64,000 bases of DNA from Torpedo marmorata. Its lineage: Eukaryota. The stretch covers positions 67,084,001 to 67,148,000 of the forward strand of contig OZ360223.1 in the NCBI GenBank assembly GCA_977017645.1, in the 5' to 3' direction. A program made the translations under genes and the position numbers. The notes under the pieces were generated by a model. That model was not told the origin of the DNA. It saw only the letters and a list, made by a program, of their open reading frames with translations, and did not search any database. Positions within the stretch are counted from its first letter, which is position 1; each line of letters opens with the position of its first letter. Of the stretch, positions 1 to 64,000 are shown piece after piece.

Positions 1-614
1 AACCCTTTGAGTATGTTCCAGCTCTTTGAAACAGCTTTCCAATTAGTCCCACTCAACCACTCTTGGATCTGTTTTACAAATATTTTCCTGCGCATTTATC
101 CACCAAAGTTATTGCATCTGCTTTCATCATTCGTTCAGATAGTGCACGAGATCATTATGATAGCAGCAAAACAATGTTTAGCCCCTTGCTGTTTTGGACT
201 GTGCATCAGATGAGGACATGGACAGAGCATTTAGAGTGGAGGGAATGCAGTATAACACATTGTACACATGGATTCAGACAGTTTAAATTATTCCCAGTGA
301 TTGTGCCCTGCATTCAATTCATTTTAAAAGTTATTCAGCATGGGGACATGGGGAGATGGTCAGACTTCCATTGATTTATTATATCCTTTTTATAATTGGG
401 TTCGCCATAGACAAACTCAACTGGATTTTGTGGGAAATGCCAAGAGTTCTGTATGGAATTGGTGGCATTTCCCAATGCACGAGTCAGCAATTTCAGGATT
501 TCTCCACATGTGCATGAACACACGAGTGCTGAACTTGGTAATAGCTGTTCATTGCAATTTCTCATCTGTAATCCACTCCTGGATTCTTTTTGGCATCCAA
601 CAACTGACATGCAG

Positions 615-1466
615 AGATGGCCGCGCTGCCGGAGCCGCTGTAGCGGCAGCGCTGCCGCTGGTGCGGACCCGCGGGGAGCGTGGGAGCGGAGATACAGCGC
701 TCCCGCGGGGTCCAGCCGCCCAGTCGACTGCCGTCGGTTCCGCACGGGCTTTGAACAGCCCGTTAAAGGAGCCGACGGTGGTTTTATTTAAGATCCCGCG
801 ACCTCGGGGTCTGCGCCCAAGATGGCAGCGCCTATTAACCGGCAGCAGCCACGAAGGGCTGCAGATTCCGGGGAAGCGGAGGACTGGAGCAGGGCACCAG
901 TGGACGGGAAGATCACCCCCGTCTGAGAAGGAGAAGCGGAGGAGACGACCCACGGGACGGTGACCAGGGCGGCGGACCAGTGAGGGGCTCTGAGGCTGAA
1001 GGACCAGTGCATGCGGCGGGCTGCTGGCGACTCGAGGCGAGGAACCCGCGGAGGCTGTGGGCTGCTGGAGACTGCTGTCGGGGGACTCACGACGGGCTGC
1101 GGACTGCTGGAGGTTGGCTCGAACTGGCTGGAGGAGTACCAGGTATCGGAACCGGGATGTGAGGGGGTGCCGAGGGCGACCTGACCGTGTTGGAGGTTGG
1201 ATCTGGAGCTCGGGATGCCGATCGTTTGGACTGGACTCTGTGTGGCTGCGGAAGCGCTGGAGGCGAATCTATGGACACTTGGTGACTCTGGGGGGACTCT
1301 CTTTTGCTTCTCTTTCTCTGACTGTAAGGAATGTTAGAGGCGCCTAGGCAGTTTCTGCCGATGGCGAATCTGTCTGCCTTGGAGCAGGCAAAAAGAAATT
1401 TCGTGGTATATGACACTGTCGTATTGCTGTGACAATAAATTGAATCTTGAATCTTGAATCTTGAAT
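615..1466 (+). mobile_element. Non-autonomous GC-rich retroelement (~850 bp) with Rex1/Babar-like 3' tail, copy A
   Basis: Starts AGATGGCCGCGC, has an internal CCAAGATGGCAGCG (~817) and ends TGACAATAAA-(TTGAATC)n. Near-identical inverted copy at 35389-36202 and a diverged copy at 32349-33160. Confidence 0.8.
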
Positions 1467-1706
1467 AACAATTTCCCAAGGCCCACGCTAGAAAATCCAC
1501 TCAAAGGACTACTATTTTGTTAGATATATGTTAAATGAAAACAAATGGCTGCGCAAGATTAACTTTTTGTATTTTTAGATTCCTTTTTGATTTTTTAAAG
1601 TTTGTTTATTTCTTTAAAAATTGTGTAATTGTCTATTTTTTCATGGCTTGGGAATACTTTTTGACTTTTCCCAAATACCAGAAACATTCTGCAATTTTGT
1701 CAGCTT

Positions 1707-1838
1707 TGAGCTCAAGCCCGAAACGTTGGCTATGTATCTTTATCTTTGCGATATAAAGTACACTGTTTGACCTGCTGAGTTTCTCCAGCTTTGTGTTTTT
1801 ACTTCAACCACGGTGTCTGCGGACTTTCGTATTTTACT
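1707..1838 (+). mobile_element. 5'-truncated Penelope-type tail (3' half of a minimal hammerhead)
   Basis: GAGCTCAAGCCCGAAACGTTGG...GACCTGCTGAGTTTCTCCAGC...CCACGGTGTCTGC. Same family as 28655-28798 and 61680-61933. Confidence 0.75.
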
Positions 1839-2779
1839 TCTTGAGAACATCTATGTCAGGGTCACGGTTTGGCTGGCTGTCATTTTCTTGGGTGGAGGTT
1901 GCCCTATTCTCCTCCCTCACCTCAACATGATGGAATTCATGATCAGAAGGCCCTACCTTGGTGCATGACCTGCAACCGTGGTTGAAGCCTAGATTCTTTG
2001 ACCAGTAGGCTTTTGGATGTTCAATGAATTCAAACTATCTTTATAGGTCAGTGACAAGTGGGGATGAGTAATGTCTGACTACAAGTTCCGAACCATGCTA
2101 ATTAACTGTCTCCCAATCAATTGAACTGTATCCAACTTCCTGAAGCAATTATATGATACAATGTCAATATTCCATAGAACCCTTTGTACACAAAGTTGAA
2201 AAATAGTTTATGATACCTTGAATCAAACCTATAGGTATTGTTCTAATGCATTGATAGCTTAGCAAAATTTTGAAGAGAAATTTGCAAGCACCGGATATAT
2301 CCACTTCAACACAGAAACAACACATCCTGGATACATAAGAGTATATTATAAATTCTGCAAATTATCAATTGGGATATAAATTTCAGATTATCCAATTAGG
2401 TGATTAATTATCCTGATTAGTCAATTATCCAATTAATTCTCTGCTTTGATGGTGGCGAACTGTAGCATGAAACAGTTTTTAATTGAACTTTCAGTGCATC
2501 ACTCTATTGAAATGTTGATGCAGATATCTTTTATTGTTAACGAGCTGTGAGGATTTAATTTAAACTAGAACTCTGTTTTGATGCATCATCAAATCGAAGT
2601 ACAGTGTAATTATTTTATAAGTGGTTTCAGTGAACTCCACTCAACTGAAAGCGTAATGAAAATAGCTTTTACTGTTAATTAAATATGACAGTTTGATTTA
2701 AACTCACTTCTGTGATTACATCATTGTATTTTGTTGGAATACAGAAAGTATTACTAAATTTCTCTAAATTCTATTTATT

Positions 2780-3480
2780 GATTTTATACATGGGATTCCA
2801 TTGGTGAGGCCACCATTTATTACCCATTCCTGAGTGTCCTTGAAATGGTTTAATGAACCATCTTCTTGAACCATTGCAGTCTCTTGAAAAGAATATTCCA
2901 ATAGTTTTCTTGGAGTGAGAGTTCCAGTGATAAAGGAGTAATAACAATAAATTTCAAATTTAGGGACTGTGATGGAGGGGCGTCTGCAGATACTGGTATT
3001 CCCCTGGTGTTTGGTCGATGAAATTGCAAGTTTTGGAGGTGCTATGAGTTGGTTTGGATAAGTTACAGTTTGCACAATCTTTGTGAGATGGTACACACTC
3101 CAGCCCAAGTGCTGGTGAGGAGAATAAAGGTTGAAAGTGCTACATAGAGTATATTGTCTTGAGAGCTGCACTCGCATCCAGGAAAGCTGGAAAGTGTTCC
3201 ATTATACATCTGATATGCCTTATAGATGGTGCAAAGGGCCCAGGGTGATAGAAGAAGTCACTAGATGGTCCAGTTGAGCTTCTGGTCGATGATGATCACT
3301 AATTGATCAGGGTAGGTTATTTGGTGATCTCATTGGAGTGTTATTGGCTAAAATATTTTAGTATGAAAAATACTTGCAACTTATCAATCCCTACCTGACT
3401 GTTGTCCAGGTTTTGTTGCATATACTGAGGTTGTAAATGGAACAGAACATCATTCAGTTGTTTCAGAGGAAAACCCTGCA
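2780..3480 (-). mobile_element. Old CR1-group LINE 3' remnant
   Basis: Reverse-complement similarity to the + strand remnant at 33190-33905 (e.g. CCACCACCTTCTCAAGGGCAATCAGGGATGGG). Heavily decayed, boundaries approximate. Confidence 0.55.
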
Positions 3481-3500
3481 GATCCTGAAAAATCAAAATA

Positions 3501-4389
3501 CCGTATATTTCGGCGTATAAGTCGGCTCGCGGATAAGTCGACCCCCCTTTTTCAGCCTTATTTCAATGGTTTTATTGTATATCCGGCGTATAAGTCGACC
3601 CCCAATTTTCGGGCTGTCCGGGCCTCCCAGCAACAACCCAAAATTTGTTACAACACCCCAATTGCCAAGTAACAAAGCTGTAAATTAAGCGAACCACGGC
3701 TACGTGTTGGCTCCCGGGCAGGAGCGGCGACCTCGTTCTCCCGGGCAGGAGCAGCGACCTCGTTCTCCCGGGCAGGAGCAGCGACCTCGTTCTCCCGGGC
3801 AGGTGCGGGGACCTCGTTCTCCCGAGCAGGTGCAGGGACCTCGTTCTCCCGGGCAGGTGCGGCGACGTCGTTCTCCCGAGCAGGTGCAGGGACCTCGTTC
3901 TCCTGGGCAGGTGCGGCGACCTAGTTCTCCCGGGCAGGAGCGGCGACCTAGTTCTTTCGGCAGGTCGGGAACGGACTCGGACTACGTGGCAGGAGCGGGA
4001 ACCTCACCCTACTGGCCAGGAGCCTCGGCTTACCGGGCAGGAGCGGCGACCTCAGGCTCCCAGGTAGGAGCGGGGACCTCGGGCTCTACAATTGTAGAAT
4101 GTCTGGGTGGTTTATGGCGGCGCCCGGCGGTGGGGAGGTGTCGGGGAGAGGCGGCACCGGCGGTGGGGAGGTGCTTCCAGCTTTGACCTATACGCCGAAT
4201 CAGTTTTTCATGGGTCGACTTATACGCCGAATCGGGTTTTCAAGGGTCGACTTATACGCCGAATCGGTGTGGAGTAGTTTTTGAGCTGATTTTAAGGTCT
4301 CAAAAGTATATCCGGCGTATAAGTCGACCCCCGTTTTTTGAGAGATTTTTGAGGGTTTCAAGACTCGACTTATACGCCGAAATATACGG
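3501..4389 (+). mobile_element. Non-autonomous pogo-family element (MITE) related to the transposon at 36719-38770
   Basis: TIRs CCGTATATTTCGGCGTATAAGTCG (3501) and CGACTTATACGCCGAAATATACGG (ends 4389), with TA TSD at 3499-3500 and 4390-4391. About 100 bp of each end match the ends of the autonomous element. Confidence 0.93.
3711..3965. repeat. 27-bp GC-rich minisatellite inside the MITE
   Basis: About 9 units of CTCCCGGGCAGGAGCGGCGACCTCGTT with variants; this produces the RSPGQ-repeat pseudo-ORF. Confidence 0.9.
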
Positions 4390-4391
4390 TA

Positions 4392-5745
4392 CATACAAAA
4401 ATTGCTGCAAATACTCAGTAGATCAGGCAATAGCAACAGAGGCAGAAACAGAATTAGCATTTCAGATTGATGACCTTTCATTAGAACCAGGAGAAACTAG
4501 AAATAAAATACATTTTAAATTGCAGAGCAATGGGAAGGGGTATAGAAAATAGAGAGAATCCCTGTTTTTGGGTGGAGACCAGGAAAGAGCGAATGACATT
4601 GGTGGTGATGTTACCTGAAGAGTGTGATTCGAGGTGCACCTTGAGAGTTACAAATAGATAATTGAAATCAGAAGAGGAGAGAAAAAAAGAAAAACTGAAT
4701 ATGGGAAATACAAGATACAAGAATGGAAACACTGGTTAGCTGAAATTGTGCAATTCAGTGTCAAGGTTGAGGCTAAAATGTACCAAGTTTGAAGAAGAGG
4801 TGTCACTTCTCAAGCTTGTGTTGAGTGAGTGCTTCCAACGTATCTCCCCTTTACCCAACATTGCTGAAAGCAACCTCAATGGAGGCTCTTATACTTCTTG
4901 CTCTCATGCCCTCTTCTCCCAGCCAAAGCTTCACATTTTTCCTGCCATATTCAACCAAACTTCCCCCATTATTTATGCCACTATTCAACACATTTTCCCC
5001 TCCCTCTATTTTCAGTATTCTGAAGAGACCTTTCCCTCTGTAATGTTCTGGTCCCAGGTCCACTGACACTCACCTCTCCTTTCAAGACACCTTACCGTGC
5101 AATTGCAAGAGATTCCCCACCTTCACTTTTAGAATCCTTTTGTTCAAGGATATAAATATTCCTTCCAGGTGAAGCAGCAATTTACTTGTCCTTCTTCCAA
5201 TCTAGTATGCTGATTTATAAGTGGTCTTTGCATGGGGGAAACCAGCAGCAGACATAGAGTTCCCAGAGGGACTCTCGAGTTTTCAGTTGCTACTCTCTTT
5301 ACTCCAATTTTCTCCCACTTGACCTGTTTTGGCTTCTGTAGCCTCTTAGTAAAGCTCAAAAAGCAGTTCCTCATCTTCTGACTTTGAGTGCTTGGGATTC
5401 AATGCTGAATGCAACTATTTTAGATATTCTAATCTTTTATCTCACAAATCTATTTCCTCTTACGCCGTGTTTTAATTCCAGTCTGATTTTCTGCATTTCA
5501 GTTTCATCTCTTCAAACCTGCACTTCCCAAGTTTTTCATCACTTGTGGCATTCAACTTTCCTGATCTCCAGCCTATCACAAACATTTTCTTTTTTTCCCT
5601 GCACCCTTTTCCCTTTCTTTGCAGCTTAAGAATTGTCTTCTACCTAACTTTTCTTGGTTCTGATGGGAAGTTATCTGAAATAAAAACCATGTTTCTTTCT
5701 CCTTACATGCAGCATGACCTGTGGAATGTTTCTAGTATGTTCTGC
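4392..5745 (+). mobile_element. Old Penelope-like element with an inverted 5' segment
   Basis: GIY-YIG remnant SFQVKQQFTCPSSNLV...GET at ~5160-5243 (+). The segment 4392-4830 is an inverted copy of the 3' part. Degenerate hammerhead tails at both ends (~4460-4488 on -, ~5656-5680 on +). Confidence 0.65.
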
Positions 5746-5746
5746 T

Positions 5747-5995
5747 GTGGCACGGTTAGCACAATGCTGTTGCAGCGCCAGCAACCAGGGTTCAAATCCG
5801 GCACTCTTTGTACGGAGTTTGTATGTTCTCCCTGTGTCTGCGTGGGTTTCCTTCAGGTGCTCTGGTTTCCTCCCACCCTTCAATAAAAGTATGGGGGTTG
5901 TAGGTTAATTGGGGAATTTGGGTGGCACAGGCTCGTAGACAGGAGGGTCCTGTTACTGTGCTGAATGTCTAAATTTTTAAAAAAATTAATTTAAT
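5747..5995 (+). mobile_element. tRNA-derived V-SINE (HE1-like)
   Basis: B-box GGTTCAAATCC, V-domain GGAGTTTGTATGTTCTCCCTGTGTCTGCGTGGGTTTCC, CR1-like tail and A/T tail. Confidence 0.85.
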
Positions 5996-5999
5996 TATA

Positions 6000-6450
6000 C
6001 AAGCATCAATGAACCTCTCACTTCTGATGATGATGGAAGGAAGGCCATTGATGAAGCAGTTGGAGTTGGTTGGGACGAGGACAGTGCCTTGAGGAACTCC
6101 TGCAGTGAAGTCCTGGTCTGGGGTGATTGATTTCCAACAACAAAACCACCTTTCTTTATACAAGGTATAACTCCAATCAATAGAGTGTTCTGTCTTTATA
6201 CTGGACTTGGCCAAATGCAGCCTTAATATCAATAGTGTCTGCTTTAACTGGATGTTTTCATGGGTGCTAGATGTTGATAGTAGCATCTATGACTCCTGGA
6301 ATTCAGCTGTGATGGGCTCTGGAATCGAATTTCCCTGCCGAAAACTGGCATCAGTGAACAGATTATTAGTGAACAGGTGCCACAAGAAAGCAGTATCAAT
6401 AACACCTTCTGTCAATTTGTTCATGATTGAGAGTAGAATGATTGGGCAGT
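6000..6450 (-). mobile_element. Old CR1-group LINE RT remnant (continues ~7100-7900, split by the Rex1 insertion)
   Basis: Minus-strand ORF reads QDFTAGVPQGTVLVPT...CFINGLPSII, the RT motif GVPQGSVLGP. Confidence 0.65.
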
Positions 6451-7083
6451 GTCAAGTCAAGTTTATTGTCATCTGATTGCACAAGTACAACTCGATGAAA
6501 CAGCGTTCTCCGGTTCTGCAAAACAGGCAGACACACAACCAGACATAACACACATACATACAGGCAAACAAGACATATGCAGGACAAGTATTCATGTTTA
6601 CAAATAAATATTGTTTCATGAATATGAGAGTATCGGATAGTTAGTGTGAGCAGTTCCTTTGGCCATTCAGTATTCTCACTGCCCGTGGGCAGAAGTTGTT
6701 CCTCAGGTCTGATACTCTTGTATCTCTTTCCCGACTGAAAGATGCTGTGTGCAGGGTGGAAGGGGTCCTCAATGATTTTACGCGCCCTCTTCAGACAACG
6801 ATCCATATAGATCACGTCGATGGGGGGGGGGGGTGGCGGGGGTGGGGAGGGAGACTCAAATGATCCTCTCTACCACTCTTATGGTCCTGTGGATTGACCT
6901 CCGATCCATTTCTCTGCAGCAACCTTACCACACTGTGATGTAACTGGCCAGGACGCTCTCGATAGAGCTCCTGTAGAAGCTTGACATAATGGTGGCCGGT
7001 AGCCTTGCCCGCTTCAGTCTTCTCAGGAAGTACAGTTGCTGTTGCACCTTCCTGACAAGTGAAGAGATGTTGTGTGTCCATGA
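6451..7083 (-). mobile_element. Rex1/Babar LINE 3' fragment
   Basis: IYMDRCLKRARKIIEDPFHPAHSIFQSGKRYKSIR; tail TGACAATAAACTTGACTTGAC. Confidence 0.85.
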
Positions 7084-8759
7084 GGAGATGTTATGAGTCT
7101 AAATATATCCAGTGATCAGATGGATGGGATTTACCCTGCTTTTTGTGGACACAAGATTGATGGCCAATTTTCCTCAGTTTTGGGCTGATGTGGAAACTAT
7201 ACTGGTGAATTGACCAACTCTGGAATACATCTTCAGCTCTCCATCCAGGATGCTGACGTCTTCAATCTTTGCTCCCTTCTTGATTCCTCATGCTTGTTGT
7301 TCTGTATTACCATGTCATTAGATCTGGAGCTAAATTTTTAGGCATGTCTGCTGCTGCTCACAACATGTCCTTGATTTCATATAGATTGAATGAAATTGTA
7401 TTAAGTCTGATTCTCTGATTGCGGTTCTTCCGACGAAACAACTGGAACGTCCTTAGCCTCTTCTGTGTCAGCCACTGTCATCAAAGTGGGAAGGTTTATA
7501 GACTGTCTTCTTCTTGTCAGCAAAATTGTCCACCATTCACAGCTGGAAAGGCAGACTGAAAACTTCTGATCTCATCTATTGGTTGCATGCTCTGGCTATT
7601 ACATACTGTTTTTGCTGTTTAGGATGAAGCAGTCCTGGTTTTTTGTTTCACCAGCTATGGGCTCAATTTTTGAGTAAGTGTAGAACTTCTCCCAGCATGC
7701 CTTTTGTCAATCTTCCTTGAACCAGGCCTGATCAGTACCTTGGCTTTATGTGAGGTTGAGAGAAGAATATGCGACGTTTCAGGTTGCGACAGTGCTCTAT
7801 TTCAGCAAGTCCAGTTTTGCATTGCTGGAATTGTTCTGTACCCATCCCATTTAACATGATGCTAGTACCACACAACACAATGGAGGATGTCCTTGTACAT
7901 CACTACAGTTGTACTGTCCGTTAGAAAAATGGGTCATATTGATGCCTCGACATGTCCCGGACTATCATAAAGGACCAACTTCCAAAAGTTTAAGTGCACA
8001 AAAATTCTTTGATACTCCTTACAGCAGAGCCCTCTGATGTTCACAGAACATGTCCAACAATCCACCTCCTTCTCACAACAATTAGAGATGGACTGTAAAT
8101 GCTGCTCTTGTCACTGACACCCTTATCCCACAAATCAAAACAAAAATAAATATTTTCTCACCTTGACAACTGTGCAATTGATGTGTTCATGATTGCAGAG
8201 TTTCAGCCTGTTCCAAATAGCATTCCATTTGCCTGTTTATCTTTGTAATCTTCCTCCTTGAACTAATTATTTAACCCAGCCCTTTGCTCAAGGGATTAAT
8301 CAGTACTTTATTGCTTTTGCTTAGAGTGTACATGGGAACATATTGTTCTTGTTTTATTTGTATTGGGTTCCTATTCTAAGATTACAATCCAAGTAGGTTA
8401 GTTTGCTAATATTCACTTTATTTGTGACTTGCATCATTTTATAGTCATGCAGAACATTCCTCTTAATATTCCTCCCATTGTAAGTAAATTCCATTCCATG
8501 CATTTTTCTTCATAACATAAGCCACAAAGCCCTGGAAACATCCATTCACGTTCAAACAATAAATATCTTTCACTAGATACTTAATTTCCTATGAACTCCT
8601 CCTATCATGTTCCACTTTAAGATTGATTAGAAATACTAGACAAAGTTTCCTTGTGACTTTACATAGAGGACATTTCTCTCCATGTTGTTAGGTGCTCCTA
8701 CTGTTAAATTTTAGGCTTGCAGTCATGATGCATCAAGATTATTGGTACTTTTAAAAGGT

Positions 8760-9140
8760 TGAAATGGAGGAGGGTAGAGATCTAGGCTTGTATCGGCCAG
8801 AGTTTAGAAGACTGAGTAGTGACTTGATTGAAAAGGACAAGATTCTGAGTGGCATTGATAGTGTGGATATGGACAGTCATAGGTTAAAACATTTAAAAAG
8901 ACACATGGTGTGTTTTTCTCTCTCTAAGGAGTTTTAAAACTTTGGCAGTCTCTTCCTCAAAGAGCAGAAGAAACAGAGGTTTTGAAATATTAAGGCAGAG
9001 GTGTTTAGGCACTTGATAATGAAGGCATCAAAGGCTACCTGGAGTAGACAGGAATGGGCAGTTGACGTTTTAATCAGATCAGCCATGATCTTACTAAATG
9101 TAGAACAGGCTTGAGCAGTTTGTCCTGCTCCTATTTCATA
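8760..9140 (+). mobile_element. Old CR1 3' fragment
   Basis: Decayed version of the CR1 C-terminal coding stretch (AGAAGACTGAGTAGTGACTTGATTGAA), followed by a CR1-type 3' end. Confidence 0.6.
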
Positions 9141-9692
9141 TCTACTGATTAAATTCCTACAAGTGAGTAAATCACCACATTGCTTTACTGCTTACACCAG
9201 TTATGTTTTTCCTATTTACATGTGCCCTGCTTTGCAACTATACATGTTAAATTCCACTTCAGTTTGATGTGTGGGCTATTAGCTTTTGAATTATTAAAGT
9301 ATTGAGCTAAAACTGGGCAAAGAGATGTGGGAGTAGTTGTAGAAATTCAATGCCTGTGTGTTGAGGTGTTAATTCTTTGTTTCCCCACAGAAAGAAGACA
9401 AATAAATACCTTTCACATTGGATTATTTTGCAGCAACAGCAACAAACTGTTCACCTCAAAGAATATTTTTCTTGAAAAATCTCGCAATCATTATGGCATA
9501 GTTTTCAATCTTCTCAGTGTTAATTTCCATCTGACATTAACTCTGAGGAATCATTGGCATCCAATGACAGAGAATTCATCAGATAGTTCACGGACCATAA
9601 AACAGGAAGAAAAAATGCTGTAAACTTTAACTAACTTTTCAAACATTTTGAAAAAAGTGAAATTAAACTAGTTCATACACAAAAGTTTAAGT

Positions 9693-10013
9693 GGGTGGCA
9701 AGGTTGGCGTAGCGATTAGTGCAACGCCTTTACAGCGCCAGCGATCGGGACCGGGGTTCGAATCCCTTGCTCTCTGTAAGGAGTTTGTACGTTCTCCCCG
9801 TGTCTGCGTGGCTTCCCCCGGGGGCTCCGGTTTCCTCCCACTGTTTGAAACGTACCAGGGGTGTAGGTTAATTGGGTGTAAATTGGGCGGCACGGACTCG
9901 TGGGCCGAAATGGCCTGTTACCGTATGTCTAAATTTAATTTTAAAAATTAAAAAAAAATTAAATTTAAATTTAATATTTAAATTTAAATTAAATTAAATT
10001 TAAAATTTAATTT
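9693..10013 (+). mobile_element. Young V-SINE (HE1-like) with expanded A/T tail
   Basis: GGGTTCGAATCCC B-box, V-domain, CpGs intact, and an ~83-bp tail of only A and T (9931-10013). Confidence 0.9.
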
Positions 10014-13000
10014 GAAAGATAAATATCACAAGCAAACATGACAAATATTAACATTTAAACTTTTCAAAATCCCAAGGAAATTTGAACTAATTATTCTAAG
10101 GTATTCACTGGGGCTTAATAAAACTTTGTTACTCTTTATTCAACATTTTCAATAGTTTATGTATGGGAATAATTGAAGTCCTTGACAGGTCAGTAAATTC
10201 TTAGATATTCCACCTCAAACAGCTACAACTGAAATCCAATGGTGACAGCAAGTTTATGTTTGAGTTCTGTGTTTCTCTGCACACATCAGAAGATGCAGAC
10301 AGCTTCCAAATGGGAGGACAGGAAACACATTTTTCCCATTCATGCAACTGCAAATTTTGGGCACTGGTCCGAGGCACAAAAGATTGCAGCGTGTTTAATC
10401 TATATATGTTATTGGTAGACATTTTCGATGTTTTAGCTCTTTCTCAATAATTAGATTTGTCAGGAAAAGCTGTGCTATGTAAAAAATAGTTTACAGGTAT
10501 TATAATCTTGTAGAATTCAAAACAGTTTGTAGTTCTGGTACAAGGATCCAGAAGGCTTCACGAAAAGAAGGTAGTTGGTATTTACAGTGTGTTAGTGCAT
10601 TGAAAGTTATTTAATAGTTGTGGAATAAATTTCTCTTGCATTAAGATGCAGAGAAGGCAGATTGCATGCTACAAGTACACTTTGGTTAGAGCAATCTTGA
10701 GTGATACAAAATATTCCTCTGCCAATTTACAAAAAGGTTCCAGAGGAACTGCTATCACCAATGGAAGTTTGTCCAAAGTACAAACTACTGCTGTTGTTAC
10801 TCCACAGTTCCTTAGAATACCTCTGTTTTCACTCATATGTTTTGCTTACTGATTTGTCTGGTTTGCAAGGTAGAGTTTTGGAAATGACTGTGTTTAGTAT
10901 TGGATTTGATTCTTGTGTTAATCCTCAATCAAATCACGAAGACTTTTGATAATTTTTACCTGTGGCAAATCCAAGAATAATGGGAATCATGATTTAATTT
11001 AAATACATAACTGAGAAAAGTCTTCTCAGGAGACTTCAGTGATACCATCTCAAGGTACAGAGTAAAAGTGAAATAGTGAAGGAAGTGACGTTTGGAAAGA
11101 GATTGCTGTAATATTTAAAATAAATAAAAATTCTATTATGAATGGTAACATAAAAAAGTCAGGCCTCAAGAAGGGCCAATATGCCCATCAGGTTTGTTCT
11201 ATCTTCTATATCCTGTTTTGGATATATCTCTCCATACAAGTTTCAAAAACCCAACCTCATGTTATTCTGCAGCCTAATCTGCTCCTCACTGAGCACATCA
11301 CTGCAGTTGATATTAACCTATTCCATATGCCAGTGATTAATAGGACTAGAATTATCAATCCTTGAATTTATTTATCCCTCATTTAGCATGGCAGATGTAA
11401 CACTTGATTTACCATGTTCGTTTATACAAAGAACCATACTCAAGTTTTATGTGAAAAATCATTCTGTACCATTGCTCTGTTTCACATGTTTGGAATTGTT
11501 CTTTCACATTTCTCTTTAAAATGTACAGAAAGTTTGAAATTATAGTCTAAACATTGTGAAATCCAAGCTTATTTTATCCACCTTATGCTTACTTTTACAG
11601 TTTAAATAAGTTAAACAGCTTGTTGAATTAACTTGTCAGAACAGAATTATGCTCGTCTGTGGCTTAGTCTACTTGATGCTTTGTACCCTAACATTTCTGT
11701 GTACTCTGCATGGTAACATGGCTCATTTAATCTGAACATTAATGAAAGAGCAAGCATTTTGTCTGCAATCATTCTGTTTTTAGATATTCATTTATGTTGT
11801 ATATATTTTGTTCCAAAAGGAAACAGCAGTTTAGCGCTGAAATAAGAAATAGTGATTATCTTTTGAGCCACAAGTAAAATTAGATACTTCTGGTCAGGTA
11901 TGAATGACCAAACATAGCATTGTCTTCATATGCTCATCAGACAGATGAACTAGGATATCGGATTTTATAAACAGCAGTGAATCAAACTGTCAGTGACAGA
12001 ATCATTGATATTTTTACTCGTTGTTTCTTGATGTAATCACCATCAGTCTGAGAGATATTATATGTCTGAAAGTATTGAACTTTTATACTTTAACCTCCAA
12101 TTTACTTTTCAAACTTCTTACTCCATGGGGACTAAATGAAATTTCCTGATAGCTTGGTTTCAACTGATTCAAGTCAATTGTTTTCTGAGAAAAAACAGAA
12201 TCTAATCAGTCCATTGGTAATGTCTTAAGAACCCAAAGTTCTTTAACCTAATCTCTTGAAATATAAACTGTTGGCTGAGCAGAGCTTGTCCAATTTTGGT
12301 CATTAAATAGAGAGCACAAATGGCCTATTTCGTCTATTGACCATGACTTCTTTTCGACAATGTGGATATTTGATGAATTATCATATTTTACAATCCAAAA
12401 TTTACAATTCTGTGGGAAGTGAGTAAGCACAAGTAAAATCCAAGGGAAAAGCAAGGAACCCTCTGTGAAATTTGCTCCCTGTCAGAGATTCAAGTGAGAA
12501 TTTTAGAATATGAATGAATCATGCCAATGTACAGTGTTCTGTTGATGCAAAGAATACATCTTATTCCATGCTACGAGTCATCATCAATATTCACAATTAT
12601 CTCTCACAACAAACTGTTTTATGTTATGATATATTCTTAGCTGAGAATTTCCTAACAACTGCAAAAAAGCCTGCTAATATTGACTCCCTATTTTGGAACA
12701 TTTGAACATAAATCACAAATTCCTTTGCACCTACATGCTCTATATTTATGAAGATATTTTAAGAACTATAATTTCTCCAGTGAGATAAAAACAAATCCTA
12801 TGAATTTATGTTTTGTCCAGGAGAGGTGCATATAAATCTACCAATATATGGCTCCAGGATGAATCAAAGGCAGAGGATGTATGTACATGTATATAGATTA
12901 ACAGCCCATTGGTATAGCACAAGCTGTTGGAAGGATATTTCACTAATACCATTCCCGCTGCCTCATCCCAGAACTGGAAGACAGTGCCTCATGATAACAA

Positions 13001-14499
13001 ATTGTTTGATTAAAGAAACAACTGAACACATTGGCCACAATCTCCTTTCTCCCTTTCCCATTCTGAGCATTAGATAGTCTTCACCTTCTTTGAGCAATAC
13101 TTCCACCATGCAACATCTGCACACTCTGTGATGGTGCATTAAGTGCGAGCACAACTCCAGAGTAGGATCCTAAGACTAGGTACTGCCACCAACCCCTTGG
13201 AGCACAGCCTGTGACTTTGATTCAATAGGAAGAGAATGGAGTGCAGATTTAACTGAAATTCCTGAGCAAGATGGCACTGTTTCAGGGTTGTCAGTATAAA
13301 ACCTGGGAGCACATTGATCAGTGAAACAATCAAATCCAGGGCCTAATGAACTGTCTAGAATGCATCCAACTGATATTCTCTTCACTCAGAACAGCAAAAT
13401 ATGGCAGATTTCCAACCTTGAGTCCCCCATTAGTGAAAAGTGAGAGGGAAGCTTGTTCCGAGTCACCCTTCAGAGAAAGCCAGAAAGTAGGTATTGATCC
13501 GTACTTGGAGCCAGCTGACATGAGACCAGGTCTACTTCAAGTCATGATCATTTGGTACACTATGGTTCACCACTTAAAACCTTAGCCTTCATTTTGCACT
13601 TAGAGGGAGCACTAGGACTAATGTGACTGATGAAACTTAGCACCAGGGAAAGTATATATAGTATTATGAAGGAGGAGAGTGACTACTTTCAGATTGCAAT
13701 TAATGTGCAATAAATGAATCAGCATTTAACGTTCAAGCTGTGCTTTTTTATTCATGGAGGTGATATAAGAGGAGTGGATCTCATTTCATGCTGACATTTG
13801 TTCAGATCATTAATTATTGATAAAGTCAAATTGGGTCAAAATCCAATGATGTGTTTCCTTGTGGAAGGAGGATATCCCATTCTCAGTCATGCAGAAAAAT
13901 GCTCTTAAAGTAGCAGCCATCCTTGCCCCTTCTGTCTATCAGTTAGGAACTCAGATGAGTTGACACCTCGATCTTCTGCTCAATGAAATTCAGGATCATC
14001 TGGAGCTCGTGCCTCCTCCAGATGGTTGGTTGGCATACTGACAAGAGGGACAAGTAGAAAAAAAAGACTAATTGAACCAATAATGGCCAGGTTTGAAAAA
14101 CAAAGATCTGAAGTGAAGTGCTTTGAAGATAATGCCAATTTTCTTCATCGATGGTCCGCACAGTCAAATTCGTCAACAAATCTCACACAATTTGAATCTT
14201 GGAACCATGCTTCTTGCTCGTTGCTACATTTTCACCAGCTGATCAATGATCTGACAATTAACAGGCACCCCTTTTTTTGTTTCAAAAATGTAAATTTTCT
14301 TTAATATCCCAAACATGATCTCACCAAATAATGCAGAAAAGACCAAGATGACTAATCAATATGAGAAATAATTATGGTCAAAAATACATCCCTGAAGCTG
14401 CTTCATTTTGGCAACGCTTTGACTAAAAGGCTTTGTAATTGGTCAAAGTGGGCACCAAATGCTTCTTCCTTTCAATCAGATACAGTAAATGCTTCCTCC

Positions 14500-14880
14500 A
14501 TGTAATTGCTGACCTTGAATGTCTTTTGGTTAATTAATGCCTTGATTTTACAATTCTCATTCTTTTCAAATCCCTCCACGTTTATGATTTTTCTGGTCGT
14601 CCCTGTCAATCCTGCAACCTACAGGTATTTCCAATCCTTCAGTTCCATCCCTAAATTTAATCAATCCACCATTAATGGCTATGCCTTTGGCTGTCAAAGC
14701 TCCAATCAGTGGAATTTTCTTCCTAAACCATTCCACCTCTCTACCTATATTTCCTCCATGAAGACACATCTTAAAAATTTCTTTGTCCGAGCATTTGGTT
14801 GTCTGCTTATGAGACTCAATGCCAAATTTTGGTGATGGTGAGACTGTGAAAAGTCTCAAAATGTTTAATCATGTTAAATG
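14500..14880 (+). mobile_element. Old L2-type 3' remnant
   Basis: GGCTATGCCTTTGGCTGTCAAAGCTCC...TGGAATTTTCTTCCTAAACCA resembles the L2 C-terminal AFS...P.LWNSLP segment. Confidence 0.5.
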
Positions 14881-15414
14881 TTGTTATTGTTTGGCTTTAT
14901 TGGTGGCTATTTCCTTCGGCGCTGACATATTTTACAGTACATTTAATATTACCTTAAAAATATACATTCTATTTCTTATTGCAGGCTGTGTTTATGTACC
15001 TTCTTTTATTATCCACAGGATGGTGCTCTTCACACAGCATTTTTACTCATTCCATTTGAGAATATTCTTCACTCTGCAATGGAGCTGCTTCGGGCTGTTT
15101 GTGATCTTCATATTGACAGTAAAATTCTCCAGATGTCTTCCAATTATATAATGAATGTAAAGCTTAGCACAACGATTTTCCTTTCAAACTTCAGTAATAG
15201 AAGTACGAGAAACCAGAGCAGTGGTCCATTCTTAAAATCACATCATCATGGACTGGACTCGAGTTGTTGCCTCAGATAACTAAATGTTTTTTTTTAAGGT
15301 TTTCATTGAATTATTATTGTTTCATATAACCATGCATTAATTTTCAGTGCATGATTTTTTATCCATGATAAATCCACTTTTAGGATTTAGATTTGTGCTG
15401 AACATATTATACAT

Positions 15415-15657
15415 TTTTTTTTTAGACATACAGCATGGTAACAAGCCCTTCCGGCCCAAGAGTCCGTGCTGCCCAATTACATCCAATTGACCACCAAGCC
15501 CCGTACGTTTTGGTGGGAGGAAACCGGAGCACCCGGAAGAAACTCATGCAGACACGGGGAGAATGTACAAACTCCTTACAGACAGCGCCGGATTTGAACC
15601 CCGGTCGCTGGCGCTGTAACAGCGTTGCGCTAACCACTACGCTAACCGTGCCGCCCT
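15415..15657 (-). mobile_element. V-SINE (HE1-like)
   Basis: Reverse complement of the 9693 SINE family. Confidence 0.88.
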
Positions 15658-18491
15658 AAAATTGTTGATTATTTGTAACAAGGTACAAAATTGTACTGAA
15701 GGTGTAAATTTACATCTAAAACAGCTCATGAAGGTGATAAAACTGTAGATCCTAAAATGGCTTTCTTTGTCATTACTTTTTGACAACTGTAATGATGATA
15801 TTTTACAGCCTAGTTACGGCATGAGTCAAAAAGCATAATTTACAAGCATTCTTAGGAACATGAAAGATATGTGCGGTCATATAATTGAAATCTTCAATAA
15901 CCATTAAAATGTTAGCAGAAATTAATAGTGATTTTGCTTAGCATGGATGAGATAAACACAAGTATATGCTGGCTCTCTGGGGAGATTGACTCACATTTGA
16001 TAACTGAGCCTTCAATCATTGTGACAGTTTAACAATACTGAGCTTGTTTTGACTTTTCAATCATATTCTTTTTTCATGAACTCCTAGTTATATTTTATAT
16101 ATGTATTGAGATTTTACTTGGTGTGCAATGTTTGCCAATTGTGAATGCATAAACTTTCTAAAATAAAAGTAAAAGTGGAACTCAGGGATATACTGTCAGC
16201 AGTCTCATCTGAAGCCACTTGAGCAGATCTTAATTCTAAATCTAGCTCCAGGGGAAGCTCGTTCTTGGCATCCTCTACAACAATACCAGCTACTGTTCAA
16301 ATTTAAAACAAGGGAGAGCGTGATGTTCTGGGATTCACAGAAATTATTCTGTATGTAGTTTTGGGCATTTTTTATCTAGAATCGTAGTTTGCATATTTGT
16401 GGAATACATGGTGTGGAAGTTAAGGTAATGGGACATATTGTGGAAAATATAAAATTTTAAACAATATTTAATTGGGATTTGATTAAAAATGGAGAATATA
16501 AAGAAAGAAATCTAGAATTATATTTCAGGTAGTATGATTAATAATAAAAGGTCTATTGTTGTTTTTGGTGGAATATGCATTAGCCTGGCCTTCTTAGGTA
16601 AATACCATTTTATGGTCAAATCAGTGTGGGTTATGAGGTTACATTACATAGCCCAGACTTGTATTCTCTTGACTGGAAGGACTGCCAGTAAAATCCACCT
16701 TGACAAAGTCAAGGACTTTGTGTTGTGTGTTGAACAGTGCGAATAAATTATGCATGAAATTGCGCTGCTGTCTCTTGTGTGCAGAATTGCTCCTTTGATA
16801 TGAAAGGTTAATTCTGAAAGGAGTCAGAAATTGCTGGAAATTGCTGGGATAAGTAGGTAGTATTCTCTGCTATGAGCCGTTATTACCAGAAATTGCATTT
16901 CCTTTCAAAACTCTCCTGGGATTCAATTCAAGCGATGCATATAAACTGTATTCAATAGAGTGCTGTTTGTGAGTATGAAGAGTTCCTGTCCACAAGCTTG
17001 AGAAAAGTACCAGGAGTGTTGAACAAAACGTTCAAGTGACCATCCTGTGCATCGACTTGTCATGCCGTACAAATGCCTGCATTCAGTTGGAAACAATCAA
17101 GCAACAATTTTCCCCCCATGGGAACTATGCATCACTAAATTATCTTAATCTGTCCAACTTTTTTTAAACACGTGTAACTTCTTAATTGTAGAGGTCAATA
17201 ACCACGTTTCAGATTCCTGTTTTTTTTTAAAGCTGCATTTATACAAAAATACATTATCTCCGCCAGTCTCGTAATGAAGCAAAAGGATTAATTTTACAAT
17301 TTGTATTTTGCTTTAGCCTCAGAAATTGAGAATAATTGAGGCGGCAAGTGCATATGTGTTAACAAGCTTCAACTGTATGTATTTGCCTTCAATCAACTCT
17401 CTTATCCATGTAAATGATGAAGTTTTCTCGCTTGTGATTTTTCATTGTCCTGGACAATCGATGTAAAAACAAACCACAATTGTATTAATCACCTTGTTAT
17501 ATACTGAAAATGACCCTGTAATGGCATAATATGGTTCATAACATTGTGCAGAATCTGGTCACATTATTATGACAATGTCCTTTGGAAGTGAAATATCATA
17601 CCTCTAAATAAATTGCCAATGTTTTGAAAAGCAGCCTTTAAAAACGAAATGCAATTGCCTCATCTCCAAAAGAAGAGCAGACTTTGATGCTGCTGCTCTG
17701 ATCATTGTTGTTACCTATCCAGACTCTTTAAAAGCTGAACATGTGCAGGCAGAATGGAAAGTTTGCAATGTTTCCCTGAGCCAGCCAACATCCAGGCATT
17801 GTATTGCCAGGACTGGCCCAAATTCATCAACCTCCCAGATGCCCATTTAAATATTGGAAAGCCAAGGCAAATGACTACATTTCCAACAGAAAACCAGAGC
17901 CAAATATATTAGCCCTCAATGGTTTTAGAAGAGCAACGTTCCAAATGATATCAGACAGAAGGTTCAATTAGATAGCGAGTTCATTATGATTGCCCCATTC
18001 AGCCTTATCTCAACCTATCAACTTCAATAGAAACCAATCATTATAGCCACGTAACTTATGAAGAGGGACAAAGAATAAAAAAGGATTCACTGTTCTCACA
18101 AGATACTTTCATTACTTGTCTATTTTGGAATGTACTTGGTATTTAAGTTACACATTAGCTAGGTACAAGTGACTGCTGTAATATTTGCTATTTTCCTCCT
18201 TCCCTTCATCCAAATCTTCTACATTTAGAGGAAGACAAATACTGTAACAGCAAGTTGTTTCTTAACACTTCTGATATGGTGTATTTTGGTACAAATAACA
18301 GGTAGGGTACTAAACCATCCTACTTGTCTTAATTTCAGAAATGAACATTTCTAATGCTCAGTTATCTAAACCAGTTTGTGTATTCCTGAAATTTTGCTTT
18401 TCAAACTCTGACCCCCATCCCCTAACCCCTCTTCCCCTCTTTTCAAATGTAAAGACTTTAAGGCTTCCTGAAATCATGTAACAACCTGAGA

Positions 18492-18948
18492 AGTTGCCCG
18501 GACTTCAGGAACTGAGTTACAGGGAAAGATTAAACAGATTAAGAGTTTATTCCCTAGAGCGTAGAAGAATGAGGGGAGATTTGATAGAGGGATACAAAAT
18601 TATGAGGGGTATAGATATAGTAAATGCAAGTAGGCTTTTTCCACTGAGGTTAAGTGAGAAACAACCCAGAGGACATGGATTAAGGGTGAAAGGAGAAAAG
18701 TTTAGGGGGAAAATTAGGGGGAACTTCTTCACACAGAGAGTAGTGGGAGTATGGAATGAGCTGCCAGCTGAAGTAGTGAATGCGGGCTCAATTTTCACAC
18801 AAGAAAAATTTGGACAGGTACATGGATGGGAGGGGTATGGAGGGCTATGGACTGGGTGCAGGTCAGTGGTACTAGGCAGAATAATAGTTCAGCACAGATT
18901 AGAAGGGCTGAATGGCCTGTTTTCTGTGCTGTAAAGTTCTATGGTTCT
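18492..18948 (+). mobile_element. CR1 LINE 3' fragment
   Basis: LSYRERLNRL...SLERRRMRGDLIE.YKIMRG...FFTQRVVGVWNELP; ends TTCTATGGTTCTA. Confidence 0.92.
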
Positions 18949-18981
18949 AAGTAGCAGGGGCTACAAGTCTCTGGTGGATCA

Positions 18982-19410
18982 AAATCAGAAATGCTGGAAG
19001 AACTCAGCTTGTCAAACAGCACCCATGGAAAGTCAAACCAGTCGATGGTTGTGTTGGTGATCCCTCCTCGGATCTCTTTCCACAGATACGATTTGACTGG
19101 TCAAGTTTTTAAATTTAGAGATACAGCACGGTAAGAGGCCCTTCCGGCCCATGAACCCAAATACACCCATGTGACCAATTAACCTACTAACCTTGTACAT
19201 CTTTGGAATGTGGGAGGAAACCAGAGCACCCGGAGGAAACCCACGCAGACATGTGGAGAACGTACAAACTCCTTACAGATAGCGACAATTTGACCTCGGG
19301 TCACTGGTGCTGTAATAGCGTTGCACTAACCATTACACTAATCGTGCTGCCCTTCTGGCTTTTCTGATTCTGTTTCAGATTCCAGTTTCTGCACTTTTAT
19401 TTGTTTTCTG
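18982..19410. mobile_element. Degenerate head-to-head Penelope tail interrupted by a V-SINE
   Basis: AAATGCTGGAAGAACTCAGC (inverted arm) is followed by TTTCCACAGATACGATTTGACTGG and, after the SINE, by TTTCAGATTCCAGTTTCTGCA. Confidence 0.5.
19106..19352 (-). mobile_element. V-SINE (HE1-like)
   Basis: Reverse V-domain GGGAGGAAACCAGAGCACCCGGAGGAAACCCACGCAGACA. Confidence 0.88.
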
Positions 19411-22400
19411 TTTCTATGATGAATCAGTGCTCCAGCCATTATTGGGCACTCAGTTGCTGTAATGATGGCAGTGATGGCGAATCTTCCTGTTATGGATATG
19501 CAGATAACAGAGATACGAGGATGTTGTCATCTCTCACCCAGAGAAACATTCCACAGCTTTTGAATGTGCTACCCTGAGCAAATTAACACGCTGCCTTCCA
19601 TCCAAATTTGACAGTAACATTCGAGACACGTTCCTTCTCAGGAGAACTGAACTGGACCCGTCATTGTTACTGAGCCCAAGAATAGGAAAGAATGATCATC
19701 CAAAACTAATACCAAACACTGTATGGGCAAGAGCAAATTCGCCAAAATTCTTTTCAACCTAGAGTTAACTCATTAATAGGACATTGACAGATATCAATTT
19801 CCAACATGATTTACATTAGAAGTGATCACACAATAAAATCCAGCAACACCACAACTAAGGCAGGTCTGCATCCAAAGAATACAACTTATTGGGAAAGATT
19901 TCTCCTTTTCCATTCCTTTAATTGAAATCCAAGTGGCACTTGGTTGCCCCAGTATCACCAACCCTAGTGATAGAAATCTAACAAATGTGTATTCTTTTCA
20001 GAGAAGCAGAGCTAACAAATAGCCAGACCATTCATAAAGGAACAGAAAACTAAAAACTAAATTGCATCATCCTTGTTCACCTTTTTTCTGGGTGATAAAT
20101 TTCATTCTATCTCTAAAGTTGCCTCAGAGGGAAATTTTTTGTCCATCTGAAAGCGAATGATGAAACGAAGTTAAAGATGGCATAATTATCAATGAGTTGT
20201 GTATTTTCCCCATGTAAAATCTAACCTATGTTCTGTGGTTGGTATTTTATAGCTTAATTTTAAATAGATGTCCAATTCAACACTTTCATGAATATCTTGA
20301 ACTACAATGGAAAATTAAGATATGGCGTGTTAACTGGAATTGATTTGAGTAGATTAAATGCATTAAATATAAAACATTATTGCTCTGGGTGTGGCATGGT
20401 GCACAGTCTTCCTGCTCTAATCTGCTTTGCCCACGAATTACATTTGAAGGTGGCACAATGAGAGCTAGAATTTGTTATAGGAGCAACAGTGAGGTGAGGA
20501 TCACTCACCATTACTTACAGGCAACTTTGAGGGAGGGCGAGCGTGTAGTTAAATGTACTTCCTTGGCGTTCTGCTCCTCCATAAACGGCACATGGGCAGC
20601 TCTTACCATGTGGCTTGATATTCAGAGGATGGTTTGAGCTTCCTATACATTTGTGGTGATGCAGACTAACTGCACAGAATGGTCATTTATAATGGTAATT
20701 TTAATGCTTGCACCTTCCTCAATGTGATGTCTTCATTTCTACCAAATAATCGCTCTGACACAAAAATGAATGTGGAATCTAGTTCAGAGTTTTCATTGAT
20801 AGTGATTAACACTTTCTTTCATTCTTTTGCCCCTGTCTCTTAATCCAGTTATTTATTTCTCATTATTTTTTATTCTGTACCTGATCTGACATTCAGTACT
20901 CTCTTGTAACTTACTGTTCAGACTCTGAGCCGTTGATTCATGATTCTTCAGTTGAATTGATTGACCAGATGCATGGTTGCCATTGCATTCCTCTCTTGTT
21001 TCTTCTCCTACCCTTTCCTCCTCTTCCCCTCCTCCCCACTATTACCACGGGCTGCATACCCAGGAGAAGATATTGTGCCATTTCAATCTTTCAACCAGAA
21101 CATCAGTTCTTTTTTTGCATAAATACTCATTGACCTAAAAGAGCATTTCCAGCATTTTGTTTCGGTTTTAATACTGAAATATTTACATGACATTAAAAGC
21201 TAATAGTGATAATTTAAAATGGAGACCATTAATTCACTAAAATGTCAAAGCAAGTCTCATTTAAATAGATATTTTTTGATGGATTAGGAACTAATTAAGA
21301 TAAGGGTTCTCTTTATTTGGATCAATGGTTCCAAGTTTGTTTGCTGTTTTTAAGTGTCTGCTTGGGGAAGGAATAATGCAGCAGGATTTACAGGTTGATG
21401 AGACTGGAACCACAGCAGCCAGGTTTGATCCTCAAGACCGTGTTCTAACTTGCAATATTTGCTTGAATTTTCCTGCAATCCACTTATTGACTCCTTACAT
21501 TTGTACAAATATAAAAAAAAACATTTGATCATCTTGCCTGCAGAATTTTGCTGTTACTCTTGTCCCTAGCTATTTCCTCACCCTCTGATCTTAGTCCATG
21601 TTTTAGGATTTCAGAAGGGCTTGATCATAATTACGTAACAATGTCAAAGGGGTCCAACTGAAAGGGGTCAATAAGGTAAATGAAAAATCAAGATTGACTC
21701 CATTGTGTTACTCCTACCACCTATACAATGATTGCACTGAACCATCTGGATGCAAGGTACAACCCCTGGGTGTCAGAGATTTCACATTTTGTCCATGTAT
21801 TCTGTCAATTAGCACTGGATACCCAATTGTTTCTGTTTGATCAGCCTTATTTTTTTAAATCATTTCCTAGTGATGTGACTGAAACTAAATAATATTTAGC
21901 ATACATGCCTAGAAAACTATTAATCTGAAATGCATATAGCCTTTTATTATGGAACTTCAACTTTAACCAAAGATTTAATATCAGTTAAGTGCAGTCGTTA
22001 TTCTTTGCTCTTCTCTTTCTATAATAACACAAGTAACAAGTTTACTGCTACACAGAGCAGTGACACGGTGGGGGAGGGCACAACACAAGAGGGAGGGGCA
22101 GTGATATACGTTTGTTGACATCCATAACAGATTTGATTAGAAGGAGAATCCTTCCTTGAGGTGAACAGTTCCTCGTCTAACAAATATAGATCTCAAAATG
22201 AGTTCACCTAAATCTTGAACATAATCCCAAGGGTAAAAACTGCCAATTATCAGAACAATTTCTCCTCCAATCGCAAGGTAAGAGGGTTTCTCCCCTTGGG
22301 GGTTTAAGTGCTGGTCACAGATTTCTTTTGCAAAGTTAATGGGAAGAGAAGCATTTTCAGTGTTGGCCACATCAGAAGGAAGGCTGTTTAAAGCAGTGAA

Positions 22401-22660
22401 AAGGAAAAGCATTCACACAAGCCATGTTAGGAGGAGGAAATGGTTGGGTTTGGCTGTAACAGCTGAACTCTCATCATTCATGTTAGGGAGGAGAAAATAT
22501 CTTGTACTAAGAACAACAAGGAAATGCAAAGATTCATAAGAACTGCTAGATGATAGCTAGAAAACGTTACAAAGAAAATATTTTCAGCATTCCATAACAT
22601 AATTGGCTGGAAGTGTGTACACAAGTACGAGAAACAGTATTCAAAGCAAGTGCACAAACA

Positions 22661-22795
22661 TCCCTGATGAAGGGCTCAGGCCCGAAATGCTGACTGCCTA
22701 TTACTTTCCATGGATGCTGCATGACCTGCTGAGATCCGCTAGCACTTTTGTATATTGTTCCCATTCTCCAGCATCCACAGACTTCTTGTTTAACC
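22661..22795 (+). mobile_element. Short Penelope-type insertion beginning at a minimal hammerhead core
   Basis: CTGATGA-A-GGGC-TCAG-GCCC-GAAA at 22664-22687; 10-bp TSD TGCACAAACA at 22651-22660 and 22796-22805. Confidence 0.8.
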
Positions 22796-24159
22796 TGCAC
22801 AAACAATTTTTCCACCTTTCATGAGACGTGATGAGTCAATGAAGAAGATGCCAGGTTTGAAACTTTTATGGGCAAGTCATAGGCTAGGAGAAAAAAAGTA
22901 TTCTCGTGCAAAGATTTAACCCAGTTTATTTCCATTCCAGTGAACGGTCATCCAAACCTACAAAGTTAGATCATTGCATACTAAAAGAATCCTTTGACTG
23001 TCCTCAATAATTAGTTTCTGTTATATTGTACTTTAATTTCAGGAAACTATTATGAGTCCACATTTTTGAGCACCAAAGGGTATGTCAGTTTGTTATTCAA
23101 TCTAATCAGGTTTGATGGACTATTCCAATGAAAAACAGAAACTTAACACAGCCCATCAATGCTCCTTCTCAAAACAGCTGGTCAGAATGTAGAAACACCA
23201 ATACAAAAGCTCCATTTTGAGAACATTTTTCTCTTTGAAGACAGGATTGCACACTGGATTGATTAAACTGAACATATAGCAACAATGCAGCTTTGCTTCT
23301 AACAATGCAGACTCCCAAAACTATGATAATTGCCGATCCCACAACCCATGGCCCAGATTTTAAGATGTACAGTTCACTTGTGGAAAGTCAATTATAATCT
23401 TTAAAAGAGACATAGGACCAGCCCTTGGGAGTTAATCTGTAAGAGAATTAGGTGTAACATTTCATGACCACTAATTGTTGTCCTGATTCCATCTTCAGGG
23501 TCAAAGATATTTGCATGGATGAGGCAGATGTCTCTGTAAGTATATTCAGCGTTACTCTCATAGCACGAGAGCAAAAGCTGACATTTTTGTGCTCATTTTA
23601 AAATAAGACACAAATTCAAATTATACTGACTCAGAGACAAGAGAATTGAGATCCCAGATCTTGTAGCAGATACTAATCTGTCAGTATCAAATCTGCAACA
23701 TTTTTCAATACATATTGAACTGGTATGCTGGTGCCCCAAGCAGATGAGAATCTCCCATGTAGCTAGTGTTGATTATGCTGTACAATCCCTTTACTATATT
23801 TGCATGGACCAGCCCCAAATGAACTAGTAACAGAATGTTGTTGCCCAGTTTACTGTCTCAGTTTTTGGCTTGAGTTTGAGCTCATTGCACTAAACACAAA
23901 AGGATCAGTCAGGGGGTATGGGGAGAGAGTTGTAAAAATGGTATTGATAAAGAAGATCAGTCAAGGTAATATTGAAGGGTAAAATGGCCATAATATCCTC
24001 CTGTATTCTATTTCTAAAAGAACTGAATAAAGTATGCCTTTGCTTGTTTGAAACGTCTAGGCTGTAACAAATTGTTTATACGCTACGATGTTTGGTATAT
24101 CTGTGTTATCTTTGTGACACTGGAAAGGAATGACAGAGGGTCCAAATACTGCATTACAG

Positions 24160-24320
24160 AAAAGGGAAAAATGTTAGAAATAGGAGCAAATAATACTGGA
24201 AATACACAGTAGATCAAGCACGAGGCTCTCCCCACAGACACTACTTAATCTGCTCAATATCTCTAGTGTATATTTGTTTATATTTCAGATTCCCAACATT
24301 TGCAGTTGTTTTTGTTTTTG
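24160..24320. mobile_element. Old palindromic Penelope-tail remnant
   Basis: AATACTGGAAATACACAGTAGATCAAGC mirrored by ACTTAATCTGCTCAATATCTCTAGTGT, then TTTCAGATTCCCAACATTTGCAG. Confidence 0.45.
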
Positions 24321-25599
24321 GAAGGAAATATTGGATTGATAATATCAGTAAGTCGCTTTCTGTAACTCTATTGGAAAAGCAATATTGCTTTGGAAGGATT
24401 CATTTTCATTTGTCTACTCTGACAGTAAGTAATTCAAGAAATTGCAATAAAATGTTGTTCATAAAGTACTCTTCAAACTTCTATATCCAATACAGTATTT
24501 GCAACACTGACTTTATCTCAACAAAAACTTTCTGAATTAATTTTGTTCTCTTTAATATATCCCCTTCATGAATAAATTGTAAACATAATATGGAACACAG
24601 CTAATGTTTACAATCCATTGTAAGTTTTAAAATTTCATCACAAATAATTTAGAGACTACATTTTTGCCGATCTGTGATGTTTGCGAATTATTATTAAATC
24701 AGCTTTTCTTTAAAGTAACCTTGTTCTGGCTGACTGACTTGAGGCACAGAAGCTGAATATTTATGATTTACAGCAATAATGCTTTAAGTAATCACTACAG
24801 AATCAAATGTGTTGAAGTAGCAATTTTTCAGTGTTTGTTTGCTACAAATATGAACACTGCTGACCTTTACATTCAACCAAAAATTCTACATCTCTTTCTA
24901 AAGCTTTGTTGTTATTTATCAATAATCTTCCAAAGTATTGCCATGGTTTGTATCTTTTCCTGTAATTATTTTTCAAACACTAACATGAACAATGAGGCAC
25001 TTAAAAGTGTGGAGCACTACTGTGATCTTGGCACAATATTATTAGCTCAGTAAGTTTCTGTACCTTTTGGCAAGTGTACTTTAAATGGCTGGAATAATAA
25101 TCTGTGCACAAGACATCGTACATCATGATTGTGGATCATTAGTACCTTACTTTATGCCGGCAATAATGGGGTTTTCTAATGAGAACCCATTGTACAGCTT
25201 TAATCCTCCTAAGATAGTGAAGATGGATGCATGCATCTTGAAACAAATGCATCACCAGCAGCCAAGTCCTCAAACAATAGCTTTGCAATTTTCAAAATAT
25301 TTGGGGAAACCGATGAATGTTAGTACTCCATTCGTTTCTGCACAGAATTAATGAGTGAGAAAGGAGTGGAACAGAGAGTTAGAACATTGCTTTTTCATCT
25401 TTGGAATTTGATCCCAAGTTACAGTGACAGTTTCCAAACTGGCACCAAATGAAACTAATTCAGGTAAGCTTGGTGCATGTCCATGTTGCTGAAAAATCTC
25501 CATCAGTGTAATACTTGTTTGGAATGCTTGAAGGCCAAACTCAAAGGAGTTAAGTGGGCTTTTAAACATCTTGGTTTATCTTGTATTCTAAGTGATTGC

Positions 25600-25695
25600 C
25601 ATGCAAACCCACACAGACACGGGGAGAATGTACTAACTCCTTACAGACAGCGCCAGATTAGAACCCCGCGTCGCTGTCACTGTAACAGCGTTGAT
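25600..25695 (-). mobile_element. Partial V-SINE
   Basis: AAACCCACACAGACACGGGGAGAATGTACTAACTCCTTACAGACAGCGCC. Confidence 0.75.
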
Positions 25696-27034
25696 TATTG
25701 ATAAACTCTCAATAGAATTGTGTAAAAATTAGCTTGTAGGTCATAGATATAAGGATAAATTTTTATTCCATTGCAAGACCATCACTTTGGTTAATGTCCC
25801 TATTTTCTGAAGGCCCCATAGTGTGCACTCAAACTGGAAGCCAGTGAAACCATTGACTCACAAGCAATGACCCTTTCTTTATTCAAGATTGCAGTATTAT
25901 GTGCAGTGGGGGTCTCACTGCTCATCTGGCCTTATTAAGAACAACTATTTATAATAGGCTGATAACTTTGTTAAAGTGGCATAAAAATATGATATAAGCA
26001 TATGCATTAAAACTAGAGTACTCCAGAATTCAACCCAAGAGAGAGGAGAAAGAAGCTTTTTAATGGAAGCTGTACCTTAAACACAGCGTTTACTTGTTAA
26101 TGGTTAATTAACAGAACAGCTGTCCTGCTGAGAATTATAATCCCTTGCAATAATCTGGGTAAATGCACTGTGTCATTAAAAGTTTCTGTTGGTGATATTG
26201 GCTGACAAATGCTTTAAAGTGTTCAGGTAACATTCCTTTGTCTGCATTTTAGTGGAGATATTAACCAATTAAAAATAAATGGCATAATGACCTATGTTAA
26301 AATAGTGGAGAAACAAATGTCACGTGAATGCATTAAGCATCCGTGCATTAATATTGTCAACAGTAATTTCCAGGCTAGTCTCTCCTTTCAGATACTGGTG
26401 AAGAGGACTCTTTTCTGTTCAGACGAGATGGTTATTATTCTGTGGATTCAGCTCCTTTACGACCCTCAAAGGGCAATGAATCTTTAAAGATCTATTTGAA
26501 GAGTTGTCAACTTTTAATTAAAAGCCACATTATTGTAATTAGTTGTCTGGATCTCAAAAGTAATTAAAAATAATAGCTGATCTCAATTGTGCCAGATTGT
26601 ATTTACTTTTCTTTACCTTTGTCCCTGCTCATTCGCAATATCACTTCTTACCATGTTTTTTGTCAATGAAACAAAAGTTATTCTTGCAGTTTAAAAAAAC
26701 ACATACATTCCCCAGCTTTACAATGGAGAAATGCTTCCATTCCCAATTTGTTTTTCTAATGGAGAGAATAAAATCTACAAAATCTAAAATGGTTGTATTT
26801 TGGTGAACCATTACCTTAAGAACTATCACCCCATGTTCACTCATCAACCTGAAGTCATACAGCAGAGAATCGTGCAGCACAGAAACAGGCCCTTCAGCCC
26901 CCCGTGTCCATGCTAACCTTTTTTGACCATCAACGCTAATCCTACTTGCCTGCATTAGGACACTTTCCTTCTGTGCCTTGCTCATTTAAGTATCTGTCCA
27001 AATGTTTCTTAAACATCATAATTCCATCTGATTA

Positions 27035-28428
27035 GGGCTAAAGACCAGGAGGGCTAGCAAAGTTTGGAGATGGCTTTGGCAGACAATGCAAGGGAGAATC
27101 CAAAAAAAAGATTTTATAATATCTGAAGAACAAAAAGGTCACGAGAATAGGTCCCTTTGAGGACCAGGAGGGGTGTCTATGTATGGAAAAGATTCTGAGA
27201 GATAGAATCTATCAACATTTGCATGGCCAGGGAAAAATTAAGCAGAGCCAGCATGGATTTATGTGTGGGAAATCGTGTCTCACAACTTTGATAGAATTTT
27301 TTGAAGAGGTGACAAAAAGGTAGATGAGGGGAAAAAAGTTGATCTTCTTTATATGGATTTTAGTAAAGCATTGGAAAATATCCCATGTGGTAGATTAAGA
27401 TGGAAGGCTAGGGGACAAAGGATAAGAAGCCAACTAGATAAAAAAATTGGCTTGGTGAAAGAAGTCAAAGAGTGGTTGTAGATGGCAGTTTTTCAGACTG
27501 GAGGACTGAAACCAGTGGAGTCTCAGGGTTCGGTACTAGGACCCTTGATTTTTGTAATATACATAAATGATTTGGACAAGGATGTTTGTGGCAAGGTAAG
27601 TGAGTCTGCTGATGACATGAACATATATGTTAATGTGGACAGTGAAGAAGGTCACCTGGGTTTGCAATGGGATTTAGATCAGATGGGGAACTGAGCTACA
27701 GAGGGGCAGATGCAGTTCAAATCAGAGGTATGTGAGGTGCTGCATTTGGGTACAGTGAACCAGGGCAGGACTTACTCTGTTAGCAACAGTGCCCTGAAGA
27801 GTGTGATGGAGCAAAGTACATTGCTCTTTGAAGATGGCAGCACAGGTAGACAGAATAGTGAAGAGTGTTTGGAATGTTTGCCTACATTGATCAGGGCCTT
27901 GAATACAAGTGTTGGGACATCATGTTGAAGTTATACAAAATGTTAAACTTGTAATATTGCGTTAAGTTTTGGTCACCTAGCTATAGGAATTATAGTATAA
28001 AGTTGGAAAGGGTACCAAAATGGTTTACTAAGTTGTTGCCAGGACTGGGGATGTTGAGTTATCACGAGAGAATGGAGAGACTTGGGATTGTTTTCCATAG
28101 AGTGCAGGAGGGGAACTTTGAGGTCTGTCAAATCATGAGGGGCATAGATAAAGTGAATAGTAACTGCCTGTTTCCCAGAGTAGGAGAACCTAAGATGAGA
28201 AGGCACAACTATAAAGGTGAGGGGAGTGGGATTTAGAAGGAATGTGAAGGGACAGTTTTTCACTCAGAGGGTGGTGGGCACACCAAACAAAGTGGTAAAG
28301 GCAGATACATCAGCTTCCTTGAAGAAGCTTCCTTAATGTGGGCAAGTGGGACTCGAGCAGGAGGGCGCGTTGTTTGGCATGGACAAGCTGGGCCTGTTTC
28401 CATGCTGGAAGTCTCTATGACTCTATTC
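27035..28428 (+). mobile_element. Decayed CR1 LINE (RT and 3' end)
   Basis: QGSVLGPLIFVIYINDLD...SADD; LERV...FTKLLPGL..LSY.ER..RLG; ends CTCTATGACTCTATT. Confidence 0.88.
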
Positions 28429-28654
28429 TGCATCTCCTCTGGCAGTGGTCTTCAGACATCACCCTATCTCTGTATAAAAACCTGCCTCTCAGATCCTCTT
28501 TAAAACTCCTTTCCCTCACCTTAAATCTATCCCTTTGTTTTTGATACCCCACTATGGGAAAGAGATTGTGACTACCTCCTCTATCTGTGCCTGTTATCAT
28601 TTAAAATATCTCGATGGGGTCACTCCTCAGCATCCTTTTCTCCAGGAAATCTTC

Positions 28655-28798
28655 ATACCTTGATGAAGGGCTCAAGCCCGAAACGTCAGTTATGTATTTT
28701 TATCTTTGCTATATGAAGTACACTGTTTGACCTGCTGAGTTTCTCCAGCATCGTGTTTTTACTTCAACCACGGTGTCTGCAGACTTTCATGTTTTACT
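28655..28798 (+). mobile_element. Penelope-type tail with minimal hammerhead
   Basis: CATACC-TTGATGA-A-GGGC-TCAA-GCCC-GAAACGTC-AGTTATG. Confidence 0.8.
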
Positions 28799-29079
28799 CC
28801 TAAGAATTTGGGCCCGGAGGTTCTCTGTTCGTCAACATTCCGCAGTGCCCTACCATTTACTTTATATGTGCTACCCTATTTGACCACCCAAAATGCATTG
28901 CCTCACACTTGTTGGGATTAAATTCCATCTGCCAATGTTCCACCCAACTTCCCATCTTATATATATCCTGCTGTATCACTGGTCAACATTCCTCACTATC
29001 CACAACACCACCAGCTTCCATGTCATCTGCATGATGTACTAATAGTACCTCTGACATTCACATCCAAACTGTTAATAGA

Positions 29080-29170
29080 TATCAGTGTCTATAGGAGGTA
29101 AAATTTATAACCAATCTTTCAGGCCTGAGCCCTTCTTCAAGGTATGAGCAAAAATCACAGGTAGCCAGGA
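29080..29170 (-). mobile_element. Penelope-type tail fragment with degenerate hammerhead
   Basis: Minus strand reads GCTCATACCTTGAAGAAGGGCTCAGGCCTGAAAGATTGG. Confidence 0.6.
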
Positions 29171-29744
29171 AGGACACATGGCTGTGGAAGCAAGTCTGGG
29201 TGAGTACATGTTCGTGGAGCTTGACAGCAGCAGAGAGTGCAGAGGGGAGCCGTGAATTCAATGAGGCAGCTCACCTTGGATCCCATGAGCCACGAATCCC
29301 TTGTGATTTCAGATCACCATGGAGGGCCTCGTCAAATGAATTTTGAGTTGCAATATGTCCTCAAAATGTAATGGAGGCTGGAAACTTGCTCACTGAAATC
29401 TAAATTCAAAACATCTTCACACAAATATTCACACAAATAATAAGTTTGTCTTGGAGTAAAGAGCGCTGAAAGGAGATTTGTTAGATATTTACAAGATCTT
29501 GACAAAGGGAAGCTATTCCCTTTACCAGATGCTTCAAGGGCAAACATGCATTAGTGAAAGCCTTTGGACAAAAGGTATGAGGGGCATGACATCTTTGTTT
29601 TTTTTACCCAGAGATCATTTATAGAGGTTTTGGAAAGGCTGCTGGAAGGGAACTAGAAGGCTCTCAAAAGAGAATAATTTGGAGAGGTATAAGGAAAGGG
29701 GTATGAGGAAAGACAAGGGGAATGGGATTAATCAGATTGGTGAT

Positions 29745-31118
29745 GAAGGCTGGTGATGAAGCATATCAGATCCTGTCTGAGCGGTGACATGGATCCATTC
29801 CAGTTCGCCTATCGTGGCAACAGGTCTACGGTGGATGCCATCTCACTGGCTCTACACACAGCCCTGGAACACCTGGACAGCAAAGATGCATACATCAGGA
29901 TGCTCTTTATCAACTACAGTTTGGCATTTAACACCATCATCCCCTCAAAACTGATCAGCAAACTCCAAGACCTGGGAGTTAACACCCCACTGCGTAATTG
30001 GATCATGGATTTCCTCACCTCCATATCACAATCAGTGAAGATTGGTAAGAACTTCTCCTCCACAATCTCCATCAGTACCACAGGGCTGTGTTCTTAGTCC
30101 CCTGCTCTACTCACTTTACACCTACGATTGTGTAGCTTGGTACAACAATAACATCATCTACAAATTTGCCGACGATACCACGGTAGTGGGTTGTATAAAG
30201 GAAGGGGGTGAGTCAGCATACAGGATGGAGATTGAAAACCTGGCTGAATGGTGCAACAACAACCTTGCACTCAATGTCACCAAAACTAAGGAGTTGATTG
30301 CTGACTTCAGGAAAGGAAAGCCAGAGGTATACAATCCAATGATCATTGGGGGATCAGAGGTGGAGAGGGTGAACAAATTTAAGTTCTTGGGAGTCACTAT
30401 CTTGGAGGATCTTTCCTGGACCCAACACACCAATGGCATCATGAAGAAAGCACGTCAGCGCCTCTACTTTCTCAGGAGTTTGCAGAGGTTTGGTATGTCA
30501 CCAGAAACCCTGGCAAATTTCTACAGATGTGTGGTGGAAAGTGTGCTGACCGGCTGCATCATGGTCTGGTATGGGAACAACAATATCCCTGAGCATAAAG
30601 CCCTCCAAAAGGTAGTGGACACAGCCCAGGACATTACTGGCAAAACCCTCCCCACTATTGAGTACATCTACAGGGAACGCTGCCGTCGGAGAGCAGCAGC
30701 AATCATCAAAGACCCTCACCACCCAGCACATGCTCTGTTCTTGCTGCTGCCATCAGGGAAGAGGTATAGGTGCCACAAGACTCGCACCACCAGGTTTAGG
30801 AACAGCTGCTACCCCTCCACCATCAGAATCCTGAATGACAAAGTCAAATCAGAGACTCATTTAAGGACTCTTACTCGTGCACTTTATTGATTTTTCTTTG
30901 CTCTCTCTGTATTGCACAGTCAGTTTCATTTTCATTTTCTTGTTTCATTCGTTACCTGTTAGCAGTTCTTTTGATTGTTTACATGTTTATGCTGAGTACA
31001 ATTTACTTTTTGCACTGCCAATTAGTGGTAATTCTGCCACGCCCGCAGGAAATTAATCTCAGGGTTTTATGTGACGTTATGTATGTACTCTGACAATAAA
31101 TCTGAAATCTGAAATCTG
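29745..31118 (+). mobile_element. Rex1/Babar LINE, 5'-truncated, RT with one frameshift (~30078)
   Basis: [17 protein letters not shown]...LHTALEHLD; [15 protein letters not shown]; KFADDT; tail TGACAATAAA(TCTGAAA)n. Inserted into a CR1 3' remnant (~29560-29740). Confidence 0.93.
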
Positions 31119-31168
31119 CCTCCTTCTATGCTGTAACAATACCTTGATTTTAGAAATTATTATAAATA

Positions 31169-31375
31169 CAGTAAAACCCCTGGTATCTGGCACCTATGGG
31201 GATTGGTAGATGCCGGATAAGTGAATTTTACGGTTCCTTGAGATTACGTGTTGCATGGATTGACAACCTAACAGCGAGGCTGGCCAATTTTAAACTTCTG
31301 TATTTTTTACATATTGATTTTCTGCGATTTTTTTTTTGCAGGTTGCTTGAATTCTGGATAACACAGGTATGACTG
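31169..31375. mobile_element. Tigger/pogo-type MITE
   Basis: TA-CAGTAAAACCCCTGGTATCTGG ... CTGGATAACACAGGTATGACTG-TA (degenerate TIRs, TA TSD). Confidence 0.7.
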
Positions 31376-31489
31376 TATATATACGAGGAAATATCATATG
31401 AGGATCATATACAACTTTATAAGCAGTCAATGTAAAATACTACCTTTGATCACTATAATTTGTCTATTACCTCAAAGGAAAGTAATAAA

Positions 31490-31835
31490 ACATTGCATTT
31501 ATAGCTTTCATAATCTAAGGACATGGCAAAGCACTTTACGAGCAAAAGAAGTACTTTTAAACTGTGGTCACTGTTATAATATGGGAAACGATGAAACCAA
31601 TTCTGCACAGCAAAGTTCCACAACAGTAAGTGGATAATGATCAGATAACCTTTTTTTATTGATATTGGTTGAGGGCCAAGTGTTGGCCAGGACTCTTGGG
31701 ACAACCTTCCCTGCTCTTCTTTGACTCGTCTCATGGGAGTTTGTCTTTATGAGGCAGACTGGGCTTCTGTTACTAGACCATTATTCAATTTACCACAGTT
31801 AATGCCAACCGTTTCCACTTTTACCTCAAGTCTCT
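31490..31835 (-). mobile_element. Deu-domain SINE (SacSINE1/AmnSINE1-like)
   Basis: Reverse-strand AAAGCACTTTAC...AAGTACTTTT...GTCACTGTT...GCACAGCAAAGTTCCACA...TTGGCCAGGAC...CCCTGCTCTTCTT matches the recalled family layout. Confidence 0.7.
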
Positions 31836-32348
31836 TCTATAACATCTGATAAAAGGCATGCAAAAATACACATCTATCAATCAGTAGAGCATCTCAAACA
31901 CACAATACATTTGCAAAACATGACATGACTCTTCCAATTTTTTTTGGCTTAGACCTCCTGTCTTTATTCTCATTAAATACACTTGAAAGGTTCCCATTAC
32001 AAAAGGCACAAAAGTTATCTCTCCAATGGATGTCAAATGCAGTCCTATAAATTTTCAGGATCATGTTCCTGACCTTATAAAAAAAATAAACAGAACATTA
32101 GCCATTTTCCAATTCTCTAGTGACATGTTGTATTTAATGAGATGCAAAAAAAAGTTGGCCTTAGTTCCCTCTGTTACTTCCTCAGTATGAATATTCAAAC
32201 AACTTAGTCATATTTTCTTAATTAATACATTTTTGTTCACCAATGGCATCTCATATGCAACTATTGTATCTCTTCTCCACTTACTTAGATCAGCGCAGCT
32301 TCAATAACGCTTGAGACACCATACAGACACCGCACATGTCAATAAAAA

Positions 32349-33160
32349 AAATGGTGGCGCTGCCGGAGCTGCTTTAACAGCAGCGCTGCCGCTGGTGCAG
32401 TCCCGGGAGAGTGGAGAGCAGAGACACAGTGCTGCTCCGAAGGGTTCAATTGCTCAGTCCTAGTGTAGACTTCAAACGGCCTGTTAACTGAGCCGACAAT
32501 GTTTATAACTAAAATCCTGCAACCGCAGAGGTGTGGGGCCAAGATGGCGGTGCATGTACTCGGCAGCGGCCACGAGGGGTTGCAGACTCCGGGGCAGCAA
32601 TGGACTGGCACAAGGCACGAGGAGAACACCCCCTGTTGAGAAGGAAAAAGCAGAGGAGACGACCCTACAGGACGGTGACCACGGCGGCAGACCAGCGAAG
32701 AGCTCAGCTGCTGAAGGACCATACAGAACGGTTACCATGGCAGCGACCAGTGAGGGGCTCAGTGGCTGAGGGACCCAGACAGGCTGCGGGCTGTGTGAGA
32801 CTGGCTCATGGGAGCCAGGTATCAGAGACGGAATTCAAAAGGGTGTTGAGGGCAAGAAGGGCTCCTGAAGGGCCTTTGGCCCTGAAGGCTTCCTGATCGT
32901 GTCGGAGGTTTGGATCTGGAGGTTGGGTTGCCAATGGATCGAACAGGAGTCTGTGAAGCAGCAGGAGCCCTGGAAGAAAATCCACGGACACTCAGTGTCT
33001 TTGAAGGGATTATCTTTTGCTCCTCTCTTAATGTAAAGGGATTCCAGATGACACTAATGGCGACTATTTGTCTGCCTTATAGCAGGCCGAAGGCAATTTC
33101 ATGTAATATCACATGTTCTGTACTAGTACATGACAATAAAGGAATCTTTAATCTTGAATA
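32349..33160 (+). mobile_element. Non-autonomous GC-rich retroelement with Rex1-like tail, copy C (diverged subfamily)
   Basis: AAATGGTGGCGCTGCCGGAGC head, internal CCAAGATGGCGG, tail TGACAATAAAGGAATCTTTAATCTTGAA; colinear with 615-1466. Confidence 0.75.
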
Positions 33161-33235
33161 CAGTACACAGCAGCCTGCTTAATAGGCACCCCACTTCACC
33201 ACCAACACACAGCAGCAGCAGTTTGTAGTCTACAA

Positions 33236-33609
33236 CAGTGGTTTTCAAACTGCACCCTAAACTCACATTTCACCTTAAGCAATCCCTATGCCATAAGTGC
33301 TCTGTGATTAGTAAGGGATTGCTTAAGGTGGTATGTGAGTGGAAAGAAAAAGTTTGAAAACCACTGTTTTAATCATACCTAATTGACTCGTTATGTGCAC
33401 GGTTTCATAACTCCAAAGGAAATGGGTCAATGACAATTTTTCTCAAGCAAAATATTTCAGTAACAATTGGGTCTAGGGCAGTGGTTCTCAACCTTCCCTT
33501 CCCACTCACATACCACCTTAAGCAATCCTTTACCAATCACAGAGCACCTATGGCATAGGGATTGCTTAAGGTGGAATGTGAGTTTAGGGGGGCAGTTTGA
33601 AAACCACTG
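33236..33609. mobile_element. hAT (Charlie-like) composite MITE
   Basis: TIR CAGTGGTTTTCAAAC...GTTTGAAAACCACTG; 8-bp TSD GTCTACAA (33228-33235) / GTCTACAG (33610-33617). Inserted in an old LINE remnant (33190-33905). Confidence 0.9.
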
Positions 33610-34334
33610 GTCTACAGGATGCACTGCAGTAACTCACCAAGACTTCTAACCCACAACCTATACCAGCTGGAAGGAAAAGGGCTGCAAAAACACATGTGAA
33701 CAACACCATCTGGAAGATGGCCTCCAAGCCTCACACCGTCCTTAGAAATGTATCACCGTTCTTGGGTCAAAATCTTGGAACTCCCTCCCCAACACTGTTT
33801 CGGGTATCCTTACACCTGAAGACCTGGAGTGGTGAAAGAAGGCAGCTCACCACCACCTTCTCAAGGGCAATCAGGGATGGGCACTTACATACTGGTTCAG
33901 CCTGAAAAGCGCAAACCCCTCGAATAGGAAAAAAAAACCAGAATCGTTTGTCAACACTGTAATTGTAATAATTAGAATAAAGGCTGACATAAAGAAAATT
34001 AAGAAATTTTATAGATTTTCCATCATCTTATAAAAATGACTCCCATAACTATTCCCTGAAATTATTTTCCCTGGATAAGAAACAAATAATACTGATTAAT
34101 GGTAGCACTTCACGTTGACTGCTTATGTCAAGTGGAAAACCACAATGATTGGCTGAGTACATATTACTTAGCAATGGCAGTGTGAAAACATTAACTGAAA
34201 ATGTTTGCATTTTCTGGTGATACCATGGTTAATGGCAAGACAAATTAAAGAACATGAAAATCAATGATTGGGATGTGGCATTTTAAGAAAACATTTGAAA
34301 CAAAGAATACGAGAAACAAATAAATTATATAACA

Positions 34335-35128
34335 AATGGCTCATTAGTAACATTTGTATCAATGCATGAATGCCATGGGTTTAAGTTCCACTCCTTAAAA
34401 TTAAGCATAAAATCTAAGTTGACACTTTAACAGCGACTGCATTTCCTTAGAAAGTTGAGGAGGGCAAGGCTACCGGCCACCATTCTGTCAACTTTCTACA
34501 AGAGACCGATCAAGAGCGTCCTGGCGGGCTGCATCACAGTGTGGTAAGGTTGCTGTGGAGCATCAAATTGGAGGTAAATCCACAGGACCATAAAAGAGGC
34601 AGAGAGGATCACTGGGGTCTCCCTCTGCCCCATTGACATGATCTGCCAGGATTGTTGTTTAAAGAGGGCTCGCAAAATCTGTGAGGACCCCTACCACCCT
34701 GCACACAGCATCTTCCAGCTACTCCTATCAGGGAAGAGATACAGAAGTATTAGAGCCAGAACCATCAGGTTGAGGAACAGCTTCTTCCCACGGGCAGTGA
34801 GAATGCTGAATATCTGTTGAACTGTTCAAATAACTCTGCGTGTCTCTACTATTTACTAATAATTATTTTAATATATGTATATAGGTTCCGTGCATAGGTA
34901 TTGTTTGTCTGAATGTGTGTTATATCTATATGTTTGTTTGCTCTGTTTTGGACCGTGGACCGGAGAACACTGTTTCGTCAGGTTGTACTGATGCAATCGG
35001 ATGATAAATAGACTTGAACTTAACCTAGCACTCGGTAAGTTCTACATTGTTGGAGGTTCCAGTTTAGGATGAGTTGTTAAATGGAGGCACTCACTTAGGT
35101 GGAATTAATAGATTCCATGCCATATTTG
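34335..35128 (+). mobile_element. Deu-domain SINE 5' part, split by Rex1 (pieces 34335-34428 and 35023-35128)
   Basis: GGGTTTAAGTTCCACTCC...AAAATCTAAGTTGACACT then ATTGTTGGAGGTTCCAGTTTAGGATGAGTTGTTAAA...TAGGTGGA...AGATTCCATG. Confidence 0.65.
34428..35022 (+). mobile_element. Rex1/Babar 3' fragment
   Basis: CLKRARKICEDPYHPAHSIFQLLLSGKRYRSIRARTIRLRNSFFPRAVRMLN; tail GACTTGAACTT. Confidence 0.88.
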
Positions 35129-35282
35129 GCATGGTGCCAAGAAACCAACCTCTCTTCCAACATCAGTAAGACAAAGGAGATGATCATCAGGAGAGGGAGC
35201 AGAGACGACAAACCTGTCCACATTAATGGAGCTGAAGTGGAAAGATTAGATAGCTTCAGGTTCTTTGGAATAAATGCTACTA
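35128..35282 (+). mobile_element. Rex1-type RT fragment
   Basis: AWCQETNLSSNISKTKEMII...VHINGAEVERLDSFRFFGI. Confidence 0.75.
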
Positions 35283-35388
35283 GGTATTTTGTGACAAATG
35301 AACAAACAAAATATTCGGGGGGGGGTGGGGGTGGGATTTTCTGATTAAAATACTGTGTGTGTATGTGTATCTATCTATCTATATATAT

Positions 35389-36202
35389 ATTCAAGATTCA
35401 AGATTCAATTTATTGTCATAGTAATAAGACAGTGCCATATACCACAAAATTTCTTTTTGCCTGCTGCAAGGCAAACAGATTCGCCATCGGCAGAAATTGC
35501 CTAAGCGCCTCTAACATTCCTTACAGTCAGAGAAAGAGAAGCAAAAGAGATTCCCCCAGAGTCACCGAGTGTCCATTGATTTGCCTCCAGCGCTTCCGCA
35601 GCCACACAGAGTCCAGTCCAAACGATCGGCATTCCGAGCTCCAGATCCGAACCTCCAACACGGTCAGGTCGCCCTCGGCACCCCCTCACATCCCGGTTCC
35701 GATACCTGGTACTCCTCCAGCCAGTTCGAGCCAACCTCCAGCAGTCCGCAGCCCGTCGTGAGTCCCCCGACAACAGTCTCCAGCAGCCCACAGCCTCCGC
35801 GGGTTCCTCGCCTCGAGTCACCAGCAGCCCGCCACATGCACTGGTCCTTCAGCCTCAGAGCCCCTCACCGGTCTGCCGCTGTGCTCACCGTCCTCCGTTT
35901 CTCCTTCTCAGTCGGGGGTGATCTTCCCGTCCACTGGTGCCCTGCTCCAGTCCCCCGCTTCCCCGGAGTCTGCAGCCCCTCGTGGCTGCTGCCGATTAAT
36001 AGGTGCTGCCATCTTGGGTGCAGACCCCGCGGTCGCGGAATCTCAAATAAAACCACCATCGTCTCCTTTAACGGGCCATTCAAAGCCCGTGCGGAACCGA
36101 CGGCAGTCGACTGGACGGCTGGACCCCGCAGGAGCGCTGTATCTCCGCTCCCACGCTCCCCGCGGGGTCCGCTACAGCGGCTCCAGCAGCGCCGCCATCT
36201 TC
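35389..36202 (-). mobile_element. Non-autonomous GC-rich retroelement with Rex1-like tail, copy B
   Basis: Reverse complement of 615-1466. 5' end GAAGATGGCGGCGC on the minus strand; 3' tail abuts (TA)n. Confidence 0.85.
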
Positions 36203-36337
36203 AAAATTAAATATTTATATATATATAAACATATACAACATATATATATGTGTGTGTTTATATATACCGTATGTGTGTGTGTGTATAATTTGACTCACAT
36301 ACCAGACCCCTTACTATATAACCGAGGTATCCCTTAC

Positions 36338-36405
36338 AGCAACTACCCCTGAAGAGTGGAAAGATCCACGAAACAAGCTTGTCGGGCACATGTGAGTAGT
36401 GTGCT
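36338..36405 (+). ncRNA. Type I hammerhead ribozyme, copy 1
   Basis: CCC-CTGAAGA(36349-55)-GTGGA-AAGA-TCCAC-GAAA-C-AAGCTT-GTC^GGG. All core nucleotides are canonical; predicted cleavage after C36383. Stem I is extended by ACTA/TAGT and AGCA/TGCT. Confidence 0.9.
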
Positions 36406-36481
36406 TTTCTGTTTACTTATTTATTTAGCTCCACATTACGTGTTGAGCACTATTTTATAGTGAAGATCAACCTTACCTAAA

Positions 36482-36517
<36 letters not shown>

Positions 36518-36551
36518 GTAAACAGAAAAGCACACTACTCACATGTGTTAC

Positions 36552-36619
36552 AGCAACTACCCCTGAAGAGTGGAAAGATCCACGAAACAAGCTTGTCGGG
36601 CACATGTGAGTAGTGTGCT
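36552..36619 (+). ncRNA. Type I hammerhead ribozyme, copy 2
   Basis: Identical to copy 1; core CTGAAGA at 36563-36569, predicted cleavage after C36597. Confidence 0.9.
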
Positions 36620-36844
36620 TTTCTGTTTACTTATTTATTTAGCTCCACATTACGTGTTGAGCACTATTTTATAGTGAAGATCAACCTTACCTAAACTCTA
36701 TATATATATATATATATACCGTATATTTCGGCGTATAAGTCGACCCTTGATACCCTCAAAAATGTCTCAAAAAACGGGGGTCGACTTATATGCCGGATAT
36801 ACTTTTGAGACCTTAAATTCAGCTCAAAATCGAGTTCACGCCGA

Positions 36845-36968
36845 TCCGGCGTATAAGTCGACCCCTGAAAACACGATTCGGCGTATAAGTCGACCCCTGA
36901 AAACACGATTCGGCGTATAAGTCGACCCCTGAAAACACGATTCGGCGTATAAGTCGACCCCTGAAAAA
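36845..36968. repeat. 31-bp subterminal tandem repeat (about 4 units) of the pogo element
   Basis: CGGCGTATAAGTCGACCCCTGAAAACACGAT repeated; contains the TIR core. Confidence 0.9.
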
Positions 36969-37030
36969 CCAAAAAAATACCCGACTGCAACAAATTTTCA
37001 TTGACATTTTAATTGAAAACAACAAGACAT

Positions 37031-48409: not shown

Positions 48410-49497
48410 AAAGTCCACCAGAAATTGGGTCCAAAGGGTCGCCATGTAAAAGTCACCAGACAATGGGGGCAAGGGCAAATCGAATGTGGCCCTCATCCTG
48501 ATGACCGCCTTCATGTGTGGCTGCATCAGGCTGCGCGTGGAACCAAAGTATGAGGGCACCAAGTGCCGCTATGGGCCTAGCCCCGTTGCCGCGCAATGGC
48601 CCTGTCAGCTGGACTTTGCCACACCACCCATCCTTCGTGGAAAAGGTTTTCCAGACAAACACCTTTGACCTCAAGGCCACTAGGCAGTAATCAGCATAGA
48701 TCATCCTGCAGACACTGAGAGATGAGGACTTGATGGACACGGTGGGATGGTTCCCTGAGCAGAGGGTCCAGTTCATCTGGTGGAATGCCTCATCACAAGT
48801 GCTTACGAACAAGCACCAGGATTTGGCCTGGCTGGCGGTGAGAGGAGCCCTCCCAGTCAGATCCTTCCTGTACAGCCAGAACATCACCCACAATGCATGC
48901 TGTCCCTGAGATGACTGCGGTGGAGAGGCGATAGTAGCCCACCTCTATGCAGAATGTAAATTCGCTAAGCATTTGTGGAGAAGGATCCAAGGGTCCTTGA
49001 CACGGTTCATCCCCAGCTGCAGGATGACAGAGGATTCTTCAATTTATGGGCTGTTCCCAGGGATGCACGTGGAGTCAGACGTCCAGAACTGCTGGAAGAT
49101 TCGGTGAAAGACGAATTTTCGTCTGCCTGAAATCTGTTGGTTTTTCAGTACATGGAGATGTTGGTGCGGGAATGCTGCCGCTGGGCACATTCCAGGCTTC
49201 AGGAGTACGTGTTGAGGGACGCACTGAGGTTTGATGTAGCCAATGCAAGGGCGCTGTGGGAAAGGACCACCGTCTAGAGTCCTTCCATTACCAGCCATTG
49301 AGGGGCTGAGACCGACGGGAAGCCCCTCAAACAACAGAGGGTGGGGGGGAGTAACGGCAAGGTACCACAGTGGTGGCGATGTTGTAAATAGAAATGCATG
49401 TAACAATGTACATTGATGGACATGTATGGATACGAAACTAAGGGGAGGAAGAGACTTTGAACAGTTTTCCTTTTGTAAATAATTTATTGTGAATAGT
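48410..49497 (+). mobile_element. Tx1-clade LINE 3' fragment (zf-RVT region)
   Basis: In-frame reading IWWNASSQVLTNKHQDLAWLAVRGALPVRSFLY...CP*DDCGGE..VAHLYAECKFAKHLW. Confidence 0.8.
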
Positions 49498-50054
49498 TAT
49501 CCTCTGGATAATGAACAGAGTGAGAACAGCATATTTGATTGCTGCAGGCAGCTTCACACCCTTCCCATCACCAGCTCACTATCTTTCTTAATAGCACATT
49601 ATATCTTGACCTCAGTGCAGTTTACTTGTGGCAGAGCTAATGCATCATCCATGGCTTCCTATTGGTAGTCATAACTCAGTCATCCTGTGTCATCTTGCTC
49701 TTGCTGTTATTTCATGCAGGTTACAAGGACAAAAGAAAGCCACTTGCTGACAAAATGTCTCTTCTCCAGTTATGGTTCATGGATTATGTCAGGAACCTAT
49801 TTACAGATCGAGATTGCTTCACACAGCACAGACTAATGTTGCACTCAAGCAACACCTTTGCTGCTTCTATCAGTTGGGAAGGGCACTGCAGTGGTGTGCT
49901 CCATGTATGGAGACAGCACTCCTTACTTTCACATGGACAATAAGAATGTTTGAAAGAGCAGTCAAACTGCAACTAAATGCATTAGCAACATTAACCCCCA
50001 AAGACCGCTGAGGGATACTCAGCATGGCTTTGTCTGTGAGAAATAGTCTCATAA

Positions 50055-50880
50055 ACTTGGAGAGGTGACCAAGAAGATTGACGAGGGCCGGGTGGTGGAC
50101 GCTGTCTACGTGGGCTCTAGCAAGGCCTTTGACAAGGTAGGCTGATCTGGAAGGAGGGATCACAATGGGCCCAGTGAGAGTTCGCCAAATGAATATAGAA
50201 TTGGCTTGATGGAGGCCTGTGATCAAAGATGTGCCACAGGGTCGGTGCTGGGTTCACTGTTACTTGTTGTCATCTAAGTCGTTAATGTAGACAATGTTTG
50301 TACGTTTGCAGATGACACCGGAATTGGTGGTATAGCAGACAGTGAAGGTGGTTATTCAAGATTACAACATGATCTAGACAAACTGGGAAAGTTGGCCAAG
50401 GAATGGCAAATGGAATTTAACTCAGACAAGTACAAGGTGTTACACTTTGGTGGTTAAACCTGGGTAAAACTCAAATGGTTAATGGTAGGCTCTGGTGAGT
50501 GTTGAAGAACAAAGAGTGTTGGTGCATGTACATAGTTCCATAAAAACGGTGACGCAGGTAGACGAGGTAGAGAAGGAGTTTGGCATGATTGCCTTCATTG
50601 GTCAGGGCACTGAGTACAGGAGGAGGGATGTCATGTTACAACTGTACAAGACATTGGTGAGACTACAATTGGAGCATTGTGCGCAGTTCCAGTTATCCCG
50701 ATATAGGAAAGATATCATTGAGCTGGAAAGGGTGCTGAAAAGATCCACAAGAATGTTGCTGGGACCGTAGACTGGAATTATAAAAAGAGGCTAGATAGGC
50801 TGGGAATTTTTTCCCTGGATCATGGGAGCTAAGGGGGGAACCTTATAGAGGCTTATAAAATTGTGAGGGACATAGGGAGA
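50055..50880 (+). mobile_element. Decayed CR1 RT fragment
   Basis: GTGCCACAGGGTCGGTGCTGGG; FADDT (TTTGCAGATGACACC); VMLQLYKTLVRLQLEHCAQF. Confidence 0.85.
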
Positions 50881-51061
50881 TAAATACCTAACATATTAGA
50901 TATGCCCCCTGCCAGTCTGTGAGCTAGTGCTTGTTATGGTCAGATCAGGAGAGCATGTAACTTTAAGAAAGCTGGTCTCGTCTCCCTGAAAAGGCAGAGA
51001 GGTTCTCAACATAGCTAGCAAATGGGTGTAGAGGAGAATTGAGATAGACAGACACAGAGAG

Positions 51062-51380
51062 CTAGCAGTGGTGCTGTCTTTCAGCTCCAGTGACGGAGGT
51101 TCAATCCTAATCTCTGGTGCTGTTTATTTGCACTTTCTCCCTGTGACCGTGTGGGCCTCCTCTGGGTACCACCGGCTTCCTCCCCTTTCTCAAAGACAAG
51201 CAGCTTGGTAGGTTCAATGGCCATTGCAAATAATGCCTCGTGTGCAAATCAGTCCTAGAATCGAGGTAGGTGGGGGGGGGGGGGCAACAGTTGTTGTGAA
51301 CATGGGAAAAGTGCAAACGAATGTTGACGGTCAGGGTACATGCAGTGCATTGAAAACCTGGTTTCAGTGCTGTACAATTC
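51062..51380 (+). mobile_element. Older V-SINE
   Basis: GGTTCAATCC B-box; TTCTCCCTGTGACCGTGTGGG...GGCTTCCTCCC. Confidence 0.7.
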
Positions 51381-53464
51381 TACCATCCATAGCAGTTGCA
51401 AGAGTCCTTCCCCATCATGCTCAGCACATCTCAATAGGGAGCATTGCTGGGATCCTTCTCCTTGCGTCCCATGTAGCCTGAAAGCAAGGTGTGTGGGCAA
51501 CTGCCTGGTAATCAGCGCTGAGAATGTATCAGTGTGGCCGAATGATGAAGAATCGGCGTAGGAGACCTGTGGGGTGTGTAAATGAGGATTGCGTTCGAGA
51601 AGAGAGTTGGAGGTGCAGCTCGAGAACAGTGAAGTGTAGTGTGGAAGATGGAGAGGAATGGAGGGTTGCAACTGTGAATGAAAGGTAAAGGTTTGCATGT
51701 TTCCCCACCACTCTTCCAATTAACTTATTGTGACAGGACTTGAACCTTACATTGACCTGGGCTGCCAACATCACATTGTTATTTTAAAAACGTTAACATT
51801 GTGATGGTGAAGGTGAGCTAAATATTATTCATTAAATACATAAAATTTTGAGCAAAACTAAAACATACTGATTTTCAAAATCTCTGTGAAAGCACTGAAC
51901 TCTTCATCACATTAAATTTCACTGATTAGGATTTAAAAGGCAGAAAAATATTTCATACCAGACAAAAATGTTGACCAATTAGTACAATATCCCTTCATGT
52001 TGTTGCTGTCATACGTTATTACATTCATTGAGAATTTGTGAGATGGGCAAGTTACATGAAAAGAAATGCTCTCTGGATGTTTGCTGATTACAGCATTTGG
52101 ATGGCCTGATAAATGACCAGCTTCTCCTTAAGCTGAGCTGAGACTGCAAGGAATTTGACATTATGAACTGTCCTGGTAGTGAACCATGAAGCCTCTCAGC
52201 ATTTTAATTGTAACTCCGTGTTTGACTACATCAAATGCCTATTCAGGCCTGTAACAAGCAATGTCTAAGTGAATGCGGCTAACAAAAATGTCACTGGATC
52301 AAAATAAAAAATCCATCAGAAGTCACAGACAATAGAAGCAGTGAGATAAAAAAAAAAAACGATAGTCATTTTTTCAGCAGGTTTCAAGTGCACATTTTTC
52401 ACTTCAAGCCTAAATATGTCAGCTAAATCATAAAAATGGCTGGTTAAAAAGGAAACTAGTTGTACTTAAAGTGTTGGAACATTCATTCACATTTGGCTTC
52501 TTGCAGAGAACAAAATTACCTGAATTTTATATTAATGTTACACACTTTCCTCCCCTGGAGGCATCCAATACTGAATGGGTTACAGTCCTTGGGTTGCAGT
52601 GTCCTCTCTTGGACCTTATCCAAAGCAGCTATTCCTCATGTGTGAGCCTGAAGGGTGAGCAGCAGCAGACAATTAAACTGATGAGGGCATCACAGGCTTT
52701 CACAGCTGAGCCTGATGCTGCCTTACAACCTCATACACGCACACACTTTGCCTGCCCTTGGTTGTAGGTGTAGACATGGAACACCGCAGCACAACTAAAC
52801 GTGACAGGAGCAATAAAAAGGTACACTTTTACTGGTTGCACTCCTGTTTTGTTCTCCTGACAGAATCCTGTTGCTCTATTAGAGAAAGTAGGATAGTGGA
52901 CAGCAATAATACAAGTTTAGGTAAGGAGAGATTTCTGCATATTATTAAATACGGTACCCAAGTGGAAGCAATTTACCATGACCAAGTTAACCCCAGAGGA
53001 GAAACAGGCGCAGGGAAGAGACAAGTATTCAACAATACTTCATTAGAGAAATGATTTGTTTGCAGCAAAAAGGACTGCAGAAGCAAATGTAAGTCCCCCA
53101 TTAACATCGGCCGTGTGTTCTAATGTTAAACGTCTCTTGCCCTTTCATCTCTGGAATAAATTGGTCACTAAATTTGCAATCTGGCAACTAATGCAACTTT
53201 CTCCTTGATCACTGCAAAATTCCAACTGAAACAAAGTGCTTTTAAATAGCATCATTAATGTTTATTTGACAGCATAAAATAGAAGGGAAATCAAATGGGC
53301 AAAATTATGTTCTGAGAGACTGCAAGGCATAATGAATTGTGCAGAGTAAAAAAAATTTTGTTGTCACTTAACATCAACCCAAGAATAAATGAACGATTGA
53401 GGTGTGAACCTTTAAAAAAGGCAAAGCCTCACGAACAATTTCTGAATGACAAACGATGAGGAAA

Positions 53465-53665
53465 GTACTTGGATTTATGTAGCATCTTAACACATCCTCA
53501 AGATGTCACAAAGCACTTTATAATAAATGGATTACTTTTTAAGCATAGCAAAATAGACATCCAACTTGACATTGCAAGGGCTCTCGGAGAGCAAACGAAG
53601 GAATGGATAATCTTTATCCCTGGTGTCAATAGAAGGAGCAGTGTGGCTTGGACACGTGGGGAACC
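53465..53665 (-). mobile_element. Deu-domain SINE remnant
   Basis: ATTTATGTAGCATC...GATGTCACAAAGCACTTTA...TACTTTT, similar to 31490-31835. Confidence 0.5.
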
Positions 53666-53671
53666 TTGAAT

Positions 53672-54246
53672 AATCTCATGTACTGCCAAACTGAAACCAC
53701 CCGCACAATCCAATTCAGTTCCCCGCCCCATACCCATGCCGACATGTCTGTCCATGGTCTCATGCACTGCCAGACTGAGACCACTTGCAAATTGGAGAAA
53801 CAACACCTCATATTATGTCTGGCCACCCTTCAACCAGATGGCAATAATATTGAATTCTCTGTTATCCATTCAGCCTCCCACCGCGTCTCTCTTTCCTTAT
53901 CCCTTTGTCTCCATTCCTCCAGCTCCCCATCCTCTGTATCTCTCTTTCCCTATCCCTCTGTCTCCTTTTCTCCAGCTCTGCATTCACAGAGCTACCTCCT
54001 TCTCCCCAATCAATTTGCAGCTTGTCTCTCCTGCCCTCTTATCCATGTCCACCTACTTGGCTGTTGGCCTGCGCTCCTCCCCCTGCACCTTCTTCCCTCC
54101 TCCCCCCATCTTTTTATTCAGGCGCCTGCCTGCTTTTTGCTCATGGCTTGACGAAGGGCTCAGGCCTGAAACGTTGGTTATACAGTATATCTTTGCCTCC
54201 TATGGACGTTGTGGGACCTGCTGAGTTTCTCCAGCACTTTTGTGCA
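53672..54246 (+). mobile_element. Penelope-like element 3' fragment (GIY-YIG C-terminus, pyrimidine tract, hammerhead tail)
   Basis: FSSPPHTHADMSVHGLMHCQTETTCKLEKQHLILCLATLQPDGNNIEFS; TTGACGA-A-GGGCTCAGGCCT-GAAACGTT at ~54148-54175. Confidence 0.85.
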
Positions 54247-54933
54247 ATAACTCTGAATAATCAAATCTGTCTGTGGTGTTGAGGCAGGCAGGCAAAAGGT
54301 TCAACTTCAAAACCCAGCCCCTTAGATTTCAGAGTACTTCATGTTTCCTAACATACGTCTATGTGTAGGATGAAAGAATTTAAGACAAAGCAAGAAGATT
54401 CAGCCCATCATGCCCAGGCTATTCAATGTCTGAACCATCACCAAACACAGTTTTAACCACCAGCAGTTACATTACACCTTTAATGTAGAGAGAGATCTCA
54501 AGGAGTTTCACAGACATAATTAAAAATAACGAGGCTCAGTTTTCTTAATCAGATGGGAAATTGCAACTGTTCGAACCAAAGTAACTTCTGTATTCATTTC
54601 AGAATGCTTTTGGAGTAATTAATATTTTAATTTTTTTTAAAAAGAGACAATATTGACCTGGTTTCATATGCTTTCATGAATACACGTCAAGTAGAATAGA
54701 TGTCACAGAGGAATCTCCCTGACTACCCAACCATGTTGCCTGACTGTCTCTGATTCCCTAATAAATGGGACAAAGACCAGATCTGGGGGAGGGGTCACAT
54801 GAGGCAGCAACAAGGAAAGACATGTAAATGTGAGCTCCCTAGAGTGTGTCAATAGTTATCATTTATTTTGCTATGTTATTGTTAAAACTGCATTCTTAAA
54901 AATTTCAAAACAAATCTCATCTGCTACTCGTGC

Positions 54934-55801
54934 ATGTCACGATATAATCTTAGAAGCAAGAATGACATTTTACCACTAACTGAAGAAACAACCAGAGCTT
55001 CGTATTTTGCAGAGATGGCGACCGGCTCTGGAAAAGGAGGAAAGCTTTCCCTCGAGACAGTCATGATGGCCATTCGGGAAAGAAAGGAAGAAATATCAAC
55101 ACGAAGCGACACTAAAACAACTGACATCCAGTCCTCGTTAATTAAAATAGAATCTGCATTATCAACACTAGCTGACCAAGTTAAGGAAATCGAAGGGTGC
55201 ATATCGGCTAATGAAGACAACATAATAGAAGTCACCATGCACGTCGAGGAATTAGAGAAAGAGGTGCAGTTGTTGAAAGACAAGGTGGACGACTTGGAAA
55301 ACAGGAGCAGGCAAAACAATATTTGGATACTTAATCTCCCTGAGAAAGATGAAGGTCGCGATGCAGCTGGATTTTTGGAACAAATCCTATCAGAAATCTT
55401 TGGCATCGAAAACTTTCCTGCTCCCATTACCTGCGAGAGAACCCACCGCTTGGGAAAACCCCCCCACCGGTGGTGATGACTCACGGAGACCGAGACCTAT
55501 AATCGCGAAGCTCCTCAACTTTAAGAACAAGGAGAAGATTATGCGCCTGGCCAGGCAAAAAGGAGAGATTCACTATGAAAATAACAGGATTTACATATTT
55601 CCCGACTGTTGCCCGAGATTGCAACACCTTAAGGACACCTTTAAGGAGGTTAAGGTTAAGAAGAGACTACGGGAGAGGGGCATCAACTATTCCCTGCACT
55701 ATCCAGCTAAACTTCGGATTATGCATAAGGGAGTCACCAAGTGGTTTGTTACTCCTGCTGCAGTGGTGGAGTTTTTGAAATCTATCGACAATAATTACTG
55801 A
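54934..55801 (+). pseudogene. L1 ORF1p (coiled coil, RRM, CTD), frameshifted near 55460
   Basis: KVDDLENRSRQNNI.I.NLPE; ERTHR; PRPIIAKL; IYIFPD; YPAKLRI. Confidence 0.92.
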
Positions 55802-56385
55802 TAGTCTTCTTGCTCCGTGCACAACGGACGGGTCATTGTGATGCTTATGCACTCTATACATTGGGTGACATTTACTTAAGTGATCATTGGATGGACCGCT
55901 GTGATCCTGATATGAGGACACGAGTAAGTTTCACAACATGGATTCTTTCCCACCTGGCTATTATGGAAAATACATCTCCTTAATTTTTGACACAACACTT
56001 TGTCTCACACTAGTGCTTTAAGATATGTTTGATTTGTGATGTTTCTTTTACTAAACATTTGCATATGTTATAATCTAAGTTATTTTCATGTTGCTTTACC
56101 AGGTTTTATGTACATGCTCCTAGGCTTTGATTGTACTCGTTTAGAGGCTGTAGAATCCAGAATTCTTAATTAATGTGGTTTAATGCTCATTACATTTTTT
56201 TGTAACTGTTGAGAACTCTTGTATATTTAGAGAGAGTAGCCTACCCCCTGGGGATGTTTAGTTTAGGGGTCGTTAACGGGTGGGTCTCATACGGGGATAT
56301 GGTATGGTTCTGTTTTTTTAATTACTCTCACTTTTATAGTTCTCGCTCTTTATGCTCTGAGGTATCTATTTTGTTTCTTTAGGGT

Positions 56386-59300
56386 ATGACTAGTCAACTT
56401 AAAATAATCTCCTTGAATGTAAGGGGGATTAATTCTCCAATTCAGAGGGAAAAAATTCTTACATATTTAAAGAGACATTCCACTGATATAGCGTTTATTC
56501 AAGAGACTCACCTCTCTAACACAGAACATATAAAGTTAAAAAGGGATTGGGTTGGACATGTTTACTATTCTTCATTTACCACAAAACCAAGGGGAGTAGC
56601 CATACTCGTTAATAAAAACGTGAGGTTTAAACTAATATCAACAGAAAAAGACAAAGAAAGGCAGACTTCTTTTAGTTAATTGTGAACTGAATATAAACAG
56701 GGTCACACTGATTAATGTATATGGCCCCAACCACGACGATCCCGCTTTTTTTAATGATTTGGTATTAAAACTTACGACAGCTGTGGACGACGTCTGGTTA
56801 GTGGTGACTTCAATTTGGTTCTAGACCCAGCAATGGATCGATCCACACCATGATCTTTTAATCGTTCAAGGGCAGCGTCGGTTCTGGATCAGGGTATGAG
56901 GGATTTGGGGTTATGTGATATTTGGCGTCAACTTAATCCAAATGTAAAGGACTTTTCCTTCTTTTCAAATGTCCATGGCTCCTATTCTAGAATTGACATG
57001 TTTTTAATATCCCAAAGTATGGTATCCAGGGTTACTAAATGCTCCTATTACTGGCTATACTTTCTGACCATAATCCAATAAAGATGACTTGGAGGATGGA
57101 TATTACACAATCATCATCTTATAGTTGGAGATTTAAACATATAAGCTTAATGATCCCGAATTTCTCAGATTTATGAACGGCCACATTGATTTATTTATGG
57201 AAACCAATTCAAATTCTTCTTCCCACGCTAACATATGGGAGGCTTTAAAAGCATATATGAGAGGACAAGTCCTTTCATAGAGCACGCATAAGATAAGAGT
57301 AAAAAGGAAAACTCTTGTATCTGTTGAGGAAGAGATTCGAAATCTTGAACGTGAACATGCTTTTACTAAAAGTGAAGAAGTACTTAATACATTGGCTTTA
57401 AAACGGATCCAATATAATAATTTATGTACAAGTAAAGCTGAGGCAGATATGTCCAGGACTAACTATCACTATTACGAATTCGGAAACAAAACTAGTAAGT
57501 TATTAGCCTGGCAAATAAAAAAGGAAGAGACCGATAGATTTATCCAATCTATTGTTATGGATGATGGCAGATCCCTCATTAATTCTCAGGACATAAATCA
57601 AGAATTTAGAAAGTTTTATGAAACACTATATAAGACAGATCATGATATAGAAAATACCAAAGCAACACGTTTCTTGAACTCATTAAATCTGCCTAAGGTA
57701 GATCCTAAGGACAAAGATCATCTTGACACTGATATATCTGAAGAAGAGGTTCTTGGCGCTATGAAGTCTCTACAGAACAATAAAGCTCTGGGGCCAGATG
57801 GCTTTCCAATTGAATACTTTAAAGCCTTTTCAGATAAGTTTTTAACCCCTTTAACAAATATGTTTAAGGAAGCACTGACTAATAAAACTCTGCCTAGTTG
57901 TCAGAAATTCGCTGCAATAACATTACTACCAAAACCTGAGAAGGATTGTCAAAAATGTACTTCTTATCGGTCTCTTAGTCTTTTGAATTCAGATTACAAA
58001 ATTTTATCAAAATTAATTGCATTAAGAATAGATGACATTATCCCTAAAATTATTAATGCTGATCAGACAGGCTTTGTCAGAAACTGATATGGATCTGACA
58101 ATGTACGGAGACTTTTTCATGTAATGGAAGCGGCTCATATGCAAAATGATCCCATGTTGATAATGTCGATGGATGCGGAGAAGGCGTTCAACAGGATTGA
58201 ACCTAGTTTCTTTTTGCAAACTCTTAAAGCAATGAATTTTGGAGAGAGATTTATTCAATACATTGAAACATTTTTTGCTGGTCCTAAAGCTCAAATTCTA
58301 ACTAATGGAGTCCTGTCGGGTGCCTTCCCGCTATCCAGAGGCGTCCGCCAAGGTTGCCCAAGTGCTCCGCTGCTGTTCTCAATAGCTATTGAACCATTGG
58401 CTATTGCTATTCGTTCTAATCCCACCATTACTGGCATTAAATTTGGCTCAAATGAACACAAACTAGCCCTTTATGCTGACAATGTTTCCAACAATACAGT
58501 GCTGCTTCTGGATATAAATTAAACCTTTTAAAAAGTGAAGTCATGCCTTTTAATATATACAATAATGACATCAAGAACCTAGTCAAACCCTTGCAATGGT
58601 GCCCGAATGGATTTAAATATTTAGGCATAGAAATTAGGAGATCTGCAGACAAAATCCTTAAAGATAATTACATCAAATTATTGAATCGGGTTAAATTAGA
58701 TCTACAGAAATGGAGGGAACTGCCATTATCTTTAATTGGAAGAATGAACTTAATTAAAATGAATATTCTCCCCAAATTTCTATATTTATTCCAATGTGTC
58801 CCATTTAAAATTCCCAAAAGTCTATTTAATGAATTAAACAAATCAATGTCCAGCTTCTTATGGAAAGGTAAAGTCCCTAGAATCAAACTCTCAAGTCTTT
58901 AGGCCCCGTATTCTAAGGGAGGATTAAATCTTCCTAATGTTAAATGTTTCTACCTTGCAGCTCAATTCCATCCAATATGGTGTTGGTTGCACTCTGAGGA
59001 CAATGAGGCTAGATGGCTTCCTATTGAACAACATCAATTAAAGAATGTTCCCTTAAAAGTTCTTCCTTTTTTAACATCTAAGAAAGCACTCTTAAATATT
59101 ACTAAGAACCCTATAATTCTAAATTATTTTGCAGTATGGCAAGAAGCTCACGCAGTTATTGGAATAAATACCTCATTATTTCAGAAAACTCCTCTGTGGA
59201 ATAACCCCAATATCCCCCACCTGATTGCAGATGGAATTTTTAAAAATTGGGTTAATAGTGGTATAAAAACAGTTGAAGATTTATATAGCCAAGATAACTT

Positions 59301-60124
59301 CGCCAATTTTCAACAATTGTCTAGTAAATTCAATCTACCAAATCATAATTTATTCAAATATTTTCAGATTAGACACTGTGTCCATAACAGTTATACAGAC
59401 TATCCTCAAATTCCAACAGAATCCCAGTTTGAAAAGCACTTGCTTAGTGAATCCCTGTACACTACAAAGGGTCTGACATCGATTATTTATATTATTTTAA
59501 ACAGTAGCTTGCCAATCTATACTAAGAGTGATATTAAAAATAAATGGGAATCAGATCTTGAATGCAATTACGATGATGCTGATTGGTGTAATATTCTTCA
59601 AATGTCTCAAACTGTATTAATCTCAACTAAACATAGACAAATACAATTTAATATCTTTAATAGGACCTACTACACTCCACATAGACGGCACAAAATATAC
59701 CATAACCCCTCTCCCAATTGTCAGAGATGTAAAACATGTGACGGAGATTTACTTCATATGCTTTGGAATTGCTCTTATCTGGAAGACTTTTGGAAATACA
59801 TTGTTAGAATAATCTCAGATATTATAAAAACTGAAATTTCATTTGACCCTAGGGTCTGGATTTTGGGAGATCTACAAGGTCTTAATGTGAATCACAAAAA
59901 AAAACAACTTTATATTACTTGCGGCCACAGCTGGGAAAAAGTGTATCCTACAAAACTGGAAATCTGAATTTCCTCCTTCACAGAGGCAATGGTTAAATGA
60001 GTTAACATCCTATAGTACACCTAAAAAGATCTTGTATAGTGTGAGGAGGAAACTAGCAACATATGAAAAAATATGGGGCTCTTTTTTGGCCTTATTTCCA
60101 TCATTACACCTCCTCGGCTACTGA
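56386..60124 (+). pseudogene. L1 ORF2p (APE endonuclease, RT, CCHC), multiple stops and frameshifts
   Basis: IISLNVRGINSP...IQETHL; GPDGF; DAEKAF; RGVRQGCPSAPLLF; LYADN; CQRC...HMLWNC. Confidence 0.95.
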
Positions 60125-61679
60125 ATTAGTTCGGATACCTGTCCTCCCGTACTACATTTTACGCTGGTTCAAATAGTACAAAGGCAAATTCAAACTAGGT
60201 TGTTTATATCAGGCATGCGGAGGGAGGCCTTGGCTTGGAGGCTGTTGCTGTGGAGATGTGCTCATGGAATTCGTAAACAATATTCGCCAGCTGGTTTCTT
60301 GCAAAAATGTTTGCAAGTCATTTTAACCCTTACACCTACTATCTGCTTAATGTAGTAATATATACCTTATTAATATACATTAGGACCTCATACCTTACTT
60401 GGTCGATTTCAATTGTGAACGTGGGAGAAATTTCTACCATACCAGGGTGGGGGGTGGGAGGGAGCACTTTGTTTGTTTGTTTGTTTGCTTGTTTTTTGTT
60501 TTGTTTTTTTTTCTTCTGTGAATCTGTTTATAAAAATATGGCTATTTTGCTTCAATAAAAACATCTTTTAAAAAAAAGACTAGATCTGGGGAACAACCAT
60601 CATATTAAATCACTTTCTATTACAACATGATTGCTGTTGATTGTTCTGGGAACATCCTTTAACTGCACCACATACTATTTATGCTTCAACTTCTACCCTG
60701 CTGAAGCATTACATTTCTGTTGTAGTTCTGAGGATGAGAAAATCTGCATATAATTGTTTCATGTTTATCATTTACAAGAGTTATAACATTTATCAAACAA
60801 TTTATTTTCATTCTCTTGTGGTTTCCTGTTTATGATGGCAGGAAGTTCATTTTTCTTCCATGTGGTCATATTTATCAAGCAAGGGAATTGTGTGCTCAAT
60901 TACACCTGTGTTCAGTTATCATAACGGGAATTACAAATCTGTATGTGAAATTGTTGTGCTTTAATTGTGTGTGCATAGTAATTGTATCTGCTATTAAAAT
61001 GTGTTGATTAGTCCTGCCATGAATATGGAGAGTTGAAATTCAGTGATCCAAACTGGCCTCACTAACTTTGACATCTCTGTTGGTATGTTCTGGGAGTGAG
61101 GGGGGAAAAGAGCAGAGAGGCAGTGTAAGAAACCCAAGCTAACAACTGCCCCCACCCAAAAGGCTCCAGAAACAAAACTTCAAATGTTTGCTTGTCTTTC
61201 TGCAATACCTTTGTTGGATTACACTGAAAAGCCAGATCCCTGTCAACTTGCTCACTTTTCCGTAAAAGAATACCATCAATAGACAAATGGATATACCCTG
61301 TGTGTTGATCAGGAAAATTAATCTGCCCATTTGAATTGCCTCTCACATCAACTTTAGCTTTTCATTCTAATTTCTGTAAAACAATATTTCTTGCAGCTGA
61401 AAATAAGGCCTCTTTAATTTATAAATTTAAACACATGCCTATTCCAGTTTGTCACATTTGATAATTTCAAGTCACTTTCAAAACCCCTCTCACCATTTTT
61501 CCACAAGGCCACTGTTCAAATATCCAGTTTATGTTTTAGTTGACAATCTTAATTGAATGAAGTAAATTTTAAATTGTGGTTGCAATTTAATTGGATGTAT
61601 ATACATACTTTACCACATGGTGGCGGTCTAATCATGGTTTTTAATGTTGGCTGCACTCGTCAATGTGAATGCAAGTATA

Positions 61680-61933
61680 AGACGAAAATCTGTAGACACC
61701 GTGGTTGAAGTAAAAAACACAAATGCTGGAGAAACTCAGCAGGTCAAACAGTGTCTTTTATGTAGCAAAGGTAGAAATACATAACCGACGTTTCGGGCTT
61801 GAGCCCTTCATCAAAGTGGAGGGCTCAAGCCCGAAAGGGCTCAAGCCCAAAACGCCGGTTATGTATTTCTACCTTTGCTACATAAAAGACACTGTTTGAC
61901 CTGCTGAGTTTCTCCAACATTTGTGTTTTTTAC
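61680..61933. mobile_element. Head-to-head palindromic Penelope-tail insertion with hammerhead motifs
   Basis: Inverted arms of ~98 bp (61709-61807 and 61836-61934); 14-bp TSD TGAATGCAAGTATA at 61666-61679 and 61934-61947. Confidence 0.9.
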
Positions 61934-62234
61934 TGAATGCAAGTATACCAAGGGTGCAACAAATTCTGTTCATTGTGAACTTTGTGTACTGTGTTCTGGA
62001 GGAGACACTAAATATAATTATTTAACAAGTAGTGAAACAGGCCCTAATGTTTGTTAGAAGAAGCACTGATACTGCCAAATGCATGTGTTCAGTAAATTGG
62101 TTCTGTCGCAAGTTAATACTTGTTCAGGGGGTTCTGTAATGTATATTTGTGATAGCCATCACTATGGTTTGGTCTGGAAGATGAAAGGCTAAACTTTTAC
62201 CTGACAATACAAAGCCTCCCATATTTCCAGATCC

Positions 62235-62520
62235 GGGCCGCAGAGTGACACAGCCTCACATCTCCAGCATCATGAGTTTACTTTCTCCCTGTCACCGTGT
62301 GGTTTTCCTCTTGGTGCTCCGGTTTCCTTCCCTATCCCAAAAATGTACAGATCGGTAGGTTAATTGGCCTCTATAAATTGCCCCTGGTGTGTAGATGTGT
62401 GGAAGAATCTGGAATGTGGGGAGAATAAAGAGGGTGAGGGTAGGATTAGTGTAAAAATGGGTGTTTGATGGTCAGCACAGAATCAGTGGAGTGAAGACCC
62501 TGATTCATGGTACATCTAAA
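62235..62520 (+). mobile_element. Older V-SINE with CR1-like tail
   Basis: TTCTCCCTGTCACCGTGTGGTTTTCCTCTTGGTGCTCCGGTTTCCT; GGTAGGTTAATTGGC. Confidence 0.75.
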
Positions 62521-63181
62521 TGAAAACTACAATACCATGCAATTGCTGAAAATCTGAAATGAAAAGTACGCCGTATCTGAAAGTGAAAGGCAGGTAAATA
62601 TTTTCATGGAGATTTTATTACAATTGTTACTAATCCAAACAAGGTTACTATCTACTTTTTGAATCTTCACCAAATCATTTTTAAATAATTGTATTTTAAT
62701 AAAATGGCAAAATGAGGTTGATTGCTGCTTTTCACTTGTTTTTGAAGAAAGATGCCAAACCACTCTTGAACAAGTCTTATTCATACACACTGTAGATTGG
62801 AGCAGCTGTAATTGTGCAGGCGAACCCATAGCTACAAAACCAAGATGTGAACTGTACTTGATCACATTCTATAGTGTCTAACTTAGATGCTAACAACATT
62901 TAAATTCATGGGCAGAAGTTAAAAAGTGAAATAATCGGTCAGTTCAGTAACTAAATAGAACTGAATTGAAGTTTAAAACAGGAAAATCATTTACCATTTT
63001 CAAGTGTCCTGTTTGATTTGGCTCACGAGCATGTATATCAATTCGAATGAAGAAAGCTCTGCAGAATAGATCTTGGGTCCATATAAATTACAACAGGTAA
63101 TATTTGCATATTCCAAACTGCTGCCTCCTTTATTTCCAAATTCCCTCATAGATGAGCAATTAATTTCAATTCTAATTGCAG

Positions 63182-63379
63182 ATGTACAGTGTGTGGCAGA
63201 TGAGGACATGCCCAAGGATCCAAGTGGGATGGTTGGAACCAATGTGGTTAGATGGGGCACATGTCATATCGCTTGCAACAATGCAGGAATAAACATGCAC
63301 TCAGGCAAGGAAGAAGAAGCTGTCAAAGTTGGGCAAGACTTCTGATGTCAATCCATGAGGAGTAATTATGGGCTGCCAG
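63182..63379 (+). pseudogene. Decayed exon of a classical short-chain dehydrogenase/reductase (sugar-alcohol dehydrogenase-like)
   Basis: Acceptor ctaattgcag| and donor CAG|gtgtgt. Reads VAD......D...MV...V.RWGTCHIACNNAGIN, then after a frameshift KTSDVNP*GVIMGCQ (SDR pattern W...F.VN.RG.F.C.Q). TGA at 63356-63358. Confidence 0.75.
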
Positions 63380-64000
63380 GTGTGTACAATGCATTATCCT
63401 TTTGTGTGGACTAAAGGTTAAGCCTTTATCTTTGCCCCAGGCAGCACACCTGTGGAAAAGTACATCTGAGTTTAATAAACTTCAATTTTTGTTATTTTTT
63501 AAAAACTTAATTGGATTACAATTCAAGTTATCACAAGAACTGTTGAATGAGATGAGTAATTTTAAAAACTCTGGGATTTCAATCACTAAGATTTATGGTG
63601 ATAGGTGGGCACATTTTACAACAGAGGAATATTTTGCACAGCCTTCTGATTGCCTGGAGGGTACTCGAGGCTTGAGATTTCAGCTGTCCAACATTACTCA
63701 CAATAATAGTGTAGATTTCTGATATACTTTGGCATCACCCGAATAAAATCTCATTAGTAAACAGCAATTGGAGTAAGGTTAAGCACTCTGCCCATTTGAA
63801 GCTCTCTTGTTCTGTCCAGATGTGATGCTTTGAGACCAGTTGCAGGAAATGCACAACTGCACGTCTGGCATTCCAAAACTGCTGTTGCACATGTTTTCAT
63901 TTTCCAACCGCACTGACCTATATCCACACCCTGACCTCAAAATAAAATGCAAAAGTGTTTATCCTTTTCCACAAATCCATCCGTGGTTTGACCCACCAAA

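What the first reader, a model, noticed from the sequence alone, without database searches (positions are those of the whole stretch)
36290..36718. Tandem, identical, canonical hammerhead ribozymes: candidate elasmobranch retrozyme or Penelope pLTR unit
Seen: two identical 151-bp repeats, each with a complete type-I hammerhead (stem I CCC/GGG plus extension, core CUGAAGA, 5-bp stem II with AAGA loop, GAAAC, palindromic stem III ACAAGCUUGU, GUC cleavage triplet). Each repeat ends in (TA)n, and a third partial copy lies at 39811. TGACTCA (36291) and TATATAA (36315) sit just upstream of copy 1. Known: type-I hammerheads with palindromic stem III occur in Penelope-like element terminal repeats and in non-coding metazoan retrozymes, which can yield small circular RNAs. 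Inference: this is a young, microsatellite-targeting, non-coding ribozyme retroelement, distinct from the minimal-hammerhead tails elsewhere in the window. Read-through transcription would excise a 214-nt RNA (36384-36597).
Basis: partly seen in the sequence, partly recalled or inferred. Interest (0 to 1): 0.85.

Follow-up and report, generated by a model that had tools for sequence, protein, structure and literature searches.

The report
Hammerhead-bearing Penelope-type retroelement ends
Two real self-cutting RNA motifs sit in the leftover ends of a Penelope-type jumping gene that landed in a TA repeat, a known kind of element rather than a new replicating RNA.

Summary
In detail: two identical 151-bp copies (36334-36484, 36548-36698) each carry a complete type-I hammerhead; the full descriptor hits 2 times against 0.005 in shuffles. 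(1) The spacer holds a 35-38-bp inverted piece of the same element, head-to-head with copy 2. (2) A 14-bp duplication frames the locus; a second hammerhead family in the window has the same head-to-head anatomy and a 14-bp target duplication. (3) The ribozyme is not canonical: helix I has 3 contiguous pairs, and helix III is stable only as a dimer. Shared 3' ends 101 nt past the cut, variable 5' ends, inverted arms and (TA)n targets are published hallmarks of Penelope-like element (PLE) insertions. The 214-nt period therefore looks like a by-product of this insertion, not a retrozyme monomer. No PLE ORF was found in the window, so an autonomous or non-autonomous master is undecided; host taxon and cleavage are untested. 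Tandem type-I hammerhead repeats derived from PLEs are already reported for a chondrichthyan. Verdict: new member of a known kind, low interest.

The parts
36259..36272 (+). Left copy of a 14-bp direct duplication (TATATATACCGTAT): probable target-site duplication; alternatively a pogo excision footprint next to (TA)n
   Evidence: longest shared word between left and right flanks; 4 of 4834 random window pairs reach 14 bp; 2 of 11 (TA)>=4 runs on the plus strand are followed by CCGTAT, namely these two
36273..36333 (+). 5' extension unique to copy 1: (GT)6, TGACTCA (36291), TATATAA (36315). Possibly the promoter part of the terminal repeat; not shown to belong to the element
   Evidence: no second copy in the window (longest shared word 12 nt); the motif pair occurs in 7 of 100 shuffles
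36334..36484 (+). Copy 1 of the 151-bp element end; 3' end 101 nt past the ribozyme cut
36346..36386 (+). Type-I hammerhead 1: helix I 3 bp, helix II 5 bp, palindromic helix III, GUC cut at 36383/36384
36485..36512 (.). (TA)14 microsatellite: 3' flank of copy 1 and left flank of the inverted arm
36510..36547 (-). Inverted arm: exact reverse complement of 36387-36424 (35 bp plus 3 bp shared with the TA run). Begins 3 nt after the cut, at the palindrome CACATGTG, and is joined head-to-head to copy 2
36548..36698 (+). Copy 2, 5'-truncated 50 nt before the cut, same 3' end; contains hammerhead 2 (36560-36600, cut 36597/36598)
36699..36718 (.). (TA)10 microsatellite, 3' flank of copy 2
36711..36724 (+). 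Right copy of the 14-bp duplication; takes in the first 6 bp of the neighbouring pogo/Tigger-like transposon end
36719..38770 (-). Neighbour, not part of the element: pogo/Tigger-like DNA transposon, 456-aa stop-free frame at 37031-38401; far end runs into an N gap
   Evidence: DDE_1 E 1.1e-26, BrkDBD, HTH_Tnp_Tc5; ends shared with 3498-3609 and 4185-4395
39801..39843 (+). 43-bp island between N runs: third copy starting 13 nt before the cut (39812-39843). Its first 8 nt match the reverse complement of the unit at 36456-36463, so it is probably another head-to-head junction
   Evidence: background 0.4% of 8-mers, 1 of 312 among 8-mers ending in TATA; noticed after the fact

Best explanation
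The locus consists of 5'-truncated 3' ends (pseudo-LTR remnants) laid down by the reverse transcriptase/GIY-YIG machinery of a Penelope-like element that prefers (TA)n. Shown: identical 3' ends, three different 5' starts, a head-to-head inverted arm, (TA)n flanks, a 14-bp flanking duplication, and a hammerhead whose helix III is a 10-nt palindrome. Inferred: the PLE protein nicks TA-rich DNA and starts reverse transcription at a fixed internal site about 100 nt downstream of the ribozyme cut, and copying stops early, giving short ends. Copy 1 went in first, cutting 6 bp into the end of an older pogo element. The inverted-plus-direct pair then went into the (TA)n beside it, with the second DNA end primed at the AU-rich stretch near 36417-36424 or by fold-back (one complex event is not excluded). 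The ribozyme is a PLE-type variant that should cut mainly as a dimer by pairing the palindromes of two copies; its normal job is inferred to be trimming tandem PLE transcripts. The 214-nt spacing is specific to this locus. The master element is either an autonomous PLE (about 0.6; Neptune-like by target preference, not tested) or a non-autonomous dependent of one (about 0.4).
For: Anatomy. Published PLE hallmarks: 5' truncation, partial tandems, an adjacent inverted 5'-truncated copy, an optional 30-40-bp tail and (TA)n bias (PMC8557442, passages); head-to-head inverted repeats with palindromes at the junction, 8-10-bp TSDs and a TATA box in the pLTR (PMC3846280, passages); insertion next to earlier copies and dimer-dependent palindromic stem III (PMC6765202, passages); cleavage of AT-rich DNA, extension of both strands, and RT start 111-118 nt into an ORF whose hammerhead cut is at nt 26, i.e. 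85-92 nt past the cut by my arithmetic (PMC11167929), against 101 nt here. Internal control: a minimal-hammerhead family forms a head-to-head insertion at 61680-61933 with a 14-bp TSD and a tail on one arm only. External comparison: an otherwise unrelated family with the identical helix III in 6 contigs of one MAG has shared 3' ends at +100 to +105 in 7 of 7 copies, a following tail sequence in 3 of 7, variable 5' ends and one head-to-head copy. Published PLE-type variants with a palindrome of the same length: Aedes aegypti(1), PLE-linked, and Saccoglossus(2), not marked as PLE-linked (PMC4209133 Fig. S3 text). Helix III costs +1.3 kcal/mol as a monomer hairpin and gives -12.9 as a duplex.
Against: No PLE ORF is linked: 0 of 28 long window frames matched a GIY-YIG family (4 matched RT-associated families of LINE-like fragments elsewhere), and a scan for recalled PLE motifs found only 2 isolated DKG words; ORFs under 120 aa were not scanned with Pfam. 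In typical PLE insertions the inverted copy is at the 5' edge, here it is in the middle, which needs two events or a complex one. The inverted arm ends 60 nt short of the direct 3' end, more than the 30-40-bp tail. One duplication frames the whole locus, which also fits a single insertion followed by local DNA duplication. The 14-bp duplication is partly low-complexity and longer than the 8-10 bp in PMC3846280. Only 3 copies were available, two adjacent and one between gaps.
Confidence: 0.65

Rival explanations
1. One PLE-type insertion (copy 1), followed by a local DNA-level duplication: replication slippage or template switching at the (TA)n copied part of copy 1 backwards and then forwards, making the inverted arm and copy 2.
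For: A single 14-bp duplication frames all of it; all pieces are 100% identical; the left junction of the inverted arm shares 3 nt with the TA run.
Against: Head-to-head arms also occur in the second hammerhead family of the window with a clean TSD, in the MAG family (L020) and probably in the third copy, so they are a routine product of insertion.
Confidence: 0.15
2. The 214-nt cut-to-cut unit is the monomer of a non-LTR retrozyme that replicates through a small rod-like circular RNA.
For: Two complete hammerheads 214 nt apart; the length is in the 170-400 nt range of animal retrozymes (PMC7229834); the fragment folds into a long rod (MFE -84.8 linear, -80.5 circular); it would meet the working definition of at least two hammerhead-bearing tandem units in 10.64898/2026.07.22.740005 if detected as a tandem.
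Against: Copy 1 is not preceded by the spacer, so there is no circular permutation, unlike the 321-bp MAG family where the sequence after the 3' end is the start of the next unit. The rod is a perfect inverted copy with no G-U pairs or bulges, as expected of a fresh duplication. The third copy has another left junction. Tandem Repeats Finder did not report the pair.
Confidence: 0.08
3. The duplication or the third copy is an assembly artefact at a repeat-rich, gapped scaffold position.
For: Four N runs lie within 4.8 kb downstream; the third copy is a 43-bp island; PLE tandem and inverted structures are known to upset short-read assemblies (PMC8557442).
Against: Each copy has its own left junction, the TA runs differ (14 and 10 units), no N lies within 2 kb of the pair, and the same anatomy occurs at 61680-61933.
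Confidence: 0.1

Closest known systems
pLTR ends of endonuclease-positive Penelope-like elements (Penelope/Poseidon, Neptune, Nematis) with type-I hammerhead variants (PMC4209133, PMC8557442, PMC3846280, PMC11167929)
   Same: Type-I hammerhead with short helix I and palindromic helix III; fixed 3' end about 100 nt past the cut; 5' truncation; partial tandem; head-to-head inverted arm with a palindrome at the junction; microsatellite target; target-site duplication; TATA-like word upstream.
   Different: No RT/GIY-YIG ORF seen; inverted arm in the middle of the locus; no bulged base before helix II as in most minimal PLE hammerheads; no 30-40-bp tail seen in this family.
Animal non-LTR retrozymes (PMC7229834; 10.64898/2026.07.22.740005, which reports them in 1 of 1 chondrichthyan genome sampled, mean consensus 363 bp, and derives them from PLE pLTRs)
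   Same: Two type-I hammerheads in direct orientation a few hundred bases apart, low GC, no ORF at the locus, long TSD, dimer-type helix III.
   Different: The period is not a true repeated monomer; helix I is 3 bp, not the canonical 6 bp with loop-loop contacts; no array; no RNA evidence.
Hammerhead family in 6 contigs of MAG assembly JAVBJR01 (L001, L008, L010, L014, L020, L023)
   Same: Identical 14-nt GAAA/helix III/cut segment; compensatory change in helix I (CCC/GGG here, CAC/GUG there); 3' end at +100 to +105; variable 5' ends; head-to-head copy.
   Different: No similarity beyond the ribozyme; 4-bp helix II, up to 7-bp helix I; true 321-bp monomer with more-than-unit-length copies; flanks not (TA)n.

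Membership tests
Type-I hammerhead ribozyme | Conserved core (CUGANGA, GAAA, UH) with helices I, II, III; ends in helix I | tested here: met
   descriptor met twice, 0.005 expected; Rfam Hammerhead_1 22.5 bits, below the gathering score of 34
Type-I hammerhead ribozyme | Self-cleavage at the predicted site | not testable with these tools
   needs an in vitro assay; 8 of 9 Xenopus dimer elements tested in 10.64898/2026.07.22.740005 gave no product
Canonical metazoan type-I hammerhead | Helix I of 6 bp and helix II of 4 bp with loop 1-loop 2 tertiary contacts | tested here: not met
   3 contiguous helix-I pairs, 5-bp helix II; only a weak distal extension (-6.0 kcal/mol) beyond an asymmetric loop; definition from PMC4209133
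Penelope-like element insertion | Hammerhead in the terminal repeat near a fixed 3' end, variable 5' truncation | tested here: met
   3' end +101 in 2 of 2 complete copies; 5' starts differ in 3 of 3 direct copies
Penelope-like element insertion | Partial tandem and head-to-head inverted 5'-truncated copy | tested here: met
   probable second case
Penelope-like element insertion | Target-site duplication and microsatellite bias | tested here: inconclusive
   14-bp duplication present but a pogo footprint is an alternative; (TA)n follows 2 of 2 complete 3' ends, which are adjacent and not independent
Penelope-like element insertion | Optional 30-40-bp 3' tail | tested here: inconclusive
   none in 2 of 2 complete copies; the tail is optional
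Autonomous PLE (Neptune, Poseidon, Nematis) | ORF with telomerase-like RT and GIY-YIG endonuclease; clade by RT phylogeny | not testable with these tools
   no such ORF found in the window; no eukaryotic genome collection was available to find the master copy
Non-LTR retrozyme | Tandem repeat of one monomer, each unit with a hammerhead | tested here: not met
   the spacer occurs once and contains an inverted piece of the unit; copy 1 has a different upstream sequence; not called by Tandem Repeats Finder
Non-LTR retrozyme | Abundant linear and circular monomer RNA | not testable with these tools
   no RNA data

The most novel reading that the evidence does not exclude
The locus is a snapshot of retrozyme birth: PLE ends piling into one (TA)n have created, 30 nt behind a TATA box, a double hammerhead that cuts as a dimer and releases a 214-nt viroid-like rod with a perfect 38-bp stem that can circularise and be re-copied. 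In addition, the inverted arm starting 3 nt after the cut would be a genomic record of a self-cleaved RNA serving as reverse-transcription template, an in vivo role for PLE hammerheads that is still open.
Probability: 0.1. Interest if true: 0.6.

Novelty: new member of a known kind. Interest (0 to 1): 0.2.

Why it matters
As it stands it is a tidy example of a known class: a recently active, (TA)n-associated, hammerhead-bearing PLE-type family, probably one of several in this genome. Its use is practical: identical young copies with several junction types make a family in which one could ask whether 5' truncation points cluster at the ribozyme cut, and whether adjacent pLTR remnants give rise to retrozymes, as proposed in 10.64898/2026.07.22.740005. 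In PMC11167929 ribozyme cleavage was not needed for insertion in vitro and no RNA reads began at the cut, so a positive result would bear on an open question. One locus cannot settle it.

Tried and rejected
Rfam at gathering threshold: 0 hits in 64 kb. At E-value level the top hits were plant microRNA models that only reflect the inverted repeat. Single-strand folding of three stretches gave z-scores of 0.13, 0.52 and -1.04, so no support from folding energy; constrained folding put the monomer hammerhead 5-7 kcal/mol above the ensemble in 5 of 5 contexts, but the constraint was strict and the energy model ignores the core, so I gave it no weight. Six-frame Pfam scans of the neighbourhood did not run, so short broken PLE fragments near the locus remain unscanned with Pfam; the motif scan used recalled motifs and is weak. 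Search for the master element: the genome-contig scan found no copy of this family (best BLAST match only the 14-16-nt ribozyme segment); 18 of 24 loci lack helix I or II and lie in gene-dense DNA (ORF cover 0.69-1.00), i.e. chance matches; 6 of 24 are the unrelated family (ORF cover 0-0.18); 0 of 8 frames from those loci matched Pfam. Host taxon: one search returned 4 unnamed LINE proteins at 30-51% identity and no organism. A fold-back model with CCC/GGG microhomology predicts CCC at the inverted junction; it is absent, so that exact model is rejected. The idea that the inverted arm was copied from the self-cleaved RNA rests on 1 of 4 mapped 5' junctions (-50, -13, +4, +73) and the palindrome at the same place explains it equally; kept only as a lead. 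Literature: 7 searches listed no paper on this family or on elasmobranch hammerheads specifically (one search was swamped by unrelated shark papers, so it is uninformative); the helix III word had 0 hits in the supplement of PMC8557442 and its core had 0 hits in the flattened supplement text of PMC4209133 (file 1 not searchable). PMC5850863 is not held. Repbase and Dfam could not be checked, and the supplements of the 2026 preprint, which list retrozyme families per species, were not seen and may already contain this family.

Full report
Observation. The sequence is as described. The stretch 36334-36484 is repeated exactly at 36548-36698, each copy followed by (TA)n, period 214. Each copy has helix I CCC/GGG, core CUGAAGA, a 5-bp helix II with G10.1-C11.1 and an AAGA loop, GAAA, the perfect palindrome ACAAGCUUGU and a GUC cut site at 36383/36384 and 36597/36598. 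A full type-I descriptor finds exactly these two in the window and a mean of 0.005 in 200 shuffles. Rfam recognises both as Hammerhead_1 below the gathering score (22.5 of 34 bits, E 0.0066). A third piece of 32 bp lies at 39812-39843 between N runs.

The 63-bp spacer is (TA)14 plus the exact reverse complement of 36387-36424, joined head-to-head to copy 2. That arm starts 3 nt after the cut, at the palindrome CACATGTG, and shares 3 nt with the TA run at its other end. The two direct copies agree for only 50 nt upstream of the cut; copy 1 is preceded by 61 bp found nowhere else in the window. The whole locus is framed by a 14-bp duplication (36259-36272 and 36711-36724) whose right copy includes the first 6 bp of a pogo/Tigger-like transposon. 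Random window pairs reach 14 bp in 4 of 4834 trials, but the word is partly low-complexity and its left copy could be a pogo excision footprint (my inference from recalled Tc1/mariner footprints). The 43-bp island starts with 8 nt that match the reverse strand of the unit, probably another head-to-head junction (background 1 of 312; noticed after the fact).

The ribozyme. Canonical metazoan type-I motifs have a 6-bp helix I and 4-bp helix II with loop contacts (PMC4209133, parts 1-2 of 4 read). Here helix I has 3 contiguous pairs and a weak distal extension; helix III costs +1.3 kcal/mol as a hairpin and gives -12.9 as a duplex of two palindromes. This is the dimer-type variant described for PLEs; the supplement of that paper (file 2, parts 1-2 of 3) lists motifs with a palindrome of the same length from an Aedes aegypti PLE and from Saccoglossus. 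Activity is untested, and PLE hammerheads are reported as weak in vitro (PMC6765202, passages) or protein-assisted (PMC11167929).

Why PLE. Published hallmarks of PLE insertions are 5' truncation, partial tandems, an adjacent inverted 5'-truncated copy, an optional 30-40-bp tail and microsatellite bias (PMC8557442, passages; PMC8969392, passages); head-to-head repeats with palindromes at the junction, 8-10-bp TSDs and a TATA box in the pLTR (PMC3846280, passages); and insertion beside earlier copies. In the anole Poseidon element the protein nicks AT-rich DNA, extends both strands and starts reverse transcription 85-92 nt past the hammerhead cut by my arithmetic (PMC11167929, parts 1-2 of 4); the 3' end here is at +101. 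In the window, a minimal-hammerhead family (7 pieces aligned) forms a head-to-head insertion at 61680-61933 with a clean 14-bp TSD and a tail on one arm. In the genome-contig scan, 6 of 24 loci, all from one MAG and nearly free of long ORFs (probably eukaryotic DNA binned in; inference), carry an otherwise unrelated hammerhead family with the identical helix III, a compensatory change in helix I, 3' ends at +100 to +105 in 7 of 7 copies, variable 5' ends and one head-to-head copy. That family has a true 321-bp monomer with more-than-unit-length copies, which shows what a retrozyme looks like; the window locus lacks this.

Against and open. No PLE ORF was found: 28 of the 50 frames of at least 120 aa were sent to Pfam (those overlapping N runs and some overlapping alternative frames were left out) and gave LINE-like RT pieces far away and the pogo transposase; shorter fragments were only scanned with recalled motifs. 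The sequence upstream of copy 1 belongs to another dispersed repeat (35389-36181), so the copy is a solo end. Whether the master is an autonomous PLE or a non-autonomous dependent cannot be told. The inverted arm lies in the middle, not at the 5' edge, and one duplication frames everything, so local DNA duplication after one insertion remains a fair rival (0.15); assembly error (0.1) and a true 214-nt retrozyme (0.08) are less likely. The host was not established by any search; 'elasmobranch' agrees only with my recollection of shark and ray repeats.

Mechanism, most likely (0.65). A PLE RT/endonuclease nicked the TA-rich border of the pogo copy and inserted a 5'-truncated end (copy 1); a further insertion into the adjoining (TA)n left the inverted arm and copy 2. 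Read-through transcription would place two palindromes on one RNA and could release the 214-nt fragment, which folds as a rod because of the inverted arm, but that RNA is a locus-specific chimera. The anatomy is shown; the order of events, the enzyme and the cleavage are inferred.

Novelty. Hammerheads in PLE terminal repeats are known across animals (PMC4209133), animal retrozymes are known (PMC7229834, part 2 of 6 and passages), and a 2026 preprint reports tandem type-I hammerhead repeats in the one chondrichthyan it sampled and derives such repeats from PLE pLTRs (10.64898/2026.07.22.740005, parts 1-3 of 5; supplements not seen). My searches listed no description of this particular family, but repeat libraries could not be checked. 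Verdict: new member of a known kind, interest 0.2. The boldest reading left open, retrozyme birth in progress with a self-cleaved RNA recorded as RT template, has probability about 0.1 and would merit 0.6.

Noticed in passing
L001, L008, L010, L014, L020, L023 (contigs of assembly JAVBJR01; e.g. L010 1865-2336): A bacterial MAG holds at least 6 contigs of ORF-poor, AT-rich DNA carrying a hammerhead repeat family: 321-bp monomer, more-than-unit-length copies, optional tail, head-to-head copy, and a segment resembling polymerase III A and B boxes (by eye; ARAGORN found no tRNA). Probably a eukaryotic retrozyme or hammerhead SINE mis-binned into the MAG.
   Followed up: partly
window 61666-61947: Head-to-head insertion of the minimal-hammerhead family with a 14-bp TSD and a tail on one arm; further pieces at 1710, 22664, 28660, 29140, 54148. 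Several have TTGA in place of CTGA in the core.
   Followed up: yes
window 36392-36428: Nine nt after the cut the sense strand has a splice-donor-like GTGAGT followed by a pyrimidine tract and TTTAG, 37 nt in all, too short for a usual vertebrate intron; may be the start of a retained PLE intron or chance (0.037 per 151 bp).
   Followed up: no
window 36471-36477 and the tail of the MAG family: Both unrelated families carry CTTACCT near the 3' end (an antisense splice-donor consensus; resemblance to the U1 snRNA 5' end is recalled). Chance about 0.01 per 151 bp; unexplained.
   Followed up: no
window 36719-38770, 3498-4395: pogo/Tigger-like element with a stop-free 456-aa transposase frame and internal 32-bp and 54-bp tandem repeats; a non-autonomous relative with the same ends at about 3500-4390.
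   Followed up: partly
window 40018-40590 (-): Broken frame with 23-residue charged repeats followed by a CxxC word, cut off by the N gap; looks like a Helitron N-terminus (recalled; only a sub-threshold STPRs match, E 0.076). Repeated 60-95-bp pieces at 40611-41064 beside it.
   Followed up: partly
window 54886-59967 and 30039-30890: LINE remnants: coiled-coil ORF1-like frame and a frameshifted RT/zf-RVT ORF2 (50% identical to unnamed proteins); another RT C-terminal piece at 30039.
   Followed up: partly
window 33231-33609: A 380-bp self-inverted element with internal repeats, MITE-like.
   Followed up: no
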